Sequence record: OQ850291
Direction: 5' to 3' (one strand)
Length of the DNA stretch: 51,534 nucleotides
From: Escherichia phage vB_EcoS_ULIM2
The notes beneath the pieces are model-generated. The model saw nothing but the letters and a program-made list of their open reading frames with translations, had not been told where the DNA came from and did no database searches. How positions within the stretch are numbered: the first letter of the stretch is position 1; each line of letters begins with the position of its first letter. This document shows positions 1 to 51,534 of this stretch, piece after piece. The position numbers and the translations under genes were made by a program.

Positions 1-127
1 GATTGATGGCATTCGTCATGTTGTCGTTGATGCTCGCCCGGTTCAGGCGTCACTGGAACCAATCGCCTATCGTCCAGTATTGCGGAGGGTATCAGTAGGT
101 GGCTAATTATCAAATTCGTAGATTTCA
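1..127. repeat. Terminal direct repeat; 1-127 is identical to 51408-51534 (circular or terminally redundant genome)
   Basis: Exact 127-nt identity between the two window ends, read directly; the upstream extent is unknown because the window begins here. Confidence 0.9.
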
Positions 128-542
128 AGGTGAGATTGATGCGTGGATTAAGGCCGCAGAAAGCACGTTAGAACATGCTATTGAGATATTCGTAAGGGAT
201 GTTCACAACGCTCTTGTTAGTCGATCTCCTGTCGATACAGGTCGTTTCAAGGGCAACTGGCAGATAACCTTTAACGAGATACCTAACCACGCATTAAACC
301 GATACGATAAAACTGGCGGTGTCGTCAGAGGTGAGGAGCAAGCCAAAACTTATGGCATGTTCAGCCGTGGCGGCGCGATAACATCAGTTCACTTTTCAAA
401 CATGTTGATTTATGCAAACGCTCTTGAGTACGGTCATTCACAGCAAGCACCGAGCGGCGTTGTCGGTCTTGTGGCATTAAGGCTGAGATCATATATGGCT
501 GACGCAATCAAGCAGGCAAGGAGACAGCAAAATGCACTATGA
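99..542 (+). CDS. Putative head-tail joining/neck protein (147 aa)
   Basis: GTG start with GGAGGG 9 nt upstream, overlapping the stop of the preceding gene; lies between capsid and major tail genes. Function inferred from position only. Confidence 0.4.
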   Translation: MANYQIRRFQGEIDAWIKAAESTLEHAIEIFVRDVHNALVSRSPVDTGRFKGNWQITFNEIPNHALNRYDKTGGVVRGEEQAKTYGMFSRGGAITSVHFSNMLIYANALEYGHSQQAPSGVVGLVALRLRSYMADAIKQARRQQNAL

Positions 543-930
543 GTTATCAGCGGCGGCGCGATCCGCTTTTCTATCAAAGTACAGAGACTTTCCTCACTAC
601 ATGGAAAACAGAAATTTCACACCGCCTAAGGATGGCGGTATGTGGCTGAGGTTCAACTACATTGAAGGGGACACGCTTTATATATCCATTGACAGAAAGT
701 GTAAATCTTACATCGCAATCGTTCAGATCGGCGTAGTGTTCCCTCCAGGCTCCGGCGTTGACGAGGCAAGATTGAAAGCAAAAGAGATTGCTGATTTTTT
801 CAAAGATGGTAAAATGCTTAACGTTGGTTATATTTTCGAGGGTGCAATCGTGCATCAAATTGTTAAACATGAAAGCGGGTGGATGATTCCGGTTCGCTTT
901 ACAGTACGAGTAGACACAAAGGAGACTTAA
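532..930 (+). CDS. Putative tail terminator/neck protein (132 aa)
   Basis: ATG at 532 with AAGGAG-like RBS; overlaps the upstream stop; immediately precedes the major tail gene. Confidence 0.4.
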   Translation: MHYELSAAARSAFLSKYRDFPHYMENRNFTPPKDGGMWLRFNYIEGDTLYISIDRKCKSYIAIVQIGVVFPPGSGVDEARLKAKEIADFFKDGKMLNVGYIFEGAIVHQIVKHESGWMIPVRFTVRVDTKET

Positions 931-932
931 TT

Positions 933-1601
933 ATGCACTTACCAAATGGCGCACAAATTTTCGTGGAAACCTCTCGCGGAGAAGAGATTGAGGCGACCGC
1001 TATCACTAACGCAAAAAATCCTGTTGCTACAGTTGCATCTAAAGGTGACTTAGTAAAAGGCGATTACGTTATTGTAACTCAGTCAACTTGGGCTAAGATG
1101 GCTAGTCGAGTGCTAATTGTTACTGAAGCTCAGGAAACAAGCATCACCCTTGCTGGAATTGACACCTCTGATACTCTTGTTTTTCCGGCTGGCGGTACGA
1201 TGAGCTTTGCAAAAATTACTGGCTGGACTGAGATTCCTTGCGTTCAGGAGATTGGTCAGGACGGCGGAGAGCAGCAGTATTACACTTATCAGTGTTTGTC
1301 CGACGATAAAGAGCAGCAGATCCCAACGTTTAAATCTGCGGTATCGCTAACGTACACTTTCGCGCACGAATTTGATAACCCTATCTACCCGATTCTGCGC
1401 AAGCTGGATTCGTCTGGTCAGGTAACAGCGGTTCGAATGTACGTTCCGAAAGCGAGCGAAATGCGTATGTGGGCTGGTATCTTGTCGTTTAACGATATTC
1501 CATCCACGCAGGTTAACGAAATGGAAACGGTGGAACTCGCCGTATCCCTGAAAGGTGACTTTACTTTCATTTCCTCCACTCTGGCATCGCCTGGTGCTTA
1601 A
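933..1601 (+). CDS. Major tail (tube) protein (222 aa)
   Basis: ATG at 933 preceded by AGGAG; directly upstream of the chaperone frameshift pair and tape measure gene; followed by a strong terminator. The track ORF starts at 879 inside the previous gene. Confidence 0.55.
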   Translation: MHLPNGAQIFVETSRGEEIEATAITNAKNPVATVASKGDLVKGDYVIVTQSTWAKMASRVLIVTEAQETSITLAGIDTSDTLVFPAGGTMSFAKITGWTEIPCVQEIGQDGGEQQYYTYQCLSDDKEQQIPTFKSAVSLTYTFAHEFDNPIYPILRKLDSSGQVTAVRMYVPKASEMRMWAGILSFNDIPSTQVNEMETVELAVSLKGDFTFISSTLASPGA

Positions 1602-1613
1602 ATCCTATCCATA

Positions 1614-1640
1614 GGGGGCTTGCGCCCCCTTATTCATTTC
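1614..1640 (+). terminator. Rho-independent terminator after the major tail gene
   Basis: GGGGGC-ttgc-GCCCCC hairpin followed by a T-rich tract. Confidence 0.6.
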
Positions 1641-1677
1641 TGTAAAATCATCCTATCAACTTTATTCACTTAACTTT

Positions 1678-1692
1678 TAACAAAAAGTGCTA
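1678..1692 (-). promoter_or_regulatory. Conserved palindromic box (TAGCAC-N4-TGTTA) in leftward orientation
   Basis: Reads TAACAAAAAGTGCTA on the plus strand, 24 nt before the chaperone ATG; a TAGGAT -10 candidate lies 22 bp to the left (1650-1655). Confidence 0.4.
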
Positions 1693-1714
1693 TCAACCAA
1701 TCAGGAGAAACATC

Positions 1715-2032
1715 ATGGCTAAATTCAATTTCGTGTTGGGCCAGCTTCCAGACTTCAAACTTCCGGTGACGTTCACCATGCCAAACGGCGAGGATGCGAC
1801 TATTATTTTTACAGTACGCCACCTTTCCAGTAAAGAAGTGCAAGATATGTATGCGAAGCAGGGCGAAATGAATGATAGCGATTTCATCACTAAGATCGCG
1901 TCAGGCTGGAATCTGGAAGAAGAATTTAACGAAGAGAATGCGCGTAAACTGGTGCAGTATTATCCTTCCGCAGCATACAATCTGACGGCAACTTACATCA
2001 AGGCGCTCGCCGGACACCGCGCAAAAAACTAA
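1715..2032 (+). CDS. Tail assembly chaperone (lambda G-like, 105 aa)
   Basis: ATG at 1715 with AGGAG RBS; located between major tail and tape measure genes; ends at TAA just after a slippery heptamer. Confidence 0.65.
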   Translation: MAKFNFVLGQLPDFKLPVTFTMPNGEDATIIFTVRHLSSKEVQDMYAKQGEMNDSDFITKIASGWNLEEEFNEENARKLVQYYPSAAYNLTATYIKALAGHRAKN

Positions 2033-2349
2033 AAAGGGCGGTTTATCTGTTATATCAGAAACCGCCGACAGAAGAGCAATTGCGATCGGTTGGCCTCAGT
2101 CTTTCTGACTATGAAGACGAGGAGCCGGAAACGATAATCGGCGATGCTGAAATGGTGAAGGCGTGGAATGTTTTTACGTCAATGCTCACTCAGTGGAGAA
2201 GTTCAGGCGCTGGAGCCTATGGTCTTGACTATAATGTTTTGCCTATGTTGTTCAAAATCTATAAAATAGAAGATGAAGAACTGGCATTGCAGGACGTTAG
2301 AATCATGGAAGCGAAAGCGCTTGAAATGATTGCTAAGCAAAACAACTAA
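1715..2349 (+). CDS. Tail assembly chaperone frameshift product (lambda GT-like), -1 shift at 2023-2029
   Basis: After a -1 slip at A_AAA_AAC the reading frame runs without stop into ORF 2080..2349; this is the conserved G/GT arrangement of tailed phages. Confidence 0.55.
2023..2066 (+). other. Programmed -1 ribosomal frameshift signal (slippery heptamer plus hairpin)
   Basis: A_AAA_AAC at 2023-2029 directly before the TAA at 2030-2032; 7-nt spacer; 8-bp stem GGCGGTTT/AAACCGCC at 2037-2044 and 2059-2066 with a 14-nt loop. Confidence 0.6.
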
Positions 2350-2370
2350 GCCGCCGTTTGGCGGTTTTTT
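2350..2370 (+). terminator. Terminator/attenuator hairpin between the chaperone genes and the tape measure gene
   Basis: CCGCC-gttt-GGCGG followed by TTTTTT, directly after the GT stop. Confidence 0.5.
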
Positions 2371-2387
2371 CGTATATAGGGGGTTAT

Positions 2388-5261
2388 ATGGTTGATAAGG
2401 TAGCAGGTCTGTCGCTTGACGTTGATGTGTCAACAGTGCAGCGCGCAGTCAAGTCACTGAAAGAGTTTTCAAAGGCCAACGACCAGGCCGCTGATTCTAT
2501 GGGTTCTTTAATCAATGAGTCAGAGGTTGCAAAACAGAAGGCCAAAGAACACGCTGAGCAACTTAAGCGCCAGCGCAAAGAGTACGAGGCTGTAGAGAAG
2601 GCAATCGATCCTACAGTATCAAAAATGGAAAGGTTGAAGATTGCATCTCAGCAGCTTGATAAACTCTGGCAGCAGGGAGTCGTTCCAGATGAGACTTTTT
2701 TCCGTTTGGGTGAAATGCTGGATCTGCAAAACGCAAAACTTGCTCGCAGCCGGGCTATGCTTACGGAAGAAGGTCAGGCGGCATTGCAGGAAGCGAAAGC
2801 AAAAGAGCAGGCGGCAGCACGAAGCAAGGCGTTCATGGATGCCCTGAATGGTCAAGTTAACGCGATCGGCAAGACTCATGCTGAATTGATGGAACTGAAA
2901 GCGGCTGAGCTTGGTTTATCGAAAGAAGCAGCACCACTAATCGCAAAACTTAAAGATCAAGGCCGGGCTATGAATGCAGCAGGTATTAGCGCCGGGGAAT
3001 ACAGGCAAGCAATGCGAATGCTTCCTGCACAGATTACCGACGTCGTTACATCACTTGCGTCAGGCATGCCAGTTTGGATGGTTGCCATCCAGCAAGGCGG
3101 TCAAATCAAGGACTCGTTCGGCGGGATCGGTAATACGTTTAAAGTGTTGCTGAGTTATATTAATCCAGTCACAGCAGGGGTTGGCGTTCTCGTTGGCTCG
3201 TTAGGTCTTCTGGCGAAAGCTGGTTATGACTCTTACAAGTCAATAACTGATATTCAGAATGCGCTTATTGAGACTGGCGGTTATGCAGGTGTTACGGCTG
3301 AAGATCTTGATTCAGTGTCTAAAAAGATCGCGCAGACAAGCAACTCAACCATTGGGAGTATTCGCGAGATTGTAACGGAGTTGGCGAGTTCTGGTAAGTA
3401 CACCCGCGAGCAGATCCAGAACATCACTAAGGCGACGGCAGAGTGGTCGGCAGCAACTGGAAAATCAGCAAGCCAAATCATTGCTGAGTTCGACAAAATC
3501 GCAAGCGATCCGGTCAAAGGTCTGGAGAAGTTAAACGAACAATATAACTTCCTTGAAAAAGGTCAACTGACCTATATCGACACGTTAAGCCGGACGAAGG
3601 GTGAAACCGAAGCAGTATCTGAAGCAACGAAATTATTCGCCGACGTAATGGAAAAGCGAATGAAGTCGATCGCGGATAACGCCACACCCCTGGAAAAAAT
3701 GTGGAGCGATATTAAACAATGGGCTTCGGACGCGTGGGGATGGGTTGGAGATCATACACTTGGGGCACTAAACCTGATTATCGACGTTGTTCAGGGTACA
3801 GTGATTCAGGTTAAAATGATTCTTGCGAAGGGTGATGAGTACATCTCAAACTTTATCGCCTCAGCCATAAAGGCAACTCAGTCACTGCCTGGAATGAGTG
3901 ATTTCGGCGCTGATATACTGAAGGAGCAGGAGAATATTGTAAAAAGTTCTCGCGACAACTACGATCAGTTGGCTTCAGAGCTTGATGCTATTAACGCTCG
4001 CGTAGAAAAAGGCGAGATGGGATACGTTGAAGCGATGAAGCAGCGTCGCACTCTTGAAAAGCAGTATAGTGAGGAAACTAAGGAGGCAATAAGGAAAGAA
4101 GCGGAGGAGATCGAGAAGCGAAACCGAGAAAGAAATAAGCAGTCGAAAATTGTCCGCTCGCCGACAGAGCAATTCGACAAGGAGTTAATTTCACTCAAGG
4201 CTCAACTTAAGGTACTGCAGGAGCACAAGGAGATCGGGCAAAAACTTTCTGCCCAGAGAAAGGCGCTGTTTACTACTGAGGCTACGATCGCTGTTCTTCG
4301 CGAAGCTAGTTCTAAGCGTCAGTTGTCTGCGGAAGAAAAAGCGTTGCTGGCAAGTCAGGAGAGAGTTGTAGAACTTGCTAAACAGAAGGCTGAGATTGGC
4401 GATCAGATTGTCAAGCAACAGCAGTTGAACGCACTTACCGACAAGTCACTGAAGTTTGTCAATGAGATGACGGCGGCGACGGAACAGCTTAACGCTTCAC
4501 GCGGTCTTAGCACGCGAGAAATGGAGCGACAAGCGGAATTAGCTAAAATAACCACTGATTATATCAATGCTGGCGGCGGTGAAGGAGACGAAAAACTACA
4601 GAACATGATCAAGGCGCAGAATGATTACTACGCTGCGGAAGATGCCAAACGCGCTGACTGGTTGGCTGGCGCTGAAAGCGCATTCGCTGATTACGGCGAC
4701 TCTGCAATGGATATGTACGGAAACGTTAATGAGATCGCATCAAGTGCTCTAAACGGTATGACGGACATGATGGTTCAGTTCCTCACTACCGGGAAAGCAA
4801 ACTTTGCTGACTTTGCTAAAAATATCATCAGCATGATTATAAAGATGATTGCTCAAATGGTAATCTTCAATACGATCTCAGGAATGATGGGCGGTAAGAC
4901 GTGGAGCTTTGCTGGAGGGGCTTCGTCTGGTGCTTCTGCGGCATCACAGGCAACCCCTGCGCCTGCTGCTTCTGTTTTTAGATCTGTATCTTCCGGCGGG
5001 GTCGCTGTATCACTTGCTGCCGCAGCGGGTAGCGTGGCAACATCTGGATTCAACGCATCAAACTCGGCTCCAAAGGTGGTAAACCATTCAGGAGGTGGAA
5101 CGGTCGTTGACGTTAGCGGAATGGAGGTGAAAGTTGACAACGGTTCAGATCCGAGGGGGATTTCTCATGGTGTAGAAATGATGTTCAAAAAAATGATTCG
5201 TGAGTCTTGTTCGCAGGGCGGCGAGGTTTATAATTACATTCAGGAAAAAACAGGAGGTTAA
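2388..5261 (+). CDS. Tail tape measure protein (957 aa)
   Basis: Largest tail-region ORF; long coiled-coil-like E/K/Q-rich middle and Gly/Ala/Ser-rich C-terminal part; ATG at 2388 with AGGGGG RBS. Confidence 0.8.
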
Positions 5262-5263
5262 TA

Positions 5264-5617
5264 ATGGCGACACTTGACACTTTCGGTTGGTGTACGCAGG
5301 TTCAAGGGGGCGGTGGCTCCCTTACCACTACCAATAATGACCGCTCTATCCAGTTCGGTAACGGGTACATGCAGCTTGCGTCATCTGGATTTAACACCAC
5401 GCGGCGTGAGTATTCAGTCGTCTATGCCGGGGAAGATTTCATGGCTGTTTACGACTTCTGCAACTCTCACCGCATAAAGCCGTTCGCATGGACTCCACCG
5501 GACGGTAAGATCGGGGTATGGGTAGTCAAGCCTAACAGCTTGGGTGCTAAGCCAGTATCACGCGACGTGATGGAGATTAACGTCACGTTTATGGAGCAGT
5601 TTACATCTATGGAGTAG
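5264..5617 (+). CDS. Minor tail protein (lambda M-like, 117 aa)
   Basis: Directly follows the tape measure gene; contains FGNGY and WTPPDG motifs like lambda gpM (WTPP). Confidence 0.7.
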   Translation: MATLDTFGWCTQVQGGGGSLTTTNNDRSIQFGNGYMQLASSGFNTTRREYSVVYAGEDFMAVYDFCNSHRIKPFAWTPPDGKIGVWVVKPNSLGAKPVSRDVMEINVTFMEQFTSME

Positions 5618-5633
5618 CACATCATGACAAAAG

Positions 5634-5655
5634 CCCGCCTTGCGCGGGTTTTTTT
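5634..5655 (+). terminator. Terminator hairpin inside the tail gene cluster
   Basis: CCCGC-cttgc-GCGGG followed by 7 T; the same hairpin recurs at 7813-7835; followed by TGTAGAAT -10-like element. Confidence 0.55.
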
Positions 5656-5696
5656 GTAGCTGTAGAATGGTTGCAGGCAAACAAGAGGAAAAATCA

Positions 5697-6479
5697 ATGA
5701 GAGAAAACAAAAAACTGTATGATGAAGAAAGCGGAAAGAGCCTGTTTCATAACTGCCTGCAATCACTGTATCCTGGAGAGATAATCACTCTGATCGAAGT
5801 GGATGGCAGCAAGTTCGGCGCTCAAGTGTACCGATTCCACGGGGAGAATATCCAGTACACTCCAGAAGAAATAATGCAGGCCCAGCAAACAGGAACACTG
5901 CCGCCGAAAGAAATTACATTCCGTGGCGAGCAATATGGGGCGAGGCCGTTCGGTATATCCGGTATCTCGTTCGACAGTTCCGGCAAGGCGACTAAACCAC
6001 AGTTGACAGTGGCAAATATTGATAGCAGAGTGTCGGCAATGATTCGCGCATATAACGGATTGATGCAGGCGAAGGTGACAATCTGGATCACTCAAAAGGA
6101 CTTAATTCAACCTGACGGCTCAATCGCTGATGGAGCTTACCGTAAACTGGTATACTATATCGAACGCCCGAGCTATGTCGATAAGAGTGTCGCTCGTTTC
6201 GATCTCACGTCTCCGTATGATATGGATGGCATCATGATACCATCTCGACTAACGCAAAGCGTTTGCTATTTTGCACAAAGAGGATGGTATAAAACCGGGA
6301 AAGGGTGCGGATACAACGGGCAAAATGGTTACTTCGATAAAGACAATAATCCTGTAGAAGATCCCGCGCTCGACTTCTGCCCGGGAACGGTAACTGCCTG
6401 CCGCCTGCGGTTCGGTGCAAACAATGAATTGGATTTTGGCGGCTGTGCTGTCGCTTCACTACAGAGGAAAAATCAATGA
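5697..6479 (+). CDS. Minor tail protein (lambda L-like, 260 aa)
   Basis: Synteny M-L-K-I-J; Cys-rich C-terminal region; ATG at 5697 with AGAGGA RBS (track ORF starts at TTG 5640 inside the terminator). Confidence 0.6.
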   Translation: MRENKKLYDEESGKSLFHNCLQSLYPGEIITLIEVDGSKFGAQVYRFHGENIQYTPEEIMQAQQTGTLPPKEITFRGEQYGARPFGISGISFDSSGKATKPQLTVANIDSRVSAMIRAYNGLMQAKVTIWITQKDLIQPDGSIADGAYRKLVYYIERPSYVDKSVARFDLTSPYDMDGIMIPSRLTQSVCYFAQRGWYKTGKGCGYNGQNGYFDKDNNPVEDPALDFCPGTVTACRLRFGANNELDFGGCAVASLQRKNQ

Positions 6480-7210
6480 TTAGTGCAAAAATTAAACTTG
6501 AAATCATGACCCACGCTCAAGAAGAATACCCACGAGAATGCTGCGGGGTAGTTACACAAAAGGGCCGTGTGCAAAAATACCACAGAGTCGATAATGTGCA
6601 TCGTGATCCTGAAAATCATTTCATGATGGATGCTGTGCAGTACGCATGCATTGAGGACGATGCGGAATCAACCACGATAGCAATTGTTCATAGTCATACC
6701 GGTGACGGAGCTACAACTCTTCCAAGCGCTCACGATACGTGCATGTGTAATGAGATGGAAGTGACCTGGATTATTGTTAGCGTACCGGAAGGAGATATGC
6801 GATTTGTGAAGCCTGAGAAATTACCTCTGATTGGTCGTCCGTGGTCGTTAGGCTCATTTGACTGTTACGGTCTTGTTATGGCTTGGCACAAAGAGCACGG
6901 CGTAGAATTGCGCGATCGAAGGTTGAATTTTGAATGGTGGAAACCTGAGTACGGAATTAATCTCTATCAGGACTATTACAGGAAAGATGGATTTGTTGAA
7001 ATTCCAGATCAGAATAATCCTTCATTTGGTGATATGGTAATCATGCAAATAGGGCAAAATGTTCCGGTGTGGAACCATGCAGGGATTTACCTGGGTGATA
7101 ATCAGATCTTGCATCACGCATTCGGAAAGCTATCACGTCGTGATATTTATTCCGGCTGGTATCAGGATCACACAGTTTTAATTGTTCGCCATAAGGATCT
7201 TAAATTATGA
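6476..7210 (+). CDS. Tail assembly protein (lambda K-like; JAB/MPN metalloprotease plus NlpC/P60-like domain)
   Basis: HSHTGDGATTLPSAHD matches the JAMM HxH...S..D motif; Cys (DCYGLV) and His (NHAGIY) later in the protein; overlapping starts and stops with neighbours. Confidence 0.75.
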   Translation: MISAKIKLEIMTHAQEEYPRECCGVVTQKGRVQKYHRVDNVHRDPENHFMMDAVQYACIEDDAESTTIAIVHSHTGDGATTLPSAHDTCMCNEMEVTWIIVSVPEGDMRFVKPEKLPLIGRPWSLGSFDCYGLVMAWHKEHGVELRDRRLNFEWWKPEYGINLYQDYYRKDGFVEIPDQNNPSFGDMVIMQIGQNVPVWNHAGIYLGDNQILHHAFGKLSRRDIYSGWYQDHTVLIVRHKDLKL

Positions 7211-7806
7211 ATGATGTAAAAGTAATCAAGTTATCCGGTTCGCTTGGTAGGCGCTTCGGTGTCTTTCACCGCTTTGCTGTTGACTCTTACCCGGAAGCCA
7301 TTCGTGCACTATCCAGTCAGGTAGATGGATTTAAAGAATACATGCAAAGCGAGGTAGGATCGCGCAGCAAGTTTGCAATATTTGTGGATGGCGTTAACGT
7401 GGGCCACCATGAAGAGGAAAAATTCAAGTGCGCGAAAGAGATAAGAATCGTACCGATACCTACTGGCTCTAAGACAGGAGGTCTATTCCAGGTTGTATTG
7501 GGCGCGGCAATAATGGTTGCAGCATTCTATACTGGCGGCGCGTCTCTGGCTTTAATGGGTACAATGTCCTCGTCTCTGTTTATGATGGGCGGCGCTATGG
7601 TGCTGGGCGGCGTGGTGCAGATGATTTCACCGCAGCCGGGTGGCGCAAACTTTGAAGTTCAATCAAGCAAGAATAAACCTTCGTACGCGTTCGGCGGTGC
7701 TGTCAATACGACGGCGGCGGGATACCCTCTCCCGGTCCCGTATGGATATCGCGCCGGAGGTGGCGCAACTTTCTCAGCAGGTTCTTATGCCGAGGATATG
7801 AGTTAA
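7207..7806 (+). CDS. Tail assembly protein (lambda I-like, 199 aa)
   Basis: Position between K-like and J-like genes; Gly/Ala-rich hydrophobic C-terminal half. Confidence 0.55.
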   Translation: MNDVKVIKLSGSLGRRFGVFHRFAVDSYPEAIRALSSQVDGFKEYMQSEVGSRSKFAIFVDGVNVGHHEEEKFKCAKEIRIVPIPTGSKTGGLFQVVLGAAIMVAAFYTGGASLALMGTMSSSLFMMGGAMVLGGVVQMISPQPGGANFEVQSSKNKPSYAFGGAVNTTAAGYPLPVPYGYRAGGGATFSAGSYAEDMS

Positions 7807-7812
7807 AATTAA

Positions 7813-7835
7813 CCCGCCTTGCGCGGGTTTTTTTT
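7813..7835 (+). terminator. Terminator hairpin before the tail tip gene (same sequence as at 5634)
   Basis: CCCGC-cttgc-GCGGG followed by 8 T; followed by TATAAT at 7842-7847 and a TAGCAC half-box at 7863-7868. Confidence 0.55.
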
Positions 7836-7883
7836 CGCCTGTATAATGAGTCCACCGATAAATAGCACAAAAAGGTAAACATC

Positions 7884-10800
7884 ATGATTCAAAAAGTGAT
7901 AAGCGGATCTAAAGGTGGGTCACAGAAGCCTCATAACCCAGTTGAGATGGAAGACAATCTAATCTCAATCAACAAAATCAAGATCCTGTTGGCTGTATCT
8001 GATGGTGAAATTGACGAAACATTCAACCTAAAGCAGTTGATGTTTAACTCAGTTCCGGTGCAAAACGAGGATGGATCGTTCAACTTCGAAGGGGTAAAGG
8101 CTGAATTCAGGCCGGGAACTCAGACGCAGGAATACATCAAGGGAATGGAAGATAGCTCTAGTGAGGTAACTGTAAATCGTGAGGTTACTACCGATAACCC
8201 ATACACGATCTCAGTAACCAACAAAACGCTGTCGGCAATCCGTATCAAGATGTTCATGCCTCGCGGCGTACGAATTGAAAGTAACGGTGATAAAAATGGC
8301 GTAAGAGTTGAGTATGAGGTGCAACAAGCTGTTGATGGCGGCTCGTTTGAGACGGTGCTCACCGATGTAATCGAAGGCAAAACAATGTCAGGTTACGATC
8401 GAAGCAGACGTGTAAACCTACCTAACTTCAACAATCAGGTGATATTCAGAGTGGTTCGGAAAACTCCAGACTCTAACGACTCGAACGTTGTTGACGCGAT
8501 TCAGGTAAAGAGCTATGCCGAGGTGATTGATGCTAAATTCCGTTATCCACTGACTGGTCTTCTTTTTGTCGAGTTTGATTCGAAGATGTTCCCAAACCAG
8601 TTACCTACGATCTCAATTCGTAAGCGCTGGAAGATTGTAAACGTTCCGTCAAACTATGATCCAGAATCACGAACTTATAACGGAAATTGGGATGGAACTT
8701 TTAAGAAGGCATGGACGAATAATCCGGCTTGGGTGCTTTATGACCTGATGATTAATCAGCGTTATGGACTGGATCAGAAAGAGCTTGGTATCGCTGTAGA
8801 CAAATGGGCGCTCTATGAGGCGGCGCAATATTGCGACCAGATGGTCCCTGACGGTAAAGGCGGCACTGAGCCTCGCTACCTTTGCGACGTGATAATTCAG
8901 TCACAGACTGATGCGTACAAGGTGATTCGAGATATTTGCTCAATCTTCCGTGGAATGAGCTTTTGGAATGGTGAAAGCATTTCGGTAATCATCGACAGGC
9001 CGCGTGAACCTGCGTACATCTTCACTAATGACAACGTGGTTAATGGTGACTTCTCCTACACGTTCGCAAGCGAAAAGAGCATGTACACGACGTGTAATGT
9101 GATGTTTGATGATGAACAGAACATGTATCAGCAGGACGTTGAGCCAGTATTCGATCGTGAGGCTACTCTACGGTTTGGTAACAACGTAACGAGCATTACA
9201 GCGATCGGTTGCACACGTCGAAGCGAGGCAAACCGACGCGGGAGGTGGATTCTGAAAACTAACCTCCGCAGCACTACGGTAAACTTCGCTACCGGACTTG
9301 AGGGCATGATCCCGACAATCGGAGATGTTGTGGCAATAGCTGATAATTTCTGGTCAAGTAACTTAACGATGAACCTGTCAGGGCGTTTGCTCGAAGTATC
9401 CGGTAGTCAGATTTTCCTGCCGTTCCGCGTTGATGCTCGCGCAGGTGACTTTATCATCTTAAATAAGCCCGATGGCAAGCCTGTGAAGCGCACAATCTCA
9501 AGTGTTAGTGCGGATGGTAAGACTATAGAGGTTAACATCGGCTTTGGCTTTCCTGTGAAGCCTAACACGGTATTTGCAATCGACCGTACCGACATTGCGT
9601 TGCAGCAGTACGTCGTGACCAAAATCGACAAGGGTGATGATGATGAGGAGTTTACCTACAAGATTACGGCGGTTGAGTACGATCCTAACAAGTATGATGA
9701 GATTGATTACGGAGTTAACATCGACGACCGACCGACGAGCATTGTTGAACCAAATCAGATACCTAGACCGGAAAATGTGCAAGTGTCCTCAGAGTCGAGA
9801 ATCGTTCAGGGGATGAGCGTAGAAACGATGATTGTTAGCTGGGATAAAGTGCCGTACGCAGTTTTCTATGACGTCCAGTGGCGAAAGGATAACGGCAACT
9901 GGCAAAATGTACCGCAGACGGCAAATAAAGAGGTATACGTTGAAGGTATTTACGCTGGCAACTATCAGGTTCGCGTTCGCTCTGTCGCTGGTTCCGGTAC
10001 GACTTCAGGATGGTCAAATATCGTAGCTGCGACGCTGACGGGTAAACAAGGTGAGCCGGGCCGACCGATTAACCTTACAGCTACGGATGATGTTGTTTTT
10101 GGTATCCGTACAAAATGGGGGTTCTCTGATGGTTCTGGAGATACGGCCTATACAGAGTTGCAACAGTCACCGGATGGAACAGTGGATAACGCAAGTTTGC
10201 TTTCTTTGATTCCGTACCCGCAGCATGAGTATTATCACTCACCGATGCCTGGAGGGAATATCGTGTGGTATCGGGTAAGGACGGTTGATAGGATCGGTAA
10301 CGTGTCTCAGTGGACTGATTTTGTCAGAGGTATGGCATCAACAAACGTTGACGATATCATTGGAGAGATTTCTGTCGATATCGAAAACTCGCCGGGTTAC
10401 GAGTGGCTTGTTGATAACGCAACCGACAACGCGGCGCAGAACGCAGCGAACGCAGAGGCAGCAATTGAGAACGCGCTAGCCAATGACAAAGACGCGATCT
10501 ACATGAAGAAGGAGAACGGAAAGCGAAAAGCTGAGTACACGAAATCACTTAAACTTATTGCTGATGAGACGCAGGCGCGAGTGACGTCGATCGAGCAATT
10601 GAAGGCAAGTTTTGGAGATCAGATTAGCGCGAGCAATAGTGAATTGCGCGAGGTTATCGCAACCGAGACTGAGGCACTATCTCGTGAGATTGACCAGCTT
10701 AAGGCTCAGATTGGAGACGATATTCAGGCAAGTTTAACAGATATCCGCAAGGCTATAGCAAACGAGACTGAGGCTAGAACGCAAGCTGATCTTACTTTGA

Positions 10801-11336
10801 GCGCAAAACTTGGGGAAAACGAGGCGGCACTTGCTCAAAAACTTGATTCGTGGAGTAATGCGAGTTCTACCGGGGCGATGTACGGCGTTAAGCTCGGGCT
10901 GAAATACAACGGGCAGGAATACAGCGCAGGAATGGCTATGTCCCTGATTGGTTCAGGCGCGGCTGTTAAGGCTCAGATTCTTTTTGAGGCTTCACGATTT
11001 GCAATCATGACCGGGATGAATGGAAGGACACAATACCCGTTTGTTGTTGAGAATGGTCAGGTTATTTTAAGTAGCGCGATCATTAAAAACGGATTCATCA
11101 CCAACGCAATGATTGGCGAGTTTATCCAGTCGAACAACTTCCAGTCCGGGAAGGAAGGGTGGAGAATCACGAAGAGCGGCGGCTCAGAGTTTAATAACGT
11201 AGTGGTAAGGGGTGAACTTTACGCAGCAGAAGGTAGGTTTGCATTCAACGGAACGGGTAACACCGTTCAGATTAACAATAACGGAATCACGGTAAACTTA
11301 CCCGGCGGCGGGAAAGTTGTAGTGGGGAGGTGGTAA
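7884..11336 (+). CDS. Tail tip / host-specificity protein (lambda J-like, 1150 aa)
   Basis: Size and position after the I-like gene; fibronectin-III-like segment; last gene of the tail block before a terminator. Confidence 0.8.
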   Translation: MIQKVISGSKGGSQKPHNPVEMEDNLISINKIKILLAVSDGEIDETFNLKQLMFNSVPVQNEDGSFNFEGVKAEFRPGTQTQEYIKGMEDSSSEVTVNREVTTDNPYTISVTNKTLSAIRIKMFMPRGVRIESNGDKNGVRVEYEVQQAVDGGSFETVLTDVIEGKTMSGYDRSRRVNLPNFNNQVIFRVVRKTPDSNDSNVVDAIQVKSYAEVIDAKFRYPLTGLLFVEFDSKMFPNQLPTISIRKRWKIVNVPSNYDPESRTYNGNWDGTFKKAWTNNPAWVLYDLMINQRYGLDQKELGIAVDKWALYEAAQYCDQMVPDGKGGTEPRYLCDVIIQSQTDAYKVIRDICSIFRGMSFWNGESISVIIDRPREPAYIFTNDNVVNGDFSYTFASEKSMYTTCNVMFDDEQNMYQQDVEPVFDREATLRFGNNVTSITAIGCTRRSEANRRGRWILKTNLRSTTVNFATGLEGMIPTIGDVVAIADNFWSSNLTMNLSGRLLEVSGSQIFLPFRVDARAGDFIILNKPDGKPVKRTISSVSADGKTIEVNIGFGFPVKPNTVFAIDRTDIALQQYVVTKIDKGDDDEEFTYKITAVEYDPNKYDEIDYGVNIDDRPTSIVEPNQIPRPENVQVSSESRIVQGMSVETMIVSWDKVPYAVFYDVQWRKDNGNWQNVPQTANKEVYVEGIYAGNYQVRVRSVAGSGTTSGWSNIVAATLTGKQGEPGRPINLTATDDVVFGIRTKWGFSDGSGDTAYTELQQSPDGTVDNASLLSLIPYPQHEYYHSPMPGGNIVWYRVRTVDRIGNVSQWTDFVRGMASTNVDDIIGEISVDIENSPGYEWLVDNATDNAAQNAANAEAAIENALANDKDAIYMKKENGKRKAEYTKSLKLIADETQARVTSIEQLKASFGDQISASNSELREVIATETEALSREIDQLKAQIGDDIQASLTDIRKAIANETEARTQADLTLSAKLGENEAALAQKLDSWSNASSTGAMYGVKLGLKYNGQEYSAGMAMSLIGSGAAVKAQILFEASRFAIMTGMNGRTQYPFVVENGQVILSSAIIKNGFITNAMIGEFIQSNNFQSGKEGWRITKSGGSEFNNVVVRGELYAAEGRFAFNGTGNTVQINNNGITVNLPGGGKVVVGRW

Positions 11337-11343
11337 AACATAA

Positions 11344-11365
11344 GGGGCCAATCGGCCCCTTTTTT
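11344..11365. terminator. Terminator between convergent J-like gene and minus-strand gene
   Basis: GGGGCC-aatc-GGCCCC followed by TTTTTT. Confidence 0.6.
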
Positions 11366-12329
11366 AATACATGTTTGGAAGAACTATCAACGGAGATTGA
11401 ATTGCTATGTTCCTGTTAGGCATCACGAATTGCTGGCGAGAGTAGTTGCCAACAACCTTATTTTTAGCAACTCTTACCTTGTTTCCAGCCATTCTGATCC
11501 CGTTCATCCTTACGTGGTTGTATCCTCCATTATTTTCAATAAGCGCTCCACAGTATGATAACTGAATCAAGCTGTTTCCTATATCCTGATCCCCTGTACC
11601 GATATTAATTACGCGATTGTAAACGAATGGTTTATTTACTGTAGAAAAAGTAACCTGACCTTGCTTGTTGGTCATGGTTATACCGTTACCGCCGCGAGGG
11701 GGAGTGTTATTGAATATTACCAAATCCATAGTAACAGAAGCCGTCACATCATCCCTTCCACCGTAGGATGCATTCCTTACTGTGATGTTTGAACCGTCAA
11801 ATCCGACGCTTACATTAGGATCATCCCATCTTGCGAATGGTATACCTCCAACTGGCAATCTCATGTTACCATTAACAGTTATTCGATTTGAATATTGGCA
11901 CGTCATTAATTTTGCCACGTTTGATATGGCGGTGAAATCAGTTGAGTTTGCAACAAGCAGACCCTCATTCCTTGTGCCTACTGGTAATATCTCCATGACA
12001 GTACCAGCCCATTGCGGTAAACCTTCGTAGGCGCTTAGTGCATCATCACCTCTGATTATCACTCCGTTGTTACCATTCCTTGACACTGTAGTAACATAAA
12101 ACGGATCTGGTATGACAAGTGTCTGGTCGAACACCTCAATAACGTCAACAGGCTTTGTGAAGACAACAACAACCTGAGATCCCGGAGTCAATGGAGTATT
12201 TATAGTCAACGTCTTATTTGATTGCGCCCTCTGGTTGAAGTTCGCGCAGAATGAAGGGGCGCGAAGACCAGCCGTGATTTGCATCGCAGGACGCCCGTCA
12301 TTGTAATTTACATATATTCCCTCCCCCAT
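11364..12329 (-). CDS. Hypothetical protein, possibly tail-associated/host-range (321 aa)
   Basis: ATG at 12329 with AAGGAG RBS formed by the last codons of the upstream lipoprotein gene; Gly/Asn-rich repetitive sequence. Function not established. Confidence 0.45.
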   Translation of the reverse strand: MGEGIYVNYNDGRPAMQITAGLRAPSFCANFNQRAQSNKTLTINTPLTPGSQVVVVFTKPVDVIEVFDQTLVIPDPFYVTTVSRNGNNGVIIRGDDALSAYEGLPQWAGTVMEILPVGTRNEGLLVANSTDFTAISNVAKLMTCQYSNRITVNGNMRLPVGGIPFARWDDPNVSVGFDGSNITVRNASYGGRDDVTASVTMDLVIFNNTPPRGGNGITMTNKQGQVTFSTVNKPFVYNRVINIGTGDQDIGNSLIQLSYCGALIENNGGYNHVRMNGIRMAGNKVRVAKNKVVGNYSRQQFVMPNRNIAIQSPLIVLPNMY

Positions 12330-12331
12330 AA

Positions 12332-12562
12332 TTACCACTCCTTAGTTTTAACTGACACCTTACCGCTAAAGTTTCCCTGGTTGTCGTCTGATGAAAGACC
12401 TTTGAATCGCATGTCAATCTCGCCAGACGGAATCTTATTGCCATCAACGAATCGCATCATGCAAGATCCGTAAGCGTAAGTAACGCAGTCTCCATTTTTA
12501 AGATTCTGGGCGCAACCAGTCAGGATGAATGCAGCAGCAATAATGGTGATTAACTTTTTCAT
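12332..12562 (-). CDS. cor: Small outer-membrane lipoprotein, Cor-like superinfection exclusion candidate (76 aa)
   Basis: Signal peptide with lipobox LTGC; placement next to tail genes as for Cor in T1-like and lambdoid phages; identity by analogy only. Confidence 0.45.
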   Translation of the reverse strand: MKKLITIIAAAFILTGCAQNLKNGDCVTYAYGSCMMRFVDGNKIPSGEIDMRFKGLSSDDNQGNFSGKVSVKTKEW

Positions 12563-12591
12563 TTGTATGTCCTCGTCGTTAGTGTGATTGC

Positions 12592-12620
12592 ATTGTATGT
12601 CGCATTTACTTTTATTGCAA
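12592..12620 (-). promoter_or_regulatory. Sigma70-type promoter for the lipoprotein operon (TTGCAA-17-TACAAT)
   Basis: Minus-strand -35 TTGCAA (12615-12620), 17-bp spacer, -10 TACAAT (12592-12597), then GAGGA RBS and ATG at 12562. Confidence 0.5.
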
Positions 12621-12641
12621 TAGCACGATTACAATTTTTTC

Positions 12642-12810
12642 GTGTAACAAGTGTCTATTTTTGTAACCGGAACGGGTGTTACAAAATCCACCCCATCCGA
12701 CCGCAGAGAGATATGATAAAAACTCTATATAATATATATAGATAGATAATATTTAATTTTAGCTTTATATATATAATTATTGTTGTGTAACAGTTGTCTA
12801 CCGTGTAACA
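12642..12810. repeat. Iteron-like repeats in an AT-rich divergent control region
   Basis: GTGTAACAAGTGTCTA (12642-12657) and GTGTAACAGTTGTCTA (12785-12800), further GTGTAACA at 12803, inverted repeat TTGTAAC-N10-GTTACAA (12661-12685), alternating TA tract 12724-12781. Confidence 0.5.
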
Positions 12811-13029
12811 GGTGATTTGATTGATTCGTCAAATTTCTATCACATATGTTCAAAATTTAATCAATCTTGATTCTATTTGTAGGTATCTCTGTATTTCTAA
12901 GAAAAAGCTGTTACAAGTATTACGCAATAGACACCACACAAAAATAGACTTAAGCCATTGATTACGTTGATGCTGGTTGTAACTTGAGCGATATAGACAC
13001 GCAATTACACACAAATTACATGTATCCGA

Positions 13030-13057
13030 TTGACTAAACGCTGTTAATGGCTATAAT
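13030..13057 (+). promoter_or_regulatory. Sigma70-type promoter for the recombination operon (TTGACT-16-TATAAT)
   Basis: TTGACT at 13030-13035 and TATAAT at 13052-13057; leader TTCATCGTAAACGAAGGAGA precedes the ATG at 13089. Confidence 0.6.
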
Positions 13058-13088
13058 GGATTCATCGTAAACGAAGGAGATAAACGCA

Positions 13089-14153
13089 ATGTTCCAAGTA
13101 TTCACGTCAAGCCAGCTTTCCAATGACGAGTATCACAGCAACGAAGGTTGGGCGGCAGAGTATGTAAGCGGATCGAGTCTTGCAGAAATCTATCAGACTT
13201 GTCCGGCTAACTGGCGATTCAAGAAGAACGAGACAACGAAAGCTCTGGAGTTCGGCACTCAGTCACACACCAACTTTGAGAGTCGCGATCTGTTTACTGC
13301 AACGTATGCTCGCTGCCCTGCTCCGTCAGAGTTTAAGGATCTGATTACTTCACAAACCGCTCTGGCTGCAAAATTAAAATCTTTTGGCCTGAAAGGTACA
13401 TCAGGAAAGCAGTACCCGGACCTCATAAAAATGATGGTTGATTGTGGTGAAGAACTCAACGTTCAATACCTCATTGAACTGATTGCTGAGGCTGAGGCGC
13501 GCGCTGAAGGAAAGAAATTGGTTGACGCTGACAAATACGATGCTTGCATGAAGATGAGAGCCATCCTTGAGCAGAATCCCGATCATGAAGCGTGCATTAA
13601 CAGCGAAACAGCTCAGCGTGAAATCTCAATCTTCGGTGAAATATCCGGAGTCAAGGTTAAGGTTCGACTCGATCACCTTGACTACAAAGAGAACGTGCCA
13701 GGTCGTGTGCTGACCGGTTATGATGAAAATGGTGATCCGGTATTCGAAGACGTAATTTTCCCGGAAGCACTAATTATCACAGACTTCAAAACTACGATGA
13801 GCGCCAACCCGTTAGAGTTCCCGAGACTGGCATACAATCACGGCTATTACCTGAAGATGGCATTGCAGCATGACCTGCTACGTCGCGCAATCCAGGCTGG
13901 CGCTTTTGAAGGAAACTTCCCGGAAGATATTCCGATCGTAGTTCGATTGCTTGCGCAGGAGAAAAAAGAGCCTTATATCGCACTGGCTTACCGTATGACA
14001 ATGGAGCAAATCAGGATCGGTCGTAACCAGTACATTAGCGTAGTCCACACTTACAAGGCTTGCTCTGAAATGGATGTTTGGCCTGGATACGCTGGCGACG
14101 CAAGCGAGATCGAACTTGAAACGCCATCATGGGTGCGTTACCAAAATAAGTAA
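13089..14153 (+). CDS. Putative PD-(D/E)XK exonuclease (recombination, 354 aa)
   Basis: IITDFKT nuclease-like motif; located directly upstream of Erf and SSB genes. Confidence 0.5.
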   Translation: MFQVFTSSQLSNDEYHSNEGWAAEYVSGSSLAEIYQTCPANWRFKKNETTKALEFGTQSHTNFESRDLFTATYARCPAPSEFKDLITSQTALAAKLKSFGLKGTSGKQYPDLIKMMVDCGEELNVQYLIELIAEAEARAEGKKLVDADKYDACMKMRAILEQNPDHEACINSETAQREISIFGEISGVKVKVRLDHLDYKENVPGRVLTGYDENGDPVFEDVIFPEALIITDFKTTMSANPLEFPRLAYNHGYYLKMALQHDLLRRAIQAGAFEGNFPEDIPIVVRLLAQEKKEPYIALAYRMTMEQIRIGRNQYISVVHTYKACSEMDVWPGYAGDASEIELETPSWVRYQNK

Positions 14154-14227
14154 ACGGCACAAATAGCTAAACAAATAATTAATGAGGTGTTATAATGCAC
14201 CTCATACACCAATCAGGAGAAGTTAAG

Positions 14228-14875
14228 ATGCAATTATCACCAGAAACAAACGAAATCCTTCCTGCCCTGTTTAACGCTCGCAACAAATTTGCGAAAGCAA
14301 AGAAGGACGCAAAAAACAATCACCTGAAAAATTCATACGCAACTCTTGATGCGATGATGGCAGCGGTTAGTCCGGCGCTAACCGACAACGATATTATGAT
14401 CCTGCAATCAATGCTTGATACAAGCACGGAAACGACCTTCCATCTTGAGACGATGTTGATTCATAAATCCGGGCAGTGGGCCAAATTCTTCATGATGATG
14501 CCGATTGCAAAACGCGATCCGCAAGGCGTAGGTTCCGCAATGACGTATGCTCGACGTTACTCATTAGCCGCAGCGCTGGGGATTAGCCAGAGTGATGACG
14601 ATGCTCAGCTTGCAGTGAAATCTGTCAAGGACTGGAAAAAAGAACTTGATGCGTGTGAAGATATCGAATCACTGAAAGAGGTATGGGCTAACGCTTACCG
14701 CCAGACGGACACGGCGAGCAAGTCAATCATTCAGGATCACTACAACGCATTAAAGGCTAAGTTTGAGATCGGTAAAGCTCGCGGCATTCGACCTGCACAA
14801 CCAGAACAGAAAAAACAGGTTGAAGCAACGAGCGCGAAGCCTGTAAAATCTCAATCAATCACAAACTTCGAATAA
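14228..14875 (+). CDS. erf: Erf-family single-strand annealing protein (215 aa)
   Basis: NARNKFAKAKKD...NSYATLD and GSAMTYARRYSLAAALGISQSDDDA resemble conserved Erf blocks (P22 Erf TSSYARKYCLNGLFGIDDAKD); ATG at 14228 with AGGAG RBS. Confidence 0.7.
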   Translation: MQLSPETNEILPALFNARNKFAKAKKDAKNNHLKNSYATLDAMMAAVSPALTDNDIMILQSMLDTSTETTFHLETMLIHKSGQWAKFFMMMPIAKRDPQGVGSAMTYARRYSLAAALGISQSDDDAQLAVKSVKDWKKELDACEDIESLKEVWANAYRQTDTASKSIIQDHYNALKAKFEIGKARGIRPAQPEQKKQVEATSAKPVKSQSITNFE

Positions 14876-14921
14876 TCATCAGGGCGGCTTCGGTCGCCCA
14901 TAAATTTTAGGAGAGAAAATT

Positions 14922-15347
14922 ATGCATATTATCACTGGCGAGATCCGTAAAGAACCTAAGATTCTTGAGCGTAACGGCGGCAATACTTACATCATTGAGC
15001 TGGCAGAAAGCTACAAACCGCGTGATGGCGATCGTGAATACACCAACTACACATTCTTTTTTAGCGATGGTGGAAAGCATGGCCTTGCTGACTGGTATCG
15101 TGAAGCGTTCCAGGTTGGTCGAGTAATCTCAGTATCGTGCGAGACTTTGAAGATCTCATCAAGAGAGCATAACGGAACGATCTACAATTCTTTGCAGGCG
15201 GCTGATTTCCCTAAGCTGATATTCAGCCAACGAGGCCAAAGCAATCAGCAACAACGAGCACCACAGCAACAGCAGCAGCGCACTCAACATCAGTCACAAC
15301 CTCAACCAAATCCTCAGTCAACATTCGACGACGACATTCCATTCTAA
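14922..15347 (+). CDS. ssb: Single-stranded DNA-binding protein (141 aa)
   Basis: Q/P-rich linker and acidic C-terminal tip DDDIPF, the canonical SSB tail. Confidence 0.8.
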   Translation: MHIITGEIRKEPKILERNGGNTYIIELAESYKPRDGDREYTNYTFFFSDGGKHGLADWYREAFQVGRVISVSCETLKISSREHNGTIYNSLQAADFPKLIFSQRGQSNQQQRAPQQQQQRTQHQSQPQPNPQSTFDDDIPF

Positions 15348-15353
15348 TAAAAA

Positions 15354-15380
15354 GCCCCGCATCAGCGGGGCATATTTTTA
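15354..15380. terminator. Bidirectional terminator between SSB and the convergent tail fibre gene
   Basis: GCCCCGC-atca-GCGGGGC with A-rich and T-rich flanks on either side. Confidence 0.6.
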
Positions 15381-17738
15381 CTTGCTCTCAAGTAATGATT
15401 TTACAATCAACTTCAATTCCTCAACATCATTCCTTAATGAAATAATTTCTTCCTCCTGCTCTTTACACACTTGCACCGCGTATGCGGCAATAGCACCATA
15501 ATCCACCTGGAAGAAGCGCTGACGCCCTACCAGTTCCTCGCCGTCTTGCGTTGGCCCCGCAAGGTGTTCGTAGTCTTCGAACGTACTCACCGCTTCCGGC
15601 ACAACGTCCATTACTTCCTGCGCAATAACCCCGGCGTAAGGCATGCCGTCTTTTTTCATGGTGTAGGTATAACCGCCCATCTTAGCAAGGCCAGCGCGGG
15701 CGTTCTCGATCGGCTTGATGTTATCCTTCAACTCGCGGTCAGACGACTGGTTTACCGTCGTACAGTTTACCGTTCCGTTAACGTTCATCTGTCTAGTGCC
15801 GTTGCCGTTATACTGGGCGTAAAAAAGCCACCCCGGACCATCTTCAAGCCCAAACTCAATAACCGACGCTCGATCTGACCCGTTGCCCCACAATTTGAAG
15901 GTTGCAGGGTGTGACGAGTTGCCGTCGTTAAGCATTTTGAAATACTTGCCACTTGGTCGACTGATCTCCAAGCTCGTCGCTTGAACGTATGCTTTTCCCG
16001 CGAAATTCTTAGTTCCGAGTACGACGCCGTCAGTTATCAATTCAACTTTAGAAGACGTTATATCGTTCAGGAATATCGCGCTCGTCCCGGTGTCCTTCCC
16101 TAAAAACCAAAGACGTTTTCCTGCGGAGTTGTACCCTGTTACGTGCAGTGGTTGGTTGTTTGTTGCGGCGGTGCCGTCGATACGAAATCCTCCATTGACT
16201 GTCGTAACTTTAATGCTAGGTACGGTCATAGCAAAAGTGCCACTGGCGGCAAGTCCATTATACGCGATCAGCTTGTTGTCATATGCAAGCTCACCATTGT
16301 CCCTTAATTGCAAGAATTTATTAGATGCCGAGTTGTGAATAACTACATCATTGGCGCCAGGTTCAATAGTTATGATCTTTCCGTCAACGGAAGCTCGCAC
16401 CGCAGGTCCAGTAATTACTCCGGAAAAAGTCGGCGACGACCCCGCGTTATACAATTCGTACCACTCTGACCAATTTCCAGTTGCCCCATTACTAATCCAG
16501 CGCATCCACCGACGCCCGTCTAAGTATGTTGTGTAAGTCTGCACGCAGCTTGTCACGACGTTAGCACCAGTACGCTGCACCAGCAAGCAACCAGCCGAGG
16601 CGACTGGATAGTTACGCTCAGGGGTGGCGTTCGACGACATGGACTGAAAGTAAAATCCAGCCTTATCCCCTTTCAATACGTTAAGGTCTTCGCTTACCAA
16701 CGTCGCCCGTCTTTCATGCATTGCCTGAAGGTTGGCGCGCGCTCCCTGGTCGTTAGATGCTCCCGTCCCGCCGTCCGCGATCGCCACGTCCCCGTTTGAC
16801 CCCAGCTTAGCCAGCTCGATAGCGCTCACATTCCCCGAGGAGCCGTTGATAGCGTTATTGTTTCCCGAGAAAACCTTCACGCGAGAGGTCTGGAAGTCAA
16901 CGTTAAACGCAAAAAATGTGTCACCAGCGCCACCGCAAATACCCGGACCGTATTTGAACGGGGTCATTTGCCCGGATGGAAACTGACTTATATCGTCAAC
17001 TCGCCAAAAACCGCCTTTGACCGAATCGCGCAACCTTTTTAGCATATCAGCAACGCTTGTTGGGGCGTTGATAGTGGCTCCAACTTTATCAACCTTTTTT
17101 GACGCATCAGCGCTATTCGCGAATTGCTCAGCTTCGTCTCGAAATCCTTTAGCCTGGTCTTTCGCGGTTATGGCCTGCGATCTAGCTGTCTCAGCGGCGG
17201 TCTTTGCGCTGTTGGCGTTCGTCTCACTGGTCTTTGCTGCATTCTTGCTTTGCTCTGCCGATGTTGCAAATTGACTTGCGGCATCACGGCTTGCAGCGGA
17301 TGCGTCGCGAGCAAGCTCAGCTTGATTCTGCGCAGCTTCTGCGGCTGATTTGTTCGCCTTAATTTCCTCAACGATACGGTTAAGGTTATCCATATCCAGA
17401 CTCGCAATGATATCCATTGCCCCGGCAATCTCAGTCTCTTTGCTCTGGTAGTACCGAAGCGTCTCAGCAACGTTTTGAGCCAACCCGTTAACGGTCAATG
17501 AATCGTTAAGCAAGATTACATACTTACCGTCAGCGGCAGTCTGACCATCCGTAGAGATAGCCTTTAACTCTGTGTCGCTCACAATATCGCTGATTACCGC
17601 CAGCTTAATTGGTTGCTCCAGGAATACGATAGTTGCACCGACTCGAATCAAAGCAAGCTGATCTTTCCATTTTGTGTCGGTTCCGTGAACCGTGCCGTCT
17701 GCATCCATTGATGCTGTACCGCGTCTATATAAAGCCAT
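15378..17738 (-). CDS. Tail fibre protein with C-terminal intramolecular chaperone domain (786 aa)
   Basis: Ala/Ser/Gln-rich coiled N-terminal region; C-terminal SSDRELKDNIKPIENARAGLAKMGGYTYTMK resembles the peptidase S74 autocleaving chaperone domain; ATG at 17738 with AAGGAG. Confidence 0.65.
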   Translation of the reverse strand: MALYRRGTASMDADGTVHGTDTKWKDQLALIRVGATIVFLEQPIKLAVISDIVSDTELKAISTDGQTAADGKYVILLNDSLTVNGLAQNVAETLRYYQSKETEIAGAMDIIASLDMDNLNRIVEEIKANKSAAEAAQNQAELARDASAASRDAASQFATSAEQSKNAAKTSETNANSAKTAAETARSQAITAKDQAKGFRDEAEQFANSADASKKVDKVGATINAPTSVADMLKRLRDSVKGGFWRVDDISQFPSGQMTPFKYGPGICGGAGDTFFAFNVDFQTSRVKVFSGNNNAINGSSGNVSAIELAKLGSNGDVAIADGGTGASNDQGARANLQAMHERRATLVSEDLNVLKGDKAGFYFQSMSSNATPERNYPVASAGCLLVQRTGANVVTSCVQTYTTYLDGRRWMRWISNGATGNWSEWYELYNAGSSPTFSGVITGPAVRASVDGKIITIEPGANDVVIHNSASNKFLQLRDNGELAYDNKLIAYNGLAASGTFAMTVPSIKVTTVNGGFRIDGTAATNNQPLHVTGYNSAGKRLWFLGKDTGTSAIFLNDITSSKVELITDGVVLGTKNFAGKAYVQATSLEISRPSGKYFKMLNDGNSSHPATFKLWGNGSDRASVIEFGLEDGPGWLFYAQYNGNGTRQMNVNGTVNCTTVNQSSDRELKDNIKPIENARAGLAKMGGYTYTMKKDGMPYAGVIAQEVMDVVPEAVSTFEDYEHLAGPTQDGEELVGRQRFFQVDYGAIAAYAVQVCKEQEEEIISLRNDVEELKLIVKSLLESK

Positions 17739-17814
17739 AGTATAAACTCCTTAAGTAAATAGCACGAATTGCTAAGCACTGATTTTATCATTGTGCTATG
17801 AGTCTTGCAATGGT

Positions 17815-17840
17815 CAACAAAAAACCGCCCGAAGGCGGTT
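17815..17840 (-). terminator. Leftward terminator after the primase-like gene
   Basis: CCGCC-cgaa-GGCGG hairpin with a U-run on the minus strand, immediately after the stop at 17839. Confidence 0.55.
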
Positions 17841-18774
17841 AGAGCAGGTCACTTGCTGAGAATAATTTGGCCTGCATTCCTGAACGGTATCCTCCAGGAT
17901 TCGGTATGATTATTTTTAATTGTCGGTCGTCTGCCATGTACAAGGTATCCTTGTCTGAAGGTTCGCACGCCACCCTTACTTCTCGATCACCTTTATACCT
18001 GTATGCAACCATTTCGAGGTTTTCAGGGGTGAAGCAGGCCCATACCTCTTGCTTTGTGTGAAATGCAATATGCTGAGCATCAATCCAGTTAAGGCATAAG
18101 TAGATCGCCTTTTCAGTTTTACCAGTCACGGCAACCGAACAACTCGTATATTTCTTCGCGTAAAATGACTCCCTCCCTTCCTCATCAATAATCAAAATAT
18201 TGCAAAACTCGTCATCAAGCCCATCCTCATGCACAAGTTGACACGGTATAGTGTGAAATACCGACTCACCGCCATCCTCGCTACGTTTTACGCCAACGTC
18301 GAACGATTCAGTGGGTAGAGACTCAAATATGCTTAGAGGCGTGTTTACGCGCTTCTCTGTGCGCTCCATAACTTTCATCACTGCTTCATGGTCTGCCATC
18401 ATAACATTGACGCCAGACACCGGAGTTCGGCGCGCTTTTTCATTGGCCTTGACAATGTATTCCTGCGGAACCTTTCCGAGAAATCTCCCCAGGATGTTTA
18501 TACATTCTCTGTACGGCATACCAGTTAATTTCATCAGCCAGCCAATACCAGAGTCGTTACCGCATGAGTTGCAGATCGCACCGCCGTCGCCCGGGGTGTT
18601 CAGGTTATCAGTCCAGCGAAAGCGGTCTTTACCGCCGCAGTTTGGGCAGGGTTGGTGCTTCTTATTAAAAACATCATTCGGCAATCCGCAGATTGATTGG
18701 AAAGCCTCGCGCCATAACCCCTTCATGTACGGTAAAACGTCCTCTTTCTGAAACATCATAAATTCTTCGTTCAC
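17839..18774 (-). CDS. Putative DNA primase-like protein with zinc ribbon (311 aa)
   Basis: CPNCGG-(16)-CNSCG Cys4 motif near the N-terminus; GTG start; adjacent to helicase. Catalytic motifs not confirmed. Confidence 0.4.
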   Translation of the reverse strand: MNEEFMMFQKEDVLPYMKGLWREAFQSICGLPNDVFNKKHQPCPNCGGKDRFRWTDNLNTPGDGGAICNSCGNDSGIGWLMKLTGMPYRECINILGRFLGKVPQEYIVKANEKARRTPVSGVNVMMADHEAVMKVMERTEKRVNTPLSIFESLPTESFDVGVKRSEDGGESVFHTIPCQLVHEDGLDDEFCNILIIDEEGRESFYAKKYTSCSVAVTGKTEKAIYLCLNWIDAQHIAFHTKQEVWACFTPENLEMVAYRYKGDREVRVACEPSDKDTLYMADDRQLKIIIPNPGGYRSGMQAKLFSASDLL

Positions 18775-18797
18775 TTCCAGATCTCCAAAATAAAAAA

Positions 18798-18826
18798 CGC
18801 GTAGAAGGATGTTAACCCGCTACGCG
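18798..18826 (-). terminator. Leftward terminator/attenuator between the HTH gene and the primase-like gene
   Basis: 7-bp stem CGCGTAG/CTACGCG with 15-nt loop, U-run on the minus strand. Confidence 0.45.
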
Positions 18827-18835
18827 TCGTTTGTT

Positions 18836-19288
18836 TTAACTAAAAATGCTATTGGTCGTTCCGATATCTTCCTTCTTCACAACCCGCATGAATTTCTTGT
18901 TCTTGCATCGCTTCTCAAGGCACTTGCCGTTACCATCAAACTTGAGGTCGAATCTCAGCCATGCTGCGCGGTATCCTTTACACCCCTGTCGGCGGTAAGC
19001 GCGATGCGCAGCCTCAGCACCTTGCCACGAAATCATGTTGCGTTCTTTCCAGCCTTGCACCGTCTGATTTGTTACTTTTAGTGCCTTTGCGCATGCCGCA
19101 GGGCCACCATAATATTCGATAAGCGCATCAAGTCGTGCTCGCAATCCAGCGCGTGTTTCTTCTTTATGAATATAGAATCCGCAGCGCTGTCGTGGCTTTT
19201 TGTCTTTACCGCGTCGAGTTCCGTTGTTACCATTGATGTGACGTTTATCGATTTCACCAGTTGACTCCGCGATGCGTTGAATACTCAT
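18836..19288 (-). CDS. Putative DNA-binding protein with Cro/YdaS-like helix-turn-helix (150 aa)
   Basis: AKALKVTNQTVQGWKERN resembles Cro/YdaS-type HTH; basic termini; a palindromic box lies in its leader. Confidence 0.45.
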   Translation of the reverse strand: MSIQRIAESTGEIDKRHINGNNGTRRGKDKKPRQRCGFYIHKEETRAGLRARLDALIEYYGGPAACAKALKVTNQTVQGWKERNMISWQGAEAAHRAYRRQGCKGYRAAWLRFDLKFDGNGKCLEKRCKNKKFMRVVKKEDIGTTNSIFS

Positions 19289-19301
19289 CTTGATTCTCCT
19301 A

Positions 19302-19344
19302 TAGCACTTTTTGCTAAAAACGTTTACTGTATGCCGTGTATTAT
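19302..19344 (+). promoter_or_regulatory. Box-type promoter for the helicase operon
   Basis: TAGCAC (19302-19307), TTGCTA (19311-19316), 22-bp spacer, TATTAT (19339-19344), enclosed by inverted repeat CGTTTAC/GTAAACG. Confidence 0.5.
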
Positions 19345-19368
19345 AGCGTAAACGCTACAATGATTCAA
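19340..19368 (-). promoter_or_regulatory. Sigma70-type promoter for the HTH gene, face-to-face with the helicase promoter
   Basis: Minus strand TTGAAT (19363-19368), 17-bp spacer, TATAAT (19340-19345); the -10 overlaps the plus-strand -10 by 5 bp. Confidence 0.5.
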
Positions 19369-19381
19369 AGGATTAATAGCC

Positions 19382-21400
19382 GTGACAATGAACATTAAAA
19401 AACAGATCGCATTACTTGGCGAGGACTACATAAAGCGAACTCAGGAGCGATTCACTGTCGGTGAGGTTGTTCCGTATCCGTATCAGGTTGTTGCTTACGC
19501 TGAGATCGCAAAACGCCTATCAAATTACGAGCATCCATTCTTTGTTAAAGCGTCAGTGTCTGCGGGTAAGACCATCATTTTTGCTATGGTTGCAAAGCAG
19601 TGTCAAAAAATGGGATTGAAAATGCTTGTGCTGGCACGTCAGGGTGAGATTGTCGATCAGGATAGCGAAGAGATCGACAACTTCGGGGTAACTAACTCCA
19701 TCTTCTCGGCGTCACTTGGAATAAAATCTTGCTACTTCCCGATCGTTGTCGGCTCTGAGGGTACTGTTGCAAATGGCTTAAACAATGAGTTGGCTGATTT
19801 TGTCCCGCACGTAATCGGAATCGATGAATGTCATCAGGTAGATTGGGAAGACCTTGCGCAAGCCATCGAAGGCAAGGAAACGATGGAACAGATGAGGGGC
19901 GAGAAAGGGAAAATTATCATGGACGGGGAGATTCCTCTGATTGGTAATGATGGAAAGCCTCTTCTTGGAACAAAGCGAAGCCAGTACACGATCGTAATCA
20001 TGGAGATGATGCGTCGATGTAAAGAGGTTCACGGGCATGACCTCAGAATATTTGGAATGACGGGATCTGAATTTAGGGGAGTTGTTCCAATCCTGGTTGA
20101 AAATCCAAAAGCATTGGGATTCTGGCGTGAGCGCGTAACTGATATCGACACAAACTATCTGATTGAGTTCGGCTCTGTTGTGCCGACGATATTCGGTTCA
20201 ACTGACGGCGTACACTACGATCTGGATAAGTTCAAGGCATCAAGCGAGGACGGCGTACAGGACTTTACAGAGAAAGATATGAAGGCAATGGAAGATGAGA
20301 TCCTTCATGATAAATCTCTTACTCAGCGAATCATGCAAATGGTCGCCAAAAAGGCTGAAGAACGTAACGCGGTTCTGATTACATGCGCTGGGGTGCGTCA
20401 CTGTAAAGAGGCGGCGGCGGCACTACCTCCAGGAAGCACCTATGCAATAATCACTGGCGACACAGACAACAAATCGCGCAAGAAGATTCTTGACGATGTA
20501 AGGGCCGGAAAAATTAAATACACCTTTCAGGTAATGGCGCTCACTACTGGTGTTAACGTTCCAAATTGGGATTTCAGTGTCATACTCCGCAAAATAGGGT
20601 CGCTCACACTGTTGATTCAACTTTTGGGTAGGGGTATGCGTCTGCTTAAATCCTGGCAGGTTGCTGAGGGAATGGTTAAGCAGGACCATCTTGTATGGGA
20701 TTTTGCAGGTACGATGGATGAGCTGGGTCAGCTTTATTTCGATCCGATACTTGAGCAGGCGCAATTCCAGAAGCGTTTTGAAAACGGCAAAGATCCGAAA
20801 ACATGTCCGAAATGCGGTTGCGTAAATAGCTTCTATGCTCGACGATGCGTTAATGTCATTGATGGTGAGCGTTGCGATCACTTCTGGACTTCTCAGATTT
20901 GCGAGGACCAGGTTGATGAGCGTACAGGAAAAATCCTTGTTAAAGGGTGTGGTGCAGAGAATGATGTTGTGGCACGAGTCTGTCGTTGCTGTGATGTTTC
21001 TCTTGTCGATCCTAACCTGAAGTTATCCGGTAAGGCGTACACTAAGAATGACTGGTATGAAGTAAAGAATTTTGAAGTTACTCTAACGAAGAACCAGAAA
21101 GGCATAATATACAAATACACGCTGATTAACGACGAAGGTGATGAGTTTAAGGCGTATGAAAAATTCTTCCCTGAGTCCGACTCTAAGATTTGCGGTACAC
21201 TATGGAAAACGAAAGGCGTACTTCCTCATGTGTCAGATCCTAAAATGCGTCGCTACTTTATCGGAATGAAGAATGCCATCAAGATCGTGCAGTACGCACA
21301 TCATATTGCTCACCCGGTGCGCGTAACTCATCGTCGCAACCAGAAGAAAGAGGATATTATCTCACGCAAAGATTTCGGCATGGAGGATATACCGCAATGA
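19382..21400 (+). CDS. SF2 (DEAH-type) DNA helicase with C-terminal Cys-rich zinc-binding region (672 aa)
   Basis: Motif I SVSAGKT, motif II GIDECH, motif III TGS, motif VI QLLGRGMR; several CxxC pairs near the C-terminus. Confidence 0.7.
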   Translation: MTMNIKKQIALLGEDYIKRTQERFTVGEVVPYPYQVVAYAEIAKRLSNYEHPFFVKASVSAGKTIIFAMVAKQCQKMGLKMLVLARQGEIVDQDSEEIDNFGVTNSIFSASLGIKSCYFPIVVGSEGTVANGLNNELADFVPHVIGIDECHQVDWEDLAQAIEGKETMEQMRGEKGKIIMDGEIPLIGNDGKPLLGTKRSQYTIVIMEMMRRCKEVHGHDLRIFGMTGSEFRGVVPILVENPKALGFWRERVTDIDTNYLIEFGSVVPTIFGSTDGVHYDLDKFKASSEDGVQDFTEKDMKAMEDEILHDKSLTQRIMQMVAKKAEERNAVLITCAGVRHCKEAAAALPPGSTYAIITGDTDNKSRKKILDDVRAGKIKYTFQVMALTTGVNVPNWDFSVILRKIGSLTLLIQLLGRGMRLLKSWQVAEGMVKQDHLVWDFAGTMDELGQLYFDPILEQAQFQKRFENGKDPKTCPKCGCVNSFYARRCVNVIDGERCDHFWTSQICEDQVDERTGKILVKGCGAENDVVARVCRCCDVSLVDPNLKLSGKAYTKNDWYEVKNFEVTLTKNQKGIIYKYTLINDEGDEFKAYEKFFPESDSKICGTLWKTKGVLPHVSDPKMRRYFIGMKNAIKIVQYAHHIAHPVRVTHRRNQKKEDIISRKDFGMEDIPQ

Positions 21401-21813
21401 TTACAGACAAAGGTGATTATTTAGAGTTTTACGAACGAGATCCTAGCGATACGAGAAAGGAGGATGCTCATCAAGTTGATTGTGTGTCTTGGCTGAAATA
21501 CAATTTCCCTCACCTTCTATTTTGGCACACAGTTAATGAAGGTGAAAAAACAATCACGTCGGCGCTCAGGGATGAGCAGGCCGGATTACTTAAAGGCGTG
21601 TCAGACTTCGTTATCCTGATTGGCGTCAACTCACGATACCCGTTTGCAGCAATCGAACTCAAGCGGGTTAATAAGTCAGGCAAAGGAAAGGCGTCACCAG
21701 TCAGCGACAAGCAAAGGGAATTTCTCCGAAAGGTCCGGGAGCGTGGCGGCTTCTCTGCCGTCGCATACGGATTCGAGCAATTCAAGATCGCAATTTACGA
21801 AATTATGAAATAG
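21397..21813 (+). CDS. VRR-NUC-like nuclease domain protein (138 aa)
   Basis: SDFVILIG ... AIELKR resembles the D..E.K core of VRR-NUC/PD-(D/E)XK domains; follows the helicase gene. Confidence 0.5.
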   Translation: MITDKGDYLEFYERDPSDTRKEDAHQVDCVSWLKYNFPHLLFWHTVNEGEKTITSALRDEQAGLLKGVSDFVILIGVNSRYPFAAIELKRVNKSGKGKASPVSDKQREFLRKVRERGGFSAVAYGFEQFKIAIYEIMK

Positions 21814-21853
21814 CACTTTTTGTTAAAACTGCCGGAATGGAATCTGGCATTAT
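21811..21853 (+). promoter_or_regulatory. Box-type promoter for the methyltransferase gene
   Basis: TAGCAC (21811-21816), TTGTTA (21820-21825), 22 bp, CATTAT (21848-21853). Confidence 0.45.
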
Positions 21854-21880
21854 TATTTCACCAAAACGAGAGGAATAAAA

Positions 21881-22594
21881 ATGAAAGACTTTAATGATAT
21901 CGAAACTGTCGACTTTGCAGAAACAGGTTGCTCATTCACTCGCGAAGCAATAGCGTCAGGCGGTTATTATCAAGCATTGAAAACGCCAACCTGCAAAGAG
22001 ATTTCAGGCCGTCGATACAAGGGAACCAATACACCTGACGCCGTTCGTGATTTATGGTCAACTCCACGCGAGGTTATTGCATACCTTGAGGGGCGTTATG
22101 GGAAATATGATCTCGACGCTGCTGCAAGCGAGGAAAATAAAGTTTGCGAGAAGTTTTACTCCCAGGAAACAAACTGCTTAAAGCGTTGGTGGGGAAAGAA
22201 TAAGCACGTTTGGTTAAATCCTCCTTATAGCCGACCTGATATATTCGTCAAGAAGGCCATTGAGCAAATGGAGCACAACAATCAGATCGATATGCTTTTA
22301 CCCGCAGATAACTCTACGGCGTGGTTTACTGAGGCGCGACAGAACGCAGCTGAAATCATCTGGATTGAAGCGGACTTGACTGAAGATATCGACGGGAATG
22401 AATACGCACGATCCGGTCGCCTGTCTTTCATATCCGGTGAAACTGGAAAGGCCGTAGATGGTAATAACAAAGGTTCGGTAATTTTTATCATGCGCGAACT
22501 TAAAGAGGGTGAGGTACAGCAAACTCACTATATCCCAATCACAAGCATTTGCCCTTCGGTTAAAAACAAACGAGCAAAGGTAAGGAAAGTATGA
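21881..22594 (+). CDS. dam: DNA N6-adenine methyltransferase (Dam-like, 237 aa)
   Basis: WLNPPY catalytic motif IV (NPPY) typical of phage N6-adenine methyltransferases. Confidence 0.7.
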   Translation: MKDFNDIETVDFAETGCSFTREAIASGGYYQALKTPTCKEISGRRYKGTNTPDAVRDLWSTPREVIAYLEGRYGKYDLDAAASEENKVCEKFYSQETNCLKRWWGKNKHVWLNPPYSRPDIFVKKAIEQMEHNNQIDMLLPADNSTAWFTEARQNAAEIIWIEADLTEDIDGNEYARSGRLSFISGETGKAVDGNNKGSVIFIMRELKEGEVQQTHYIPITSICPSVKNKRAKVRKV

Positions 22595-22842
22595 TGAGCG
22601 AAAAAATGGTTCCTGTTAAATTAACTGAGCAAGGTTTATGGCTTCTTTATCGCGCTACGTGCTGCGAAATTATGGAGCAAAACGGATTGACTCAGGATGT
22701 TATTGGTTGCGATCTGTGGGAGTTCACTATTTCTCTTGATATGTCTTTCGATGAGATAAAAAATGAATATATCGAGCGTTGGCCTTCAATTATCCAGAAA
22801 GACGTAGAGGAACTTAAAGCAGATACGATCGTACAGCACTAA
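22591..22842 (+). CDS. Hypothetical protein (83 aa)
   Basis: ATGA overlap with the methyltransferase stop; AAGGAAAG RBS. Confidence 0.5.
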   Translation: MMSEKMVPVKLTEQGLWLLYRATCCEIMEQNGLTQDVIGCDLWEFTISLDMSFDEIKNEYIERWPSIIQKDVEELKADTIVQH

Positions 22843-22876
22843 TTGCTAAAAATACCCGGCGAAAGTCGGGTATAGT
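22835..22876 (+). promoter_or_regulatory. Box-type promoter
   Basis: CAGCAC-N3-TTGCTA (22835-22848), 22 bp, TATAGT (22871-22876), leader CATCGAAACGAAATGAGGAA. Confidence 0.5.
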
Positions 22877-22908
22877 TATTTCATCGAAACGAAATGAGGA
22901 ATCAGAAG

Positions 22909-23118
22909 ATGGCACGCATTAACGCAAACTTTTTCAATATCGCTCAACAGTCCGCAAAAATGGCTGTTCACATTACGAACAAGCAAGGCGGCAACTTCGA
23001 TTGGGATATTGCTATGAACTTCCTTAAAATGTCTTATTACCGTTGCTCAGTTGAAGAAGTCGAAGGATTCATCTCTGACGTGGAGAAATTAACTAATGCT
23101 GATAAAAAAGCAAGGTAA
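22909..23118 (+). CDS. Hypothetical protein (69 aa)
   Basis: ATG at 22909 follows the conserved leader and GAGGAA RBS; the track ORF starts upstream in the leader. Confidence 0.5.
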   Translation: MARINANFFNIAQQSAKMAVHITNKQGGNFDWDIAMNFLKMSYYRCSVEEVEGFISDVEKLTNADKKAR

Positions 23119-23368
23119 GCGCGAAGTGTGGGAGCACGCAAAGGAATGCGGCATCTCAGACGATATAGCATTAATTGCTAAATACTTTGATATAAAGGAT
23201 GTTAGCATTATCTCAAACGGCAAGATTTCATTTATGGAAGATATGCCGAGAAAAATGCATAGAGTTCCAGCAACTCCATCACTTGAGTTTTACCGCGAAG
23301 AGGGAAAGAGAATTGAGAGAGAAAGAAAATCCACAAAAAACGGAAAGTCTTCCAGGCTTAAATATTAA
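23096..23368 (+). CDS. Hypothetical protein (90 aa), overlapping the next ORF
   Basis: ORF-track ORF; N-terminal half looks protein-like, C-terminal half is purine-rich low complexity. Confidence 0.3.
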   Translation: MLIKKQGKREVWEHAKECGISDDIALIAKYFDIKDVSIISNGKISFMEDMPRKMHRVPATPSLEFYREEGKRIERERKSTKNGKSSRLKY

Positions 23369-23600
23369 TGCGGACGACTACCAGACGATCTGGATTGGGA
23401 AAAAACAGGTTAAGCAAATCCCTTTCTCTGACTGGTTGCCACCTGACTTTGTTAATGTGCTTTGCACTATCGGTATTGAGCAGGAGTTGCATATAGGTTA
23501 CTACTCACCAGGCCGAAACAGTATGATGCTTGAGGTTGACGGAAAACTTGTTGAGCTTAAATCTTCGGATCTAGGATTCTGGTTAAAGGCTGTGGCATGA
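23199..23600 (+). CDS. Hypothetical protein (133 aa), overlapping the previous ORF in another frame
   Basis: ORF-track ORF; C-terminal half looks protein-like; true start unresolved. Confidence 0.35.
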   Translation: MLALSQTARFHLWKICREKCIEFQQLHHLSFTAKRERELREKENPQKTESLPGLNINADDYQTIWIGKKQVKQIPFSDWLPPDFVNVLCTIGIEQELHIGYYSPGRNSMMLEVDGKLVELKSSDLGFWLKAVA

Positions 23601-23678
23601 AACTTTATTTTGCTGTAGTATTAACACCGCTAATTTCATTTTCAGTAATGTATTTCATTATCATTTAAGGATTAAAAT

Positions 23679-24830
23679 ATGTCACAAGCTAAAATCACTA
23701 CCGAGCAACTCGTCGAAGAGCGCATGAACGGCCTTACACTTCGAGAGATCGCGGAAAAGTACGGTATGCACATTCGCACTGTCGAGGCGCGTCACGCAAA
23801 ACTTGCAAAAGAAGGCCACTTCCACGGTAACGAGCATGTTGCTAAAAACGTGCCGGAAGGATTCATGGTAAAAGGTACATCAACGATGATTCGCGGAGAT
23901 GGGACCGAGGTAGTTCGCTGGGTTAAGACCGATCAGGACCGTGAGAAGATTGCGGCAATGATGGAAGCGGCGCGTATTGCATTCTGTGAAGACCTGCCTC
24001 GAGCAAAACCAACTGAGCTACTAACATCGCAAGGACTTACGACAGCGATGGGTAAGCTGGCGCTCTATCCGGTATTCGATCTCCATATTGGCGCGCTTGC
24101 TCATAAGCATGAGTGCGGAGAGAACTACTCTACCGACGTAGCGGAAAAAGTGCTTGGCGACTTCTTCAATTATGCGATCGATATTGCGCCGAACGCAGAG
24201 AAGGCTGTTCTGTTAATCGGCGGCGACTTCCTTCACTCTGACGGCCTTGACGCTGTTACCCCGGCAAGTGGTCACGTTCTAGATCAGGATTCACGATATG
24301 CGAAATTAGTGCATGTTGCGATTCGTTCGGTACGCCGAGCCATCGACAAAATGCTTATGAAACACAAAGAAGTCGAGGTTCAGGTTATCGAAGGGAACCA
24401 CGATCAGTCTGGGATGATTTGGCTGCGCGCTGCAATGTCGGCATATTATGAAGACGAGCCGCGAGTATTCGTTGACGTTAGTCCTATGATTCTGCATAAG
24501 ACTCGTTGGGGAAATACCTTGTTGGGATACACTCACGGTCACACTATGAAAAAGGCAGACACGCGACTTGCGGCAATGGCGGCAGATTTCCGATCAGACT
24601 TCGGTGAGAGCAAGTATGTGTATACTCATAGCGGTCACTGGCATCACCAGACAATCACTGAGCACTCACTCGGTATTGATGAGGTTCACGGCCAGTTAGG
24701 CGCGAAAGATGCATACGCAGCACGCGGAGGGTGGCGCTCATATCGCCAGGCGGCTGTAATTGTTTACGATAAGCAGTTTGGGGAAATCGGTCGTTTCATC
24801 TATCGTCCAGAAATGACAGGATCGCACTAA
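23679..24830 (+). CDS. Calcineurin-like metallophosphoesterase (383 aa)
   Basis: Phosphoesterase motifs in order: DLH, GDFLHSDG, GNHD, GHT, GHWHH. Confidence 0.6.
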   Translation: MSQAKITTEQLVEERMNGLTLREIAEKYGMHIRTVEARHAKLAKEGHFHGNEHVAKNVPEGFMVKGTSTMIRGDGTEVVRWVKTDQDREKIAAMMEAARIAFCEDLPRAKPTELLTSQGLTTAMGKLALYPVFDLHIGALAHKHECGENYSTDVAEKVLGDFFNYAIDIAPNAEKAVLLIGGDFLHSDGLDAVTPASGHVLDQDSRYAKLVHVAIRSVRRAIDKMLMKHKEVEVQVIEGNHDQSGMIWLRAAMSAYYEDEPRVFVDVSPMILHKTRWGNTLLGYTHGHTMKKADTRLAAMAADFRSDFGESKYVYTHSGHWHHQTITEHSLGIDEVHGQLGAKDAYAARGGWRSYRQAAVIVYDKQFGEIGRFIYRPEMTGSH

Positions 24831-24864
24831 TTGATAAAAACGCCCGAATGGATTCGGGCATAGT
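24823..24864 (+). promoter_or_regulatory. Box-type promoter
   Basis: TCGCAC-N3-TTGATA (24823-24836), 22 bp, CATAGT (24859-24864) within inverted repeat CGCCCGAATGG/GATTCGGGC; leader CATCGAAAACGAAGAGG. Confidence 0.45.
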
Positions 24865-24893
24865 AACCACATCGAAAACGAAGAGGCTATATC

Positions 24894-24995
24894 ATGAAGC
24901 TAGTTAAGTGCATCCGAAATGACTCCCAAACACTTCCATTCCGCGTAAATCAGATCTATAGTGTTGGTTATGATTTCGGTGGGGGATTATTTTAG
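24894..24995 (+). CDS. Small ORF (33 aa), not in the ORF track
   Basis: ATG 7 nt after GAGG in the conserved leader; followed by a terminator at 25093. Confidence 0.3.
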   Translation: MKLVKCIRNDSQTLPFRVNQIYSVGYDFGGGLF

Positions 24996-25092
24996 ATTTA
25001 CGACGGTCGAGGTTCAGCAATCCAGGCTCCTCTGAACGGTAGCTATCTGGAATTTATTGAGATAGATTAATAATATCATTCATCACCTTACA

Positions 25093-25122
25093 GGCTGGCA
25101 TGATTTACATGCTGGCCTTTTT
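25093..25122 (+). terminator. Rho-independent terminator before the lysis cassette
   Basis: 10-bp stem (GGCTGGCATG/CATGCTGGCC with two G-U pairs) followed by TTTTT. Confidence 0.6.
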
Positions 25123-25188
25123 GCGTTGTATCAAGTAAATTTGAAGGTTAAAATCGACTCACTTGTTCAAAAAATATATGGTGAGATT

Positions 25189-25404
25189 ATGAAAGAATTT
25201 TTAACAGCAGCTACGTCAAGCACTGGCGGTGCTTCGTTGGTAGGGGCGGCGACAGGGCAACTTTATATTGCTGGCGCTACATTCATTTGCTTTTTGCTTT
25301 TTGGCGCCTGGGGCGCATACTGGAAGTATCGTGATAGTAAGGCAATTCAGGAAGCGTTAAACGATGGCGATCTAAATAAGGCACTTAAGATCAGGGGGAG
25401 ATAA
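25189..25404 (+). CDS. Holin, pinholin-like (71 aa)
   Basis: Small membrane protein with a Gly/Ala-rich first hydrophobic segment and a second TMD ([15 protein letters not shown]); directly upstream of the endolysin; ATG at 25189 with GGTGAG RBS. Confidence 0.55.
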
Positions 25405-25892
25405 TGAGTTTAAAAAATAACGTTATAGGCGCATCAATCGGGGCCGCTTTGACGTTGACACCTACCCTACTTGAACGAATCGAAGGTATAGAATACGAGG
25501 TGTATTACGATATCGCCGGAGTCCCTACCGTATGCAGCGGAATAACCGGGCCTGACGTCATACCTGGTAAGAAATACACTAAGCGAGAATGCGATGCATT
25601 GTTGATAAAACATATCGGCGTCGCTCAGCGATACGTAGACAAAAAGGTGAAGGTTGATATCCCGGTAACTATGCGCGCATCACTGTACAGCTTCACTTTC
25701 AACGTTGGTACTGGCGCGTTCGGATCTTCTACAATGCTTAAGCTAATAAATCAGAGTAAGCACAGGGAAGCGTGCAATCAGTTATGGCGATGGGTATACT
25801 ACTACAATCCAAAAACCAAAAAGCGCGAAGTGTCTAGAGGACTCAAGAACAGACGCGCTGAAGAATACGCGTATTGCGTTAAGGAATTATGA
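25404..25892 (+). CDS. Endolysin, T4-type lysozyme (GH24) with possible N-terminal SAR segment (162 aa)
   Basis: Catalytic E-x8-D-x5-T spacing in [19 protein letters not shown]; N-terminal [17 protein letters not shown] is a weakly hydrophobic Gly/Ala-rich stretch. Confidence 0.75.
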
Positions 25893-26293
25893 TGAAACTT
25901 AAGAAAACGTGCATTGCAATTACGGTTGCTGTTGGTGTGATTTCTCTATCCGGTTGCTCGACGGCATCTGCTCTGAGTGGTTTACTTTCTGACTCCCCGG
26001 ATGTTACGGCGCAGGTTGGCGCTGAGAACACAAAACAACTAGCAGGAGTCACAGCAAAGGCAGATGATAAGCGAGAAGTGAAGGTGAGTGATTCAAATAT
26101 TGGAAAGATTGACTCATCTGTCAAGAAGTCTGTGGAGGTATCAACCATTCAGGCCAATACGGTTAACGCTGAAAGCATCACAGTAACAAAACCGGAAAAC
26201 TGGTACGATGCAATTGTAGGATGGACTCTCGTTTTCATTGGCCTATTGCTGGTTTATTTTTCAATTCGTAAGGACGAAAAAAAGGAGGCGTAA
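25889..26293 (+). CDS. Unimolecular spanin candidate (134 aa)
   Basis: N-terminal lipoprotein signal with lipobox LSGC plus C-terminal TMD ([13 protein letters not shown]); last gene of the lysis cassette. Confidence 0.55.
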
Positions 26294-26307
26294 GCCTCCT
26301 TTCTTTT
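26284..26307. terminator. Bidirectional terminator between the lysis cassette and the minus-strand accessory block
   Basis: GGAGGC-gtaa-GCCTCC with A-run upstream and T-rich run downstream. Confidence 0.6.
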
Positions 26308-26521
26308 ATGCATCAGCCCACATGTAACTTTCGTTAGTGAGTTTTTCGTATTCGCGAACTTCAATTTCACAGGTGTCTCCGTACATCTCAGCTACCTTTT
26401 TCTCATTCGCTACCGCTGATTCCTCGGTCCATCCATCAGCCTTGCTGTAAAGGGTAGGAATCTCACTGCTAGTGCCGTTAGAGTGGTTGTAAACGCGAAC
26501 TACTAAAAATTTGTTAGCCAT
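26306..26521 (-). CDS. Hypothetical protein (71 aa)
   Basis: ATG at 26521 preceded by AAGGAAAG RBS and conserved leader; the track ORF (to 26647) runs through its own promoter. Confidence 0.5.
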   Translation of the reverse strand: MANKFLVVRVYNHSNGTSSEIPTLYSKADGWTEESAVANEKKVAEMYGDTCEIEVREYEKLTNESYMWADA

Positions 26522-26558
26522 GATGCTTTCCTTCATGTCGTTTCGTTTCGATGAAACA

Positions 26559-26601
26559 AATATACCCGATACGAGATCGGGTGTTTTAACAAAAAGTGCT
26601 A
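26559..26601 (-). promoter_or_regulatory. Box-type promoter (leftward)
   Basis: Minus strand TAGCAC-N4-TGTTA (26587-26601), 22 bp, TATATT (26559-26564) inside inverted repeat CCCGAT/ATCGGG. Confidence 0.5.
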
Positions 26602-26710
26602 TTTGTATCTTTTGACATGGAGAAGCAACTCCCCCTCCTGGTCGCAAAGATTATGCTCTCTGTCGCCGTTGGCCCTCATTGAAGTGAGCAGCAGACTCAA
26701 CAATCCTTGT

Positions 26711-27118
26711 TCAAATTCCTCTTTCGTAAGCTGGAGTCTTGCGCACAATTCGACGTTCCGATCTATCAATGTTTCTACGTTCGCCAAACAATTCTTCATC
26801 ACTCATTTCTCCAATGTGCATCATCTCCCACGTATACCGATTGTTGTAGCCATCAATACACATCAGCTTCATCATTACCGGGCGTTTGATCTTTCCCTTG
26901 CACCAGTAAAATCCATCCTTGCAATCAAGATACCCCTCAGTTACACAGCGTGAGCAAAACTCCTTAGATAGCGCACTTGTAAATTCACGGCGAGTCATCC
27001 CGGCGGCCTTAGCAAATCGCTCACTTTCCTTGTGGGCGTATATAAATTTCGCTATGTGCTGCCGAGTGTATTTGTCGTAACCTTCGCAGAACCGGAACAG
27101 ATCTAAAAGAAGAAGCAT
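26711..27118 (-). CDS. Hypothetical Cys-rich protein, possible zinc ribbon (135 aa)
   Basis: First ATG at 27118 just after the upstream stop; CSRC ... CKDGFYWC Cys pairs. Confidence 0.45.
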   Translation of the reverse strand: MLLLLDLFRFCEGYDKYTRQHIAKFIYAHKESERFAKAAGMTRREFTSALSKEFCSRCVTEGYLDCKDGFYWCKGKIKRPVMMKLMCIDGYNNRYTWEMMHIGEMSDEELFGERRNIDRSERRIVRKTPAYERGI

Positions 27119-27122
27119 ATTA

Positions 27123-28691
27123 TTAACCAATCAGTCGAGGATTGATGAAAACAATATCATCAATTCGGCAAGTGTAGTTCATCTCTTCGAGCGTTATAAG
27201 AAGGCTGTCGATTCTCTCAGCGACCTTCTGTTGCCCGTTGAACGGAGTAACGTTACGACACTTCGCTACAATGCTATGAATCGGTGCGCGGCCTTTGTTC
27301 TTCTTCGCGATCTCAGTGATAACATCAATCAGCTTACGAGATTCAGCCTCATCACCAGCATACCCGGCAGCGCTGGCAGACGACAGATAAGTCCTGGAAA
27401 GCTCATTGAAGATCATGATCGCTTCCTGCATTGTTTCAAGGTCAATCTCGCGATTTGCGCGGTTCGGTGATTCACCCTCCCAATTCTTGATCGTGTGAAG
27501 AACTGAAGCAATACGCAATGCGTGCTTATCGAACTTACCGAGATGACCGCGAAGCATTGAGTGAGAGTATTTCCCCCCAGCGGCGAAATCCGGTTCCATC
27601 GCCTGTCGTGCAAGGTTTAATTCACGCATAGCGTTACGGCTTACAGAGAGAACAACGTTATCCTCCTTCATGATGTTATGCACGAGTCTGTAATATTTGC
27701 TAACCAGTCCGCGATCGACTTCTTTATACAGTGCATCACCATTTTCATCACAAAGAATACGAGTACCTAAAAGCGGTTCCTCACGAACCAGAAGGAAGCG
27801 CTCAGATACACCGATACCGCGCTGGCCTGCGTCCATGATACCCTTGATTGTTTCATCCTGCGCAATGACGCAGATCGAACCGACCGGACACAGAGACAAG
27901 TTATTATCCTGGTTGGAACGCGCGACCTCCATATGGTTTTTATCCCAAGCCTTAAGGATAAGCTCACTGTTAGATTTCTTATCTGAGCCGCCATACGTAA
28001 GCCCGAGCAATGTATTGATTGCCGTTGCCTCGTCAGATATTACGGAAAAGTGACCTTGCACTGCCGCCACTTTCGCAAGACCTTCAGGTGTAGGATCTGA
28101 TACCGCGAAAACAATATCAGCCATCTTCTTGATCTTCTCTTCCAGTTTTTCTTTGTCCTCGTACAGAGCCGCCGTCGTGTTGCCTTTAGGATCGTTTTTT
28201 ATTTCCTTCTCGACCTGACGTAGCTGACTGGTTAAACGGATGCGTTCCTTTTTACGCTCTTCATTCAGTCGCTGAATCTCCGCACGCATAGGTGTAATCG
28301 CCGCTGAGTTAATCGCTGATTTACCTGTTGATGGTGGCTGACTGATTACCATGTAAAGCGCTGTCGGCTGTTCTTCTCCATGATATTGCACCCAAAACTT
28401 CCCGAGCATCGCGGCTGAGATGCAACCGATAAAATGAGCATACGCGGATGAAACCGGGAACTGGACTGATTCAGCTTTTGCTTTTGCATATTCGAATACC
28501 AGGTTATCGCCACCTAACGAAATCAGAGGGAACTTATCGTTTCCGCTGTTGATATCGATCGGATCTTGCCAAAAAGAAACTGAATCCCCATAACTGTTTT
28601 CACGAATTGCGATCGCCACCGGATTAACTCCAGTGCTATTTGCGATCTCAATAATCTGTTGGTAATTCAGTTTTGGCTTAATATTAAACAT
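27123..28691 (-). CDS. P-loop ATPase, possibly DUF3987-like replication-associated protein (522 aa)
   Basis: Walker A-like QPPSTGKSA and Walker B-like FSVISDEAT; ATG at 28691 with AAGGAG RBS. Family assignment is from memory. Confidence 0.45.
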   Translation of the reverse strand: MFNIKPKLNYQQIIEIANSTGVNPVAIAIRENSYGDSVSFWQDPIDINSGNDKFPLISLGGDNLVFEYAKAKAESVQFPVSSAYAHFIGCISAAMLGKFWVQYHGEEQPTALYMVISQPPSTGKSAINSAAITPMRAEIQRLNEERKKERIRLTSQLRQVEKEIKNDPKGNTTAALYEDKEKLEEKIKKMADIVFAVSDPTPEGLAKVAAVQGHFSVISDEATAINTLLGLTYGGSDKKSNSELILKAWDKNHMEVARSNQDNNLSLCPVGSICVIAQDETIKGIMDAGQRGIGVSERFLLVREEPLLGTRILCDENGDALYKEVDRGLVSKYYRLVHNIMKEDNVVLSVSRNAMRELNLARQAMEPDFAAGGKYSHSMLRGHLGKFDKHALRIASVLHTIKNWEGESPNRANREIDLETMQEAIMIFNELSRTYLSSASAAGYAGDEAESRKLIDVITEIAKKNKGRAPIHSIVAKCRNVTPFNGQQKVAERIDSLLITLEEMNYTCRIDDIVFINPRLIG

Positions 28692-28720
28692 CACAATAAA
28701 CTCCTTAGTTGACGGTGTGA

Positions 28721-28763
28721 ATGATACACCGCCAATGGTACACGCGTTTTGCAAAAAGTGCTA
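28721..28763 (-). promoter_or_regulatory. Box-type promoter (leftward) for the ATPase gene
   Basis: Minus strand TAGCAC-N3-TTGCAA (28749-28763), 22 bp, TATCAT (28721-28726). Confidence 0.45.
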
Positions 28764-28767
28764 TTGG

Positions 28768-29184
28768 TTATAAGTATTTGGCCTCAAAGGTTGTGCCGTC
28801 AGCAATACTAAAACCCACCTCTTCGCGGAATAAGGTCCAGCGGCAACCATCCTCATCAAAGATGTAACCAGCCACTCCACCGAGAGCGCGACCGCTTTCC
28901 ACCTGGTAGCGTTTGCCAACTTTGAATGATTTTTTCATTGGGTTGCGATGGTCAAGCCCGGTGCATTTTAGTGTCTTCGTTTTCAGTTCTACGAATGTTG
29001 CATTAAGCGGATTACCCAATGAGTCTTCACCATGTGCGGTCATTTTATCAAGCACATGCCAATGCTTAGGCGCGAACTGAACTGAGATATTACCCCCATC
29101 GTCTATGCGTCCTTTATAAAGTTTGTTTGCTTCAAAGAATAATTTCATGGTGGATGAGGTGCATTTGAGTTTGATACTTTTCAT
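28768..29184 (-). CDS. Hypothetical protein (138 aa)
   Basis: ATG at 29184 preceded by the conserved AACCAATCAGGAGA leader. Confidence 0.5.
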   Translation of the reverse strand: MKSIKLKCTSSTMKLFFEANKLYKGRIDDGGNISVQFAPKHWHVLDKMTAHGEDSLGNPLNATFVELKTKTLKCTGLDHRNPMKKSFKVGKRYQVESGRALGGVAGYIFDEDGCRWTLFREEVGFSIADGTTFEAKYL

Positions 29185-29263
29185 TGAATATCTCCTGATT
29201 GGTTATCTTGAACAAGGCCACTTTAACAAATGACCTTGCGGCAATATTAACAAATCGTGCTAT

Positions 29264-29476
29264 TTACCACGGGATATAATCGTCGTCTAAATCTTCGTTT
29301 TTTGGTTCTTCTGGTAATTCAAAGTCAGGATCAAACTCACTTTCTTCGTCCATATTCATATCACCCAAAGCCTCTTCAAGCGTTATTTCTTTATACGCTA
29401 CCTTGATACACCATTCAGCACTAAGACCAGCATCAAGAGCGCCAAAATAACGAGTCCAGAAATTATCCCGTTCCAT
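29264..29476 (-). CDS. Small highly acidic protein with SSB-tail-like C-terminus (70 aa)
   Basis: ATG at 29476 with GGAG 9 nt upstream, coupled to the upstream gene; C-terminal 35 residues are rich in D/E and end DDDYIPW. Confidence 0.5.
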   Translation of the reverse strand: MERDNFWTRYFGALDAGLSAEWCIKVAYKEITLEEALGDMNMDEESEFDPDFELPEEPKNEDLDDDYIPW

Positions 29477-29480
29477 TAAA

Positions 29481-29705
29481 TTAACTCCATGAATTAATGT
29501 AAATTGAGTTAGCCTCAAGAGTAGCGCGCACATCCGCATCTGTTGCATTTACTAAGCGCGAGCCTGGCGTGCTGCCAATAACGTTATTACCGTTACGAAC
29601 CTTAGTTACCGTCATTGAAACAAAACCGGAAGACTTATCCATTTTGATAACTACACGTCCTTTCGCGTTCAGGTGCTTGATGATATTCTCAGCTTTAATG
29701 CTCAT
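29481..29705 (-). CDS. Hypothetical basic protein (74 aa)
   Basis: ATG at 29705 with AAGGAA RBS downstream of a box-type promoter. Confidence 0.5.
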   Translation of the reverse strand: MSIKAENIIKHLNAKGRVVIKMDKSSGFVSMTVTKVRNGNNVIGSTPGSRLVNATDADVRATLEANSIYINSWS

Positions 29706-29738
29706 TTTTAATTCCTTTATTTCGTTTGGTGTAGGAGT

Positions 29739-29782
29739 AATATACCTTACTCCATATTTATTGTCTTTAGCAATTAGTGCTA
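29739..29782 (-). promoter_or_regulatory. Box-type promoter (leftward)
   Basis: Minus strand TAGCAC-N3-TTGCTA (29768-29782), then TATATT (29739-29744) within inverted repeat GGAGTA/TACTCC. Confidence 0.45.
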
Positions 29783-29922
29783 TCAGTACTCGGAAATTAC
29801 TTTACACTCTTTGATTGTTCCACCTAGAACTACTTTCTGCATCATTGCTTTTTGGTGGCTATCGTAAACGCGAACATTTTTTACGCTGTTAAATTTGCCA
29901 GTATAGAAAGTGTGAATATAAA

Positions 29923-30246
29923 TCATTTTTTACCGTCCCAGGTTTGATACGCCGTTACAAGGTTAATGCTATGGTCGAACTCGTCAATGCTAAGCGATCC
30001 GATTCGAACCAGTTCTTTGTCATGCTTGATATCAATCATCCGACTGTACGGATGGCCTGGCACGTATTTGAACAGTCGTTTGCTGTCGGCAATATCAGCG
30101 TTTATTCCGTAGAATCGGCCCACCGCCGCCTTAACGCGCTCCATGATGTTTTTTTCGTGGATTGCTGCCGCGTTATTCAGTGCGACTACCGTACTTCCGT
30201 TAATCTTCGGTGATTTCGTTGTGATTTTGTAAGTGTGGTTCATCAT
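29923..30246 (-). CDS. Hypothetical protein (107 aa)
   Basis: Tandem ATG ATG at 30246 preceded by AGGGGG RBS just after the upstream stop. Confidence 0.45.
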   Translation of the reverse strand: MMNHTYKITTKSPKINGSTVVALNNAAAIHEKNIMERVKAAVGRFYGINADIADSKRLFKYVPGHPYSRMIDIKHDKELVRIGSLSIDEFDHSINLVTAYQTWDGKK

Positions 30247-30259
30247 TCCCCCTAACCAG

Positions 30260-30460
30260 TCAGGATAGATTTCGCGCTTCATCAATGATAACAGGCTCAA
30301 GGCGTTCAAGTCGAACGCGGAACGAGTTCATAAATCCTTCGTTGTTCCTCAGTAGTTCGAATGCGTCTGTAGCTTCAATTGCGCTATTTCCCATGTAGGC
30401 AACTACGCTCTTTTGCGTCTTGCGTGAGATCGCCACAACGCGGTAAATATTATCACTCAT
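30260..30460 (-). CDS. Hypothetical protein (66 aa)
   Basis: ATG at 30460 overlaps the upstream gene's stop by 8 nt. Confidence 0.4.
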   Translation of the reverse strand: MSDNIYRVVAISRKTQKSVVAYMGNSAIEATDAFELLRNNEGFMNSFRVRLERLEPVIIDEARNLS

Positions 30461-30824
30461 ACAATGCCTCCTTGACTCGATCCGCAATGCGGGAGTTGAC
30501 GGTGATTGAGTAGTTAGCCACGCCCCATAATGCAATATTGCCAAGCTCGGTACGCATAGATGGATTGTTAAGTTGAATGATTGTCTCGCCAGTATCGTCA
30601 TCTACGAAACGAGACACGCCAAAACGGTCCACCACGCGCGTTACACGGTTCACGCACTCCATTGCATCACTTACGCCGTAATAAGCGCTCAGAGCGGCTC
30701 TCACGGCCTTCTCTTGCTTGTTGTAAATCTTGCGCGCGATGTTCTCGATCGCCACGCTTTCTTTCTCGTCAGTCTGGATTGCAGTGCTGGCTGAAAAGTC
30801 CAGATCTGTGAACTGATTAAACAT
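30453..30824 (-). CDS. Hypothetical protein (123 aa)
   Basis: ATG at 30824 preceded by leader CCATCAACAGCGAGCGAGGAAAG and a box-type promoter. Confidence 0.5.
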   Translation of the reverse strand: MFNQFTDLDFSASTAIQTDEKESVAIENIARKIYNKQEKAVRAALSAYYGVSDAMECVNRVTRVVDRFGVSRFVDDDTGETIIQLNNPSMRTELGNIALWGVANYSITVNSRIADRVKEALYE

Positions 30825-30855
30825 GATTCTTTCCTCGCTCGCTGTTGATGGGGTG

Positions 30856-30898
30856 ACTATACCAGCCATCCCGGATGCGCGTTTAGCAAAAAGTGCTA
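30856..30898 (-). promoter_or_regulatory. Box-type promoter (leftward)
   Basis: Minus strand TAGCAC-N3-TTGCTA (30884-30898), 22 bp, TATAGT (30856-30861). Confidence 0.5.
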
Positions 30899-31060
30899 TT
30901 CGATAACTTCCTTTGGAACGACCTTGATCTCATCAAAGAAGTTAGTCCTGTCATTCTCAGTGAGATTCTTGATCTCGTTAGCTTTGCTCTCGGTCGAGCA
31001 TATCTCGATCAGTTCGTCACCTTCATAGTAGATTGCTCCCACCACGCAATATACGATCAT
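30896..31060 (-). CDS. Hypothetical protein (54 aa)
   Basis: ATG at 31060 with AGGAG RBS; start uncertain because the predicted -10 of the box at 31085-31099 would overlap it. Confidence 0.35.
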   Translation of the reverse strand: MIVYCVVGAIYYEGDELIEICSTESKANEIKNLTENDRTNFFDEIKVVPKEVIE

Positions 31061-31102
31061 AAACTTTTCTCCTGGGTTAGTTATTAACAAAAAGTGCTAT
31101 AC

Positions 31103-31207
31103 TCAGCGACCAACTGCATCCATAATGATTAAGAACATGATCGCGACCAGGCATCCTGACAGAGAGAAAAGCACCGATCCCATTGCATAATTAAAAAACT
31201 TTGTCAT
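31103..31207 (-). CDS. Small hydrophobic membrane peptide (34 aa), not in the ORF track
   Basis: ATG at 31207 five nt after AGGTGG; translation MTKFFNYAMGSVLFSLSGCLVAIMFLIIMDAVGR; coupled to the upstream gene. Confidence 0.45.
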   Translation of the reverse strand: MTKFFNYAMGSVLFSLSGCLVAIMFLIIMDAVGR

Positions 31208-31209
31208 AA

Positions 31210-31440
31210 TTACCACCTGAAACTATCGATAGTGTCATTAATGTACTTCACCTGGGCCTCTACGTCGGACGTGGCAATGTACTGGAAAGTGTCGTAATCT
31301 TCCCAAAGGTCGACAATCTCAACCTTAGTATGATGCTCTTTCAAGCCTCCCATGTGACCATAATGCGTACGGTAGACGATGAATCCCTCATTACTTGCTC
31401 GCTGGATTGCTTTCTTTAAACCTGGGTGCTTTATTGCCAT
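31210..31440 (-). CDS. Hypothetical protein (76 aa)
   Basis: ATG at 31440 preceded by the AACCAATCAGGAGAA leader. Confidence 0.5.
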   Translation of the reverse strand: MAIKHPGLKKAIQRASNEGFIVYRTHYGHMGGLKEHHTKVEIVDLWEDYDTFQYIATSDVEAQVKYINDTIDSFRW

Positions 31441-31471
31441 CCTGTCATTCTCCTGATTGGTTGATGTGTTC

Positions 31472-31514
31472 ACTATACCCCGATTCCCTTCGGGGAGTTT
31501 AGCAATTCGTGCTA
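31472..31514 (-). promoter_or_regulatory. Box-type promoter (leftward)
   Basis: Minus strand TAGCAC-N3-TTGCTA (31500-31514), 22 bp, TATAGT (31472-31477) within inverted repeat CCCCGAAGGG/AATCGGGG. Confidence 0.5.
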
Positions 31515-31850
31515 TTAAGCAATGTCGAACTCAGCGGCATATGCTTCCTTGATGCCAGCTTCACGCATGGTGCGCTTGCTGATTTTGCGCGGGAATTTGT
31601 ACTGACTGTTAGGCATAACCCACCAGAAGCAGGCAGTTTCACGAACGATTTCATATTTACCGTAACGGGTGAATATATCGCGTTCTGAATCCGGCTGATT
31701 AACACAGGTCAGGAATTTAGCTGCCTTGTCTTCAGTTTTGATTTCTTCCCATACGAAAGAATCCATACCGTTAACATTGCAAGCTACCATGATGTACTCA
31801 ACGCCGTTTTCGATTTTGATGATTTCGTTACCGCGATTTTCGTATTTCAT
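31515..31850 (-). CDS. Hypothetical protein (111 aa)
   Basis: ATG at 31850 preceded by CAGGAGCAGGAAA RBS region and leader CATCGAAACGAG. Confidence 0.5.
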   Translation of the reverse strand: MKYENRGNEIIKIENGVEYIMVACNVNGMDSFVWEEIKTEDKAAKFLTCVNQPDSERDIFTRYGKYEIVRETACFWWVMPNSQYKFPRKISKRTMREAGIKEAYAAEFDIA

Positions 31851-31888
31851 TTTCCTGCTCCTGATGTTTATCTCGTTTCGATGAAGTA

Positions 31889-31931
31889 ATAATACCCCAT
31901 CGTGAGATCTGGCGTTTAGCAATTCGTGCTA
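31889..31931 (-). promoter_or_regulatory. Box-type promoter (leftward)
   Basis: Minus strand TAGCAC-N3-TTGCTA (31917-31931), 22 bp, TATTAT (31889-31894). Confidence 0.5.
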
Positions 31932-31932
31932 T

Positions 31933-32019
31933 TTAACCCATCCTTTCAATTACAAGGAGCATTACCCAAACCGCTAAGACTAACTGCATCATCATAGCTA
32001 ACAAAAAGAACTTATTCAT
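31933..32019 (-). CDS. Small hydrophobic membrane peptide (28 aa), not in the ORF track
   Basis: ATG overlaps the TGA of the upstream gene (ATGA); GAGGAA RBS 7 nt upstream; translation MNKFFLLAMMMQLVLAVWVMLLVIERMG. Confidence 0.4.
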   Translation of the reverse strand: MNKFFLLAMMMQLVLAVWVMLLVIERMG

Positions 32020-32831
32020 ACTGATTCCTCACTGGCGAATACCTCGCAAGATTCACTGCATGAGCCTGTGTCGAATGATTTTGCCCCACGAACCCTTGCG
32101 GCTACCTCATCCCTCGACTGTGGAAACATCTGTATAATGTCACCGAGTGAGCGCCTTCCTCTGTACATGTCAGATGAAGACTCTTTCTTGTTGTGCTCAC
32201 TGATTGTGTTAATGAATAGCCTTGCAAGCTCCGGCTCATCCTTACAAGCAAGAGCTAGCTTGAGTTCTGACTTCTTGATGCAGAAAACGCAGTTACCAAG
32301 GTGTTCATCAATCCCAAGATCGAAAGGCATGTCACGCCAGAAGTTGATAACGTCCTGCTTATCAAAGTCAGATATGTCTGCAAGGTAACTGAACCCATCA
32401 GCTGCCTTTAATCTCTTTGGCTCATCCGCACGAATGCCAATCCATCGCTGATAATTACCCTTGCCATACTTCTTCTCGCAATACTTTTCAAATGGCTTAG
32501 TCTTCATCCTGTTTGTACAGAATGCACCTCCCTGGTATGGATTTCCGTACTTCCTTAGCATTCTTATCCACCCAACAAGATCGTGATGAATATCGTCCAC
32601 GCTTACAACTTCGAATGATGGGGTTCCGCGGAACTTATCGCTTGGCAAGCATCTTAAGCAAGTTATACCCCTGGGAATCATTGACGATACATTTCGAATA
32701 AACTCATAAGTCATTGGATGTTCTGCGCCAGTGTCCATGTAAATAACCTCAGCGTCAGGATAAATCTTGAGAACCTCAAGTGTCATGTATGCCGAAGTCC
32801 TGCCACCACTAAAACTAATTACCTGATTCAT
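32016..32831 (-). CDS. PP-loop ATPase of the PAPS-reductase-like family (271 aa)
   Basis: N-terminal ISFSGGRTSAYM PP-loop (SGGxxS) motif; ATG at 32831 with AGGGG RBS; the track ORF (to 32900) runs through its promoter. Confidence 0.55.
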   Translation of the reverse strand: MNQVISFSGGRTSAYMTLEVLKIYPDAEVIYMDTGAEHPMTYEFIRNVSSMIPRGITCLRCLPSDKFRGTPSFEVVSVDDIHHDLVGWIRMLRKYGNPYQGGAFCTNRMKTKPFEKYCEKKYGKGNYQRWIGIRADEPKRLKAADGFSYLADISDFDKQDVINFWRDMPFDLGIDEHLGNCVFCIKKSELKLALACKDEPELARLFINTISEHNKKESSSDMYRGRRSLGDIIQMFPQSRDEVAARVRGAKSFDTGSCSESCEVFASEESV

Positions 32832-32865
32832 TTCGACCCCTATCTGTGAGCTAAATAACAACTGC

Positions 32866-32909
32866 ATAATAGCCAATCCTCCGCTACTGGTCGTTAGCAA
32901 AAAATGCTA
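32866..32909 (-). promoter_or_regulatory. Box-type promoter (leftward) for the PP-loop gene
   Basis: Minus strand TAGCAT-N4-TTGCTA (32895-32909), 23 bp, TATTAT (32866-32871). Confidence 0.45.
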
Positions 32910-33099
32910 TTCCAATAATTGCTCATTATTCCATCAATTGTGGAATATGTGGAATAATTCTGATTGTTATTGATTGCGAATGACGAAACGTGATTATTGC
33001 ATGATGTGCAACAGTTGGTTGATTTGTTGATGAGAACGCAATGATTGTTAGAGGGAGGATCTGGTGTTGCCCGGCTCGCCTGGTAGTCATCTCCATTTT

Positions 33100-33114
33100 T
33101 AGCAAAAAGTGCTA
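33100..33114 (-). promoter_or_regulatory. Second palindromic box upstream of the PP-loop gene, no obvious -10
   Basis: TAGCAC-N3-TTGCTA on the minus strand; the position 22 bp downstream is not -10-like. Confidence 0.35.
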
Positions 33115-33391
33115 TCGATTACGATTATGCTTGATTGTGTGTTAATCCATGTATATGATTTGCATAAATCGCAATCGTAGACAAAATTACACCAAATTAC
33201 GCCCTATAATATACATATAGATATATGTATATATATAATATATAAGTGTTTTTTTATTTATATATATAGATACTATTATTTGTAATATGGCTGTATAGCG
33301 TGTCTACTATGTTAATCGTTGGATGCTCTGGTTATGATATTCATGTTTATATATACAGTAGTTTTATCGGCTCATATTTATATGGGAAAAG

Positions 33392-33418
33392 CGATTAACA
33401 CGATTAACACGATTAACC
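33392..33418. repeat. Three tandem copies of a 9-bp unit (CGATTAACA)
   Basis: CGATTAACA CGATTAACA CGATTAACC read directly, inside the AT-rich divergent region. Confidence 0.6.
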
Positions 33419-33442
33419 ACACTTAAAATCGGCTCGCGAGCA

Positions 33443-33494
33443 TTGACACAAGCGGGTCGCCGTGTAACACTACGATTAGAGACACAGTGTTACA
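33443..33494 (+). promoter_or_regulatory. Candidate rightward promoter with operator-like inverted repeat
   Basis: TTGACA at 33443-33448; perfect inverted repeat TGTAACACT (33463-33471) / AGTGTTACA (33486-33494); the -10 is weak (TAACAC), so the promoter call is tentative. Confidence 0.35.
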
Positions 33495-33532
33495 TGTTAA
33501 TCATGGTGTATATTGAAAATGAGGAGAAAGAT

Positions 33533-34108
33533 ATGAGTTCTTACCAATCAGACGCAGTGCAGGCAGCAATTCAGGCGGCTTACGAGAAATCTGGCGTGAC
33601 CGTTGAGAAGCGCCAGGAGGCAAAAGTGACCGATGTTATCCGTGCCGCTTGCGATCAGCTTTATGGTGATGGCGAGAATACCGAGTTCACATTCGATGCT
33701 ATTCAGATGGCTGAGGCAGCAGTAAGAAAGTCAGTCCCTGACGCTGATGATGATACCGTTAGCGGATATGCCGAATCCTGGTTGCTCGGGAAGACGGAAG
33801 AGATTAACGAGAAGTTTAAATCATCATTCATCACCCCGATCGTATCGCGCCACTTCTCCAAGATCGGCAAGTCGGTCAAGGTGAGCGTAACCATGAACGA
33901 TGAGAAGTTGCGAGTCGTTACTATCTCAGTGAGTGACGAAGAAGTTCCGGTGAAGAAGCGCCGCAGTCGGAAAAAAGTTAGCCTGGCTGATTGCCTGGAT
34001 TCGTTTGTGGTTGATGTGGGTAAACTGGCTGATAGCGAATTGATGACTCGTGACGTAAACGAGATCGTTCGCCAGATGAAGGCGCATATCGAAAAATGTG
34101 GATTATAA
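33533..34108 (+). CDS. Hypothetical protein, first gene of the rightward accessory block (191 aa)
   Basis: ATG at 33533 with GAGGAG RBS; the track ORF (from 33443) overlaps the promoter region. Confidence 0.5.
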   Translation: MSSYQSDAVQAAIQAAYEKSGVTVEKRQEAKVTDVIRAACDQLYGDGENTEFTFDAIQMAEAAVRKSVPDADDDTVSGYAESWLLGKTEEINEKFKSSFITPIVSRHFSKIGKSVKVSVTMNDEKLRVVTISVSDEEVPVKKRRSRKKVSLADCLDSFVVDVGKLADSELMTRDVNEIVRQMKAHIEKCGL

Positions 34109-34120
34109 GGAGAGGTGACT

Positions 34121-34450
34121 ATGTTTACTAATATGTTTGATCCGAAGGTGATGGAAAGACGAAAACTGGAAAGTGAGAAGCAGGAAGAGAACATCAAGAA
34201 GATAGCTGATGCCGTGACTGGTAAAAAATTAATCAAAGTAAACCTTAATACCATTGGCTCAGCGTACGACGTAAGAGGTCTTGGCAAGAAAGAGGCGTCA
34301 GTGAAGGTTCTTAGGCTTATTCACGAAATTAAGAATCAGTACAAGATAACCCTAAAGATGAAAAGCCTTGAGGTTCCGCACTGTGAGCTTGTGAACATCA
34401 CGGAGCCGGAAGGGTGGGAAATAACCGACGTCGAGTTTATCGTAGAATAG
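34121..34450 (+). CDS. Hypothetical protein (110 aa)
   Basis: ATG at 34121 with AAGGAGAGG RBS. Confidence 0.5.
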   Translation: MFTNMFDPKVMERRKLESEKQEENIKKIADAVTGKKLIKVNLNTIGSAYDVRGLGKKEASVKVLRLIHEIKNQYKITLKMKSLEVPHCELVNITEPEGWEITDVEFIVE

Positions 34451-34490
34451 CACTTTTTGTTAAAACCGGATCGGGATAACCTGGTATAGT
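34448..34490 (+). promoter_or_regulatory. Box-type promoter
   Basis: TAGCAC (34448-34453), TTGTTA (34457-34462), 22 bp, TATAGT (34485-34490); perfect 8-bp inverted repeat GGGATAAC/GTTATCCC (34473-34496) around the -10. Confidence 0.55.
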
Positions 34491-34521
34491 TATCCCATCA
34501 ACAACGAATGAGGAAGCGAAG

Positions 34522-34716
34522 ATGGAAACGCAAATTGACGTAGTGGTTGTTCAGCGCGATTCAACTCACGAAAAGGGTCTGTTCAAGAAAGGAACCGAAA
34601 TCACGATCGACCTTGAGGACATGGTTGCGTATCACTCGGGTCTGACCTGGAATGTGGTGCGAGTTGGCAGCGACTACAAACTCAAAGGCTTTAACACTTA
34701 CTTTGCTGAGGCTTAA
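34522..34716 (+). CDS. Hypothetical protein (64 aa)
   Basis: ATG after leader CATCAACAACGAATGAGGAAGCGAAG. Confidence 0.5.
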   Translation: METQIDVVVVQRDSTHEKGLFKKGTEITIDLEDMVAYHSGLTWNVVRVGSDYKLKGFNTYFAEA

Positions 34717-34718
34717 TC

Positions 34719-35189
34719 ATGACGACCATTACCGTATTTCTGGCTAAAGATAATGTTGATGGCGCTATGTCATTCTTCGCGTTCGAGCATGAAGCCGGAT
34801 CGCACTGGCATATGTACACTCATTACACGGTCATCTCAATTGAGGCTTACGACGGCGATTTGCTCACTGACAAGCTGAGTAATTTTATTGATGTGGTTAA
34901 GGATAACGACGGCTGCGAATGGAAAGAAGATAACGAAGTTATGCGAATGTTTGATATGGTCAATCCGGTTCGCCTTGTATCTTTTGAGCTTGGTTCTGAT
35001 GTGACCGTTGAGGTGAGAAAGGCTGGTGAGTTATTGCCAGGAATGCGTGTGCTGACTGGTTACTCAGGTCGTAAGGTATGGCGCACTGTATCTAAGGTTC
35101 GCCAGCGTTCGGCAACTTGCTATAGCATACACTTTGAGGATGGTTGGAACGAGGTCGCCGGAAGCGGCGTGAAGTATCTCACCAAATAG
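34719..35189 (+). CDS. Hypothetical protein (156 aa)
   Basis: ATG 3 nt after the upstream stop. Confidence 0.5.
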   Translation: MTTITVFLAKDNVDGAMSFFAFEHEAGSHWHMYTHYTVISIEAYDGDLLTDKLSNFIDVVKDNDGCEWKEDNEVMRMFDMVNPVRLVSFELGSDVTVEVRKAGELLPGMRVLTGYSGRKVWRTVSKVRQRSATCYSIHFEDGWNEVAGSGVKYLTK

Positions 35190-35229
35190 CACGAATTGTT
35201 AAAACCGGATCGTGGCATCTTGATATAGT
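35187..35229 (+). promoter_or_regulatory. Box-type promoter with an unusually long leader
   Basis: TAGCAC (35187-35192), TTGTTA (35196-35201), 22 bp, TATAGT (35224-35229); about 170 nt of repeat-containing leader before the ATG at 35408. Confidence 0.5.
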
Positions 35230-35263
35230 TACTCCATCGAAACGCTTCGGGGCAAACCCAAAA

Positions 35264-35362
35264 GAAGGAAGCGGCAAACGTAGACCGGAGCCGTGCAAAC
35301 CTCGAAGCAAATTGACTTGGGAAAACCCATTAGGAAGGAAGGGGCAAACGTAGACCGGAGCC
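35264..35362 (+). repeat. Two direct repeats of about 29 bp in the leader
   Basis: GAAGGAAGCGGCAAACGTAGACCGGAGCC (35264-35292) and GAAGGAAGGGGCAAACGTAGACCGGAGCC (35334-35362); further GCAAAC copies at 35252 and 35295. Confidence 0.6.
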
Positions 35363-35407
35363 TCGTAACCCCAAGTTAAAAATGATGTACCAATCAGAGG
35401 AATCACC

Positions 35408-35671
35408 ATGTCAATCGTCAAGAACCGTAACGCAATAGAAGCAACACGCCACAACAAGCAACACGCGATATTCATTGCTCGCTACTGCTCAAACATCAAT
35501 GGTGGCGTGCAGTATCGCCGCTATGCAGTGATTGAGATTTCACCATACATTTACAAGGAGTATCTCGAAGAAAACGGTAAGTGGGTTGAGATCGAAGGTG
35601 TAACGAGCTTCTTGATCTGGAACGGTGAATTTCAGGGTTATGACGATATCAGCACTTTAATTGAGGAGTAA
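35408..35671 (+). CDS. Hypothetical protein (87 aa)
   Basis: ATG preceded by the ACCAATCAGAGGAATCA leader. Confidence 0.5.
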   Translation: MSIVKNRNAIEATRHNKQHAIFIARYCSNINGGVQYRRYAVIEISPYIYKEYLEENGKWVEIEGVTSFLIWNGEFQGYDDISTLIEE

Positions 35672-35676
35672 TAATC

Positions 35677-35904
35677 ATGCCACGTTACAGCAACCTAACT
35701 CAACTAACCCGCGTCAACGGGCACATGATTCCGGCAAAATCCACTCACTACGCAATTGGCGCAAAACACGGATTATATTTCAAGTGGCGCGGTCAATGGA
35801 ACTTCACAGCGGTGAGTAATTTCTACATGCGCGTTCCTGGCGATGACCCGCAATCGGTAGTAGAAAACTCAATCGGTGACAACAAGATCGAGGTGATGAA
35901 ATGA
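35677..35904 (+). CDS. Hypothetical protein (75 aa)
   Basis: ATG with GAGGAG RBS. Confidence 0.5.
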   Translation: MPRYSNLTQLTRVNGHMIPAKSTHYAIGAKHGLYFKWRGQWNFTAVSNFYMRVPGDDPQSVVENSIGDNKIEVMK

Positions 35905-36011
35905 ACTTCAATACAATTGCCTTATGGTCTGCCGTCTGGTTCTTCTGCATGGGTCATGCCATTGTTGGGATCGTAATCATGTTACTACTGTGTGCCGGAG
36001 CGTTTGAATGA
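35901..36011 (+). CDS. Small hydrophobic membrane peptide (36 aa), not in the ORF track
   Basis: ATGA overlap with the upstream stop; translation MNFNTIALWSAVWFFCMGHAIVGIVIMLLLCAGAFE. Confidence 0.4.
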   Translation: MNFNTIALWSAVWFFCMGHAIVGIVIMLLLCAGAFE

Positions 36012-36181
36012 TGCGCATTCTAATTTGCATGATGGCGGCAGTCGCCATAACTATCCTGGTTGTGTCCGGCTGCGGAGAGGTAAAAGAGCGATGTCATGAA
36101 ACCGGGAACCAGGTTACTACGTTCGTGATGGTCGGCAACGTATTGCTACCAATCACATCAAATGAAATCACTTGCGAATAG
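36008..36181 (+). CDS. Small putative lipoprotein (57 aa), not in the ORF track
   Basis: Overlaps the upstream stop; signal-like N-terminus MMRILICMMAAVAITILVVSGC with lipobox VSGC. Confidence 0.4.
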   Translation: MMRILICMMAAVAITILVVSGCGEVKERCHETGNQVTTFVMVGNVLLPITSNEITCE

Positions 36182-36221
36182 CACCTTTTGTTAAAACTCA
36201 ATTCCGGGGTTGCGATATAGT
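36179..36221 (+). promoter_or_regulatory. Box-type promoter
   Basis: TAGCAC (36179-36184), TTGTTA (36188-36193), 22 bp, TATAGT (36216-36221) within inverted repeat GGGGTT/AACCCC. Confidence 0.5.
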
Positions 36222-36252
36222 AACCCCATCGACAACGAACGAGGATACAAAC

Positions 36253-36741
36253 ATGAAAATCAAATTACTTTGCACTGGCGGTTACAAAGGCTTTACTCGC
36301 GACCTGGAAGCTGACCCTATCGTGGTTGACGCTGTGAAATGTGATGATAGCCTCGGCGGCTACCGTGTCAAAGTGGAAGACCTGGTGAAAGCTGGCGTGT
36401 ACGATCTGGACTATGGCCTATCGATTAGCCCGGTATTCGGTCCGGCAGACTTCAACGAGAAGGACGGAACTATGTTCTTTTTTGAATGGGAAGTTCAAGC
36501 GAACGTCAAGCCGCGCAAGGTTCGACTTCTCAACAATGGCGGCTACCCGATGATACCAGGTTATGAGAATCGCACGTTCCCAGTTATTGTGGACTTCACC
36601 GAAATCACTAACAACCTGGTCCGCGTCAGCAATGAGCATCTCAAGGCTGTAGGATTCACTGGCGGTATACATAAAGAGGGTTTGTGCTTCGTTCTCGAAG
36701 AAATGCACGGTTACTATCCTGAGTGCGAGTTAGTTTACTAA
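36253..36741 (+). CDS. Hypothetical protein (162 aa)
   Basis: ATG at 36253 after leader CATCGACAACGAACGAGGA. Confidence 0.5.
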   Translation: MKIKLLCTGGYKGFTRDLEADPIVVDAVKCDDSLGGYRVKVEDLVKAGVYDLDYGLSISPVFGPADFNEKDGTMFFFEWEVQANVKPRKVRLLNNGGYPMIPGYENRTFPVIVDFTEITNNLVRVSNEHLKAVGFTGGIHKEGLCFVLEEMHGYYPECELVY

Positions 36742-36782
36742 GCACGAATTGTTAAAAGGGGATTTGGCCTGACTGGTATAAT
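36740..36782 (+). promoter_or_regulatory. Box-type promoter
   Basis: AAGCAC-N3-TTGTTA (36740-36754), 22 bp, TATAAT (36777-36782) within inverted repeat GGGGAT/ATCCCC. Confidence 0.5.
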
Positions 36783-36812
36783 CCCCACATCAACCACTAA
36801 TAGGAAATCATC

Positions 36813-37319
36813 ATGTTAAAATTAGAAGACGTAAAATTCCCGATTAAGTTTATCAGCAATGGTTGCGGTGAAATTACATTCGCCAGTGAAGATAAGGGCA
36901 AATGGGCCACTGATGAGGTGTCTGAGCTTAAGTTGGATTGGTTTATCGCCAGACATAACGAAGTGAATCAAGAAAATTCACCCAATAAGGACTACTACTA
37001 CATTATGAGTGGCGGTCAGGGTGTGAAAGGCATGTTTGATGGCTGGAAGATTGAAGGCTCTGTTTTCCGTTCTGAAAAGCCAGAAATCAAGCCAATGCTA
37101 CAGTGTACTCAGATCGAGAACATGCCATTGAGCGCCACGATAAAAGGCGTTCAGATTAGCGATGAATCATGGATCGAGATTACCGCCACGCCTAAAACTA
37201 TTGAGGTACATGATGATGTGGTGATTCTCCTGTTGCATTACGGCAGCTTTAAGCACAAGACTGTATCAGGTGAAATCAGCATTAAGCGCGGAACGCTTGT
37301 ACGATACGAGGTGAAATAA
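36813..37319 (+). CDS. Hypothetical protein (168 aa)
   Basis: ATG with AGGAAA RBS. Confidence 0.5.
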   Translation: MLKLEDVKFPIKFISNGCGEITFASEDKGKWATDEVSELKLDWFIARHNEVNQENSPNKDYYYIMSGGQGVKGMFDGWKIEGSVFRSEKPEIKPMLQCTQIENMPLSATIKGVQISDESWIEITATPKTIEVHDDVVILLLHYGSFKHKTVSGEISIKRGTLVRYEVK

Positions 37320-37468
37320 TGACGGCGTGGATTTTGATTATCTTGATGAGTACCGGGGCGGATCACGTATACATGAACAGCCAGCAATCATGCAACGAGG
37401 CTCAGGCAGTTATTGCAGAGAATAAGCCGTTCGGGTACGAAGTGAAAACGATGTGTGTTAAAAAATAG
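37319..37468 (+). CDS. Small protein with hydrophobic N-terminus (49 aa), not in the ORF track
   Basis: TAATG overlap with the upstream stop; translation begins MTAWILIILMSTG. Confidence 0.35.
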   Translation: MTAWILIILMSTGADHVYMNSQQSCNEAQAVIAENKPFGYEVKTMCVKK

Positions 37469-37508
37469 CACGAATTGCTAAACCTTCCGCAAGGCCATTT
37501 GATACAGT
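37466..37508 (+). promoter_or_regulatory. Box-type promoter
   Basis: TAGCAC (37466-37471), TTGCTA (37475-37480), 22 bp, TACAGT (37503-37508) within inverted repeat GGCCA/TGGCC. Confidence 0.5.
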
Positions 37509-37548
37509 GGCCTTATTGAAGCAGAGCAACCAATCAGAGGAATCAGCT

Positions 37549-37836
37549 ATGAGAAAAACTCATAAGTTAAAAATCGCTCCGGTACATTTCATCGGAGTAA
37601 TGAACGGAACAAAAACGGCAGAGTTCCGCATCAATGACCGCAACTTCCAGGTTGGTGATATCCTTGAGCTACGCGAGTTCGATCGTGACGAGTTTACCGG
37701 GTGGGAAGTTCACGCCAGGGTGTCCGATGTTACAGACGTGACGCCATACATCAATCGCGGTTATGACGAGCAAGAATGCGACTTCACGCAATACGTGATG
37801 TTATCAATCAAGCCTTACAGGAAGGTTGGACCATGA
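37549..37836 (+). CDS. ASCH/PUA-like domain protein (DUF3850-like, 95 aa)
   Basis: KTHKLKIAPVHF...EFRINDRNFQVGDILELRE matches the pattern of small phage ASCH-like proteins from memory; ATG after the CCAATCAGAGGAATCA leader. Confidence 0.45.
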   Translation: MRKTHKLKIAPVHFIGVMNGTKTAEFRINDRNFQVGDILELREFDRDEFTGWEVHARVSDVTDVTPYINRGYDEQECDFTQYVMLSIKPYRKVGP

Positions 37837-38471
37837 AATTTGAGTGCGTATCAAGTAGCGGATCTGGTTTTAAGTTGGGAAAAACTTACAAAGGTGTTCG
37901 CGTAAATGATGACAGCTTCATCATTACTGATGAGAACGGTTGCAACGTGAACGTTGTACGGCGTCACGAATATCAGGAAATTTTCCTGCCTTATGGCGGT
38001 AGCTCAAAATATATCTTCCATCGAATCGTGGATGGTGTTAAATTTAACGACGTAATCGAAGCAATCAACCAACTGCATAATAAAGAGGTAAAATTTATGA
38101 AATTCGAATGTATCAGTGATAACACTAAAAAATTTACCGTTGGCAAAATCTACGACGTGCCTACTGAGCACGCAAAGCACACTGTAGCGCTGACCGACGA
38201 CACGGGCCGCCACCGAATTGCAACCGTAACGCATAATGGCGAAGGTCTTCGCTGGAACAGTGGTGGCACTAAGTTCGCAACGTTCGGCAAGAAGCGCAAG
38301 CGCACTTTCAGCGTCAATGGCAATGTTGCAGCTAACAAGATCCACAACGTCAAGCCGTCGGAAGTTGACCGTAAGCCAGCGCTGAAGTTTGAAGAGAAGG
38401 CAGATTTGTCTGGTCTAGCTATCGCTCTTGTTCTCCTGGTCGCTTCGATTTCGCTGTTGTTCATCATGTAA
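37833..38471 (+). CDS. Hypothetical protein with internal tandem duplication and C-terminal transmembrane anchor (212 aa)
   Basis: Two repeats beginning MKFECVSSSGSGFKLGKTYKG and MKFECISDNTKKFTVGKIYDV; C-terminal LSGLAIALVLLVASISLLFIM; the second repeat has its own in-frame AAGAGG RBS and ATG at 38097. Confidence 0.5.
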   Translation: MKFECVSSSGSGFKLGKTYKGVRVNDDSFIITDENGCNVNVVRRHEYQEIFLPYGGSSKYIFHRIVDGVKFNDVIEAINQLHNKEVKFMKFECISDNTKKFTVGKIYDVPTEHAKHTVALTDDTGRHRIATVTHNGEGLRWNSGGTKFATFGKKRKRTFSVNGNVAANKIHNVKPSEVDRKPALKFEEKADLSGLAIALVLLVASISLLFIM

Positions 38472-38478
38472 TGCTAAT

Positions 38479-38512
38479 GGGGAATCGGCTCTGAACGGTT
38501 CCCCTTTCTTTT
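38479..38512 (+). terminator. Rho-independent terminator
   Basis: GGGGAA-N14-TTCCCC followed by TTTCTTTT. Confidence 0.5.
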
Positions 38513-38524
38513 GGAGAAAACACT

Positions 38525-38635
38525 ATGCCAGACTTTTCTAATTGGAAAAACGAACCTCCATCATTTCAGGAGTTGTTATTCTGCCTCCTGGTTCTGACGC
38601 TATCTCTTAAGGGGGTGTTATGGCTACTATCATGA
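38525..38635 (+). CDS. Small peptide with hydrophobic C-terminus (36 aa), not in the ORF track
   Basis: ATG 7 nt after GGAG; translation MPDFSNWKNEPPSFQELLFCLLVLTLSLKGVLWLLS; overlaps the start of the next gene. Confidence 0.3.
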   Translation: MPDFSNWKNEPPSFQELLFCLLVLTLSLKGVLWLLS

Positions 38636-38838
38636 CCGCAGAAGATGCAGCACGTGACGCAGTGGAAGGAATGCGACCAAATACGTCCAGAATCGCCCAC
38701 TGCTACAAATTTGATGTGTCGGCAGTGCAGTTGGTACACGAAATTTTAAGGCTCCCACAAGTCGATTCAGCGCGCGTGGTGACGTGCTTAAAAAATTATT
38801 TTTGCATCACTATTAAAACGAATAGCACGAATTGCTAA
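38620..38838 (+). CDS. Hypothetical protein (72 aa)
   Basis: ORF-track ORF with GGGGG RBS; its 3' end runs into a box-type promoter. Confidence 0.4.
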   Translation: MATIMTAEDAARDAVEGMRPNTSRIAHCYKFDVSAVQLVHEILRLPQVDSARVVTCLKNYFCITIKTNSTNC

Positions 38839-38865
38839 AACTTACTCAAGGGTATTTGATAGAAT
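38823..38865 (+). promoter_or_regulatory. Box-type promoter
   Basis: TAGCAC (38823-38828), TTGCTA (38832-38837), 22 bp, TAGAAT (38860-38865). Confidence 0.5.
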
Positions 38866-38904
38866 GCCCTTCGTTGAGTTAAGCAACCAATCAGAGGAAT
38901 CACT

Positions 38905-39108
38905 ATGAAAACTATTACCGGAATGAGCGACGAAACGAGAACGCAGATCGTTAGCATGCTAATCGGCATGGCTGACGATATTCAGAATAGCCAAGTCGTT
39001 ATTGATTCATGCAATCAGACTCGTGAGAGTAAATTTGAATCATCCGGCTACAAAATTGTTGAAGAAGAATTAACCATCAAAATCATTCGCGTACAGGAGA
39101 AAGCATAA
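38905..39108 (+). CDS. Hypothetical protein (67 aa)
   Basis: ATG after the CAACCAATCAGAGGAATCA leader. Confidence 0.5.
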   Translation: MKTITGMSDETRTQIVSMLIGMADDIQNSQVVIDSCNQTRESKFESSGYKIVEEELTIKIIRVQEKA

Positions 39109-39641
39109 TGGATAAAATTACCATTTGGGGCCAGGCAATCAACCTATTTCTCGGCACGCGCCGCGTAGCAATCTTTGACTTTGACGGAACACTTAGCGAT
39201 GGATCTGGTCGACTTCACCTGCTACCTACAAAGGATTTGCACTTAACTGAAAGCTGGTCCGAGTTTAACCGCGCGGCAATATTTGACAACCCTATCCAAA
39301 GCACGATCGATGTGATGAACTCTATGTTTGCCGCTGGGTATCATGTAATAATTTTAACCGGGCGAAGTGATGAGGTGCGTTACGCATCTGAGTTATGGCT
39401 TAAGCATCACGGCGCTCGATATGATTACTTAGTCATGCGACCGCACACCGATAACCGCAAAGACACGGTAATGAAAGAAGAGGCGGTGCGCGCTATCGGC
39501 ATTGATAACATTCTGGCGGCCTGGGATGACTCACCGCAAATTATTCCATTATTCCGCTCGCTTGGAATAACCACTTACGCTGTAGTTGACTATGGCGATA
39601 AAGTTCACGAACATTTAAAATCTCACGGGGTAGATGAATGA
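39108..39641 (+). CDS. HAD-family phosphatase, nucleotidase-like (177 aa)
   Basis: FDFDGTL (HAD motif I, DxDGT) near the N-terminus; next to a nucleotide kinase gene. Confidence 0.55.
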   Translation: MDKITIWGQAINLFLGTRRVAIFDFDGTLSDGSGRLHLLPTKDLHLTESWSEFNRAAIFDNPIQSTIDVMNSMFAAGYHVIILTGRSDEVRYASELWLKHHGARYDYLVMRPHTDNRKDTVMKEEAVRAIGIDNILAAWDDSPQIIPLFRSLGITTYAVVDYGDKVHEHLKSHGVDE

Positions 39642-39748
39642 ACCTTTACGAATTTATTGCAGCACATCCGGTATTGACGGTTATCATCCTGTTAATCATC
39701 AATCACACAATCATCAATGTGGCAAAATTATTTTTAGGGAGATACTAA
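39638..39748 (+). CDS. Small hydrophobic membrane peptide (36 aa), not in the ORF track
   Basis: ATGA overlap with the phosphatase stop; translation MNLYEFIAAHPVLTVIILLIINHTIINVAKLFLGRY; stops 1 nt before the kinase ATG. Confidence 0.35.
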   Translation: MNLYEFIAAHPVLTVIILLIINHTIINVAKLFLGRY

Positions 39749-39749
39749 C

Positions 39750-40322
39750 ATGAAAACAGCTATCATTTTAAACGGCGCACCAGGAGTGGGTAAGGACACT
39801 ATCGGATGCATCCTGGCCGATACTTACGAGCACGTAGCGCTCCGCAGCTTCAAGGCTCCGATGTTTGATATTGCCCGAGCAATATTGGGTGAGGCTAATT
39901 TCGAATATTTCATGTTCTTGTATGAGGACCGTCGCTATAAAGAAGAACCAGCATCAATCCTGAACGGTAAAAGCCCGCGCCAGTTTATGATCTGGATTAG
40001 CGAAGAAGTCATCAAGCCGCAGTTCGGAAATCGCTTCTTCGGCATGCGAGCGGAAAGCAAGGTGAAAGAGTCTCACTCTCTTTCGGTATTTACTGACGGT
40101 GGATTCAAAGACGAAGTTTTGCAGATGATTGAAGGTGATATCCAGGTCAAGCTATGTCGAATCCATCGCAACGGTTGCAACTTTGACAACGACAGCCGCG
40201 ACTATATCTATCTTGACGATATGATTGGGGTCAACGGTTATCAGGAATGTGACTTCTTTTCTGTCGAAGGCCATCCAGAAATTACCGCTCAGCACATAGC
40301 CGCCACGTTCATCAATAAATAG
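39750..40322 (+). CDS. P-loop nucleotide kinase, dNMP kinase-like (190 aa)
   Basis: N-terminal GAPGVGKDT P-loop, as in phage deoxynucleoside monophosphate kinases (T4 gp1 has SGKDT). Confidence 0.5.
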   Translation: MKTAIILNGAPGVGKDTIGCILADTYEHVALRSFKAPMFDIARAILGEANFEYFMFLYEDRRYKEEPASILNGKSPRQFMIWISEEVIKPQFGNRFFGMRAESKVKESHSLSVFTDGGFKDEVLQMIEGDIQVKLCRIHRNGCNFDNDSRDYIYLDDMIGVNGYQECDFFSVEGHPEITAQHIAATFINK

Positions 40323-40362
40323 CACGAATTGCTAAAACGTCGGTGGGGTGATTTGATATAGT
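40320..40362 (+). promoter_or_regulatory. Box-type promoter
   Basis: TAGCAC (40320-40325), TTGCTA (40329-40334), 22 bp, TGATATAGT ending at 40362. Confidence 0.55.
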
Positions 40363-40394
40363 TACCTCATCGACAACGAAGAGAGAAAATCGAA

Positions 40395-40604
40395 ATGATG
40401 GTATCAACTGGTAAGTTTTTCACTTGCACCAAAACTTCTGAGGTATTCGAGCTGATTCATACTGACAACGGTGATTTCATGCATGACGGTTGCGATGTTT
40501 TCATTGAAGTGAAAGAAAGCGACTATGACGACGGAGTTTATTATAACCCGGCAGTGAACACTCAGTTTTTTACCCCGATCGAAGAGGAAGGAGAGGAAGC
40601 ATGA
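40395..40604 (+). CDS. Hypothetical acidic protein (69 aa)
   Basis: ATG after leader CATCGACAACGAAGAGAGAAA. Confidence 0.5.
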   Translation: MMVSTGKFFTCTKTSEVFELIHTDNGDFMHDGCDVFIEVKESDYDDGVYYNPAVNTQFFTPIEEEGEEA

Positions 40605-40924
40605 TAACGATTAACCTGTCAGATAAACAAGCGCGTGAAATCCTTGATACGATTGGCGATCAATTACACATCAAAGGCGCCACCTCTGAGCTGCTTAACC
40701 AGATCGAAAGGCAGCTTACCCCGACATCAACGAATCAATCTGAGTTTGCAGCCTGGAAGAGCGAGCGAACCCTGCCAAATATCATCAAGGCATGGAAGCG
40801 CAAGCATAAAAAAGAAATCAACGTGGAAGACAAGTTGACAGAGGTTTTGAATAACTTCACGCAATATCAGATCGCATACATGGAAAGAGTAACGGGATTT
40901 CATTTAATCAGTGGGGATAAATAA
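40601..40924 (+). CDS. Hypothetical protein (107 aa)
   Basis: ATGA overlap with the upstream stop. Confidence 0.5.
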   Translation: MITINLSDKQAREILDTIGDQLHIKGATSELLNQIERQLTPTSTNQSEFAAWKSERTLPNIIKAWKRKHKKEINVEDKLTEVLNNFTQYQIAYMERVTGFHLISGDK

Positions 40925-41154
40925 TGTTCGGTTTAAGCGAAGCGGAGTGGAATGTGGTAAAGCGTGCCGCGAAAGAATTAAACAAATTCGTTAGCGGAAT
41001 GAAGAAAGAAGATCGAAAAAACGACAAGATTATGATTGACGTAATATCGACTCACCACAAAAAGGTCGAGCTACTCATCGACCGCTACAAATTTGTCTGG
41101 ACTGCCGGGTATATTGCAGGGCGCGTAGGAAACAAAGAAGGGGATTACGAATAA
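40924..41154 (+). CDS. Hypothetical protein (76 aa)
   Basis: Overlapping stop/start with neighbours. Confidence 0.5.
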   Translation: MFGLSEAEWNVVKRAAKELNKFVSGMKKEDRKNDKIMIDVISTHHKKVELLIDRYKFVWTAGYIAGRVGNKEGDYE

Positions 41155-41357
41155 TGGCTAATTTACCGAAGAAAGGCGATCAGGTTCGGTGTGTCACCTC
41201 ACGCAATGGCGATGCTTTCTCAGCCGGGTGCGCGTACGACGTAGAAAAGGTTAGTAAATCAAAGAGACTTGTATTCGTGTACGGGGATGATGGAAATCTG
41301 CATGAGATTGACTACCCGCAGGATGTAACTAATGGTCAATTCGAAATTAATGATTGA
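41154..41357 (+). CDS. Hypothetical protein (67 aa)
   Basis: TAATG overlap with the upstream gene. Confidence 0.5.
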   Translation: MANLPKKGDQVRCVTSRNGDAFSAGCAYDVEKVSKSKRLVFVYGDDGNLHEIDYPQDVTNGQFEIND

Positions 41358-41522
41358 CCTACGTCACTGAGCGGTGATAGTATTAATCCCGTAGACAGAC
41401 GAGGCGCAATTAAGCGCAACGCGTGAGACGACTCTCACACTTCCAGCTAACAAGCTCGGTTGCATAGTGGTTAAGCAACGCCGCAGACCCGTAAGCGGCA
41501 ACAATTTAAAGAGGATTGCATA
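41358..41522 (+). other. GC-rich structured noncoding element with short palindromes and repeated motifs
   Basis: Palindromes GCGCAATTAAGCGC (41404-41417), GTGAGA-cgac-TCTCAC (41423-41438), GTTGC-N11-GCAAC (41459-41479), CCGC-N10-GCGG (41481-41498); repeated TTAAGC..CAAC at 41409, 41471, 41491; no ORF or promoter box. Confidence 0.4.
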
Positions 41523-41684
41523 ATGCAAAACACTAAAGACGAATCAGTTAAAATTGAAATTAAAGTAACTCGCAACGGTGAAACCACTCGTTATAAAAAA
41601 CGATTAAATCTTGGCGAGGCTGTTATTGGTCGCATTGCTGGCGTTATGATTAAGGCGCAGGAAGATGAAGCGATTCAAAGTTAA
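41523..41684 (+). CDS. Small protein (53 aa), not in the ORF track
   Basis: ATG 8 nt after AAGAGG. Confidence 0.35.
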   Translation: MQNTKDESVKIEIKVTRNGETTRYKKRLNLGEAVIGRIAGVMIKAQEDEAIQS

Positions 41685-41850
41685 ATTAATTATTCGAAAG
41701 ATGGGAATGTTTTGCCAGTCGTGCAAGCAATCTTTCGAAGCTGAATTATCAGCAACCAGTCAGGCAGAAGCCATCATGAAAGCAAAAAAACTTTCCGGCG
41801 CTAACCTTGACACTCACAAAATAAATATTGAATTAATCAAGGAGATTTAA
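41665..41850 (+). CDS. Hypothetical small protein (61 aa), start uncertain
   Basis: ORF-track ORF; overlaps the previous small ORF in another frame. Confidence 0.35.
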   Translation: MKRFKVKLIIRKMGMFCQSCKQSFEAELSATSQAEAIMKAKKLSGANLDTHKINIELIKEI

Positions 41851-41851
41851 C

Positions 41852-42079
41852 ATGACCATTTTTTTATTGATTATCGCTGGTATCGTTATTTTTGGTGCTG
41901 GTTTGTTTGCTGGGTTCGCACTTGTTGCGGCAGCGATTGCGATGGACGCGAAGGATAAAACTGGTGTATGGCTGACCTACTCACCTAAGAAGGACCAATG
42001 GGAAATGATTGGCGACCTTGCTCACTGCTACTCTAAAGCCAAGACCCACCCTAAAGGCATTAAACGACGATTATCGTGA
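41852..42079 (+). CDS. Small membrane protein (75 aa)
   Basis: AAGGAG RBS; N-terminal hydrophobic stretch IFLLIIAGIVIFGAGLFAGFALVAAAIA. Confidence 0.5.
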   Translation: MTIFLLIIAGIVIFGAGLFAGFALVAAAIAMDAKDKTGVWLTYSPKKDQWEMIGDLAHCYSKAKTHPKGIKRRLS

Positions 42080-42088
42080 TAAATACTA

Positions 42089-42109
42089 ACCCGCTTCGGC
42101 GGGTTTTTT
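42089..42109 (+). terminator. Rho-independent terminator before the packaging module
   Basis: CCCGC-ttcg-GCGGG followed by 7 T. Confidence 0.6.
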
Positions 42110-42122
42110 TATGTCTGCAATA

Positions 42123-42146
42123 TGGTAAAATAGCACTAAATGTTAA
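42123..42146 (+). promoter_or_regulatory. Late promoter candidate with the palindromic box downstream of the -10
   Basis: TGgTAAAAT at 42123-42131 followed immediately by TAGCAC-N4-TGTTA (42131-42146); TerS ATG at 42164. Confidence 0.4.
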
Positions 42147-42163
42147 ACAAAGAGGATGGATTT

Positions 42164-42688
42164 ATGAGTGAACCTAAGAACGCTCCCGTAGTCCAGGGTG
42201 GTAATTTCAAAGAGCTATACAAGAAAAAATTCGGCACTGTTCTTGCGAAGAACCGGGCAATGACGCCTGAACAATTGTTCGATCTGTCAGTGAAGTACTT
42301 TGAATGGGCCGAGGACAACGCGATCAAGGCGTCAGAATCAGCCAGCTTTCAGGGTGGCGTTTATGAATCGCTTGTTCATAAACCGCGCGTCTTCACCTGG
42401 ACCGGGTATCGACTATTTATCGGTGCAAGCGAGGCCGCAATCATTAAGTGGAAGCGTGAGGAAGAATACAGTGAGGTTATGGAGTTCGTGGAATCCGTAA
42501 TCAACGAGCAAAAATTTCAGCTTGCCGCAAACGGCGTTATTAACGCCTCATTTATCGGCAAAGATCTCGGAATAGACAAGCCAGCTTCAATCAACATCGA
42601 AAACTCAGCAGCTTCAGCGTCGACCACAGTCGCCACTACTGAGGACGCAATGAAAGAGGCTGTAAACAGTATTCTTGAAATGCTTTAA
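42164..42688 (+). CDS. Terminase small subunit candidate (174 aa)
   Basis: Immediately upstream of the large terminase gene; AAGAGGA RBS. Function from position only. Confidence 0.5.
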   Translation: MSEPKNAPVVQGGNFKELYKKKFGTVLAKNRAMTPEQLFDLSVKYFEWAEDNAIKASESASFQGGVYESLVHKPRVFTWTGYRLFIGASEAAIIKWKREEEYSEVMEFVESVINEQKFQLAANGVINASFIGKDLGIDKPASINIENSAASASTTVATTEDAMKEAVNSILEML

Positions 42689-42726
42689 CGTTACGGGCGC
42701 GCAAGCACCCATACAGGAGAATTGAT

Positions 42727-44295
42727 ATGATTCAATGGGAAGAACTCGACGCAACTCAGAAGTTGGCGATCAAAAAAATGAGCGAGGCCAATTTTGAAAA
42801 AATGATTCGGATCTGGTTCCAGCTTATGCAGGCGCAGCAGTTCCAGCCTAACTGGCATCACCTTTACCTCTGTCACGAAGTGGAGGAAATTATTGCAGGC
42901 CGACGCGGCAACACTATCTTTAACGTCACGCCAGGCTCCGGTAAAACTGAGGTGTTCTCAATTCACCTTCCGGTGTACGCAATGCTCAAGTGTAAAAAGG
43001 TGAGAAACCTTAACGTGTCGTTTGCCGACAGCTTAGTTAAGCGTAACAGTAAGCGTGTCCGTGAGATTATCAGCAGCAACGAATTTCAAGAGCTATGGCC
43101 TTGCAAGTTCGGTACATCGAAAGATGAGGAGATGCAGGTTCTTAACGAAGATGGAAAGGTTTGGTTTGAGTTGATATCCGCAGCGGCTGGCGGTCGTATT
43201 ACTGGTTCGCGTGGTGGCTACATGATGCCGGGATTCTCAGGGATGGTAATGCTCGACGACATCGACAAGCCTGATGATATGTTCTCAAAGGTTAAGCGTG
43301 AGCGTACGCACATGCTATTGAAAAACACCATCCGTTCCCGTCGTATGCATAACGAGACGCCTATTATTGCAATTCAGCAGCGACTACATGCCCAGGACTC
43401 AACCTGGTTCATGATGAATGGCGGCATGGGTATCGATTTCGACCAAATATCAATCCCGGCGCTTGTTACTGAAGAATACGGAAAGACGCTTCCTGACTGG
43501 TTGCAGCCTTACTTTGAGCGCGACGTTTTGTCGTCTGAGTATGTTGAATTGGACGGTGTTAAGCATTACTCTTTTTGGCCCAGCAAGGAAAGTGTGCACG
43601 ACCTGCTAGCTTTACGAGAAGCAGATCAGTATACCTTTGATTCTCAGTATCAGCAGAAGCCGATCGCGCTGGGTGGCTCCGTGTTTAACTCAGAGTGGTG
43701 GACTTATTACGGCAACAGCCTTGACGCTGACGAGCCAGATCCTGGTAAATATGATTACCGATTCATCACTGCCGATACCGCTCAGAAGACAGGCGAGCTA
43801 AACGACTACACGGTATTTTGTTTGTGGGGCAAGAAGAATGATAAGGTTTACTTTATCGACGGCATTCGCGGAAAGTGGGAAGCGCCGGATATGGAGAGGC
43901 AATTTACAGCTTTCGTCAATCAGGCATGGAGGCACAATAAATCAATGGGGGTACTTCGTAAAATCTATGTGGAAGATAAGGCGAGCGGTACGGGCTTAAT
44001 CCAGAACCTAAGGAAAAAGACTCCGATATCCATCACTCCATTGCAGCGTAACAAAGACAAAGTTACCCGAGCTATGGATGCTCAGCCAGTTATTAAAGCC
44101 GGGCGTGTGGTTCTGCCAGAAGAGCACCCTATGCTTGCTGAAATTATCGCTGAGCACAGCGCCTTTACTTACGATGACACCCACCCGCATGATGATATCG
44201 TCGATAACTTCATGGATGCGGCGAACATCGAATTGCTGACCATTGATGATCCTATCGAGAGAATGAAGCGACTCGCCGGGATGGTTAAGCGGTAA
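42727..44295 (+). CDS. Terminase large subunit (522 aa)
   Basis: Walker A VTPGSGKTEV near the N-terminus, acidic nuclease-type C-terminal half, followed by the portal gene. Confidence 0.8.
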   Translation: MIQWEELDATQKLAIKKMSEANFEKMIRIWFQLMQAQQFQPNWHHLYLCHEVEEIIAGRRGNTIFNVTPGSGKTEVFSIHLPVYAMLKCKKVRNLNVSFADSLVKRNSKRVREIISSNEFQELWPCKFGTSKDEEMQVLNEDGKVWFELISAAAGGRITGSRGGYMMPGFSGMVMLDDIDKPDDMFSKVKRERTHMLLKNTIRSRRMHNETPIIAIQQRLHAQDSTWFMMNGGMGIDFDQISIPALVTEEYGKTLPDWLQPYFERDVLSSEYVELDGVKHYSFWPSKESVHDLLALREADQYTFDSQYQQKPIALGGSVFNSEWWTYYGNSLDADEPDPGKYDYRFITADTAQKTGELNDYTVFCLWGKKNDKVYFIDGIRGKWEAPDMERQFTAFVNQAWRHNKSMGVLRKIYVEDKASGTGLIQNLRKKTPISITPLQRNKDKVTRAMDAQPVIKAGRVVLPEEHPMLAEIIAEHSAFTYDDTHPHDDIVDNFMDAANIELLTIDDPIERMKRLAGMVKR

Positions 44296-44312
44296 TAAAT
44301 GAGATATAATTA

Positions 44313-44337
44313 GGGCTGTCAATTGACGGCCCTTTTT
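44313..44337 (+). terminator. Terminator/attenuator between terminase and portal genes
   Basis: GGCTGTCAA/TTGACGGCC palindromic stem followed by TTTTT. Confidence 0.5.
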
Positions 44338-44349
44338 ATTGGAGGAAAC

Positions 44350-45633
44350 ATGAAAATTGTTAAGCATGATGGATATAACGATATCTTTAACGGCGGCGCG
44401 GACGGATCGCCTAAGCCATTCTTTATGTCTGATGCATCATATCACGTCGGTTCTTTCTACAACGACAACGCAACCGCTAAGCGAATTGTGGATGTTATCC
44501 CGGAAGAGATGGTGACGGCTGGTTTTAAAATGTCAGGCGTTAAGGATGAAAAAGAGTTCAAGTCTTTATGGGATAGCTACAAGCTTGATTCAAGTCTGGT
44601 GGATCTTCTTTGTTGGGCGCGACTTTACGGTGGCGCGGCGATGGTGGCAATCATCAAAGACAACCGGATGTTAACCAGTCAGGCAAAGCCTGGAGCCAAA
44701 CTTGAAGGCGTACGAGTTTACGATCGATTTGCTATCACTGTTGAAAAGCGAGTCACTAATGCAAGATCCCCTCGCTATGGTGAGCCTGAAATTTACAAGG
44801 TATCCCCTGGCGACAATATGCAGCCGTATCTGATTCATCACTCAAGAGTCTTTATTGCTGATGGTGAACGAGTAACGCAACAAGCAAGAAAGCAGAATCA
44901 AGGATGGGGAGCTTCGGTATTGAACAAGTCACTGATTGATGCAATCTGTGACTATGATTACTGTGAATCTCTGGCTACTCAGATCTTGCGACGTAAGCAA
45001 CAGGCTGTATGGAAGGTCAAAGGTCTTGCCGAAATGTGCGATGATGACGACGCTCAGTATGCGGCGCGCCTGCGACTTGCTCAGGTTGATGATAACTCCG
45101 GTGTAGGTCGCGCGATCGGTATCGACGCTGAGACGGAAGAATACGACGTTCTCAACTCTGATATCAGCGGAGTCCCTGAGTTCTTATCAAGCAAGATGGA
45201 CCGCATTGTCTCCCTATCCGGGATTCATGAGATTATCATCAAGAATAAGAACGTAGGCGGCGTATCAGCGAGCCAAAACACGGCGCTTGAGACTTTCTAT
45301 AAGTTAGTCGATCGCAAGCGCGAGGAAGATTACAGGCCGCTTCTTGAGTTCTTGTTGCCGTTCATTGTTGATGAGGAAGAGTGGTCGATCGAGTTTGAGC
45401 CTTTGTCTGTTCCTAGTAAGAAAGAGGAATCAGAGATCACGAAGAATAACGTTGAGTCAGTCACGAAGGCTATCACTGAGCAAATCATCGATCTGGAAGA
45501 AGCTCGCGACACATTGCGATCCATTGCCCCTGAGTTCAAACTCAAGGATGGTAATAACATCAACATTCGCGAACCGGAAGAAACAACCGAGCCGGAACCG
45601 GGGTTAGGGGAGAAGTTAGAAGATGAAAATTAA
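44350..45633 (+). CDS. Portal protein (427 aa)
   Basis: Size and position directly after TerL; GGAGG RBS and ATG at 44350; acidic C-terminus. Confidence 0.65.
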   Translation: MKIVKHDGYNDIFNGGADGSPKPFFMSDASYHVGSFYNDNATAKRIVDVIPEEMVTAGFKMSGVKDEKEFKSLWDSYKLDSSLVDLLCWARLYGGAAMVAIIKDNRMLTSQAKPGAKLEGVRVYDRFAITVEKRVTNARSPRYGEPEIYKVSPGDNMQPYLIHHSRVFIADGERVTQQARKQNQGWGASVLNKSLIDAICDYDYCESLATQILRRKQQAVWKVKGLAEMCDDDDAQYAARLRLAQVDDNSGVGRAIGIDAETEEYDVLNSDISGVPEFLSSKMDRIVSLSGIHEIIIKNKNVGGVSASQNTALETFYKLVDRKREEDYRPLLEFLLPFIVDEEEWSIEFEPLSVPSKKEESEITKNNVESVTKAITEQIIDLEEARDTLRSIAPEFKLKDGNNINIREPEETTEPEPGLGEKLEDEN

Positions 45634-46375
45634 TGGCGTTGCAACACAGTGGCGCTATCCTGAAATGAGCGAGCGCGCAATGTCGCGCTCCCTACAGGAT
45701 GTTGCAGCCAAACTAACTGAAAAAATGCGTGACGAATTAAAGCCGATGAAATTTGACGCTACCGACGAAGAGATAGATCAGGCAGAAAGGTCATTGCTTG
45801 ATTACGTTGAATCACTCATCGCTCCGATTATTGGTTCTCTATCATCCGTTGCGCTCACGATCTATAAATTCAACTCTAAGCAGTGGCTGCGTATCGCTCG
45901 CAATGCTGGAGGTAAGAAGAATCAAGCCGTGATGCTACTTTCCCTGATTGGTCCTACCGCTGCCGAAAGCTGGTACTCAGGACAATATAATCTGTGGCGA
46001 TCGCAGGTGACTACTTCTATCAGGAAATTTGCCGCCAACATGGTTACTGATTTCACTGATAAACTTCGTGCAGCATCCGGTCAGGGTAAAAGCAAGGATT
46101 TTGTTGTTGAACTGGCTAAGGAGCGATTTGGTATTTACCGAAGCTGGGCCAAAAACAGGGCGTCGGGAATTGTCGGAACATGGAACAGTAGACTGATGCG
46201 GCAGCGCATAAAAGACGCTGGTGTATCTTACTATTTCTGGCGCGGGGTGATGGATTTACGCGAACGTGAAAAACATGTAAGATGGGAAGGTAAGCGCATA
46301 GCGGTAGATTCCGATCATGTATTCCCGGGTGAGGAATACAATTGCCGCTGTTGGGCTGTTCCATCGTTCACATAA
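45623..46375 (+). CDS. Head morphogenesis protein (250 aa)
   Basis: Position after the portal gene with overlapping start; C-terminal CRCW motif. Family not verified. Confidence 0.45.
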   Translation: MKINGVATQWRYPEMSERAMSRSLQDVAAKLTEKMRDELKPMKFDATDEEIDQAERSLLDYVESLIAPIIGSLSSVALTIYKFNSKQWLRIARNAGGKKNQAVMLLSLIGPTAAESWYSGQYNLWRSQVTTSIRKFAANMVTDFTDKLRAASGQGKSKDFVVELAKERFGIYRSWAKNRASGIVGTWNSRLMRQRIKDAGVSYYFWRGVMDLREREKHVRWEGKRIAVDSDHVFPGEEYNCRCWAVPSFT

Positions 46376-46390
46376 AGGAGGTGATGAATA

Positions 46391-46873
46391 GTGAATTTTA
46401 ATGATTTGTTTTACCATGAAGGAAAGGATCTCATATGGAAGGTTAGCACATCAAGAAGGGTAAAGGTTGGTGATGTAGCAGGATGGAAGGATGAGCTAGG
46501 GTATGTTTATGTAAGAGTTAACGGTAAGCTAATTCCTGCTCATAGGATAATATGGGAGATGCACTACGGAAAAATTCCAGAAGGTATGGAGATAGACCAC
46601 ATAAATCATATAACCGACGATAACAGGATTGAAAACTTAAGACTGGTAACGAGGAAAGATAACTGCAAAAACGTATCCATGAGCAAATCTAACAAGAGCG
46701 GAGTGGTTGGAGTTAGCTGGTGCAAAAGGACTTGCAAATGGTTTGCATCAATTAGAGTTGATAGAAAGGAAAAGTTTTTGGGTAGATATGATAAAATTGA
46801 GGATGCAGCAGCAGCAAGAAAGGCGGCTGAGTTAAAATACAATTTTCACAAAAATCACGGGAGTAAAAAATGA
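46391..46873 (+). CDS. HNH homing endonuclease with AP2-type DNA-binding domain (160 aa)
   Basis: IDHINHITDDNRIENLRLVTRKDN HNH motif, then AP2-like SGVVGVSWCKRTCKWFASIRV...AAAARKAAE; AT-rich gene with AGG/AGA/ATA codons unlike its neighbours. Confidence 0.75.
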   Translation: MNFNDLFYHEGKDLIWKVSTSRRVKVGDVAGWKDELGYVYVRVNGKLIPAHRIIWEMHYGKIPEGMEIDHINHITDDNRIENLRLVTRKDNCKNVSMSKSNKSGVVGVSWCKRTCKWFASIRVDRKEKFLGRYDKIEDAAAARKAAELKYNFHKNHGSKK

Positions 46874-47982
46874 AGGCAAAGCAAAGATTCGATTCAGTAA
46901 AAATCAAGGCGCACTTTGATGATAACGGTTTTTTAGTTGACCGCCCAATCGTGGCGCGAATCGGCGCTCAGGTTTACAAAACGCCGCACGGCGATCGAGT
47001 TGAGTTCCGTCCGGCGTCCGAAGTTTTCAAGCAAGATTCCTTGCAAAGTTTTGCAGGCAAGCCGATCACAGTCGGTCACGTAACGGTAACTCCGCAGAAT
47101 GCTAAGGACGTTGTTGTCGGATCGTGTGCTGGCGCTGGTATTGCTTCAGGGGTTGGCGTTGAAGTTCCTTTGAGTATTTACAGCGACTACGCGATCAGCA
47201 AGGCTAAAGCAAAAGAAGCAGGTGAATTATCTGTTGGTTATACTTCGGTTGACATTGATAAGCCTGGTTGGGGTTCAAATGAGACTGGAGAATATATCTT
47301 CGAAGAGGATATGAAGCAGGACGAAGCGCCGCCTGAAGGCTGGGTGAAATTTGACGCGGTACAGACCAATATCAAGGTCAACCATATTGCCCTAGTTTTT
47401 AAAGGTCGTGCGGGAATTGCTAAATTAAATCTTGATGCCGAACAGGAGTTCCCGTATGATAATAACGTTCAATTAACTAACGAGGACAAGCAAATGAAAA
47501 AAATTAAGATCGACTCAGTTGATGTGGAAGTAACCGAAGACGTTGCGAACCATATCGAAAAATTAACCGCGCAGATTGCCACCATTCAGGGGAAAGCTGA
47601 TGGCTTCGAAGCTGAGCGCGATGCGCTGAAGGTTAAGGTTGACTCCCTGCCGGAACTGGTTAAGGCCGAGGTAGAGAAGCAAAAAGCCGATGCCGCCGCA
47701 CGCGCAGAAGTTACCGCAGTAGCAGAAACCGCAGGTGTCAAACATGATGGTCTTGATATCAAAGACGTCAAGATTGCCGTGGTTAAAGCCATGCTTGATA
47801 AAGATGTTAGTGAAAAATCAGACGCATATATCGACGCTATGTTTGATGTTGCTAAAGATTCTGATATCATGGCTATTCAGCGTAAAGCAGTAAAAGGCGA
47901 CTCTATCGAAGGCGGCAAGCCGGAAGAGAAAAACGACGCCGCTCCTGTTACGCCAAATTCACGTTTAAGCAAAGTAATGTAA
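46870..47982 (+). CDS. Putative head scaffolding protein (370 aa)
   Basis: Position between portal/morphogenesis and capsid genes; C-terminal half is a long E/K/A-rich coiled-coil-like region. Confidence 0.45.
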   Translation: MKAKQRFDSVKIKAHFDDNGFLVDRPIVARIGAQVYKTPHGDRVEFRPASEVFKQDSLQSFAGKPITVGHVTVTPQNAKDVVVGSCAGAGIASGVGVEVPLSIYSDYAISKAKAKEAGELSVGYTSVDIDKPGWGSNETGEYIFEEDMKQDEAPPEGWVKFDAVQTNIKVNHIALVFKGRAGIAKLNLDAEQEFPYDNNVQLTNEDKQMKKIKIDSVDVEVTEDVANHIEKLTAQIATIQGKADGFEAERDALKVKVDSLPELVKAEVEKQKADAAARAEVTAVAETAGVKHDGLDIKDVKIAVVKAMLDKDVSEKSDAYIDAMFDVAKDSDIMAIQRKAVKGDSIEGGKPEEKNDAAPVTPNSRLSKVM

Positions 47983-47993
47983 GGAGAAATATC

Positions 47994-48470
47994 ATGGCAC
48001 AGATTAACGCATCTTATCAGCGCGATATGGCGATCGCCCTTCCGGGTATGGTTGCCGATACTTCCAAGTACAATATTGACGGCGCCTGCGTCGTTAATGA
48101 AGGAGATGTTTTTGTTGGCGCTGCCGTACAGGTTGTTCAAGCTCAGGCGGTTGATGGTCATAAGTTAGTTAAGGCTCTTACTACCGGAACCACTCCTTAC
48201 GGCGTGGCAATCCGATCTCACTGGCAGACTGTTAATGCTCAAAATCAGATGGTTTACGAAGATGGCGGCGCTATCAACGTGATGACTTCAGGCCGAGTAT
48301 GGATGCTTTCCAAATCTACCGAAGCACCAACTTTCGGCTCTGCCGTTAAACTTGATGTTGATGGTCAAGAGAAATCTGATGGCACGATCGAAACAACCTG
48401 GACCTACGCTGGCGGCTGGACTAAATACAAAGATATTCAGCTTGTAGAGGTTCAGTTGCATCAACTGTAA
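47994..48470 (+). CDS. Capsid-associated protein, paralog A (158 aa), putative decoration protein
   Basis: N-terminal 100 residues align by eye with the next gene (ADTSKYNIDGACV / SDTSTYNIDGSCV; TTPYGVAIRS / GTPYGIAFRS). Confidence 0.45.
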   Translation: MAQINASYQRDMAIALPGMVADTSKYNIDGACVVNEGDVFVGAAVQVVQAQAVDGHKLVKALTTGTTPYGVAIRSHWQTVNAQNQMVYEDGGAINVMTSGRVWMLSKSTEAPTFGSAVKLDVDGQEKSDGTIETTWTYAGGWTKYKDIQLVEVQLHQL

Positions 48471-48485
48471 TTAGCATTTAATATA

Positions 48486-48515
48486 AGGACTATCCTTTTG
48501 GATAGTCCTTTTTTT
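48486..48515 (+). terminator. Strong rho-independent terminator between the two paralogs
   Basis: Perfect 10-bp stem AGGACTATCC/GGATAGTCCT followed by 7 T. Confidence 0.7.
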
Positions 48516-48529
48516 ATGGAGAAATTATT

Positions 48530-49297
48530 ATGGCTTACGAAAATTTGTTCTTGCGCCCAGCGTGTCCTGGCAATCTTTCTGATACTTCAACCTACAATAT
48601 TGATGGATCTTGTGTTGCTCAGGGTGATATTGAGTTCGGCGCTGCGGTTCAGGTTGCCGGGATCGTTGATGGAGTGAAGGTTGTAAAGGCTCTTGATGAT
48701 GGTGGAACTCCTTACGGTATCGCTTTCCGTTCTCAATATGAACACCTGAGCGGTAAAATCTTAGACGGTGAAGTTTGCAACGTCGTTTCTCATGGTCGCA
48801 TGTGGACCCTCACTTCTCTTGATGAATCTCCGGCCTTATTCTCAAAGTTACAATTTGGATCTGGTGGAGTTGTTACTGGTGGATCTGGTTCCGCAGGATG
48901 GACCTTTGCGGGTGGCTTTGTTAAGCACGAAGACGGTCACATTATTGAGGTTCAGGTGAAACAAAATGCTTTCATCGTTCCACCGCCGCCGCCCCCTGTC
49001 GTTCTTGTTGAATCCGCTACAATCACCACTAACAAGGAAAGTCCTCAGCCAAACAATGTTACGATCCAGTGTGTAGCTAATGTTCTTCCGGTTAATGCAA
49101 CTGACAAGACTGGTAAGTGGTCAATCGATGCCACCAATATCGCCACCATCGATCCGGACTCAGGTCTTGTGACTCCTGTTGGTGGAGAAACAGTCGGTGA
49201 TTTCAATATCACATGGACGGCTAACGATGACAGCAAGACGACGGCGACCATTGCTTATCGCGTAGAAGCAGTGCCAACGCCAGAGGTTGATGTATAA
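48530..49297 (+). CDS. Capsid-associated protein, paralog B, with poly-proline linker and Ig-like (Big_2-type) C-terminal domain (255 aa)
   Basis: Shared N-terminal domain with paralog A; PPPPPPVVLV linker; C-terminal region with alternating beta-like pattern typical of bacterial Ig-like domains. Confidence 0.45.
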   Translation: MAYENLFLRPACPGNLSDTSTYNIDGSCVAQGDIEFGAAVQVAGIVDGVKVVKALDDGGTPYGIAFRSQYEHLSGKILDGEVCNVVSHGRMWTLTSLDESPALFSKLQFGSGGVVTGGSGSAGWTFAGGFVKHEDGHIIEVQVKQNAFIVPPPPPPVVLVESATITTNKESPQPNNVTIQCVANVLPVNATDKTGKWSIDATNIATIDPDSGLVTPVGGETVGDFNITWTANDDSKTTATIAYRVEAVPTPEVDV

Positions 49298-49318
49298 CAT
49301 AAAAACACTTTAACGCTT

Positions 49319-49333
49319 TAACAAAAAGTGCTA
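49319..49333 (-). promoter_or_regulatory. Palindromic box in leftward orientation at the end of paralog B
   Basis: Reads TAACAAAAAGTGCTA on the plus strand; candidate -10 TATACA 22 bp to the left. Confidence 0.35.
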
Positions 49334-49341
49334 TTATTGAA

Positions 49342-49367
49342 GCCGTGAACATAATCACGGCTTTTTT
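49342..49367 (+). terminator. Rho-independent terminator before the major capsid gene
   Basis: GCCGTGA-acataa-TCACGGC followed by TTTTTT. Confidence 0.6.
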
Positions 49368-49388
49368 ATTAACTACGGAGAAGTAATC

Positions 49389-50348
49389 ATGACTACTAAA
49401 AAATTTGATGAAGCAGATAAAAGCAATGTTGAAATGTATCTGATCCAGGCTGGCGTAAAACAGGATGCAGCCGCAACGATGGGTATTTGGACCGCTCAGG
49501 AACTACACCGCATCAAAAGCCAGTCCTATGAAGAAGACTACCCGGTCGGCTCCGCTCTACGCGTATTCCCGGTTACAACCGATCTTTCTCCGACTGATAA
49601 GACGTTTGAATACATGACCTTTGATAAGGTTGGTACTGCGCAGATTATCGCGGACTACACTGACGACCTGCCGCTTGTTGATGCCCTGGGTACTTCTGAG
49701 TTCGGTAAAGTGTTCCGCCTGGGTAACGCGTACCTGATTTCAATTGACGAAATCAAAGCAGGTCAGGCAACTGGTCGTCCGCTGTCAACTCGTAAGGCAA
49801 GCGCATGTCAGTTAGCACACGACCAACTGGTTAACCGCCTGGTGTTCAAAGGTTCAGCGCCGCACAAGATCGTGTCCGTGTTCAATCATCCGAACATCAC
49901 CAAAATTACCTCCGGTAAGTGGATGGATGGCGCAACTCAGAAACCGGAAACGGCTGAAGCTGAATTGACTCAAGCGATCGAAACCATCGAGACGATTACT
50001 CGGGGCCAACACCGAGCAACCAACATCCTGATTCCGCCTTCCATGCGTAAGGTTTTGGCGATTCGTATGCCTGAGACTACTATGTCTTATCTGGACTATT
50101 TCAAGTCTCAGAACTCCGGTATCGAAATCGACTCTATCGCAGAGCTTGAGGATATCGACGGCGCAGGCACTAAAGGTGTGCTGGTGTACGAAAAGAATCC
50201 GATGAACATGTCCATCGAGATCCCGGAAGCATTTAACATGCTGCCAGCGCAGCCGAAAGACTTGCACTTTAAAGTGCCTTGCACCTCTAAATGTACTGGT
50301 CTTACAATTTATCGCCCGATGACTATTGTCTTAATCACTGGCGTGTAA
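49389..50348 (+). CDS. Major capsid protein (319 aa)
   Basis: Position in the head module, flanked by terminators on both sides, GGAG RBS; size typical of HK97-fold capsid proteins. Confidence 0.6.
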   Translation: MTTKKFDEADKSNVEMYLIQAGVKQDAAATMGIWTAQELHRIKSQSYEEDYPVGSALRVFPVTTDLSPTDKTFEYMTFDKVGTAQIIADYTDDLPLVDALGTSEFGKVFRLGNAYLISIDEIKAGQATGRPLSTRKASACQLAHDQLVNRLVFKGSAPHKIVSVFNHPNITKITSGKWMDGATQKPETAEAELTQAIETIETITRGQHRATNILIPPSMRKVLAIRMPETTMSYLDYFKSQNSGIEIDSIAELEDIDGAGTKGVLVYEKNPMNMSIEIPEAFNMLPAQPKDLHFKVPCTSKCTGLTIYRPMTIVLITGV

Positions 50349-50354
50349 TATTAT

Positions 50355-50383
50355 AGGGGCTAACTTAGTTAGTCCCTTTTTTT
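50355..50383 (+). terminator. Rho-independent terminator after the major capsid gene
   Basis: 10-bp stem AGGGGCTAAC/GTTAGTCCCT followed by 7 T. Confidence 0.7.
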
Positions 50384-50398
50384 ATTGGAGAAATCAAA

Positions 50399-50689
50399 AT
50401 GGCTAAAGAAAAAACTGTTGTTATCGTAAACGTTGGTGTAGCTCTTCAGATGTTCCGCATGGAAGATGGAACTTTCGCAAAGGTTCTCCCTGATCAGGAA
50501 ATCACCTTGCCTGCAAGTGTTCTTGATCTTCCAGGCATTCGGTGCTTGATTCACCGCGAAGAGTTGGAAGTAAAAGACAACAGTGCGCTAAACCGTGAGA
50601 TTCGTCAGGAAATGGAGAAGGCTAAAAAACCTGATCCGTGGGATAAGATGAGCGTAAAAGAGCTTGAAGACGGCGGCGAATACTATTAA
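50399..50689 (+). CDS. Hypothetical structural-module protein (96 aa)
   Basis: GGAG RBS; bracketed by two terminators. Confidence 0.45.
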   Translation: MAKEKTVVIVNVGVALQMFRMEDGTFAKVLPDQEITLPASVLDLPGIRCLIHREELEVKDNSALNREIRQEMEKAKKPDPWDKMSVKELEDGGEYY

Positions 50690-50695
50690 TCAACA

Positions 50696-50718
50696 AGGCG
50701 CTTAATGCGCCTTTTTTT
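50696..50718 (+). terminator. Rho-independent terminator
   Basis: AGGCGC-ttaat-GCGCCT followed by 7 T. Confidence 0.65.
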
Positions 50719-50731
50719 ATAGGTGGAAATT

Positions 50732-51142
50732 ATGGATCAAGAAACATTAAACAAAGTGGTTGAGCAAATGCGAAAGCTGGTTCCGGCACTTCGTAAGGTT
50801 CCAGACGAAACGCTTTATGCGTGGGTAGAAATGGCTGAGCTATTTGTATGTCAGAAGACCTTTAAAGATGCATACGTCAAGGCGCTTGCTCTTTATGCAT
50901 TGCACCTTGCTTTCCTTGATGGGGCGCTAAAAGGTGAAGATGAGGATCTTGAATCGTACTCACGACGCGTTACGTCATTCTCCCTGAACGGTGAATTTAG
51001 CCAGACTTTCGGAGAGGTGACGAAGAACCAGTCAGGAAACATGATGCTTTCGACGCCGTGGGGTAAGATGTTCGAACAGCTTAAAGCGCGACGCCGTGGT
51101 CGATTCGCATTAATGACAGGACTCCGTGGAGGATGCCACTAA
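50732..51142 (+). CDS. Putative head-tail connector/head completion protein (136 aa)
   Basis: ATG at 50732 with AGGTGG RBS; position after the capsid genes. Confidence 0.4.
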   Translation: MDQETLNKVVEQMRKLVPALRKVPDETLYAWVEMAELFVCQKTFKDAYVKALALYALHLAFLDGALKGEDEDLESYSRRVTSFSLNGEFSQTFGEVTKNQSGNMMLSTPWGKMFEQLKARRRGRFALMTGLRGGCH

Positions 51143-51513
51143 TGAACTACTCACAGATTGAAAGGATGGCTCGCAAAGGCGTTGCTTTCTTCACCGATCC
51201 GTCAAGACCTATGAACCTGATAAAACAAGGTGAATACGGATATGATGAAAACGGATTTGAGATCCCACCAATGGAACAGGTTATTCCAATATCCGGCGCG
51301 ACGCGAAGACCTAACGCGCGTGAGATTGACGGTGAAACTATCCGCGCCTCAGATATTTTGGGGATCTTCAATAATGATCATGAAATAAACGAAGGTGACT
51401 ATATAGAGATTGATGGCATTCGTCATGTTGTCGTTGATGCTCGCCCGGTTCAGGCGTCACTGGAACCAATCGCCTATCGTCCAGTATTGCGGAGGGTATC
51501 AGTAGGTGGCTAA
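51142..51513 (+). CDS. Putative head-tail adaptor protein (123 aa), crosses the repeat junction
   Basis: ATG at 51142 with GGAGG RBS; its last 106 nt lie inside the terminal repeat and are duplicated at positions 1-106. Confidence 0.4.
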   Translation: MNYSQIERMARKGVAFFTDPSRPMNLIKQGEYGYDENGFEIPPMEQVIPISGATRRPNAREIDGETIRASDILGIFNNDHEINEGDYIEIDGIRHVVVDARPVQASLEPIAYRPVLRRVSVGG

Positions 51514-51534
51514 TTATCAAATTCGTAGATTTCA

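Follow-up and report, generated by a model that had tools for sequence, protein, structure and literature searches.

The DNA analysed here, a stretch of 51,534 nucleotides (referred to below as the window; Escherichia phage vB_EcoS_ULIM2, sequence record OQ850291), is a Tunavirus (T1-like, Drexlerviridae) genome, and the region of interest is 92-98% identical to T1-like coliphages. At this locus, a regulator gene (18836-19288, - strand) and a helicase gene (19382-21400, + strand) are oriented divergently and separated by a gap of 93 bp. The regulator gene forms its own unit, with a terminator before the primase gene. The helicase gene, whose start codon is the GTG at 19382, shares a unit with a nuclease gene, and the next promoter of the box type described below follows at 21810. 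The genes and the elements in and around the gap are listed here in order of position.

18836-19288, - strand: regulator gene, an ORF of 150 aa, orthologue of T1 CPTT1_056 and TLS gp57 (T1 annotation)
19295-19298, - strand: Shine-Dalgarno sequence GGAG of the regulator gene (from the sequence)
19299-19319, + strand: 21-nt box ctATAGCACTTTTTGCTAAAA, identical to TLS DR11, pointing to the helicase gene and centred at about -42 of the rightward promoter
19321-19327: left arm CGTTTAC of an inverted repeat, conserved in Tunavirus
19339-19344, + strand: rightward -10 hexamer TATTAT, exactly 22 nt after TTGCTA of the box, predicted start near A19351
19340-19345, - strand: leftward -10 hexamer TATAAT, a perfect consensus, predicted start near 19333/19332
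19344-19357: local palindrome TAGCGT-AA-ACGCTA, lying over the rightward start and the leftward spacer, perfect in the window
19348-19354: right arm GTAAACG of the inverted repeat, overlapping the AAACG motif that box promoters share at the start of their transcripts
19360-19388, - strand: second, weaker leftward promoter-like site TTGTCA-17-AATCAT (9/12), in Tunavirus only
19363-19368, - strand: leftward -35 hexamer TTGAAT (4/6), abutting the helicase ribosome-binding site
19368-19372, + strand: Shine-Dalgarno sequence AAGGA of the helicase gene (from the sequence and the T1 annotation)
19382-21813, + strand: rightward transcription unit, comprising the helicase gene (19382-21400, 672 aa) and an overlapping VRR-NUC nuclease gene (21397-21813)

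Packing of the gap is at its limit: the box abuts one ribosome-binding site, and the -35 hexamer, at the opposite side, abuts the other. Because 93 bp are too few for two separate promoters with their leaders, and because neither the regulator gene nor the helicase gene has a co-directional gene upstream, both promoters must lie here and must overlap. The order of primase gene, regulator gene and divergent helicase gene, with a gap of about 90 bp (84-101), recurs in all 13 further phage genomes that we fetched, which represent about 12 Drexlerviridae genera, and the same gene order is also present in Vibrio phage Vc1. Furthermore, the distance from the regulator Shine-Dalgarno sequence to the box is 0-2 nt in every genus examined (13 further genomes and 62 unique regions). 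An Rfam scan of positions 18700-19500 returned no relevant known RNA element.

A first-pass annotation of this sequence had proposed that promoters on the two strands take their -10 hexamers from the same few base pairs. The sequence bears this out: the leftward TTGAAT-17-TATAAT and the rightward TATTAT are present where they had been placed, and the shared segment, TATTATA at 19339-19345, is correct to the base. The two hexamers are offset by a single base, such that A19340 pairs with T(-7) of the leftward hexamer and T19344 with its A(-11). On the assumption that transcription begins 7 nt from each hexamer, the predicted starts lie at 19351 (+ strand) and 19333 (- strand), 18 bp apart and pointing away from each other. 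The same annotation had called the promoters ‘face-to-face’, a term said to have been used by Beck and Warren in 1988 for promoters that each lie inside the transcribed region of the other, with overlapping transcript 5' ends. This description does not fit, since the transcripts expected from the predicted starts diverge and share no bases, and the two promoters are better described as overlapping and back-to-back.

The leftward promoter has the appearance of a conventional sigma-70 promoter. Its hexamers are near TTGACA and TATAAT, its spacer falls within the usual 16-18 bp, the gene that it would serve has no co-directional neighbour upstream, and a promoter scan scored it as near-consensus (10/12). 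Computational annotations of T1, Chapo and SA32RD already put a promoter at this position, and it corresponds to P57 in the list compiled for TLS (PMC11447400, Table S1). A score of this size is not rare by itself, given that 10/12 matches number 10 in the window and 13.5 +/- 4 in shuffled sequences; only three of the ten lie wholly outside ORFs, and a fourth is 93% outside. Two extra leftward matches occur close by, namely the 9/12 site at 19388-19360 listed above and a 10/12 match at 19606-19577, inside the helicase gene. Elsewhere in the window, the best sigma-70 match is TTGACT-16-TATAAT at 13030-13057 (+ strand; 11/12), which is intergenic and, by T1 coordinates, lies upstream of recombination genes (exonuclease VIII, recombinase and SSB). 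The two early arms diverge from a non-coding region in which about 40 nt are (TA)n-like and CGATTAACA is repeated in tandem as three exact copies (33205-33244, 33392-33417).

The rightward promoter appears to be of another kind, in which the published 21-nt repeat, here ATAGCACnnnTTGnTAAAA, is followed by 22 nt and then by TAnnnT. Direct repeats of this type were described in T1-like phages with the consensus aaATAGCACnnnTTGnTAAAA, oriented with transcription and placed some 76 nt ahead of a start codon; their function was stated to be unknown, and roles as stoperator, enhancer or UP element were suggested (PMC11447400). The core of the present copy begins at A19301, 81 nt before the helicase GTG, within the usual range of 70-83 nt. 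In the window, the 13-mer ATAGCACTTTTTG occurs in 10 exact copies and a looser pattern in 21-25. Of 21 copies in the window, 14 have TAnnnT at a distance of exactly 22 nt past TTGYTA, as do 11 of 17 in T1, compared with a background of 0.015 per position. A G is present at -14 in 16 of 18 such promoters, there is no -35 consensus, and about 6 nt past the hexamer comes a motif, CATCrAaACGA, that resembles a start site and a common leader. As a working definition, we called box promoters those sites in which TAnnnT lies 22 (21-23) nt after TTGYTA and is followed about 6 nt later by an A at which transcription could start; the helicase copy has the 22-nt spacer, TATTAT and A19351.

Taken together, these regularities give good support to the reading that the 21-nt repeats belong to box promoters, with about 20 in the family. 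The repeat itself, centred at about -42, looks like the upstream element of the chief class of promoters serving early and replication genes. In the TLS paper and its tables we found nothing on a set spacing between the repeats and a -10, nor on a shared hexamer (PMC11447400). The copy that would serve the helicase gene has no -35 and no TGn, and it lacks the G at -14 that is typical of 16 of the 18 box promoters. Lacking both a -35 and that G, the rightward promoter may be weak when acting alone.

Other identities for the box were considered and rejected. Sigma-54 promoters have the spacing GG-N10-GC (TGGCAC-N5-TTGCW), and the box, with TAGCAC-N3-TTGCT, has AG in place of GG, is 2 bp too short and stands at a fixed distance from a -10 of sigma-70 type. 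Its position is wrong for a MotA box or a canonical UP element. Finally, TTGYTA cannot be a -35, because a 22-nt spacer is beyond the working range.

The box sites in the window, of which there are about 25, include those at 21810 (+), 26602 (-), 30899 (-), 34447 (+), 36178 (+) and 40319 (+). Many box promoters carry a G+C-rich inverted repeat, with fold z-scores reaching -3 to -6. The hairpin is placed between the box and the -10 at 22833 (+), 24821 (+), 26602 (-) and 31515 (-), and the -10 sits in the hairpin loop at 29263 (-), 34447 (+), 36178 (+), 37465 (+), 38822 (+) and 40319 (+). The arms differ among the copies, which suggests selection on structure rather than on sequence. Two perfect boxes, at 1676-1693 (-) and 49317-49334 (-), are found in the late (structural) region and are oriented against the local genes. 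One of them is in the leader of the tape-measure chaperone gene and adjoins its ribosome-binding site, much like the box at the regulator gene. The other is found just before the terminator located in front of the major capsid gene, and neither has a good hexamer at 22 nt. A degenerate box (ATAGCATTTTTAGTTAAA) was also seen next to the present locus (18787-18852, - strand), where it overlaps the 3' end of the regulator gene. After it come the regulator terminator hairpin, whose loop holds a -10-like TAACAT at the 22-nt register, and then the primase ribosome-binding site, such that the terminator and a putative promoter are nested.

The sharing of a -10 hexamer is a property of this locus and not of box promoters in general. 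Among the 18 box promoters in the window, only that at 19301 faces a divergent gene, and it is also the sole case in which a promoter match on the opposite strand falls on the -10 (10/12); the opposite strands of the other 17 score 4-7/12. In T1, the count is likewise 1 of 15. The hexamer found here, TATTAT followed by A, reads as a perfect TATAAT on the other strand, and the commonest hexamer in the family is TATAGT.

The arrangement is also conserved throughout the family, the 13 further genomes included. We collected 62 distinct homologous intergenic gaps from IMG/VR, and in every one of them the best leftward promoter (scores 9-11/12) shares its -10 with the box promoter, at an offset of +1 in 56 gaps and +4 in the remaining 6. 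The leftward -35 of other genera is TTGACT, TTGTCA, TTGAGT or weaker. Across these gaps the shared 7-mer forms an island of conservation, with 1.5-2.0 bits per position versus less than 0.6 bits for most of the flanking spacer. The position homologous to 19345, which is used by the - strand hexamer only, is A in 56 of 62 relatives (1.54 bits), and an A is kept at the predicted rightward +1/+2 in 60 of 62. Conservation of the 7-mer could in principle come from one promoter alone. This simpler account is argued against by position 19345 in the case of the leftward promoter and by the register of the box in the case of the rightward promoter.

Repressors of the Cro family recognise palindromic operators placed over the promoters that they control, and the first-pass annotation had drawn attention to two symmetrical elements. 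Both exist. An imperfect dyad, TAGCA (19302-19306)-N5-TGCTA (19312-19316), lies in the box and hence inside the predicted leader of the regulator mRNA, and the -10 region is flanked by the inverted repeat CGTTTAC (19321-19327) / GTAAACG (19348-19354). The pattern GTTTAC-N10-30-GTAAAC occurs once in the window compared with 0.03 expected, and at least once in 3 of 100 shuffled sequences. The flanking repeat is significant solely in Tunavirus (7-9 bp) and in a K50-like clade, where the analogue is the 7-bp repeat TTCGTTT/AAACGAA. We rejected it as a general feature because it is absent in other clades and its arms show no compensatory changes. The palindrome TAGCGTAAACGCTA is probably not an operator either, being broken in most Tunavirus genomes by variation at 19346 and 19355. 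Across the family, palindromes over the promoter region are not enriched (3.8 versus 3.3 in shuffled sequences). In summary, our search for a conserved operator for the regulator found none, and the gap holds only lineage-specific palindromes and inverted repeats. Of the earlier interpretation, the pair of divergent promoters on one -10 core, which is family-wide and specific to this box promoter, stands, and the face-to-face geometry does not.

We consider it probable that the 93-bp gap is a compact bidirectional promoter whose direction depends on its two flanks, the box to the left and the -35 to the right, with a likely hand-over between them. According to this model, host sigma-70 RNA polymerase would engage TTGAAT-17-TATAAT to transcribe the gene for the Cro-like regulator leftward, or would engage TATTAT, 22 nt past the box, to transcribe the helicase and VRR-NUC genes rightward. 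Only one polymerase would occupy the core at a time, and the flanking elements would determine its direction, with the right-hand -35 favoring leftward and the left-hand box favoring rightward transcription. Whatever boosts box promoters would then raise helicase transcription and, by polymerase competition, lower that of the regulator. Mutual exclusion of polymerases at this core is to be expected on physical grounds, as at the bacterial promoters discussed below; its use as a regulatory switch is a hypothesis. The elements themselves, the constant register between them, their conservation throughout the family and their restriction to this locus are established from sequence. That both promoters fire, that they do so from the predicted starts, and that competition and any temporal hand-over follow, we infer. 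Our literature search found no start-site or transcriptome data for any member of the Drexlerviridae.

The most serious competing explanation, to which we assign a substantial but somewhat less than even chance, is that the overlap reflects nothing more than genome compaction, with occupancy too low for the promoters to interfere, two independent units and no switch. Such an outcome has precedent, in that all five E. coli bidirectional promoters that were tested showed no competition at basal activity (PMC12825309). It also agrees with a gap so tightly packed that overlap is almost forced, and with our failure to find a conserved operator. However, the leftward promoter comes close to the consensus, and promoters of phages tend to be strong. 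Moreover, competition does appear at the bacterial promoters once one side is activated (PMC12825309), and the one-base offset has been kept in 56 of 62 relatives.

We find it unlikely that the leftward sigma-70 promoter alone uses the core, with the box serving instead as, for example, a stoperator, a hairpin in RNA or a landing site for a protein, and with helicase transcription starting elsewhere. The lack of a stated function for the box in the literature (PMC11447400) leaves room for such roles, as does the absence of a -35 and a TGn on the rightward side. The two boxes ending at 1693 and 49334 that point against local genes might be cited to the same effect, and inspection of the sequence indicates that the C/T variation in TTGYTA would preserve a G-C or G-U pair in an RNA hairpin. 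Against this reading, two thirds of the copies have TAnnnT at precisely 22 nt from the box, followed by a conserved CA start-like motif. Furthermore, the helicase gene has no upstream co-directional gene from which it could be served, and the promoter scan found no other promoter-like site on the + strand in or near the gap. One candidate replacement for the rightward -10, TACAAT at 19356-19361, is TACAAC in T1 and thus lost, and it would leave too short a leader. The converse proposal, in which the rightward box promoter alone uses the core and the regulator gene is served by another leftward promoter such as 19388-19360 or 19606-19577, is very unlikely: although two such further matches exist (9/12 and 10/12) and 10/12 matches are common by chance, these alternatives are not conserved beyond Tunavirus, the promoter on the shared core is the best leftward candidate in 62 of 62 gaps, the base used solely by the leftward hexamer is conserved, and the rightward hexamer departs from the family TATAGT toward a sequence that is perfect on the other strand.

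The regulator protein combines a helix-turn-helix core of Cro fold with an invariant basic arm at the N terminus and an extension at the C terminus, and it matches PHROG 2856, ‘transcriptional regulator’ (E = 2.7e-76). Profile matches to Cro proteins are weak (E = 0.003-0.015), and those to the Pfam families P22_Cro and YdaS fall below cut-off. An AF2 model (pLDDT 83.5) predicts an all-alpha Cro fold, for which the best Foldseek matches are Xfaso-1 Cro (3bd1; probability 1.00, target TM 0.73) and N15 Cro (6on0/2hin; TM 0.67), and the modelled structure has the all-alpha, helix-turn-helix character of the Cro family. The regulator gene fits a pattern of immediate-early expression.

The most conserved part of the protein is its basic N-terminal arm, DKRxINGNNGTRRGKDKKxR (residues 14-33), and not the helix-turn-helix. 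This arm, which is modelled at low confidence, is invariant from E. coli to Vibrio phages. The base-contact positions of the recognition helix vary between genera, whereas the box does not change across phages ranging from those of E. coli to those of Vibrio, Vc1 among them, and this mismatch weakens the idea that the regulator reads the box through its recognition helix. The N-terminal arm could read the box instead. Another candidate box-binding factor is a 135-aa protein encoded at 26714-27118 (- strand; T1 CPTT1_070, given an HTH domain in the T1 annotation), which has a counterpart with 43% identity in Vibrio phage Vc1 and no Pfam match.

A bolder variant can be drawn from these features, although we think it improbable. 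Box promoters would form an activator-dependent ‘middle’ class, and the Cro-like protein would bind the box near -42 and switch its own locus. The protein would be produced at once, since its gene has one of the genome's very few sigma-70 promoters of consensus type, and it would bind the box either with the help of a partner or through the invariant basic arm at its N terminus. At its own locus it would then turn the helicase promoter on, and its own promoter off, through competition for the shared -10 combined with its position in its own leader. If true, a single 93-bp element of a virulent phage would hold a one-way switch from early to replication genes.

T1-like phages use host polymerase only; the authors of the TLS paper found no sigma factor or polymerase gene (PMC11447400). 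Careful searches reveal just three consensus promoters in a 50-kb genome, and one of these few is physically tied to the abundant box class at the very place where the regulator meets the replication genes. As a result, the locus offers a small test bed for two questions, namely whether the 21-nt repeats are promoter elements and whether competition for a shared -10 times phage genes. It could also help to answer the more open question of what reads the box. The two elements of this locus have been listed separately for TLS and T1. In the literature that we searched, we found no statement linking them through a common -10 or placing the repeats at a constant spacing from such a hexamer.

Comparisons with other phages are instructive mostly for their limits. 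In lambdoid phages (lambda, P22 and N15), the PR/PRM region likewise places a Cro-fold regulator gene beside divergent promoters through which early and replication genes are controlled, but the likeness is loose. Each of the back-to-back lambdoid promoters has a -10 of its own, and the region has three conserved operators. Unlike in those phages, there is no cI partner and no conserved operator here, and the regulator gene is itself the divergent unit. The middle promoters of T4, composed of a MotA box and a sigma-70 -10, offer a likeness in concept only: an upstream box likewise replaces the -35, the polymerase is that of the host, and TTTGCTAAA at the present locus resembles the MotA box tttTGCTTtA. 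The MotA box of T4 is centred near -30, unlike the box here, which is centred near -42.

A close counterpart is the orthologous region of TLS, where P57 and DR11 (PMC11447400, Table S1) represent the same genes, the same box (ctatagcactttttgctaaaa), the same gap and the same position of the leftward promoter. The TLS publication lists the two elements separately and describes the repeats as having unknown function.

The architecture is not new, and is of a known type, the bacterial bidirectional promoter. In E. coli and Salmonella, such promoters (Warman et al. 2021) have starts 7-25 bp apart, most often 18, with -11A and -7T reciprocally paired (PMC10268837), and those that share a -10 account for about a fifth of E. 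coli transcripts (PMC12825309). Opposing polymerases cannot bind them simultaneously; competition is negligible at basal activity, and the opposite transcript is repressed when one direction is activated (PMC12825309). The present locus has overlapping opposite -10s with the same reciprocal pairing of -11A and -7T, and at 18 bp between the predicted starts its geometry is the commonest form. As we propose here, PacrA/acrR and PsoxS/soxR use one pseudo-symmetrical -10 for both strands, with direction biased by flanking elements or activators, and bidirectional promoters often lie between a regulator gene and its divergent neighbour. What sets the present case apart from those of E. coli and Salmonella is that it resides in a virulent phage, and that one of its directions appears to be biased by a 21-nt box specific to the phage family rather than by a -35 or a known activator site.

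Follow-up and report, generated by a model that had tools for sequence, protein, structure and literature searches.

The closest described system to the locus studied here is a pair of small genes in the early region of coliphage T1. In the curated T1 record AY216660, CPTT1_062 (WBY66054.1), equivalent to 23096..23368 of our sequence, is followed by the 95-aa CPTT1_063/orf17 (AAP49982.1), which is annotated from a TTG equivalent to position 23313 together with a ribosome binding site equivalent to 23300-23303. Homologous pairs are found in other Drexlerviridae, namely NBD2 gp47/gp46, Rogue1_0055/0056, Rtp rtp59/rtp60 and ESCO41 gp36/gp35, at the same place upstream of the SbcD-like exonuclease. 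The downstream member of these pairs, hereafter gene 2, keeps the LPGL...IPFSDWLPPDF...YYSP...WLK motifs that are also present in our sequence; it lies in the -1 frame relative to the upstream member, hereafter gene 1, and its ATG is located 1-2 codons before LPGL, so arranged that the two genes overlap by 4 nt or are separated by a 2-nt gap. The window that we analyzed is a whole stretch of 51,534 nucleotides from Escherichia phage vB_EcoS_ULIM2 (sequence record OQ850291), a T1-like coliphage (Drexlerviridae, Tunavirus). Its positions 22850-23700 are 97% identical to phage T1 and are matched by 59-61 phage records at 86-97%. The window carries the same two genes as T1, in the same order and frames and with the same 56-nt overlap, TTG and ribosome binding site; the DNA of the pair is ~96-97% identical between the two phages, and there are few amino-acid substitutions, such as L-R-E-K-E in gene 2 of the window versus L-S-E-K-E in T1. 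In this study, we argue that these are very probably two separate small early-region genes, of which gene 2 is translated independently from TTG 23313 and therefore overlaps the end of gene 1 by 56 nt.

The setting of the gene pair is the T1 early region, composed of a Dam methyltransferase gene, three or four small genes and the gene of an SbcD-like exonuclease (Table 1), and throughout Drexlerviridae both proteins of the pair are conserved next to these two enzymes. Genes of this small cluster regularly overlap out of frame. The upstream homologue of T1 orf18 overlaps gene 1 by 23 nt, and an A6 run (23104-23109) lies inside that overlap. A terminator-like hairpin with a weak T-tail, ATACCCGGCGAAAGTCGGGTAT, is present at 22852-22873, directly after the gene at 22591..22842 and upstream of the gene cluster; the equivalent site in phage SA32RD is annotated as a rho-independent terminator. 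The count of promoter and terminator sites was not above that of shuffled sequence. At the far end of the window, positions 51408-51534 are an exact repeat of positions 1-127 (127 bases), apparently the k-mer overlap left when the assembly was circularised, in which case the phage genome would be ~51,407 bp.

Table 1. Features of the gene 1/gene 2 locus and its surroundings in the window
Feature	Coordinates	Strand	Basis or remark
Dam methyltransferase	21881..22594		
Upstream small gene, T1 orf18 / CPTT1_061 homologue, phrog_2180	22909..23118	+	T1 record has a 210-nt version with an ATG equivalent to 22909
Gene 1, 90 aa, T1 CPTT1_062 homologue, phrog_2817	23096..23368	+	Profile match, selection, stand-alone homologues
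5' extension of the 133-aa ORF, non-coding in its own frame, codes only for gene 1	23199..23312	+	pS = 0, pN = 0.065; no usable Shine-Dalgarno
Shine-Dalgarno for gene 2, GAGGG (GAAGG in many relatives)	23300..23304	+	8 nt upstream of the TTG, inside the gene 1 REEGK codons
Gene 2, 95 aa, T1 orf17 / CPTT1_063 homologue, phrog_4596, TTG start (putative)	23313..23600	+	Profile match, conservation
Out-of-frame overlap of gene 1 3' end and gene 2 5' end, 56 nt	23313..23368	+	Constraint switches frame at ~23330-23346
A6 run, non-conserved, no demonstrated role	23335..23340	+	Broken in most of 22 aligned sequences, frames unchanged
SbcD-like metallophosphoesterase / DNA repair exonuclease, T1 gp16 homologue	23679..24830	+	phrog_704 E = 1e-156; T1 annotation

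The initial annotation described two open reading frames here, ORF1 at 23096..23368 (90 aa) and ORF2 at 23199..23600 (133 aa), with a purine-rich tract in the region where they overlap. Both frames are real and lie on the plus strand, ORF2 being shifted by +1 against ORF1. The purine-rich tract is present, but the A6 run that was placed at 23334-23339 is actually located one base further right, at 23335-23340. To follow selection in each frame, pN/pS was calculated by the Nei-Gojobori method for all pairs of 22 distinct Tunavirus sequences, segment by segment. In the ORF1 frame, pN/pS is 0.023 over 23096-23198, 0.027 over 23199-23312, 0.31 over 23313-23345, 1.38 over 23346-23368 and 1.33 over 23369-23600. 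In the ORF2 frame, the corresponding values are 3.3 for the first segment, 0.86 for the third, 0.033 for the fourth and 0.10 for the last, while in the second segment all changes are non-synonymous (pS = 0). Constraint moves from the frame of gene 1 to that of gene 2 at ~23330-23346, and each frame is under purifying selection over its own gene only, as would be expected of an independently initiated pair. The earlier description of ORF1 as protein-like in its first half only does not agree with these values, since purifying selection in the ORF1 frame (pN/pS 0.02-0.03) reaches ~23312; constraint relaxes only past ~23330, at about residue 78 of 90, and seemingly unconstrained codons are limited to the last 7 (23348-23368). 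The matching description of ORF2 as protein-like in its second half only was correct. In 23199-23312, 19 of the 21 changes fall on third positions of the ORF1 frame, a substitution pattern from which it follows that codons 1-38 of the 133-aa ORF do not code for protein.

The same pattern bears on the proposal that gene 2 is the full 133-aa ORF read from ATG 23199, with a real 170-nt overlap, as in Shigella phage S2_02, CLB_P3 and LeonhardEuler. The stretch that would be added, 23199-23312, shows non-synonymous changes only in the 133-aa frame; it is absent from family members outside Tunavirus, and the homologous stretch contains in-frame stops in L034, L038 and L041. ATG 23199 itself is present, and its frame open, in 22 of 22 Tunavirus sequences, and the 133-aa version is annotated in some GenBank records; however, the AAGG in front of this codon abuts it without spacing and the predicted duplex has an energy of +0.6 kcal/mol, so that no usable Shine-Dalgarno is available. 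Moreover, at ~14% of positions inside the long ORFs of the window the +1 frame stays free of stops for 39 codons or longer, and against this background the 5' extension of the 133-aa ORF is unremarkable. We therefore regard initiation at ATG 23199 as very improbable, and the first 114 nt of the ORF would be an accidental open stretch. The overlap of 170 nt given in the initial annotation is right for the maximal ORFs and resulted from taking the longest ORF; as an overlap of genes, the supported value is 56 nt (23313-23368).

With regard to the start of gene 2, no conserved start codon other than TTG 23313 has a usable Shine-Dalgarno. This TTG is invariant in the 22 Tunavirus sequences, and the anti-Shine-Dalgarno duplex predicted before it has an energy of -6.3 or -5.7 kcal/mol in 22 of 22. 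Taken alone, the invariance of the TTG and its Shine-Dalgarno within Tunavirus is weak evidence because the same bases encode conserved gene 1 residues, and four consecutive invariant synonymous sites would be expected by chance with a probability of ~0.1 (a rough estimate). Gene 2 begins M-x-LPGL in all other lineages, and Tunavirus has no ATG there. Among 16 lineages compared, 12 have an ATG 1-7 codons before LPGL and no TTG at -12, and the four that have no ATG near LPGL (Tunavirus, L033, L034 and L040) all carry GAAGG or GAGGG followed by a TTG that precedes LPGL by exactly 12 codons; by an exact test, the probability of this complementarity is 1 in 1820, a figure to be read with the fact that the lineages are not phylogenetically independent. 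In L034, an in-frame TGA is located 7 codons upstream of the TTG, which is thus the sole possible start there. In L040, the TTG is paired with a different gene 2 subtype, one with an IME347-type body. In IME347 itself, the ATG of gene 2 aligns with ACG 23340-23342 of the window. This ACG was considered as a start for gene 2 and rejected, as it varies among Tunavirus (ACA, GCA) and has no Shine-Dalgarno. A third-frame ORF at 23368..23496, which opens with a TAATG stop-start, was rejected as well because the ATG varies between relatives, in which TAACG or TAGAT is found there.

Protein homologues agree with an independent, short gene 2. The match to phrog_4596 (E = 6.2e-37) covers residues 50-132 of the 133-aa ORF and positions 2-84 of the 85 in the profile. 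An exhaustive phmmer search of 1.84 billion protein representatives returned 15 relatives of gene 2, all of them 78-95 aa long; the matches begin at residues 1-10 of these relatives, with one exception (residue 18), and at query residues 11-31 (11-18 for most). Apart from a 133-aa maximal-ORF call, gene 2 relatives are at most 96 aa long, and the stand-alone homologues initiated at ATG measure 78-91 aa. Outside Tunavirus, NBD2, Rogue1, KLB19, ESCO41 and LF82-10, which represent five genera, have both genes with a 4-nt ATGA overlap and gene 2 in the -1 frame. The two genes are separated by a 2-nt gap in Rtp and overlap by 7 nt in Snitter, and in IME347 there is a 32-nt overlap with an ATG start for gene 2. 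Hanrivervirus aaroes and Klebsiella phage K50 have gene 1 and are devoid of gene 2. Relatives thus do carry two separate genes here, which is the outcome on relatives that the initial annotation had named as speaking against a frameshift or sequencing error.

The first of the other readings left undecided in the initial annotation, namely that one gene has been split in the window by a homopolymer sequencing or assembly error, finds some precedent in other public records. Shigella phage Sfin-2 (L036, MK972831, a partial genome) has A5 in place of A6 at 23335-23340 and GG in place of GGG at 23395-23397, and Sfin-6 (L037, MN393473) has the GGG to GG change at 23395-23397 only. These deletions fuse or truncate the genes and have given rise to spurious annotated CDSs (132 aa plus 37 aa, and 41 aa). 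In both phages the reading frame conserved in gene 2 is interrupted, for which reason the changes look like homopolymer indels of those records, and they are probably sequencing errors there. A protein from a Logan assembly, P0028, also appears to be a chimera of three reading frames. In Sfin-2, however, the lost A is not the only deletion, and together with the other one the frame in which gene 2 is conserved is destroyed; the window shows the consensus length. The 22 distinct Tunavirus sequences (the window and 21 others, T1 records under four accessions included) align over 23050-23650 (601 nt) with zero gaps, and in 57 of 59 GenBank records the stretch equivalent to 23096-23600 is likewise 505 nt long. 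As each frame is separately conserved and other genera have separate genes, we give an error in the window hardly any credence.

The second undecided reading is a +1 event at the A-run, 23335-23340, either ribosomal frameshifting (programmed or incidental) or transcriptional slippage, which would fuse residues 1 to ~80 of gene 1 to the gene 2 domain in a protein of ~165 aa. The switch of constraint between frames (~23330-23346) coincides with the A-run, and a fusion predicts the same; in addition, A AAA AAC would allow tRNA-Lys to re-pair in the +1 frame, and Tunavirus lacks an ATG adjoining the conserved start of gene 2. A run of six A residues is shorter than those usually linked to efficient slippage. 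A programmed +1 frameshift should show a shift site that is conserved where the frames join and a downstream frame that has no initiation of its own and never stands alone, and neither is found at this locus. Firstly, most of the 22 Tunavirus sequences have an interrupted A-run (e.g., CAAAGAAC) and yet keep both frames; among relatives, the run is also replaced by GCAAAGAGC, and in L034 there is no homopolymer at the junction at all. Secondly, a conserved Shine-Dalgarno and TTG belong to the downstream gene itself, relatives start gene 2 at its own ATG, the frame relation is the opposite one in seven lineages, and some relatives have no gene 2. Lastly, none of the 15 significant phmmer matches to gene 2 is a gene 1-gene 2 fusion, with which the profile search agrees. 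No RNA element was detected by an Rfam scan of 22500-24000 at E <= 1. We consider it very unlikely that the two frames are joined in this way. There is a slim chance that in the T1 clade, where A AAA AAC is kept, low-level +1 slippage might add a minor fusion product, at a locus that may exemplify start-codon turnover. Thus, of the three alternatives, two overlapping genes is the one supported, with a shorter overlap than had been supposed, and neither a homopolymer error nor +1 recoding is favoured.

It seems that two independently initiated genes are best understood as follows. Gene 1 would be translated from its own ATG and gene 2, in the +1 frame, from TTG 23313, with the GAGGG at 23300-23304, formed by the Glu-Glu-Gly codons of gene 1, acting as ribosome binding site. 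The fusion of the gene 1 stop and the gene 2 ATG in ATGA is the common arrangement in the family and may be the ancestral one. In the T1 lineage, the poorly constrained, lysine-rich tail of gene 1 would have come to read on into gene 2; the ATG by LPGL would have been lost and the upstream TTG would have taken over, adding ~11 unconstrained residues to the N-terminus. In comparison with the NBD2, Rogue1, Rtp and ESCO41 pairs, gene 1 of the window is ~10 codons longer, the ATG is gone, a TTG is found 12 codons upstream and gene 2 is in the +1 frame. The R-E-E-G-K codons of gene 1 that give the Shine-Dalgarno are also present in phages of the ATGA type such as Rogue1, suggesting that a pre-existing Shine-Dalgarno-like sequence was co-opted. 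Such a start-codon turnover would consist of the recruitment of a TTG behind a Shine-Dalgarno already contained in Glu-Glu-Gly codons, with the tail of gene 1 overprinted on the 5' end of gene 2. Conservation of each frame over its own gene, the separate homologues and the conserved Shine-Dalgarno and TTG are direct observations; from them we infer initiation at TTG 23313 and the direction of evolutionary change, and the overlap might also influence the relative expression of the two genes. In the literature on T1 and Drexlerviridae, we found no expression data for the gene 1/gene 2 locus.

The predicted structures of the two proteins are in line with the proposed gene boundaries in the case of gene 2. 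Its AF2 model has a mean pLDDT of 83.6; residues 1-20 are modelled with low confidence, and a confidently modelled small all-beta domain of seven strands comes after them. The N-terminal ~11 residues are a lineage-specific extension of low AF2 confidence, and the low confidence of residues 1-20 fits a dispensable N-terminal extension. The invariant residues of gene 2 are Y23, P37, W41, P43, S65, W90 and L91. A Foldseek search of the gene 2 model against PDB gave nothing with E < 0.1 or TM > 0.45. With the gene 2 family profile A2 (23346-23597), weak matches below significance were obtained to plant MBD5/6, in their methyl-CpG-binding domains (E = 0.037 and 0.16). A methyl-CpG-binding function was considered, given a Dam methyltransferase gene ~700 bp upstream, and rejected, since the matches are non-significant and Foldseek does not reproduce them.

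Gene 1 matches phrog_2817 (E = 1.7e-32) with residues 3-75 of ORF1 aligned to positions 2-75 of the 84 in the profile. Its relatives are stand-alone proteins of 77-91 aa; the exceptions are one 99-aa protein with a longer N-terminus and P0028, which comes from an error-ridden assembly. In the AF2 model of gene 1 (mean pLDDT 80), residues 1-46 form a strand, two helices and a beta-hairpin, and residues 63-85 a long C-terminal helix. Gene 1 had no match in PDB, either by Foldseek (best E = 4) or by profile search against PDB sequences; in Pfam there was only a sub-threshold hit to DUF7334 (17.4 bits; cutoff 27), and in BFVD there were uncharacterised phage homologues only. One viral protein in BFVD, A0A6G8QY82 (161 aa), has the N-terminal domain of gene 1 (51 aligned columns, rmsd 0.8, 53% identity), and it is possible that this domain may also occur fused to another part. 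A0A6G8QY82 is not among the relatives of gene 2.

The value of these findings lies mainly in annotation, as at least three treatments of the locus that exclude one another are found in T1-like GenBank records: the 133-aa ORF without gene 1, gene 1 with a gene 2 of 47 or 54 aa, and gene 1 with a 95-aa gene 2 from the TTG. Our comparison of annotations covered 23096-23600 of the window and loci that include L002, L003, L021, L024 and L026. The 90-aa and 95-aa proteins are both annotated in T1 AY216660, EF3-1, SA32RD and Lg3. In S2_02 and CLB_P3, the 133-aa ORF is annotated and gene 1 is omitted; gene 1 is likewise omitted in Chapo, where only the 95-aa gene 2 is annotated. In SH2 and T1 isolate MN153797, a truncated gene 2 of 54 or 47 aa is annotated, in which the invariant IPFSDW motif is cut. 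These truncated versions correspond to a gene 2 that starts at TTG 23436 or GTG 23457 and does not overlap gene 1. Their use in some GenBank annotations and the existence of phrog_38834, a family of 54 positions, speak for such starts, but they would remove residues that are invariant or near-invariant throughout the family (LPGL, Y23, and I36, P37, D40 and W41 of the IPFSDW motif) together with a stretch that is under strong purifying selection in the gene 2 frame from 23346 on. We consider them exceedingly unlikely. The comparative evidence supports a 90-aa gene 1 and a 95-aa gene 2 putatively initiated at TTG, which is the curated T1 annotation. A non-ATG start buried within an upstream gene is easily overlooked by gene callers. 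In a Logan contig (SRR10023924; L040), the gene finder missed a gene 2 homologue at 951-1190 that is intact and has a TTG 12 codons ahead of LPGL.

Finally, the locus may be compared with programmed +1 frameshifting such as that of prfB (RF2). The likeness consists of a downstream frame in the +1 position and a Shine-Dalgarno-like purine tract upstream of the junction. Unlike prfB, the window has no conserved shift site and neither an in-frame stop nor a rare codon at a conserved position; no fused homologues were found, and its downstream gene has an independent start, as judged from the conserved TTG and Shine-Dalgarno, and stands alone in relatives. The locus has no bearing on recoding biology. 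The overlapping pair is an ordinary one, already known from the T1 genome.

Follow-up and report, generated by a model that had tools for sequence, protein, structure and literature searches.

A phage T1-type lysis cassette in Escherichia phage vB_EcoS_ULIM2 with a predicted pinholin, a predicted SAR endolysin and a unimolecular spanin

Three abutting genes on the + strand of Escherichia phage vB_EcoS_ULIM2 (record OQ850291, positions 25189-26293) encode a holin, a GH24 lysozyme and a protein that combines a lipobox with a TMD. They raise the question of how the three products would together open the host envelope, and in particular which class of holin and which class of endolysin the phage employs. 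The window, that is the whole stretch of DNA that was analysed, comprises 51,534 nucleotides. In the original prediction, made from the letters alone, the locus was read as a pinholin, a SAR endolysin (tentatively) and a unimolecular spanin (u-spanin), as described for T1-type phages. All of the features on which this reading was built could be located within 25189-26293 (table 1).

Kinship with phage T1 and layout of the cassette

The cassette region displays 90-95% nucleotide identity to T1-like phages, and the surrounding 24 kb are about 90% identical to Tunavirus genomes over about 78-80% of the length. As judged from these comparisons of sequence, the source genome is Tunavirus-like, and the three genes make up the late lysis cassette of this T1-like siphophage (Drexlerviridae). 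The holin is identical to T1 gp13 (NC_005833) at 71 of 71 residues (100%), the lysozyme is identical to T1 gp12 at 159 of 162 (98%) and the spanin to T1 gp11 at 122 of 133 (92%). This near-identity, together with the strong matches of all three products to PHROG families of holins, endolysins and Rz-like spanins (table 1), indicates that the three ORFs are real genes and not chance ORFs. Gene order, overlapping junctions and the terminator after the spanin gene are the same as in T1 genes 13-12-11 (NC_005833, 42878-43982). In contrast, the HNH gene found upstream in T1 (gp15) is absent here, and all 11 substitutions in the spanin are confined to residues 101-128, within and around the TMD. The cassettes of TLS (gp67-69), Sweeny, Rogue1 and SU57, also Drexlerviridae, comprise the same three protein families in a syntenic holin-lysozyme-u-spanin order with a terminator after it; identity between these other Drexlerviridae cassettes and the one analysed here is 35-60%.

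The T1 module itself has been described as a pinholin, a SAR endolysin and a u-spanin, plus an upstream standalone SH3/DUF7244 gene (KanT1 paper 2026, PMC13164509). In the TLS paper, a class II pinholin is proposed for the T1 holin, and gp12 is predicted to be a SAR endolysin (PMC11447400). T1 gp11 is the prototype u-spanin and complements lambda RzRz1, and nearly all spanins of its family are located in pinholin/SAR-endolysin cassettes (Kongari et al. 2018, PMC6139136). In Klebsiella phage Sweeny, the curated annotation likewise names a pinholin, a SAR endolysin and a u-spanin, based on their similarity to T1 gp13, gp12 and gp11. The T1-type reading of the original prediction agrees with all four sources; the cassette is phage T1's lysis cassette in a close relative, and the interpretation is supported and already known. 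Among the parts of the T1 module, the u-spanin alone is described in the literature as characterised.

The genes are tightly packed. The holin stop and the lysozyme start overlap in TAATG, and the spanin start lies within ATGATGA, overlapping the lysozyme stop, with a 1-nt overlap between the spanin and endolysin genes. The ATGATG offers two spanin starts, of which the one at 25892 (133 aa) is favoured over that at 25889 (134 aa) by the spacing from an AAGGA Shine-Dalgarno sequence and by the T1 annotation. For the holin, an IME18-type annotation gives a protein of 87 aa from an in-frame upstream TTG (25141 here). This start was rejected because no Shine-Dalgarno sequence lies ahead of the TTG, while the ATG at 25189 is preceded by GGTGAG. 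A minus-strand ORF inside the spanin gene (25879-26148) was dismissed as spurious. The spanin gene is the last of the cassette and is followed by a terminator-like hairpin; the annotations of T1, Rogue1, Sweeny and SU57 likewise have a terminator here. A second such hairpin marks the upstream edge, and Sweeny has an annotated terminator at the equivalent position. A sigma-70 scan found no consensus promoter between this upstream terminator and the holin gene, and by eye a weak candidate, TTGTAT-N17-TAAAAT, is present at 25126-25154.

Table 1. Features of the lysis cassette and its flanks; positions refer to the window
Feature	Position	Strand	Remarks
T1 gp14 homolog, standalone SH3-like DUF7244	24894..25071	+	in-frame TAG 24993-24995; PF23896 E=3.6e-27 (read-through product)
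Terminator-like hairpin, 11-bp stem then T-run	25092..25118	+	between SH3/DUF7244 gene and holin; upstream cassette edge
Holin	25189..25404	+	71 aa; PHROG 2877 E=1.9e-38; PF27028 Phage_T1_holin; predicted pinholin
Holin residues 4-24, putative SAR-like TMD1	25198..25260	+	Gly/Ala/Ser/Thr-rich, very weakly hydrophobic; ends in conserved polar turn T22-G23-Q24
Holin residues 25-45, TMD2	25261..25323	+	strongly hydrophobic; conserved F38-G39-x-W-G42-A-Y-W-K motif
Holin residues 46-71, charged C-terminal (cytoplasmic) domain	25324..25401	+	net charge +3
GH24 (T4-type) lysozyme	25404..25892	+	162 aa; PF00959, PHROG (E=2.7e-50) and T1 gp12 match; predicted SAR endolysin
SAR-like segment, endolysin residues 7-23	25422..25472	+	charge-free, weakly hydrophobic; K4 before it
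Catalytic motif E27-x8-D36-x5-T42	25482..25529	+	codons read directly at 25482, 25509, 25527
Unimolecular spanin	25892..26293	+	133 aa; PHROG 1804 E=5.4e-46; alternative ATG 25889
Lipobox L-S-G-C, spanin residues 19-22	25946..25957	+	Ser at +2; 133-aa numbering
Spanin C-terminal TMD, residues 107-125	26210..26266	+	Hessa sum -1.6; AF2 helix 107-127
Terminator-like hairpin	26281..26302	+	overlaps spanin stop; closes cassette; faces convergent minus-strand gene

Family and N-terminal segment of the lysozyme

The lysozyme matches Pfam family PF00959 (E=2.8e-33). The E-x8-D-x5-T triad that had been called behind a weakly hydrophobic, Gly/Ala-rich N-terminus is indeed present when the codons are read directly, and E27 and T42 do not vary among 43 homologs, while D36 varies hardly at all. 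The best PDB sequence matches are R21 of phage 21 (3HDE/3HDF) and RrrD of DLP12 (4ZPU, E=2.9e-33); the alignment with R21 (3HDE, E=3.4e-34) begins at residue 11 of the query, inside the N-terminal segment. Compared with R21 taken from the phage 21 genome record (OL657228), the lysozyme is 45% identical and shares with it the triad, four Cys positions and an uncharged segment at the N-terminus. The AF2 model (pLDDT 89) places residues 3-27 in one continuous helix that ends at the catalytic Glu27, and a Foldseek search with this model returned RrrD as the best structural match (4ZPU, TM 0.83) along with R21 as the top full-length match (3HDE, TM 0.86). The genomic setting of both relatives is different: phage 21 has a two-component embedded spanin (Rz-Rz1) where the cassette analysed here has a u-spanin, and RrrD is a prophage gene in a lambdoid context, again with a two-component spanin.

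The N-terminus has the features expected of a SAR segment. Published recognition criteria call for 1-3 basic residues and, after them, an uncharged and weakly hydrophobic stretch with a high content of G/A/S/T (PMC9239132), and this is what is found here: K4 is followed by 17-19 uncharged residues, at the short and weak end of the SAR range, and within V7-L23, 9 of the 17 residues are G/A/S/T (Hessa sum +2.7, KD 1.68). This SAR-like segment runs straight into the catalytic Glu27. In about 115 homologs the same arrangement is found, with 1-2 basic residues and then 15-20 uncharged ones ahead of the catalytic Glu. In an alignment of 43 sequences, residues 7-23 are 33% identical to the protein analysed here, against 62% for the catalytic remainder, while charged residues make up 0.8% of the segment (29% elsewhere) and G/A/S/T 47%. 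The segment has thus retained its character although its sequence varies, which is what one would expect of a signal anchor embedded in the membrane.

A published experiment on phage T1 points in the same direction. When the T1 endolysin is expressed alone under pBAD, E. coli cells lyse within 2 h (arabinose MIC 0.1%); the cytoplasmic T7 endolysin alone causes no lysis (arabinose MIC >3.2%). The authors do not discuss SAR (PMC10954549). Lysis without a holin is expected of an exported endolysin and contradicts a purely cytoplasmic enzyme. The SAR assignment, tentative when first made, is therefore well supported by the homology to R21 and RrrD that extends into the N-terminal segment, by the conservation of that segment and by the holin-independent lysis reported for T1, and we consider the lysozyme to be very probably a SAR endolysin. 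A few properties speak against this assignment: the stretch is short (17 residues, 8 fewer than in R21), contains a Pro, and is less hydrophobic than that of R21 (Hessa sum +2.7 vs +0.1), and in Webervirus relatives the uncharged stretch spans only 15 residues. The definitive test of a SAR endolysin is membrane tethering followed by release through a pinholin or depolarisation (PMC9239132); the searchable literature yielded no experiment that follows T1 gp12 directly by fractionation or depolarisation.

In an alternative scenario, the lysozyme would be exported by a cleavable Sec signal peptide; it would then be unattached in the periplasm, and some other mechanism would control it. The short hydrophobic core (12-17 residues) with a Thr/Pro-rich stretch after it is loosely reminiscent of an h-region and a c-region, and holin-independent lysis fits any exported lysozyme. 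However, no Ala-x-Ala-type site is present, the conserved Pro20/21 would occupy or adjoin position +1 of any plausible cleavage site, and the end of the segment lies 4 residues ahead of the catalytic Glu27, with which the segment shares one helix in the AF2 model. Furthermore, the homolog R21 retains its N-terminal segment in the full-length crystal structure 3HDE, and a lysozyme that is active in the periplasm at all times would kill the host before phage particles could be assembled; cleavage and free diffusion are thus very improbable. Still less credible is a canonical lambda-like system, in which a soluble cytoplasmic lysozyme would reach the wall only via large holin lesions, the outcome that the original prediction had set against its own reading. 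Older GenBank annotations, which say merely "holin" and "endolysin", would accommodate such a system, but lysis within 2 h by the T1 endolysin alone, with none by the T7 enzyme (PMC10954549), speaks against it, as do the charge-free N-terminal segment kept in all homologs despite sequence drift and the fact that the nearest structures are those of SAR endolysins.

Topology of the holin and the size of its holes

The holin was predicted to consist of 71 aa with a Gly/Ala-rich first segment and a second hydrophobic one, and both the composition and the KD and Hessa values bear this out. In residues 4-23, 16 of 20 positions are Gly/Ala/Ser/Thr, and the best 17-mer has a Hessa-2005 sum of +5.0 (KD 0.95); residues 25-43 are clearly hydrophobic (Hessa sum +0.2, KD 1.81). 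Of the two TMDs (N-in/C-in) of a small holin of the pinholin class, the second is evident here, but the hydrophobicity of the first segment is too low for a call, as it is for TMD1 of S21. The T-G-Q turn alone links the two segments. G13, G14, A21, T22 and G23 are conserved in close relatives, and the C-terminal domain contains many positions that are invariant in the family (D49, S50, A52, A56, G60, D61, A65 and R69). The family name PF27028 was taken from precomputed annotation, since the local Pfam search gave only a sub-threshold match to DUF3262; an NCBIfam search, too, returned sub-threshold matches only. This T1-type family occurs in 826 phage records, largely from phages of Klebsiella, Escherichia and related enterobacteria. 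In its members, position 2 is basic, and the segment rich in G/A/S/T includes a conserved GG. A polar turn, which reads TGQ, TGE or SDN, leads to a hydrophobic helix that ends in FG-x-(W/F/I)G(A/T)(Y/W)(W/L)(K/R), and the charged C-terminal domain is well conserved.

Whether this protein is a pinholin is the weakest link of the three-part reading. Its length and its layout, with a weak putative TMD1 and a strong TMD2, are both like those of S21-71 of phage 21 (71 aa). In contrast to S21, it carries no dual-start (antiholin) motif (the TLS holin has a possible dual start; PMC11447400), and hhalign detected no relationship between its family and S21 (probability 0.2%), although sequence homology to S21 is not required for membership of the pinholin functional class. 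The genomic partnership is constant: among the related loci that have a gene downstream, all 83 show the T1-type holin followed by a lysozyme with a SAR-like N-terminus. Given that a pinholin cannot release a soluble enzyme, such a pairing fits a pinholin; the 83 loci, with 34 distinct endolysin N-termini, are all from Drexlerviridae, so that the pairing is confounded by common descent and its support is weak. Expressed alone, the T1 holin is weakly toxic (arabinose MIC >3.2%), less so than expected of a triggered holin (PMC10954549). For gp63 of N4, hole size has been tested by complementation with a SAR or a soluble endolysin (bioRxiv 10.1101/2025.11.12.688109); the searchable literature yielded no report of such a test for T1 gp13. 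From its size, its composition and its pairing with a SAR endolysin, we favour, with modest confidence, a pinholin that makes small holes.

The main competing explanation retains the SAR endolysin but pairs it with a holin that is single-pass (N-out, C-in) or otherwise distinct and that makes large, non-specific lesions. The SAR endolysin would still be activated, because any holin depolarises the membrane. In agreement with this, gp61 of N4, a SAR endolysin, complements with both holin types (bioRxiv 10.1101/2025.11.12.688109), and P1 Lyz, also SAR, works with LydA (PMC9025707). GenBank notes assign one TMD to T1 gp13 and, by TMHMM, to its Sweeny homolog, and besides the low hydrophobicity of segment 1 (+5.0, KD 0.95) and the lack of homology to S21, Asp6 and Asp23 in the Rogue1 and TH27 holins trim the putative TMD1 to about 15 uncharged residues. 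Yet TMD1 of S21, a proven SAR TMD whose sequence was verified in the phage 21 record, is about equally weakly hydrophobic by the same measure (Hessa sum +6.2). The length equal to that of S21-71 and the G/A/S/T-rich first segment match the pinholin pattern, a T1-type holin was never seen beside a soluble endolysin in the 83 loci, and the literature treats the T1 holin as a class II pinholin (PMC11447400, PMC6139136). Large lesions seem unlikely, with a minority chance. A similarly unlikely proposal is that the PF27028 holin may represent a small holin of a different kind, one that crosses the membrane with a single helix, and not a two-pass pinholin in the style of phage 21; its G/A/S/T-rich N-terminal segment would be periplasmic or interfacial from the start, and its timing would be set by the conserved cytoplasmic C-terminal domain. 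If so, the low toxicity of the T1 holin alone (PMC10954549) would hint at a trigger partner, such as the SAR endolysin.

The spanin, the adjacent SH3-like gene and a proposed course of lysis

[quoted passage not shown] The TMD is followed by a basic/acidic tail, and no Cys is present after that of the lipobox. In 22 homologs, down to 39% identity, L19, G21 and C22 of the lipobox are invariant while the TMD sequence drifts, and 77 of 82 related loci have lipobox and C-terminal TMD in a single chain. No embedded o-spanin frame was found: the sole internal ORF on the + strand (26088-26186) is without a lipobox. AF2, run on the 22-sequence alignment, predicted helices only for the signal peptide and the C-terminal TMD (pLDDT 54) and no confident periplasmic fold. 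Together with the complementation of lambda RzRz1 by the T1 ortholog (PMC6139136), the predicted architecture makes the third gene almost certainly a u-spanin.

Upstream of the cassette, the homolog of T1 gp14 (SH3/DUF7244) differs from its T1 counterpart in bearing an amber stop: the codon of Glu34, GAG, has become TAG through one G-to-T substitution (24993-24995). T1, IME18, XJA18 and LeonhardEuler have GAG at this codon, and so do five other contigs with an identical spanin. The same TAG is found in two metagenome contigs, one identical to the sequence here at 3398 of 3402 positions (L016) and the other at 3347 of 3402 (L014). Since it recurs in two separate contigs, a read error is unlikely, and the TAG appears to be an allele in circulation. 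It is relevant to the proposal of the SH3 protein as an accessory part of the lysis module (PMC13164509), the gene for which is missing in many other Drexlerviridae phages (PMC13164509): a circulating amber allele suggests that the proposed accessory protein may be dispensable.

In this context, we put forward a course of lysis in which the three products would act in turn on the three layers of the envelope. The holin would build up in the inner membrane, its C-terminus facing the cytoplasm, and, triggered at a set time, would depolarise the membrane, most likely via small pinholes; its G/A/S/T-rich N-terminal segment probably acts like the releasable TMD1 of phage 21 S68. During late expression the lysozyme would be exported by Sec, and its signal-anchor-release (SAR) segment, residues 7-23, would hold it, still inactive, at the periplasmic side of the inner membrane. 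Upon depolarisation this segment would presumably exit the bilayer, allowing the enzyme to refold and to degrade the peptidoglycan. The spanin would be lipoylated at Cys22 and, given the Ser at +2, directed to the outer membrane, with its C-terminal TMD remaining in the inner one. Once the murein is gone, it would join both membranes and disrupt the outer one, a function shown in the literature for T1 gp11. Taken as a whole, this combined reading of a pinholin-type holin, a SAR endolysin and a u-spanin appears likely.

The value of the locus as a discovery is small, and its practical use lies in annotation. For the T1 family at large, the pinholin and SAR labels appear to derive from inference and from one indirect experiment that its authors did not interpret in this way. 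For the three genes described here we propose the labels holin (predicted pinholin, Phage_T1_holin family), SAR endolysin (R21-like GH24 muramidase) and u-spanin.

Composition of the locus upstream of the holin

The T1 gp14 homolog, a standalone SH3-like DUF7244 protein, is interrupted in the window, the Glu34 codon being converted from GAG to TAG by a single G-to-T change (table). The reading frame beyond the amber stop is intact and conserved. An identical TAG is found in the DUF7244 gene of two metagenome contigs, L016 (ERZ28618859) and L014 (ERZ27280638). GAG occupies this position in five contigs whose spanin is identical to that of the window, and also in T1, IME18, XJA18 and LeonhardEuler. 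The gp14-type SH3/DUF7244 protein has recently been proposed as an accessory component of the lysis module (PMC13164509). Gene content further upstream differs from that of T1, in which the HNH endonuclease gene gp15 separates gp14 from the DNA repair exonuclease (41956-42582 of L001, the record compared for this region). In contrast, no HNH gene is present at the corresponding position of the window (24831-24893), as in IME18, XJA18 and LeonhardEuler.

Features in and around the lysis cassette
Feature	Position	Strand	Remark
T1 gp14 homolog (standalone SH3-like DUF7244 protein)	24894-25071	+	In-frame amber stop at 24993-24995
Holin charged cytoplasmic C-terminal domain, residues 46-71	25324-25401	+	Conserved motif
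Convergent ORF	26306-26647	-	Directly beyond the spanin terminator

Sequence divergence in the spanin and endolysin

The differences between the spanin and T1 gp11 are localized: all 11 amino-acid replacements fall within residues 101-128 (26192-26275), which correspond to the C-terminal TMD and its edges, while residues 1-100 show none. Tunavirus spanins appear to fall into two groups by TMD "allele": one type is that of T1 and JMPW2, and the other, which is commoner, is represented by the window. This pattern suggests either that a recombination boundary lies within the gene or shortly past its end, or that the TMD sequence is under relaxed constraint. The convergent ORF that follows is annotated in relatives as encoding 71 or 113 aa, and a Pfam search with it returned no match.

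In one deposited relative, Shigella phage vB_SflS-ISF001, the endolysin has Lys in place of Ile8 within the SAR-like segment (VKGASIG; equivalent to 25425-25427), shortening the uncharged stretch to 15 residues. The substitution may be an artefact of sequencing; if genuine, the variant would be expected to affect how the enzyme is tethered to the membrane.

The holin and its expression

A weak promoter-like TTGTAT-N17-TAAAAT was noticed by eye at 25126-25154, in the interval separating the holin start from the terminator hairpin that precedes it. It is not among the matches of a consensus promoter scan; in SU57, a BPROM promoter is annotated at the equivalent place.

In a nine-sequence alignment across subfamilies, eight of the 13 invariant holin positions map to the C-terminal domain, whose motif reads K-x-(R/K)-D-S-(K/Q)-A-(I/L)-x-x-A-(L/I)-x-x-G-D-(L/I)-x-x-A-x-x-(I/L)-R, and this concentration is a hint that the domain has a specific role in regulation or in an interaction. 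The T1 holin (gp13, counterpart of 25189-25404) is no more than weakly toxic when expressed alone, with an arabinose MIC >3.2% and without marked lysis, compared with an MIC of 0.2% for the T7 holin (PMC10954549). The lethality of the T1 holin is below that expected of a holin triggering on its own.

Follow-up and report, generated by a model that had tools for sequence, protein, structure and literature searches.

A T1 gene 06-like phage protein with an SSB-like C-terminal tip on a small helical domain, a possible mimic of the SSB tail

Why should a phage that has its own single-strand DNA binding protein (SSB) also encode a 70-residue acidic protein whose last residues resemble the SSB tip? 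This question is raised by the T1 gene 06 homologue of Escherichia phage vB_EcoS_ULIM2 (OQ850291), which was analysed within the window, i.e. the whole stretch of 51,534 nt (features in Table 1). The gene is a minus-strand ORF starting with the ATG at 29476, and its translation is MERDNFWTRYFGALDAGLSAEWCIKVAYKEITLEEALGDMNMDEESEFDPDFELPEEPKNEDLDDDYIPW. Every homologue begins at the Met of this ATG and none at the upstream ATG of a 94-aa ORF. The protein contains 22 D/E and 5 K/R and has a net charge of -17 and a pI of 4.05; its C-terminal 35 residues contain 15 D/E and 1 K/R. The initial annotation had described a 70-aa minus-strand protein ending in DDDYIPW with a strongly acidic last half, and had compared its end with that of the phage SSB, given as TFDDDIPF. 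The translation obtained here is identical to the earlier one, the residue counts bear out the acidic character, and the SSB gene indeed has this ending together with a match to PHROG 44. The protein is 100% identical to 'hypothetical protein Lg3_00073' of Escherichia phage Lg3 (Tunavirus, Drexlerviridae), the Shfl1 homologue carries the annotation 'similar to T1p06', and the copy in T1 itself is locus L009. Moreover, PHROG 9085 is matched over the full length (E = 3.6e-40, residues 1-70 on profile positions 1-69 of 69), and the DNA around the gene shows ~90% identity to 68 Tunavirus records. In phage SA32RD, terminator and promoter features are annotated inside the gene; they were rejected, since they are there because the ORF had gone uncalled.

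Table 1. Coordinates of the features in the window (first letter of the stretch = 1)
Feature	Position	Strand	Remarks
Phage SSB, ending STFDDDIPF	14922..15347	+	PHROG 44 single strand DNA binding protein, E = 8.5e-24
DUF3987 gene, annotated 'DNA helicase', T1 gene 09-like, conserved end of the block	27123..28754	-	PF13148, E = 6.3e-42; PHROG 2373
Downstream gene, T1 gene 07-like, 138 aa, function unknown	28768..29184	-	PHROG 2684; conserved gene order
Stable RNA hairpin between the gene and the T1 gene 07-like gene (79-nt spacer)	29197..29256	-	MFE -22 kcal/mol, z = -4.0, 0/200 shuffles as stable
Gene for the 70-aa protein, T1 gene 06 homologue	29264..29476	-	Stop codon 29264-29266 included
C-terminal tip DDDYIPW, aa 64-70, SSB-tip-like	29267..29287	-	YIPW invariant in Tunavirus-type relatives
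Acidic linker, predicted disordered, aa 46-63	29288..29341	-	pLDDT 57-67; includes SE(F/Y)(D/N)P(D/N)F, aa 46-52
N-terminal domain, aa 1-45	29342..29476	-	Helices aa 6-15, 20-27, 33-37 and conserved ALGDM(D/N)MDxE segment
GGAG ribosome-binding site	29485..29488	-	8 nt upstream of the ATG, within the 3' end of the upstream gene; read from the sequence
Upstream gene, T1 gene 05-like, 74 aa, function unknown	29481..29705	-	PHROG 4344; precedes the gene in most loci

The gene belongs to a block of small genes, in which the order T1p05-like gene, T1p06-like gene, (C5-methyltransferase-like gene), T1p07-like gene and DUF3987 gene is found in Tunavirus, Warwickvirus, Webervirus, Sauletekiovirus and metagenomic relatives. 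The TAA of the upstream gene (29483-29481) is followed by 4 nt (TTTA) and then by the ATG. The proposal in the initial annotation that the two genes are translationally coupled is thus plausible from the 4-nt gap and the GGAG sequence, although the genes do not overlap, and its placement of the gene in an accessory block was half right, since some relatives do lack the gene but the gene order is conserved across Drexlerviridae. The hairpin in the downstream spacer has no U tract after it; it therefore does not qualify as a canonical intrinsic terminator and may be a processing or stability element. The methyltransferase-like gene starts ~10 nt past the stop codon of the T1p06-like gene in the non-Tunavirus genera and is located ~2 kb upstream in Tunavirus. 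No homologue of the C5-cytosine-methyltransferase-like gene of related Tunavirus was found anywhere in the window; where these phages have it at the head of the small-gene block, the window has a PAPS-reductase-like gene (32016..32900, minus strand; PF01507; PHROG 33262, E = 2e-89). The product annotated as 'DNA methyltransferase' beside the small gene in Warwickvirus, Webervirus and Sauletekiovirus gave no Pfam match at E <= 1e-3, and its N-terminus carries an F-x-G-x-G-like motif (L004 4236..4946, L005 ~4230..4922, L006 4232..4939). In tonnikala and IMGroot, the annotated start of the methyltransferase gene overlaps the small gene; the ATG ~10 nt past the small-gene stop, with GAGG before it, looks like the more likely start.

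The gene is widely distributed. Using the N-terminal domain (N-domain) of Tunavirus or Webervirus proteins as the query, tblastn retrieved 453-456 phage records, and the Braunvirinae version is present in 101 further ones, which gives a total of >550; for comparison, the neighbouring DUF3987 protein is found in 900 records. In Klebsiella phage B1, the T1p05-like, methyltransferase-like, T1p07-like and DUF3987 genes are present and the T1p06-like gene is missing. Furthermore, the T1p05-like and T1p06-like frames are fused in L020 (812..1108, matching Shigella phage vB_SsoS_008, P0062), where the product ends in ...NMDMD, and the gene stops after 28 codons in L028 (3001..3087). These two disruptions are either sequencing errors or natural knock-outs, and knock-outs would fit dispensability. 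Because it is absent in B1 and apparently disrupted in L020 and L028, the T1p06-like gene is common but dispensable.

The structure of the 70-aa protein was predicted with AlphaFold2 using an alignment of 27 sequences as input. The model has a pLDDT of 77-88 over aa 1-30 and three short helices within aa 6-37; past residue 37 there is no secondary structure, with a pLDDT of 57-67 for aa 41-70. According to this prediction, the protein is a small helical domain followed by a flexible acidic tail. The model of the protein alone, three short helices and a disordered tail, agrees with the earlier statement that an OB fold is absent, and neither Pfam nor PHROG profiles gave any SSB match; the 70-aa protein is therefore not an SSB. 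Searches with the N-domain against Pfam, the PDB and fold collections gave no match. A helix-turn-helix or DNA-binding function of this domain was considered and rejected, since a loose A-x3-G-L pattern was its only basis and the net charge of the domain is negative. In the linker there is a second, semi-conserved motif, SE(F/Y)(D/N)P(D/N)F (window 29321..29341, minus strand, aa 46-52), which is kept in Tunavirus and in some of the relatives with linker cysteines (the Cys-type relatives P0102, P0128 and P0065), and the Warwickvirus-type proteins have F-A-D-P-T-M near this position. It may be a second docking motif.

The resemblance of the C-terminus to the SSB tip was then weighed against chance. 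The window contains 888 six-frame ORFs that are 30 aa or longer, and [ILVMF]P[FW] is the ending of just two of them, the SSB and the 70-aa protein, both of which also have DDD. Chance would produce ~0.7 such endings, a figure calculated from how often the tripeptide occurs across the whole ORF set, in which genes are the minority. The SSB of E. coli has the C-terminus ...MDFDDDIPF. Compared with the phage SSB tip DDDIPF, which is also the tip given for E. coli SSB (PMC5872125), DDDYIPW has an inserted Tyr and Trp in place of Phe. IPW directly precedes the stop codon, so the aromatic residue bears the free alpha-carboxylate. The DDD is parted from IPW by the invariant Tyr, and the Cys-type relatives have C-x-(R/E/D)-C at this place. 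In phage tonnikala, the orthologue of the window SSB ends in DFDDDIPF and the small protein in CARCFPF; no co-variation of the small-protein tip with the phage SSB tip was seen. In common with the C-terminal tails of bacterial and phage SSBs (SSB-Ct), the 70-aa protein has an Ile-Pro-aromatic end at the extreme C-terminus, Asp residues just upstream and a disordered tether. It differs from them in having no OB fold or ssDNA-binding domain and in the Tyr between DDD and IPW, and some of its relatives differ further in that the tip follows a Cys4 knuckle or carries one added residue.

The terminal Trp also occurs in SSBs. One genome from each of 185,579 species was scanned for DDDIPW followed directly by a stop codon, which gave 65 matches, not far from the ~50 roughly estimated for random DNA. 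In at least 10 of these ORFs, the N-terminal domain matches the OB fold of E. coli SSB (E = 1e-6 to 1e-51), and on the basis of these matches IPW is a tip naturally used by SSBs. The SSBs ending in DDDIPW are from Novosphingobium, Methylibium, Hahella, Legionella, Nitrosomonadaceae, Myxococcales, Clostridia and others. The same SSB-type tip is seen in non-SSB proteins of the cyanobacterial Microcoleus/Oscillatoriales, which are up to ~540 aa long and end in ...AKWGE(H)xDDDIPW; one of them (L075 91..1632, plus strand) has 513 aa and helicase-like motifs recognised by eye, and the others are from L056, L061, L067, L082, L085, L107 and L112.

Within the close family, the tip is the most constant part of the tail. 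Y67, I68, P69 and W70 are invariant in all 27 aligned relatives (59-94% identity), and YIPW is present in 65/65 Tunavirus-type cluster representatives. Residues 53-64 show free substitution and indels among the Tunavirus genes, and S46, P50 and F52 are conserved. The tip codons for Tyr (TAT/TAC), Ile (ATT/ATC) and Pro (CCC/CCG/CCT) vary among 15 Tunavirus genes without any change of the amino acid. Since this variation is only synonymous, the selection is on the protein and not on the DNA, and as judged from the alignment the tip is under purifying selection at the protein level.

The wider family was collected by a profile search against 1.8 billion representatives at 50% identity, with which a second homology search was in agreement. 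In both searches, the N-domain is conserved (consensus ...A-x-DAGLN-x-EW-x-x-KVA-x5-L-x2-ALGDMDMD-x-ES), the linker is unalignable across the family, and the tip is terminal. The ending x-P-[F/W] is found in 20 of the 22 small representatives (<50% identity) and in 152 of the 159 small family members retrieved. Exactly IPF is the ending of 11 of the 22, and the others have IPW (3), LPF (2), FPF, VPF, EPF, ISF and IPFW; the Pro at -2 is the sole near-invariant column outside the N-domain. The linker is of two types, either acidic (Tunavirus and several minor lineages) or a Cys4 knuckle, C-x-C-x5-C-x2-C, directly before the tip. The tips of the knuckle type, which is that of the largest subfamilies, such as CRECIPF and CARCFPF, have few acidic residues and even an Arg where SSB has Asp. 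There are also intermediates, for example, P0102 and P0128 carry both SEFDPNF and the knuckle, and P0105 ends in DDDCIPW. The knuckle-less P0064 ends in KFDDGIPF, to be compared with DFDDDIPF in the SSBs of tonnikala and E. coli, and has the same gene order as the block of the 70-aa protein, and P0063 ends in YDDFIPW; from such sequences, the lineages without the knuckle tend to lean to SSB-like acidic tails. The tip is kept without any knuckle cysteines in Tunavirus, P0064, P0065, P0081, P0085 and P0093. One residue, which is hydrophobic, is added beyond PF in Webervirus (IPFW, VPFW, VPFL) and Braunvirinae (LPFI). All members of the family are acidic, with net charges of -2 to -20, those of the Cys-knuckle homologues from other genera being -2 to -11. 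For a Cys-knuckle relative, AlphaFold2 gave a pLDDT of 53-57 for the knuckle and the tip, at which packing onto the N-domain or the knuckle is unreadable. In addition, the N-domain is found inside 160-310-aa proteins of unrelated enterobacterial phages (~157-kb genomes; ViI-like Foldseek matches), where the tip is absent. This occurrence suggests that the partner of the N-domain is not specific to Drexlerviridae.

The SSB tail offers a model for what such a tip could do. The SSB C-terminal tip is a hub that in E. coli recruits 17 or more proteins of replication, repair and recombination (PMC10018359). Its loss is lethal, and at the site that receives it the terminal Phe enters a hydrophobic pocket, the alpha-carboxyl group meets a basic lip and the Asp residues lie along a basic ridge (PMC10164576). 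The counterparts in the 70-aa protein are the terminal aromatic residue, the free carboxylate and the upstream Asp residues, all on a disordered tether. Because of these three matching elements on such a tether, we tentatively favour, with confidence slightly short of even, that the protein is a tethered SSB-tip mimic docking on a DNA-metabolism protein, of the host or of the phage, in the pocket that takes the SSB tip. It would be a two-part adaptor or decoy, composed of the three-helix N-domain (~45 aa), a flexible acidic tail and a tip imitating the SSB C-terminus. The terminal aromatic residue with its free carboxylate would insert into the SSB-tip pocket of a genome-maintenance protein, which could be a host SSB client or a phage protein that reads the tail of the phage SSB, and the N-domain would be a second contact conferring specificity. 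The protein would then either compete with SSB for the client, i.e. inhibit, or recruit the client to the ligand of the N-domain. That the tip binds a client, which protein serves as the target and whether the effect is inhibition or recruitment are what we infer here. SSB tails are abundant in the cell, and for this reason a protein acting by competition alone would have to be highly expressed or bind with bipartite affinity.

The core idea of the initial annotation, a protein without an OB fold but with an SSB tip, has gained from the near-invariance of the tip, the purifying selection on it, the IPF, LPF and IPW endings below 50% identity, the relative ending in KFDDGIPF and the SSBs ending in DDDIPW, but it sits less easily with the subfamilies that have a Cys4 knuckle or an extra residue. 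Several points count against the mimic. The tips of the knuckle type have little acidity before them, the small-protein tip does not co-vary with the phage SSB tip, the inserted Tyr shifts the register by one residue relative to DDDIPF, a residue added after PF should displace the Phe carboxylate from the canonical SSB-tip pocket, and a hydrophobic-Pro-aromatic C-terminus is a simple motif that other receptors could fit. A more daring form of the proposal, which we hold to be possible without expecting it, is that the T1 gene 06-like proteins are the first stand-alone family of SSB-tip decoys, in which a tethered IPF/IPW-COOH tip and a specificity domain occupy the SSB-docking pocket. The owner of the pocket would then be a particular host genome-maintenance enzyme or a defence sensor reading SSB tails, the host SSB interactome would be rewired early in infection, and the Cys4-knuckle and acidic-linker subfamilies would be two ways to present the same tip.

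Among the alternatives, the one that survives best assigns the tip to a phage partner. The hydrophobic-Pro-Phe/Trp C-terminus would anchor the product of another gene of the block (DUF3987, T1p07-like or C5-methyltransferase-like), the likeness to SSB would be coincidental, and the protein would be the small subunit or regulator of this partner. The gene order shared by Tunavirus, Warwickvirus, Webervirus, Sauletekiovirus and the metagenomic relatives is in line with this, as is the methyltransferase-like gene following so closely in the non-Tunavirus genera, and tips that have an extra residue or stand beside a zinc knuckle poorly suit the canonical SSB pocket. However, the gene is kept where the methyltransferase-like gene is distant, as in Tunavirus, or absent, as in the window; the N-domain occurs in unrelated large phages; and since B1 keeps the block partners while lacking the T1p06-like gene, these partners function without it. 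Moreover, the exact IPF ending and the FDDGIPF and DDDYIPW tails are hard to ascribe to chance. We regard a phage partner as unlikely, though it deserves serious attention.

The Cys4 linker leads to another alternative, in which the protein is a zinc-knuckle mini-protein that binds nucleic acid or is regulatory, the N-domain and the Cys4 are ancestral, the acidic tail of Tunavirus is derived, and PF/PW caps or stabilises the knuckle. The knuckle immediately precedes the tip in most subfamilies, P0086 and P0092 have a fuller zinc ribbon in its place (CPAC-x-HLYF aligned to C-x2-C-IPF), and the intermediates P0102, P0128 and P0105 bridge the two linker types. Against it, the tip survives the complete loss of the cysteines in several lineages, and so its role is independent of the knuckle; the low pLDDT of the knuckle and tip leaves packing on the N-domain unreadable; and the net acidity of every member disfavours nucleic-acid binding. 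Such a mini-protein appears improbable to us.

A further reading takes the protein for a DNA mimic with an anti-restriction or anti-defence function, acting through its negative charge. T7 Ocr, ArdA and T4 Arn are rigid folded mimics of B-DNA. The 70-aa protein is like them in being a small, highly acidic protein from an early or leading region of a phage or plasmid; its charge of -17 in 70 aa, its low pI and its position in a block of small genes, with a DNA methyltransferase-like gene in relatives, would agree with action via negative charge. In contrast to their rigidity, its acidic part is predicted to be disordered, with no rigid charge array, is free to vary in sequence and length, and is not conserved in the family. 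The homologues from other genera have a Cys knuckle instead and charges of only -2 to -11. Mimicry through charge is thus not what the family has conserved; it has kept the N-domain and the tip. In addition, no PADLOC-DB family was matched at E <= 1 by the 70-aa protein, its neighbours or two relatives, and no solved DNA-mimic structure matched the 70-aa protein. The anti-restriction part of the initial annotation is thus not supported, and we consider a DNA mimic very improbable. That the gene is real but unimportant and its SSB-like ending a product of chance would suit its absence from B1 and its apparent disruption in L020 and L028, which indicate that it is dispensable for plaque formation, but this reading is already contradicted by the conservation pattern, with homologues in >550 phage records, protein-level purifying selection on the tip and retention of the tip below 50% identity, and we give it next to no credence.

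The nearest mechanistic precedent for the tethered SSB-tip mimic is found in phage T7. The T7 SSB gp2.5 and the helicase-primase gp4 have acidic C-terminal tails ending in Phe, which use the same basic patch of a replication partner, and gp4 is thus a non-SSB phage protein with the acidic-aromatic tail of the phage SSB. The gp2.5 tail is the subject of a review (PMC10359462). The difference is that the T7 tails belong to a phage-encoded replisome and to large enzymes, whereas the carrier here has 70 aa and no enzymatic domain, and the annotation of the related phage tonnikala includes no DNA polymerase. T1-like phages depend on the host Pol III, and together with the lack of an annotated polymerase this dependence is consistent with the phage SSB retaining a host-type tip. 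Another comparable protein is Bas52_0087, a phage SSB-like protein with the tip FDDDIPF that triggers the DRT10 defence system and whose conserved SSB-type tip is proposed to meet host SSB clients such as exonuclease I (SbcB) (bioRxiv 10.64898/2026.04.29.721553). Bas52_0087 has two predicted OB folds, whereas the 70-aa protein has none and is unrelated in sequence. Full-text searches of the published literature found no description of the T1p06-like family or of any SSB-tip mimic without an OB fold. Docking via an SSB tip is already known; what would be added is such a tip on a phage family without an OB fold for which no published description was found.

If the tethered SSB-tip mimic is correct, a widespread phage family would offer the SSB hub a natural competitor or adaptor that is genetically encoded and built on a non-SSB scaffold, and it would reveal an SSB client that T1-like phages must silence or capture. 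It could also provide a starting point for peptides that block SSB-client interactions, a class of antibacterial target already under pursuit (PMC5872125). Phage SSBs and SSB-like proteins are, moreover, emerging as triggers of defence systems (bioRxiv 10.64898/2026.04.29.721553). If the tip binds a phage protein instead, it would be a new C-terminal docking motif in the replication-module proteins of Drexlerviridae. The proposal would give a testable function to a gene that is annotated as 'hypothetical' in >550 deposited phage genomes.

Beyond its own cluster, the N-domain of the 70-aa protein also matches PHROG 9323 (the Cys-type relatives) and the middle of PHROG 4823 (the larger proteins of the ~157-kb phages); PHROG 9085, 9323 and 4823 are sequence clusters with no assigned function, and membership in them explains nothing about the mechanism. 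The gene contexts of the larger relatives P0086, P0079 and L051 were uninformative, and P0082, a 494-aa repetitive protein from the representative search, was dismissed as a low-complexity match. P0086 (L007 5001..5654, on a 54.6-kb contig) has 217 aa, with the N-domain and a C-terminal zinc-ribbon part (PHROG 3786); its precomputed Pfam hit, PF26833 Phage_Mu_gp6, was not reproduced with the local Pfam copy. In L051-L054, the gene at ~2773..3300 encodes 175-206 aa (PHROG 4823) with the N-domain in the centre and no PF tip, and these proteins have a distinct conserved acidic C-terminal part, ...ECEDDPEDDGFDPDLHGGEDDNTPPLEILMAGG...WLDSRL; one neighbour at these loci has an ART-PolyVal ADP-ribosyltransferase domain. 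The version of the Braunvirinae (Rtp/C119-like; L121 3271..3450) is a divergent protein of 59 aa, MKIDKDELRNECALIGLNEDY...CCDGLGCVECLPFI, in which the ALGDMDMD segment is missing and PF is followed by one last residue.

Follow-up and report, generated by a model that had tools for sequence, protein, structure and literature searches.

Probable conserved small protein genes among the short hydrophobic open reading frames of the T1-like coliphage vB_EcoS_ULIM2

The short hydrophobic open reading frames (ORFs) of Escherichia phage vB_EcoS_ULIM2, a T1-like (Tunavirus) coliphage, appear to be real, conserved small protein genes. The window analyzed here is the whole 51,534-nucleotide stretch of sequence record OQ850291, for which a preliminary description had listed seven of these ORFs (s1 to s7) as a family of unannotated, translationally coupled, almost entirely hydrophobic peptides. 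All seven are present and start with ATG, and we added an eighth, s8, which that description had missed (Table 1). We consider it about 75% probable that the eight ORFs are separate small genes whose protein products are genuinely made, and not one family. The proposal of real small genes, membrane-directed and mostly translationally coupled, is supported by intact ORFs, frame-specific purifying selection, and hydrophobic segments. As predicted from their sequences, five or six of the seven would be membrane microproteins of the single-pass type, s4 would be a lipoprotein, and s5 would be a signal-peptide-like periplasmic mini-protein.

Table 1. Small ORFs of the window and two neighboring genes given for context; protein types are predictions.
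Feature	Coordinates	Strand	Description
s1	31103..31207	-	34-aa hydrophobic microprotein (MTKFFNYAMGSVLFSLSGCLVAIMFLIIMDAVGR); annotated as WPJ69981; belongs to the accessory genes of the mosaic right end
Gene upstream of s1 (context)	31210..31440	-	76 aa; stop 2 nt before s1 start; counterpart SA12KD_53
s2	31933..32019	-	28-aa hydrophobic microprotein (MNKFFLLAMMMQLVLAVWVMLLVIERMG); annotated nowhere
PAPS-reductase-like (PP-loop) gene (context)	32016..32831	-	PF01507 at E=6e-8; 2238 homologues
s3	35901..36011	+	36-aa membrane microprotein; T1 ST73 orthologue; annotated as WPJ69995
s4	36008..36181	+	57-aa lipoprotein precursor; T1 ST72 orthologue; annotated as WPJ69996
s5	37319..37468	+	49 aa, short N-terminal hydrophobic segment and polar domain; T1 ST69 orthologue; annotated as WPJ69999
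s6	38525..38635	+	36 aa, C-terminal TM segment (tail-anchored type); T1 ST67 orthologue; annotated as WPJ70002
s7	39638..39748	+	36-aa hydrophobic microprotein; annotated as WPJ70006
s8	23597..23668	+	23-aa hydrophobic ORF (MKLYFAVVLTPLISFSVMYFIII); ATGA overlap with stop of upstream 133-aa gene

Among the seven, the term unannotated holds for s2 only, the remaining six being GenBank proteins of vB_EcoS_ULIM2 already, and four are also present in the T1 annotation as hypothetical proteins. These four T1 genes (NC_005833) are direct orthologues of s3 to s6, alike in size, order, and overlaps and with 84-97% amino-acid identity, whereas s7 has no T1 counterpart and s1 and s2 lie in a region absent from T1. 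New here are two apparently genuine uncalled microprotein genes with evolutionary support, s2 (28 codons) and s8 (23 codons). Core Tunavirus genes are s3 to s6 and s8, s7 is common to the eight close relatives that carry it, and s1 and s2 are accessory genes of a mosaic right-end region in which relatives have DNA methyltransferases or HNH genes. No homology of the small ORFs to characterized proteins was found in Pfam, NCBIfam, PHROGs, or the PDB, and a literature search returned nothing on these small genes or on Tunavirus transcription. The gain in annotation is small, two microprotein genes being added to a well-studied phage group while the other six are ordinary annotated hypothetical genes, and no concept is changed, because phages often carry small hydrophobic ORFs of unknown function in their clusters of non-structural genes.

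Conservation in syntenic relatives, a check named in the preliminary description, was found for s3 to s7 in 8-10 Tunavirus genomes, for s1 in SA12KD and metagenome contigs, and for s2 in four metagenomic lineages. As the mark of a coding gene we took an ORF that stays intact in diverged relatives together with a synonymous or third-position bias in the proposed frame only, and this pattern was found across the set. The in-frame pN/pS was 0.09-0.26 for s1 to s7, compared with 0.5-3.8 in the other two frames, as computed from pooled pairwise comparisons that are non-independent and involve closely related genomes. Purifying selection was frame specific in all seven listed ORFs, and with s8 included pN/pS was low in the proposed frame only for all eight. 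The start codon is coupled to the upstream stop in six of the seven, by ATGA, TAATG, or a 2-nt gap, but not in s6. Most of the small genes would be translated through coupling to the gene before them, by termination-reinitiation.

The seven do not form the family that had been proposed. No homology was detectable among them, and full-length significant profile matches in PHROGs place s3, s4, and s5 in three separate families (phrog_25570, E=3.6e-27; phrog_8628, E=2e-28; and phrog_5579, E=5e-25, respectively), s1, s2, s6, and s7 being without a significant PHROGs match. The characterization as almost entirely hydrophobic fits s1, s2, s3, and s7, but s4, s5, and s6 have one hydrophobic segment only, and the GRAVY value of s5 is 0.05. 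Estimated insertion energies, summed over segments of 17-21 residues on the Hessa scale, were below zero for s1, s2, s3, s4 (signal peptide), s6, and s8, +1.0 for s7, and +5.3 for s5. From these hydrophobic segments we infer that s1, s2, s3, s6, s7, and s8 may be single-helix proteins inserting into the host inner membrane.

The s3 gene, preceded by GAGGTG and starting in an ATGA overlap, is intact in 10 relatives with a pN/pS of 0.09, and s4 follows it with a GGAG element and an ATGA overlap of its own with s3 (pN/pS 0.19). The VSGC lipobox noted earlier in s4 is confirmed as VVSGC with Cys22, and it matches the PROSITE PS51257 rule (K/R among residues 1 to 7, an h-region without charges, [LIVMFWSTAG]2-[LIVMFYSTAGCQ]-[AGS]-C, and the Cys between residues 15 and 35). 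All 22 homologues of s4 are Tunavirus-like, and one is named 'Lipoprotein' in UniRef; within the family the lipobox and the cysteines C29 and C56 hardly vary, VVSGC22 being nearly invariant in 19 of 21 homologues. The AlphaFold model (mean pLDDT 71.6) has a helix at residues 2-19 and strands at 29-42 and 45-56, and the mature 36-aa part is predicted to be a beta-hairpin whose two ends carry Cys29 and Cys56 and are probably closed by a disulfide. The protein would be exported and lipid-modified at Cys22, its destination being probably the outer membrane (Gly at position +2), and would display a 35-residue beta-hairpin closed by the Cys29-Cys56 bond. Like Cor of T1, phi80, and N15 and Llp of T5, which are receptor-blocking lipoproteins, s4 is a small phage lipoprotein by prediction and has extra cysteines; however, its mature part has only 36 aa and is modeled as a single hairpin. 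Homology of s4 to Cor/Llp was rejected, since neither s4 nor s1 has a Pfam match at E<=1, PF24052 included. In T1, the orthologues of s3 and s4 fall within the 2.8-kb terminal repeat (1-2800) on the left of the genome record, a location that would fit an immediate-early role on the assumption that this end enters first.

Downstream, s5 is preceded by GAGGTG and starts in a TAATG overlap, with a pN/pS of 0.14 in 9 relatives. The polar domain contains two conserved cysteines, Cys25 and Cys46, and the product is predicted to be a periplasmic mini-protein, signal-anchored or else secreted, that has one disulfide. The TAG stop codon of s5 forms the first three bases of a repeated promoter-like motif at 37466. 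The s6 gene has a GGAG element and lies behind a hairpin resembling a terminator (38479-38504), and its last 16 nt are shared with the next gene; its pN/pS was 0.17 in 10 relatives, it is annotated in T1, Bas13, Sfin, and DELF2, and its TM segment is predicted at residues 17-35 (dG -1.5). The start of s7, behind a weak GGGG element, forms an ATGA with the stop codon of the gene for polynucleotide kinase, and its slot in T1 is taken by an HNH endonuclease (ST63). Annotated in Bas13, CLB_P3, Sfin-3, and AV106, s7 showed a pN/pS of 0.15 in 8 relatives with ATG or GTG as the start codon, and its best segment is the one with the slightly positive insertion energy given above.

The s1 gene has GGTGG 5 nt before its ATG and starts directly past the stop of the preceding gene. 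Its homologue SA12KD_52, annotated as membrane-embedded, is 76% identical, and the exact s1 sequence occurs on 15 metagenome contigs. With only two sequence variants, pN/pS was 0.26 in frame and 0.53 and 1.40 off frame. A TM segment is predicted at residues 12-28 (summed dG -3.0). An alternative to this helix is that s1 is a lipoprotein precursor, cleaved before Cys19 to release a 16-residue lipopeptide, as the sequence fits a PS51257-like lipobox pattern (K3, an uncharged h-region, and LSGC ending at Cys19) and L-S-G-C is identical in both known variants. We consider such processing unlikely: it is doubtful because the hydrophobic stretch runs on past the Cys, by 10 residues, which places the Cys in mid-helix; the conservation of the motif weighs little because just two variants exist; and a mature lipopeptide of 16 aa would be unusual.

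It had also been suggested that s1 and s2 are paralogues, that is, copies of a duplicated M-x-K-F-F membrane peptide. The two have the N-terminal sequence M-(T/N)-K-F-F-x-x-A-M in common, each comes last in its transcription unit, both units being part of one accessory region, and one pair of variants reached a shuffle p of 0.005. Their likeness is confined to these positions, however, and over the range of p from 0.005 to 0.1 it is not significant and comparable to that of unrelated peptide pairs. The hhalign probability was 20% over 11 columns, all N-terminal, and the shuffle p, about 0.04 for s1 and s2 themselves and typically 0.04-0.1, was no better than for s2 and the unrelated s4 (0.018) or s6 (0.029). 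Moreover, the s2 variant in contig L035 begins with MSKLF, showing that the motif is not fixed, and an N-terminus in which hydrophobic residues follow a lysine is generic for membrane targeting. A phmmer search with s1 against 1.84 billion representatives returned just one other 50%-identity cluster, belonging to its own family, and no s2-like sequence. A duplication seems distinctly improbable.

The coupling of s2 to the PP-loop gene stands as described, with GAGGA 6 nt before the ATG and a start codon that overlaps the stop of that gene (ATGA). In other Tunavirus genomes the slot of this PAPS-reductase-like gene holds methyltransferases or an HNH endonuclease, and neither of two candidate forms of the enzyme, looked up by exact sequence, was on record. 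Searches for s2 returned no entry in a 15-billion-protein collection, and neither tblastn nor blastn detected it among 50,697 phage records, where the s2 region had blastn hits to the adjacent promoter-like motif only. In IMG/VR, a degenerate back-translated pattern found nothing and a single-protein scan confirmed no relative. In the GenBank relatives GaoY1-9D and p111, which have about 85% nucleotide identity across the region, s2 is missing as a 91-bp indel. Relatives were found by a homologue search with the neighboring enzyme and by reading the uncalled gap in the contigs of its closest relatives: s2 is conserved yet uncalled in L023/L024, L025-L027, and L035 (four lineages), with the ATGA overlap unchanged. 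Its 28 variable sites fall 8/3/17 at codon positions 1/2/3, the replacements are all conservative, and pN/pS was 0.26 in frame compared with 1.3 and 3.4 off frame; a TM segment is predicted at residues 4-24 (dG -3.3). A frameshift fusion of s2 with the enzyme was rejected, as the s2 frame of the window and of L025 alike has a TGA four codons 5' of the s2 ATG, and a slippery heptamer is lacking.

An alternative is that s2 would anchor the PAPS-reductase-like enzyme to the membrane or serve there as its dedicated partner, translational coupling keeping the two products at a fixed ratio. All four s2 lineages retain the ATGA overlap, although identity between their enzymes drops to 65%, and a separate lineage (L029-L032) has a non-homologous 33-aa hydrophobic ORF across the stop of its PAPS-reductase-like gene. 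On the other hand, s2 is wholly absent from GaoY1-9D and p111, the enzyme family is otherwise soluble, and a small hydrophobic ORF at the stop codon was found in 0 of 76 other phage PAPS-reductase-like genes, which gives the chance base rate at the equivalent position and led us to reject a general module of enzyme and TM peptide. We therefore regard a dedicated partnership as improbable too. As more of a long shot, s2 and the analogous L029-L032 ORF might both be purpose-built membrane partners that tether or regulate a probably nucleic-acid-modifying enzyme at the inner membrane; if so, peptide and enzyme would make up a new module of two components for anti-restriction or modification, one that has escaped notice because a 28-codon gene falls under the threshold of every gene caller.

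The other uncalled gene, s8, is unannotated in every genome checked, although its length and position are identical in T1, Bas13, ISF001, pSf-2, and Sfin-1, and it is also found in Badaguanvirus IME347 at 65% nucleotide identity (MFGYFGVVFTPVIAFTLIYLIVM). Its variable sites are distributed 7/4/14 by codon position, and its pN/pS of 0.48 indicates moderate constraint in comparison with 1.05 and 1.44 off frame.

AcrZ, MgrB, KdpF, CydX, and MgtS are bacterial proteins of <50 aa with a single TM helix, often co-transcribed or translationally coupled with a partner, which bind larger membrane proteins. The window ORFs are like them in size, single predicted TM helix, and coupling, and their mode of action would be similar, but they are phage-encoded and have no sequence similarity to these regulators. 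Small membrane proteins of T4, Imm and Sp, mediate superinfection exclusion; the likeness lies in small membrane-anchored phage proteins with early envelope action, which we infer for the window ORFs, and no homology was found. The small proteins would most likely target the host envelope in the course of infection, where they would bind and modulate host membrane proteins, and possible outcomes would be membrane resealing or protection after DNA entry, exclusion of competitors, or a block of membrane-associated defenses. A Cor-type exclusion lipoprotein is encoded elsewhere in the phage (12332-12562, PF24052, E=3e-25), and since superinfection exclusion at the receptor is thereby already covered, it counts against an exclusion role. 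T1 infection is reported to lead to early changes in membrane permeability (Keweloh & Bakker 1984, as cited in PMC13407855). The defined set of eight predicted envelope-directed small proteins, five across Tunavirus including T1, s7 in most close relatives, and two accessory, offers reasonable candidates for a part in exclusion, in counter-defense, or in those membrane events of T1 infection that have no explanation so far.

Membrane-damaging effectors, acting like type I toxins or holins in host shut-off or lysis timing, would offer a different role. The window ORFs resemble the toxins TisB, Ibs, Hok, and Ldr and small holins in length, composition, and hydrophobicity. They match no toxin or holin family in Pfam or NCBIfam, however, and are operon-internal, translationally coupled genes of a lytic phage, for which depolarizing the host during ongoing replication would be costly. 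The lysis cassette, at about 25126-26293 by position in the ORF list, matches the T1 holin-endolysin-spanin order ST13-ST11, and no small ORF adjoins it. We hold this role to be very unlikely and prefer action on host membrane proteins.

Least of all do we credit the view that these are chance reading frames in T-rich spacers, conserved through DNA- or RNA-level constraints such as promoters, terminators, and leaders and not through protein coding: the ORFs are very short, several adjoin a highly conserved promoter-like module, a hairpin precedes s6, and Phe, Leu, and Ile are readily encoded by T-rich sequence, but variation gathers at third codon positions, low pN/pS is restricted to the proposed frame in all eight, start codon, length, and overlap geometry are kept down to 65-76% nucleotide identity, and none of the 76 equivalent positions carries such an ORF. 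In a scan of the gaps between the larger ORFs, in which the opposite strand had no ATG-start ORF of comparable hydropathy, s1 to s4, s6, s7, and the 23-codon s8 were the coding-strand ATG ORFs with the highest hydropathy, s5 being lower.

All seven small ORFs of the preliminary description (s1 to s7) were found in the ULIM2 genome, each with an ATG start behind a Shine-Dalgarno-like sequence. The proposed coupling to the upstream stop codon holds for s1 to s5 and s7, which overlap it as ATGA (s2, s3, s4, and s7) or TAATG (s5) or start 2 nt past it (s1), but not for s6, which follows a terminator-like hairpin and shares 16 nt with the gene after it. Translational coupling sets these ORFs within operons of small, uncharacterized nonstructural genes. 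When all 20- to 59-codon ORFs in gaps between larger ORFs were scanned, six of the seven, together with a missed ORF (s8), combined an ATG start with top hydropathy on the coding strand; s5 ranked below the other six, and no equivalent ATG-start hydrophobic ORF was found on the opposite strand.

The ORFs had been presented as unannotated, which is true of s2 alone. Exact protein look-ups identified the phage as Escherichia phage vB_EcoS_ULIM2 (51,534 bp), and the remaining six are already GenBank proteins of this phage (WPJ69981, 69995, 69996, 69999, 70002, and 70006). CDSs of matching size are annotated in Bas13, pSf-2, ISF001/002, and others, the T1 record annotates ST73, ST72, ST69, and ST67, and the s1 homolog SA12KD_52 is annotated as "membrane-embedded". 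Only s2 is missing from a collection of 15 billion proteins; none of the peptides matched Pfam, NCBIfam, or PDB. The observation is real but mostly in databases already; what it adds is two microprotein genes that had escaped gene calling, plus an orderly set of candidates.

Features of the small ORFs and their surroundings (pN/pS, in-frame indicator values)
Feature	Position	Strand	Details
s1	31103-31207	-	pN/pS 0.26
s2	31933-32019	-	
s3	35901-36011	+	pN/pS 0.09
s4	36008-36181	+	pN/pS 0.19
s5	37319-37468	+	pN/pS 0.14
s6	38525-38635	+	pN/pS 0.17
s7	39638-39748	+	pN/pS 0.15
s8, 23 aa	23597-23668	+	ATGA overlap with upstream stop
s2 homolog, further lineage 1			MNKFFLLAMIMQVFLAVWVMLLVIERLGQV; ATGA overlap kept
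s2 homolog, further lineage 2			MNKFFFVAMMMQVLLAIWVMLLVIERVF; ATGA overlap kept
s2 homolog, further lineage 3			MSKLFLVAMMIQVFLAIWVMLLVVEKIG; ATGA overlap kept
PAPS-reductase-like gene	32016-32831	-	
Nonhomologous 33-codon hydrophobic ORF	L029 2308-2409		MDRLRYIFLISIYLSGFVFFLFLVPYLAFIWHR; overlaps PAPS-reductase-like stop
Cor-type phage lipoprotein gene	12332-12562	-	PF24052, E=3e-25; lipobox LTGC
T1 left end, ST77 onward	from 33443	+	synteny with T1 record
T1 right end, ST10 to ST1	about 26300-32900	-	synteny with T1 record
Mosaic accessory region	30870-33440		junction of T1-type genome ends
Promoter-like module sites	17760, 19302, 21811, 22834, 23166, 24822, 34448, 35187, 36179, 36740, 37466, 38823, 40320	+	
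Promoter-like module sites	32909, 31931, 31514, 30898, 29782, 29262, 28763, 26601	-	
T1 ST23 "transcriptional regulator" homolog, 150 aa	18836-19288	-	
Degenerate promoter-like motif copy	31091-31102	-	TAGCACTTTTTGTTAA; directly past s1 stop codon

Conservation in relatives bears out the coding nature of the annotated ORFs: s1 and s3 to s7 are intact in every ortholog extracted from 8 to 11 genomes. Pooled over pairs of related genomes, and read as an indicator rather than a formal test, pN/pS was 0.5 to 3.8 in the other two frames, and the frame specificity of the low in-frame values was consistent across these ORFs. The length and position of s8 are unchanged in T1, Bas13, ISF001, pSf-2, and Sfin-1, and Badaguanvirus IME347 carries it too (65% nucleotide identity), with no annotation in any of these phages; its variable sites are distributed 7/4/14 over the codon positions (pN/pS 0.48).

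Neither as DNA nor as protein did s2 match any phage record of the collection, and two Nouzillyvirus genomes with the same PAPS-reductase-like gene lack it by a clean 91-bp indel. Homologs were then sought via the neighboring enzyme (PF01507), in the uncalled gap 3' of this gene in contigs of its closest relatives, and were found there in three further lineages. Third codon positions account for 17 of the 28 variable sites, pN/pS is 0.26 in frame versus 1.3 and 3.4 in the two other frames, and amino acid replacements are conservative. Together with the retained ATGA overlap, these sequence features indicate that s2 is a real, conserved, never-annotated gene of 28 to 30 codons, confined to a narrow lineage. 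Fusion of s2 with the enzyme by frameshifting is excluded, since the s2 frame carries a TGA four codons 5' of its start. Among 76 other phage homologs of the enzyme, none ends in a stop codon with a small hydrophobic ORF at that position. The nonhomologous ORF at this position in contig L029, followed by a terminator-like hairpin, is identical in L031, and L030 and L032 share the gene layout; these contigs form a lineage unrelated to that of ULIM2, and their PAPS-reductase-like gene is 64% identical to its counterpart here.

The suggested paralogy of s1 and s2 found no support. Their local alignment score of 29 (shuffles, 20.8 +/- 3.8; p about 0.04) resembles that obtained when s2 is aligned with s4 or s6, to which it is unrelated. 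Comparison of the two small alignments by hhalign gave 20% probability over 11 N-terminal columns, and a full phmmer scan with s1 retrieved its own family only. Nor do the small ORFs constitute a family, as s3, s4, and s5 belong to three separate PHROG families of unknown function.

We infer that the small ORF products are envelope directed and bind host membrane components during infection. One segment of 17 to 21 residues with favorable computed summed insertion energy is present in each of s1, s2, s3, s6, and s8; s7 is borderline, and s5, in which two cysteines are conserved, is polar beyond its first 12 or so residues. By sequence pattern s4 is a canonical lipoprotein precursor; across 21 homologs the lipobox, Cys29, and Cys56 hardly vary. 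AlphaFold predicts a signal helix and a two-stranded hairpin with the two cysteines at the hairpin ends (mean pLDDT 71.6). The lipobox rule also fits s1, where the hydrophobic stretch runs on beyond the Cys. P0187, a diverged s4 homolog, lacks the lipobox (…IIIILSYDD…) but retains the hairpin region along with both cysteines; thus, some phages may display such a hairpin from a transmembrane rather than a lipid anchor. Both s3 and s4 have T1 orthologs inside the left-end terminal repeat of the T1 record; assuming that this end enters the cell first, these orthologs would count among the earliest expressible genes. Keweloh and Bakker reportedly observed in 1984 that the membrane is permeabilized early in T1 infection. 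Receptor-level superinfection exclusion is probably already supplied by the Cor-type lipoprotein, which shares 45% identity with T1 Cor over 53 residues.

The region is 85 to 94% identical in nucleotide sequence to T1-like phages such as Shfl1, ISF002, S2_02, SA30RD, and LeonhardEuler/Bas13, and the T1 map is circularly permuted in the window. An accessory stretch without T1 counterpart follows the ST10-ST1 equivalents. Relatives carry Dam/Dcm methyltransferases or an HNH endonuclease in the slot of the PAPS-reductase-like gene, which suggests an interchangeable DNA modification or antirestriction cassette. The C-terminal G-S-C-x-E-S-C-E of the enzyme is invariant across 23 homologs.

A repeated promoter-like module may be of more interest than the small ORFs. 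It occurs at about 25 sites, always co-oriented with local transcription, and begins at the upstream stop codon or directly after it. TAGCAC-NNN-TTG(C/T)TA-AA is followed by exactly 22 nt, often with a GC hairpin, then by TATAGT or TATTAT, a conserved leader (C)ATCGAAACGA, and the RBS. The exact palindrome TAGCA-N5-TGCTA was observed 12 times (0.03 expected). The 22-nt spacing exceeds that of a sigma-70 -35/-10 pair and would center the palindrome near -42, the geometry of a putative class II activator site. The motif recurs in 75 phage records, mostly of Drexlerviridae, at 96 to 100% identity over 25 to 35 nt, and the module sequence was not found in the open-access literature. A candidate for binding the palindrome is the ST23 homolog, in which a Cro-like HTH was matched weakly (P22_Cro, E=2.5e-5, short of the Pfam cutoff). 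The degenerate motif copy behind s1 directly abuts the RBS of the following gene without a -10-like box and looks like a decayed module.
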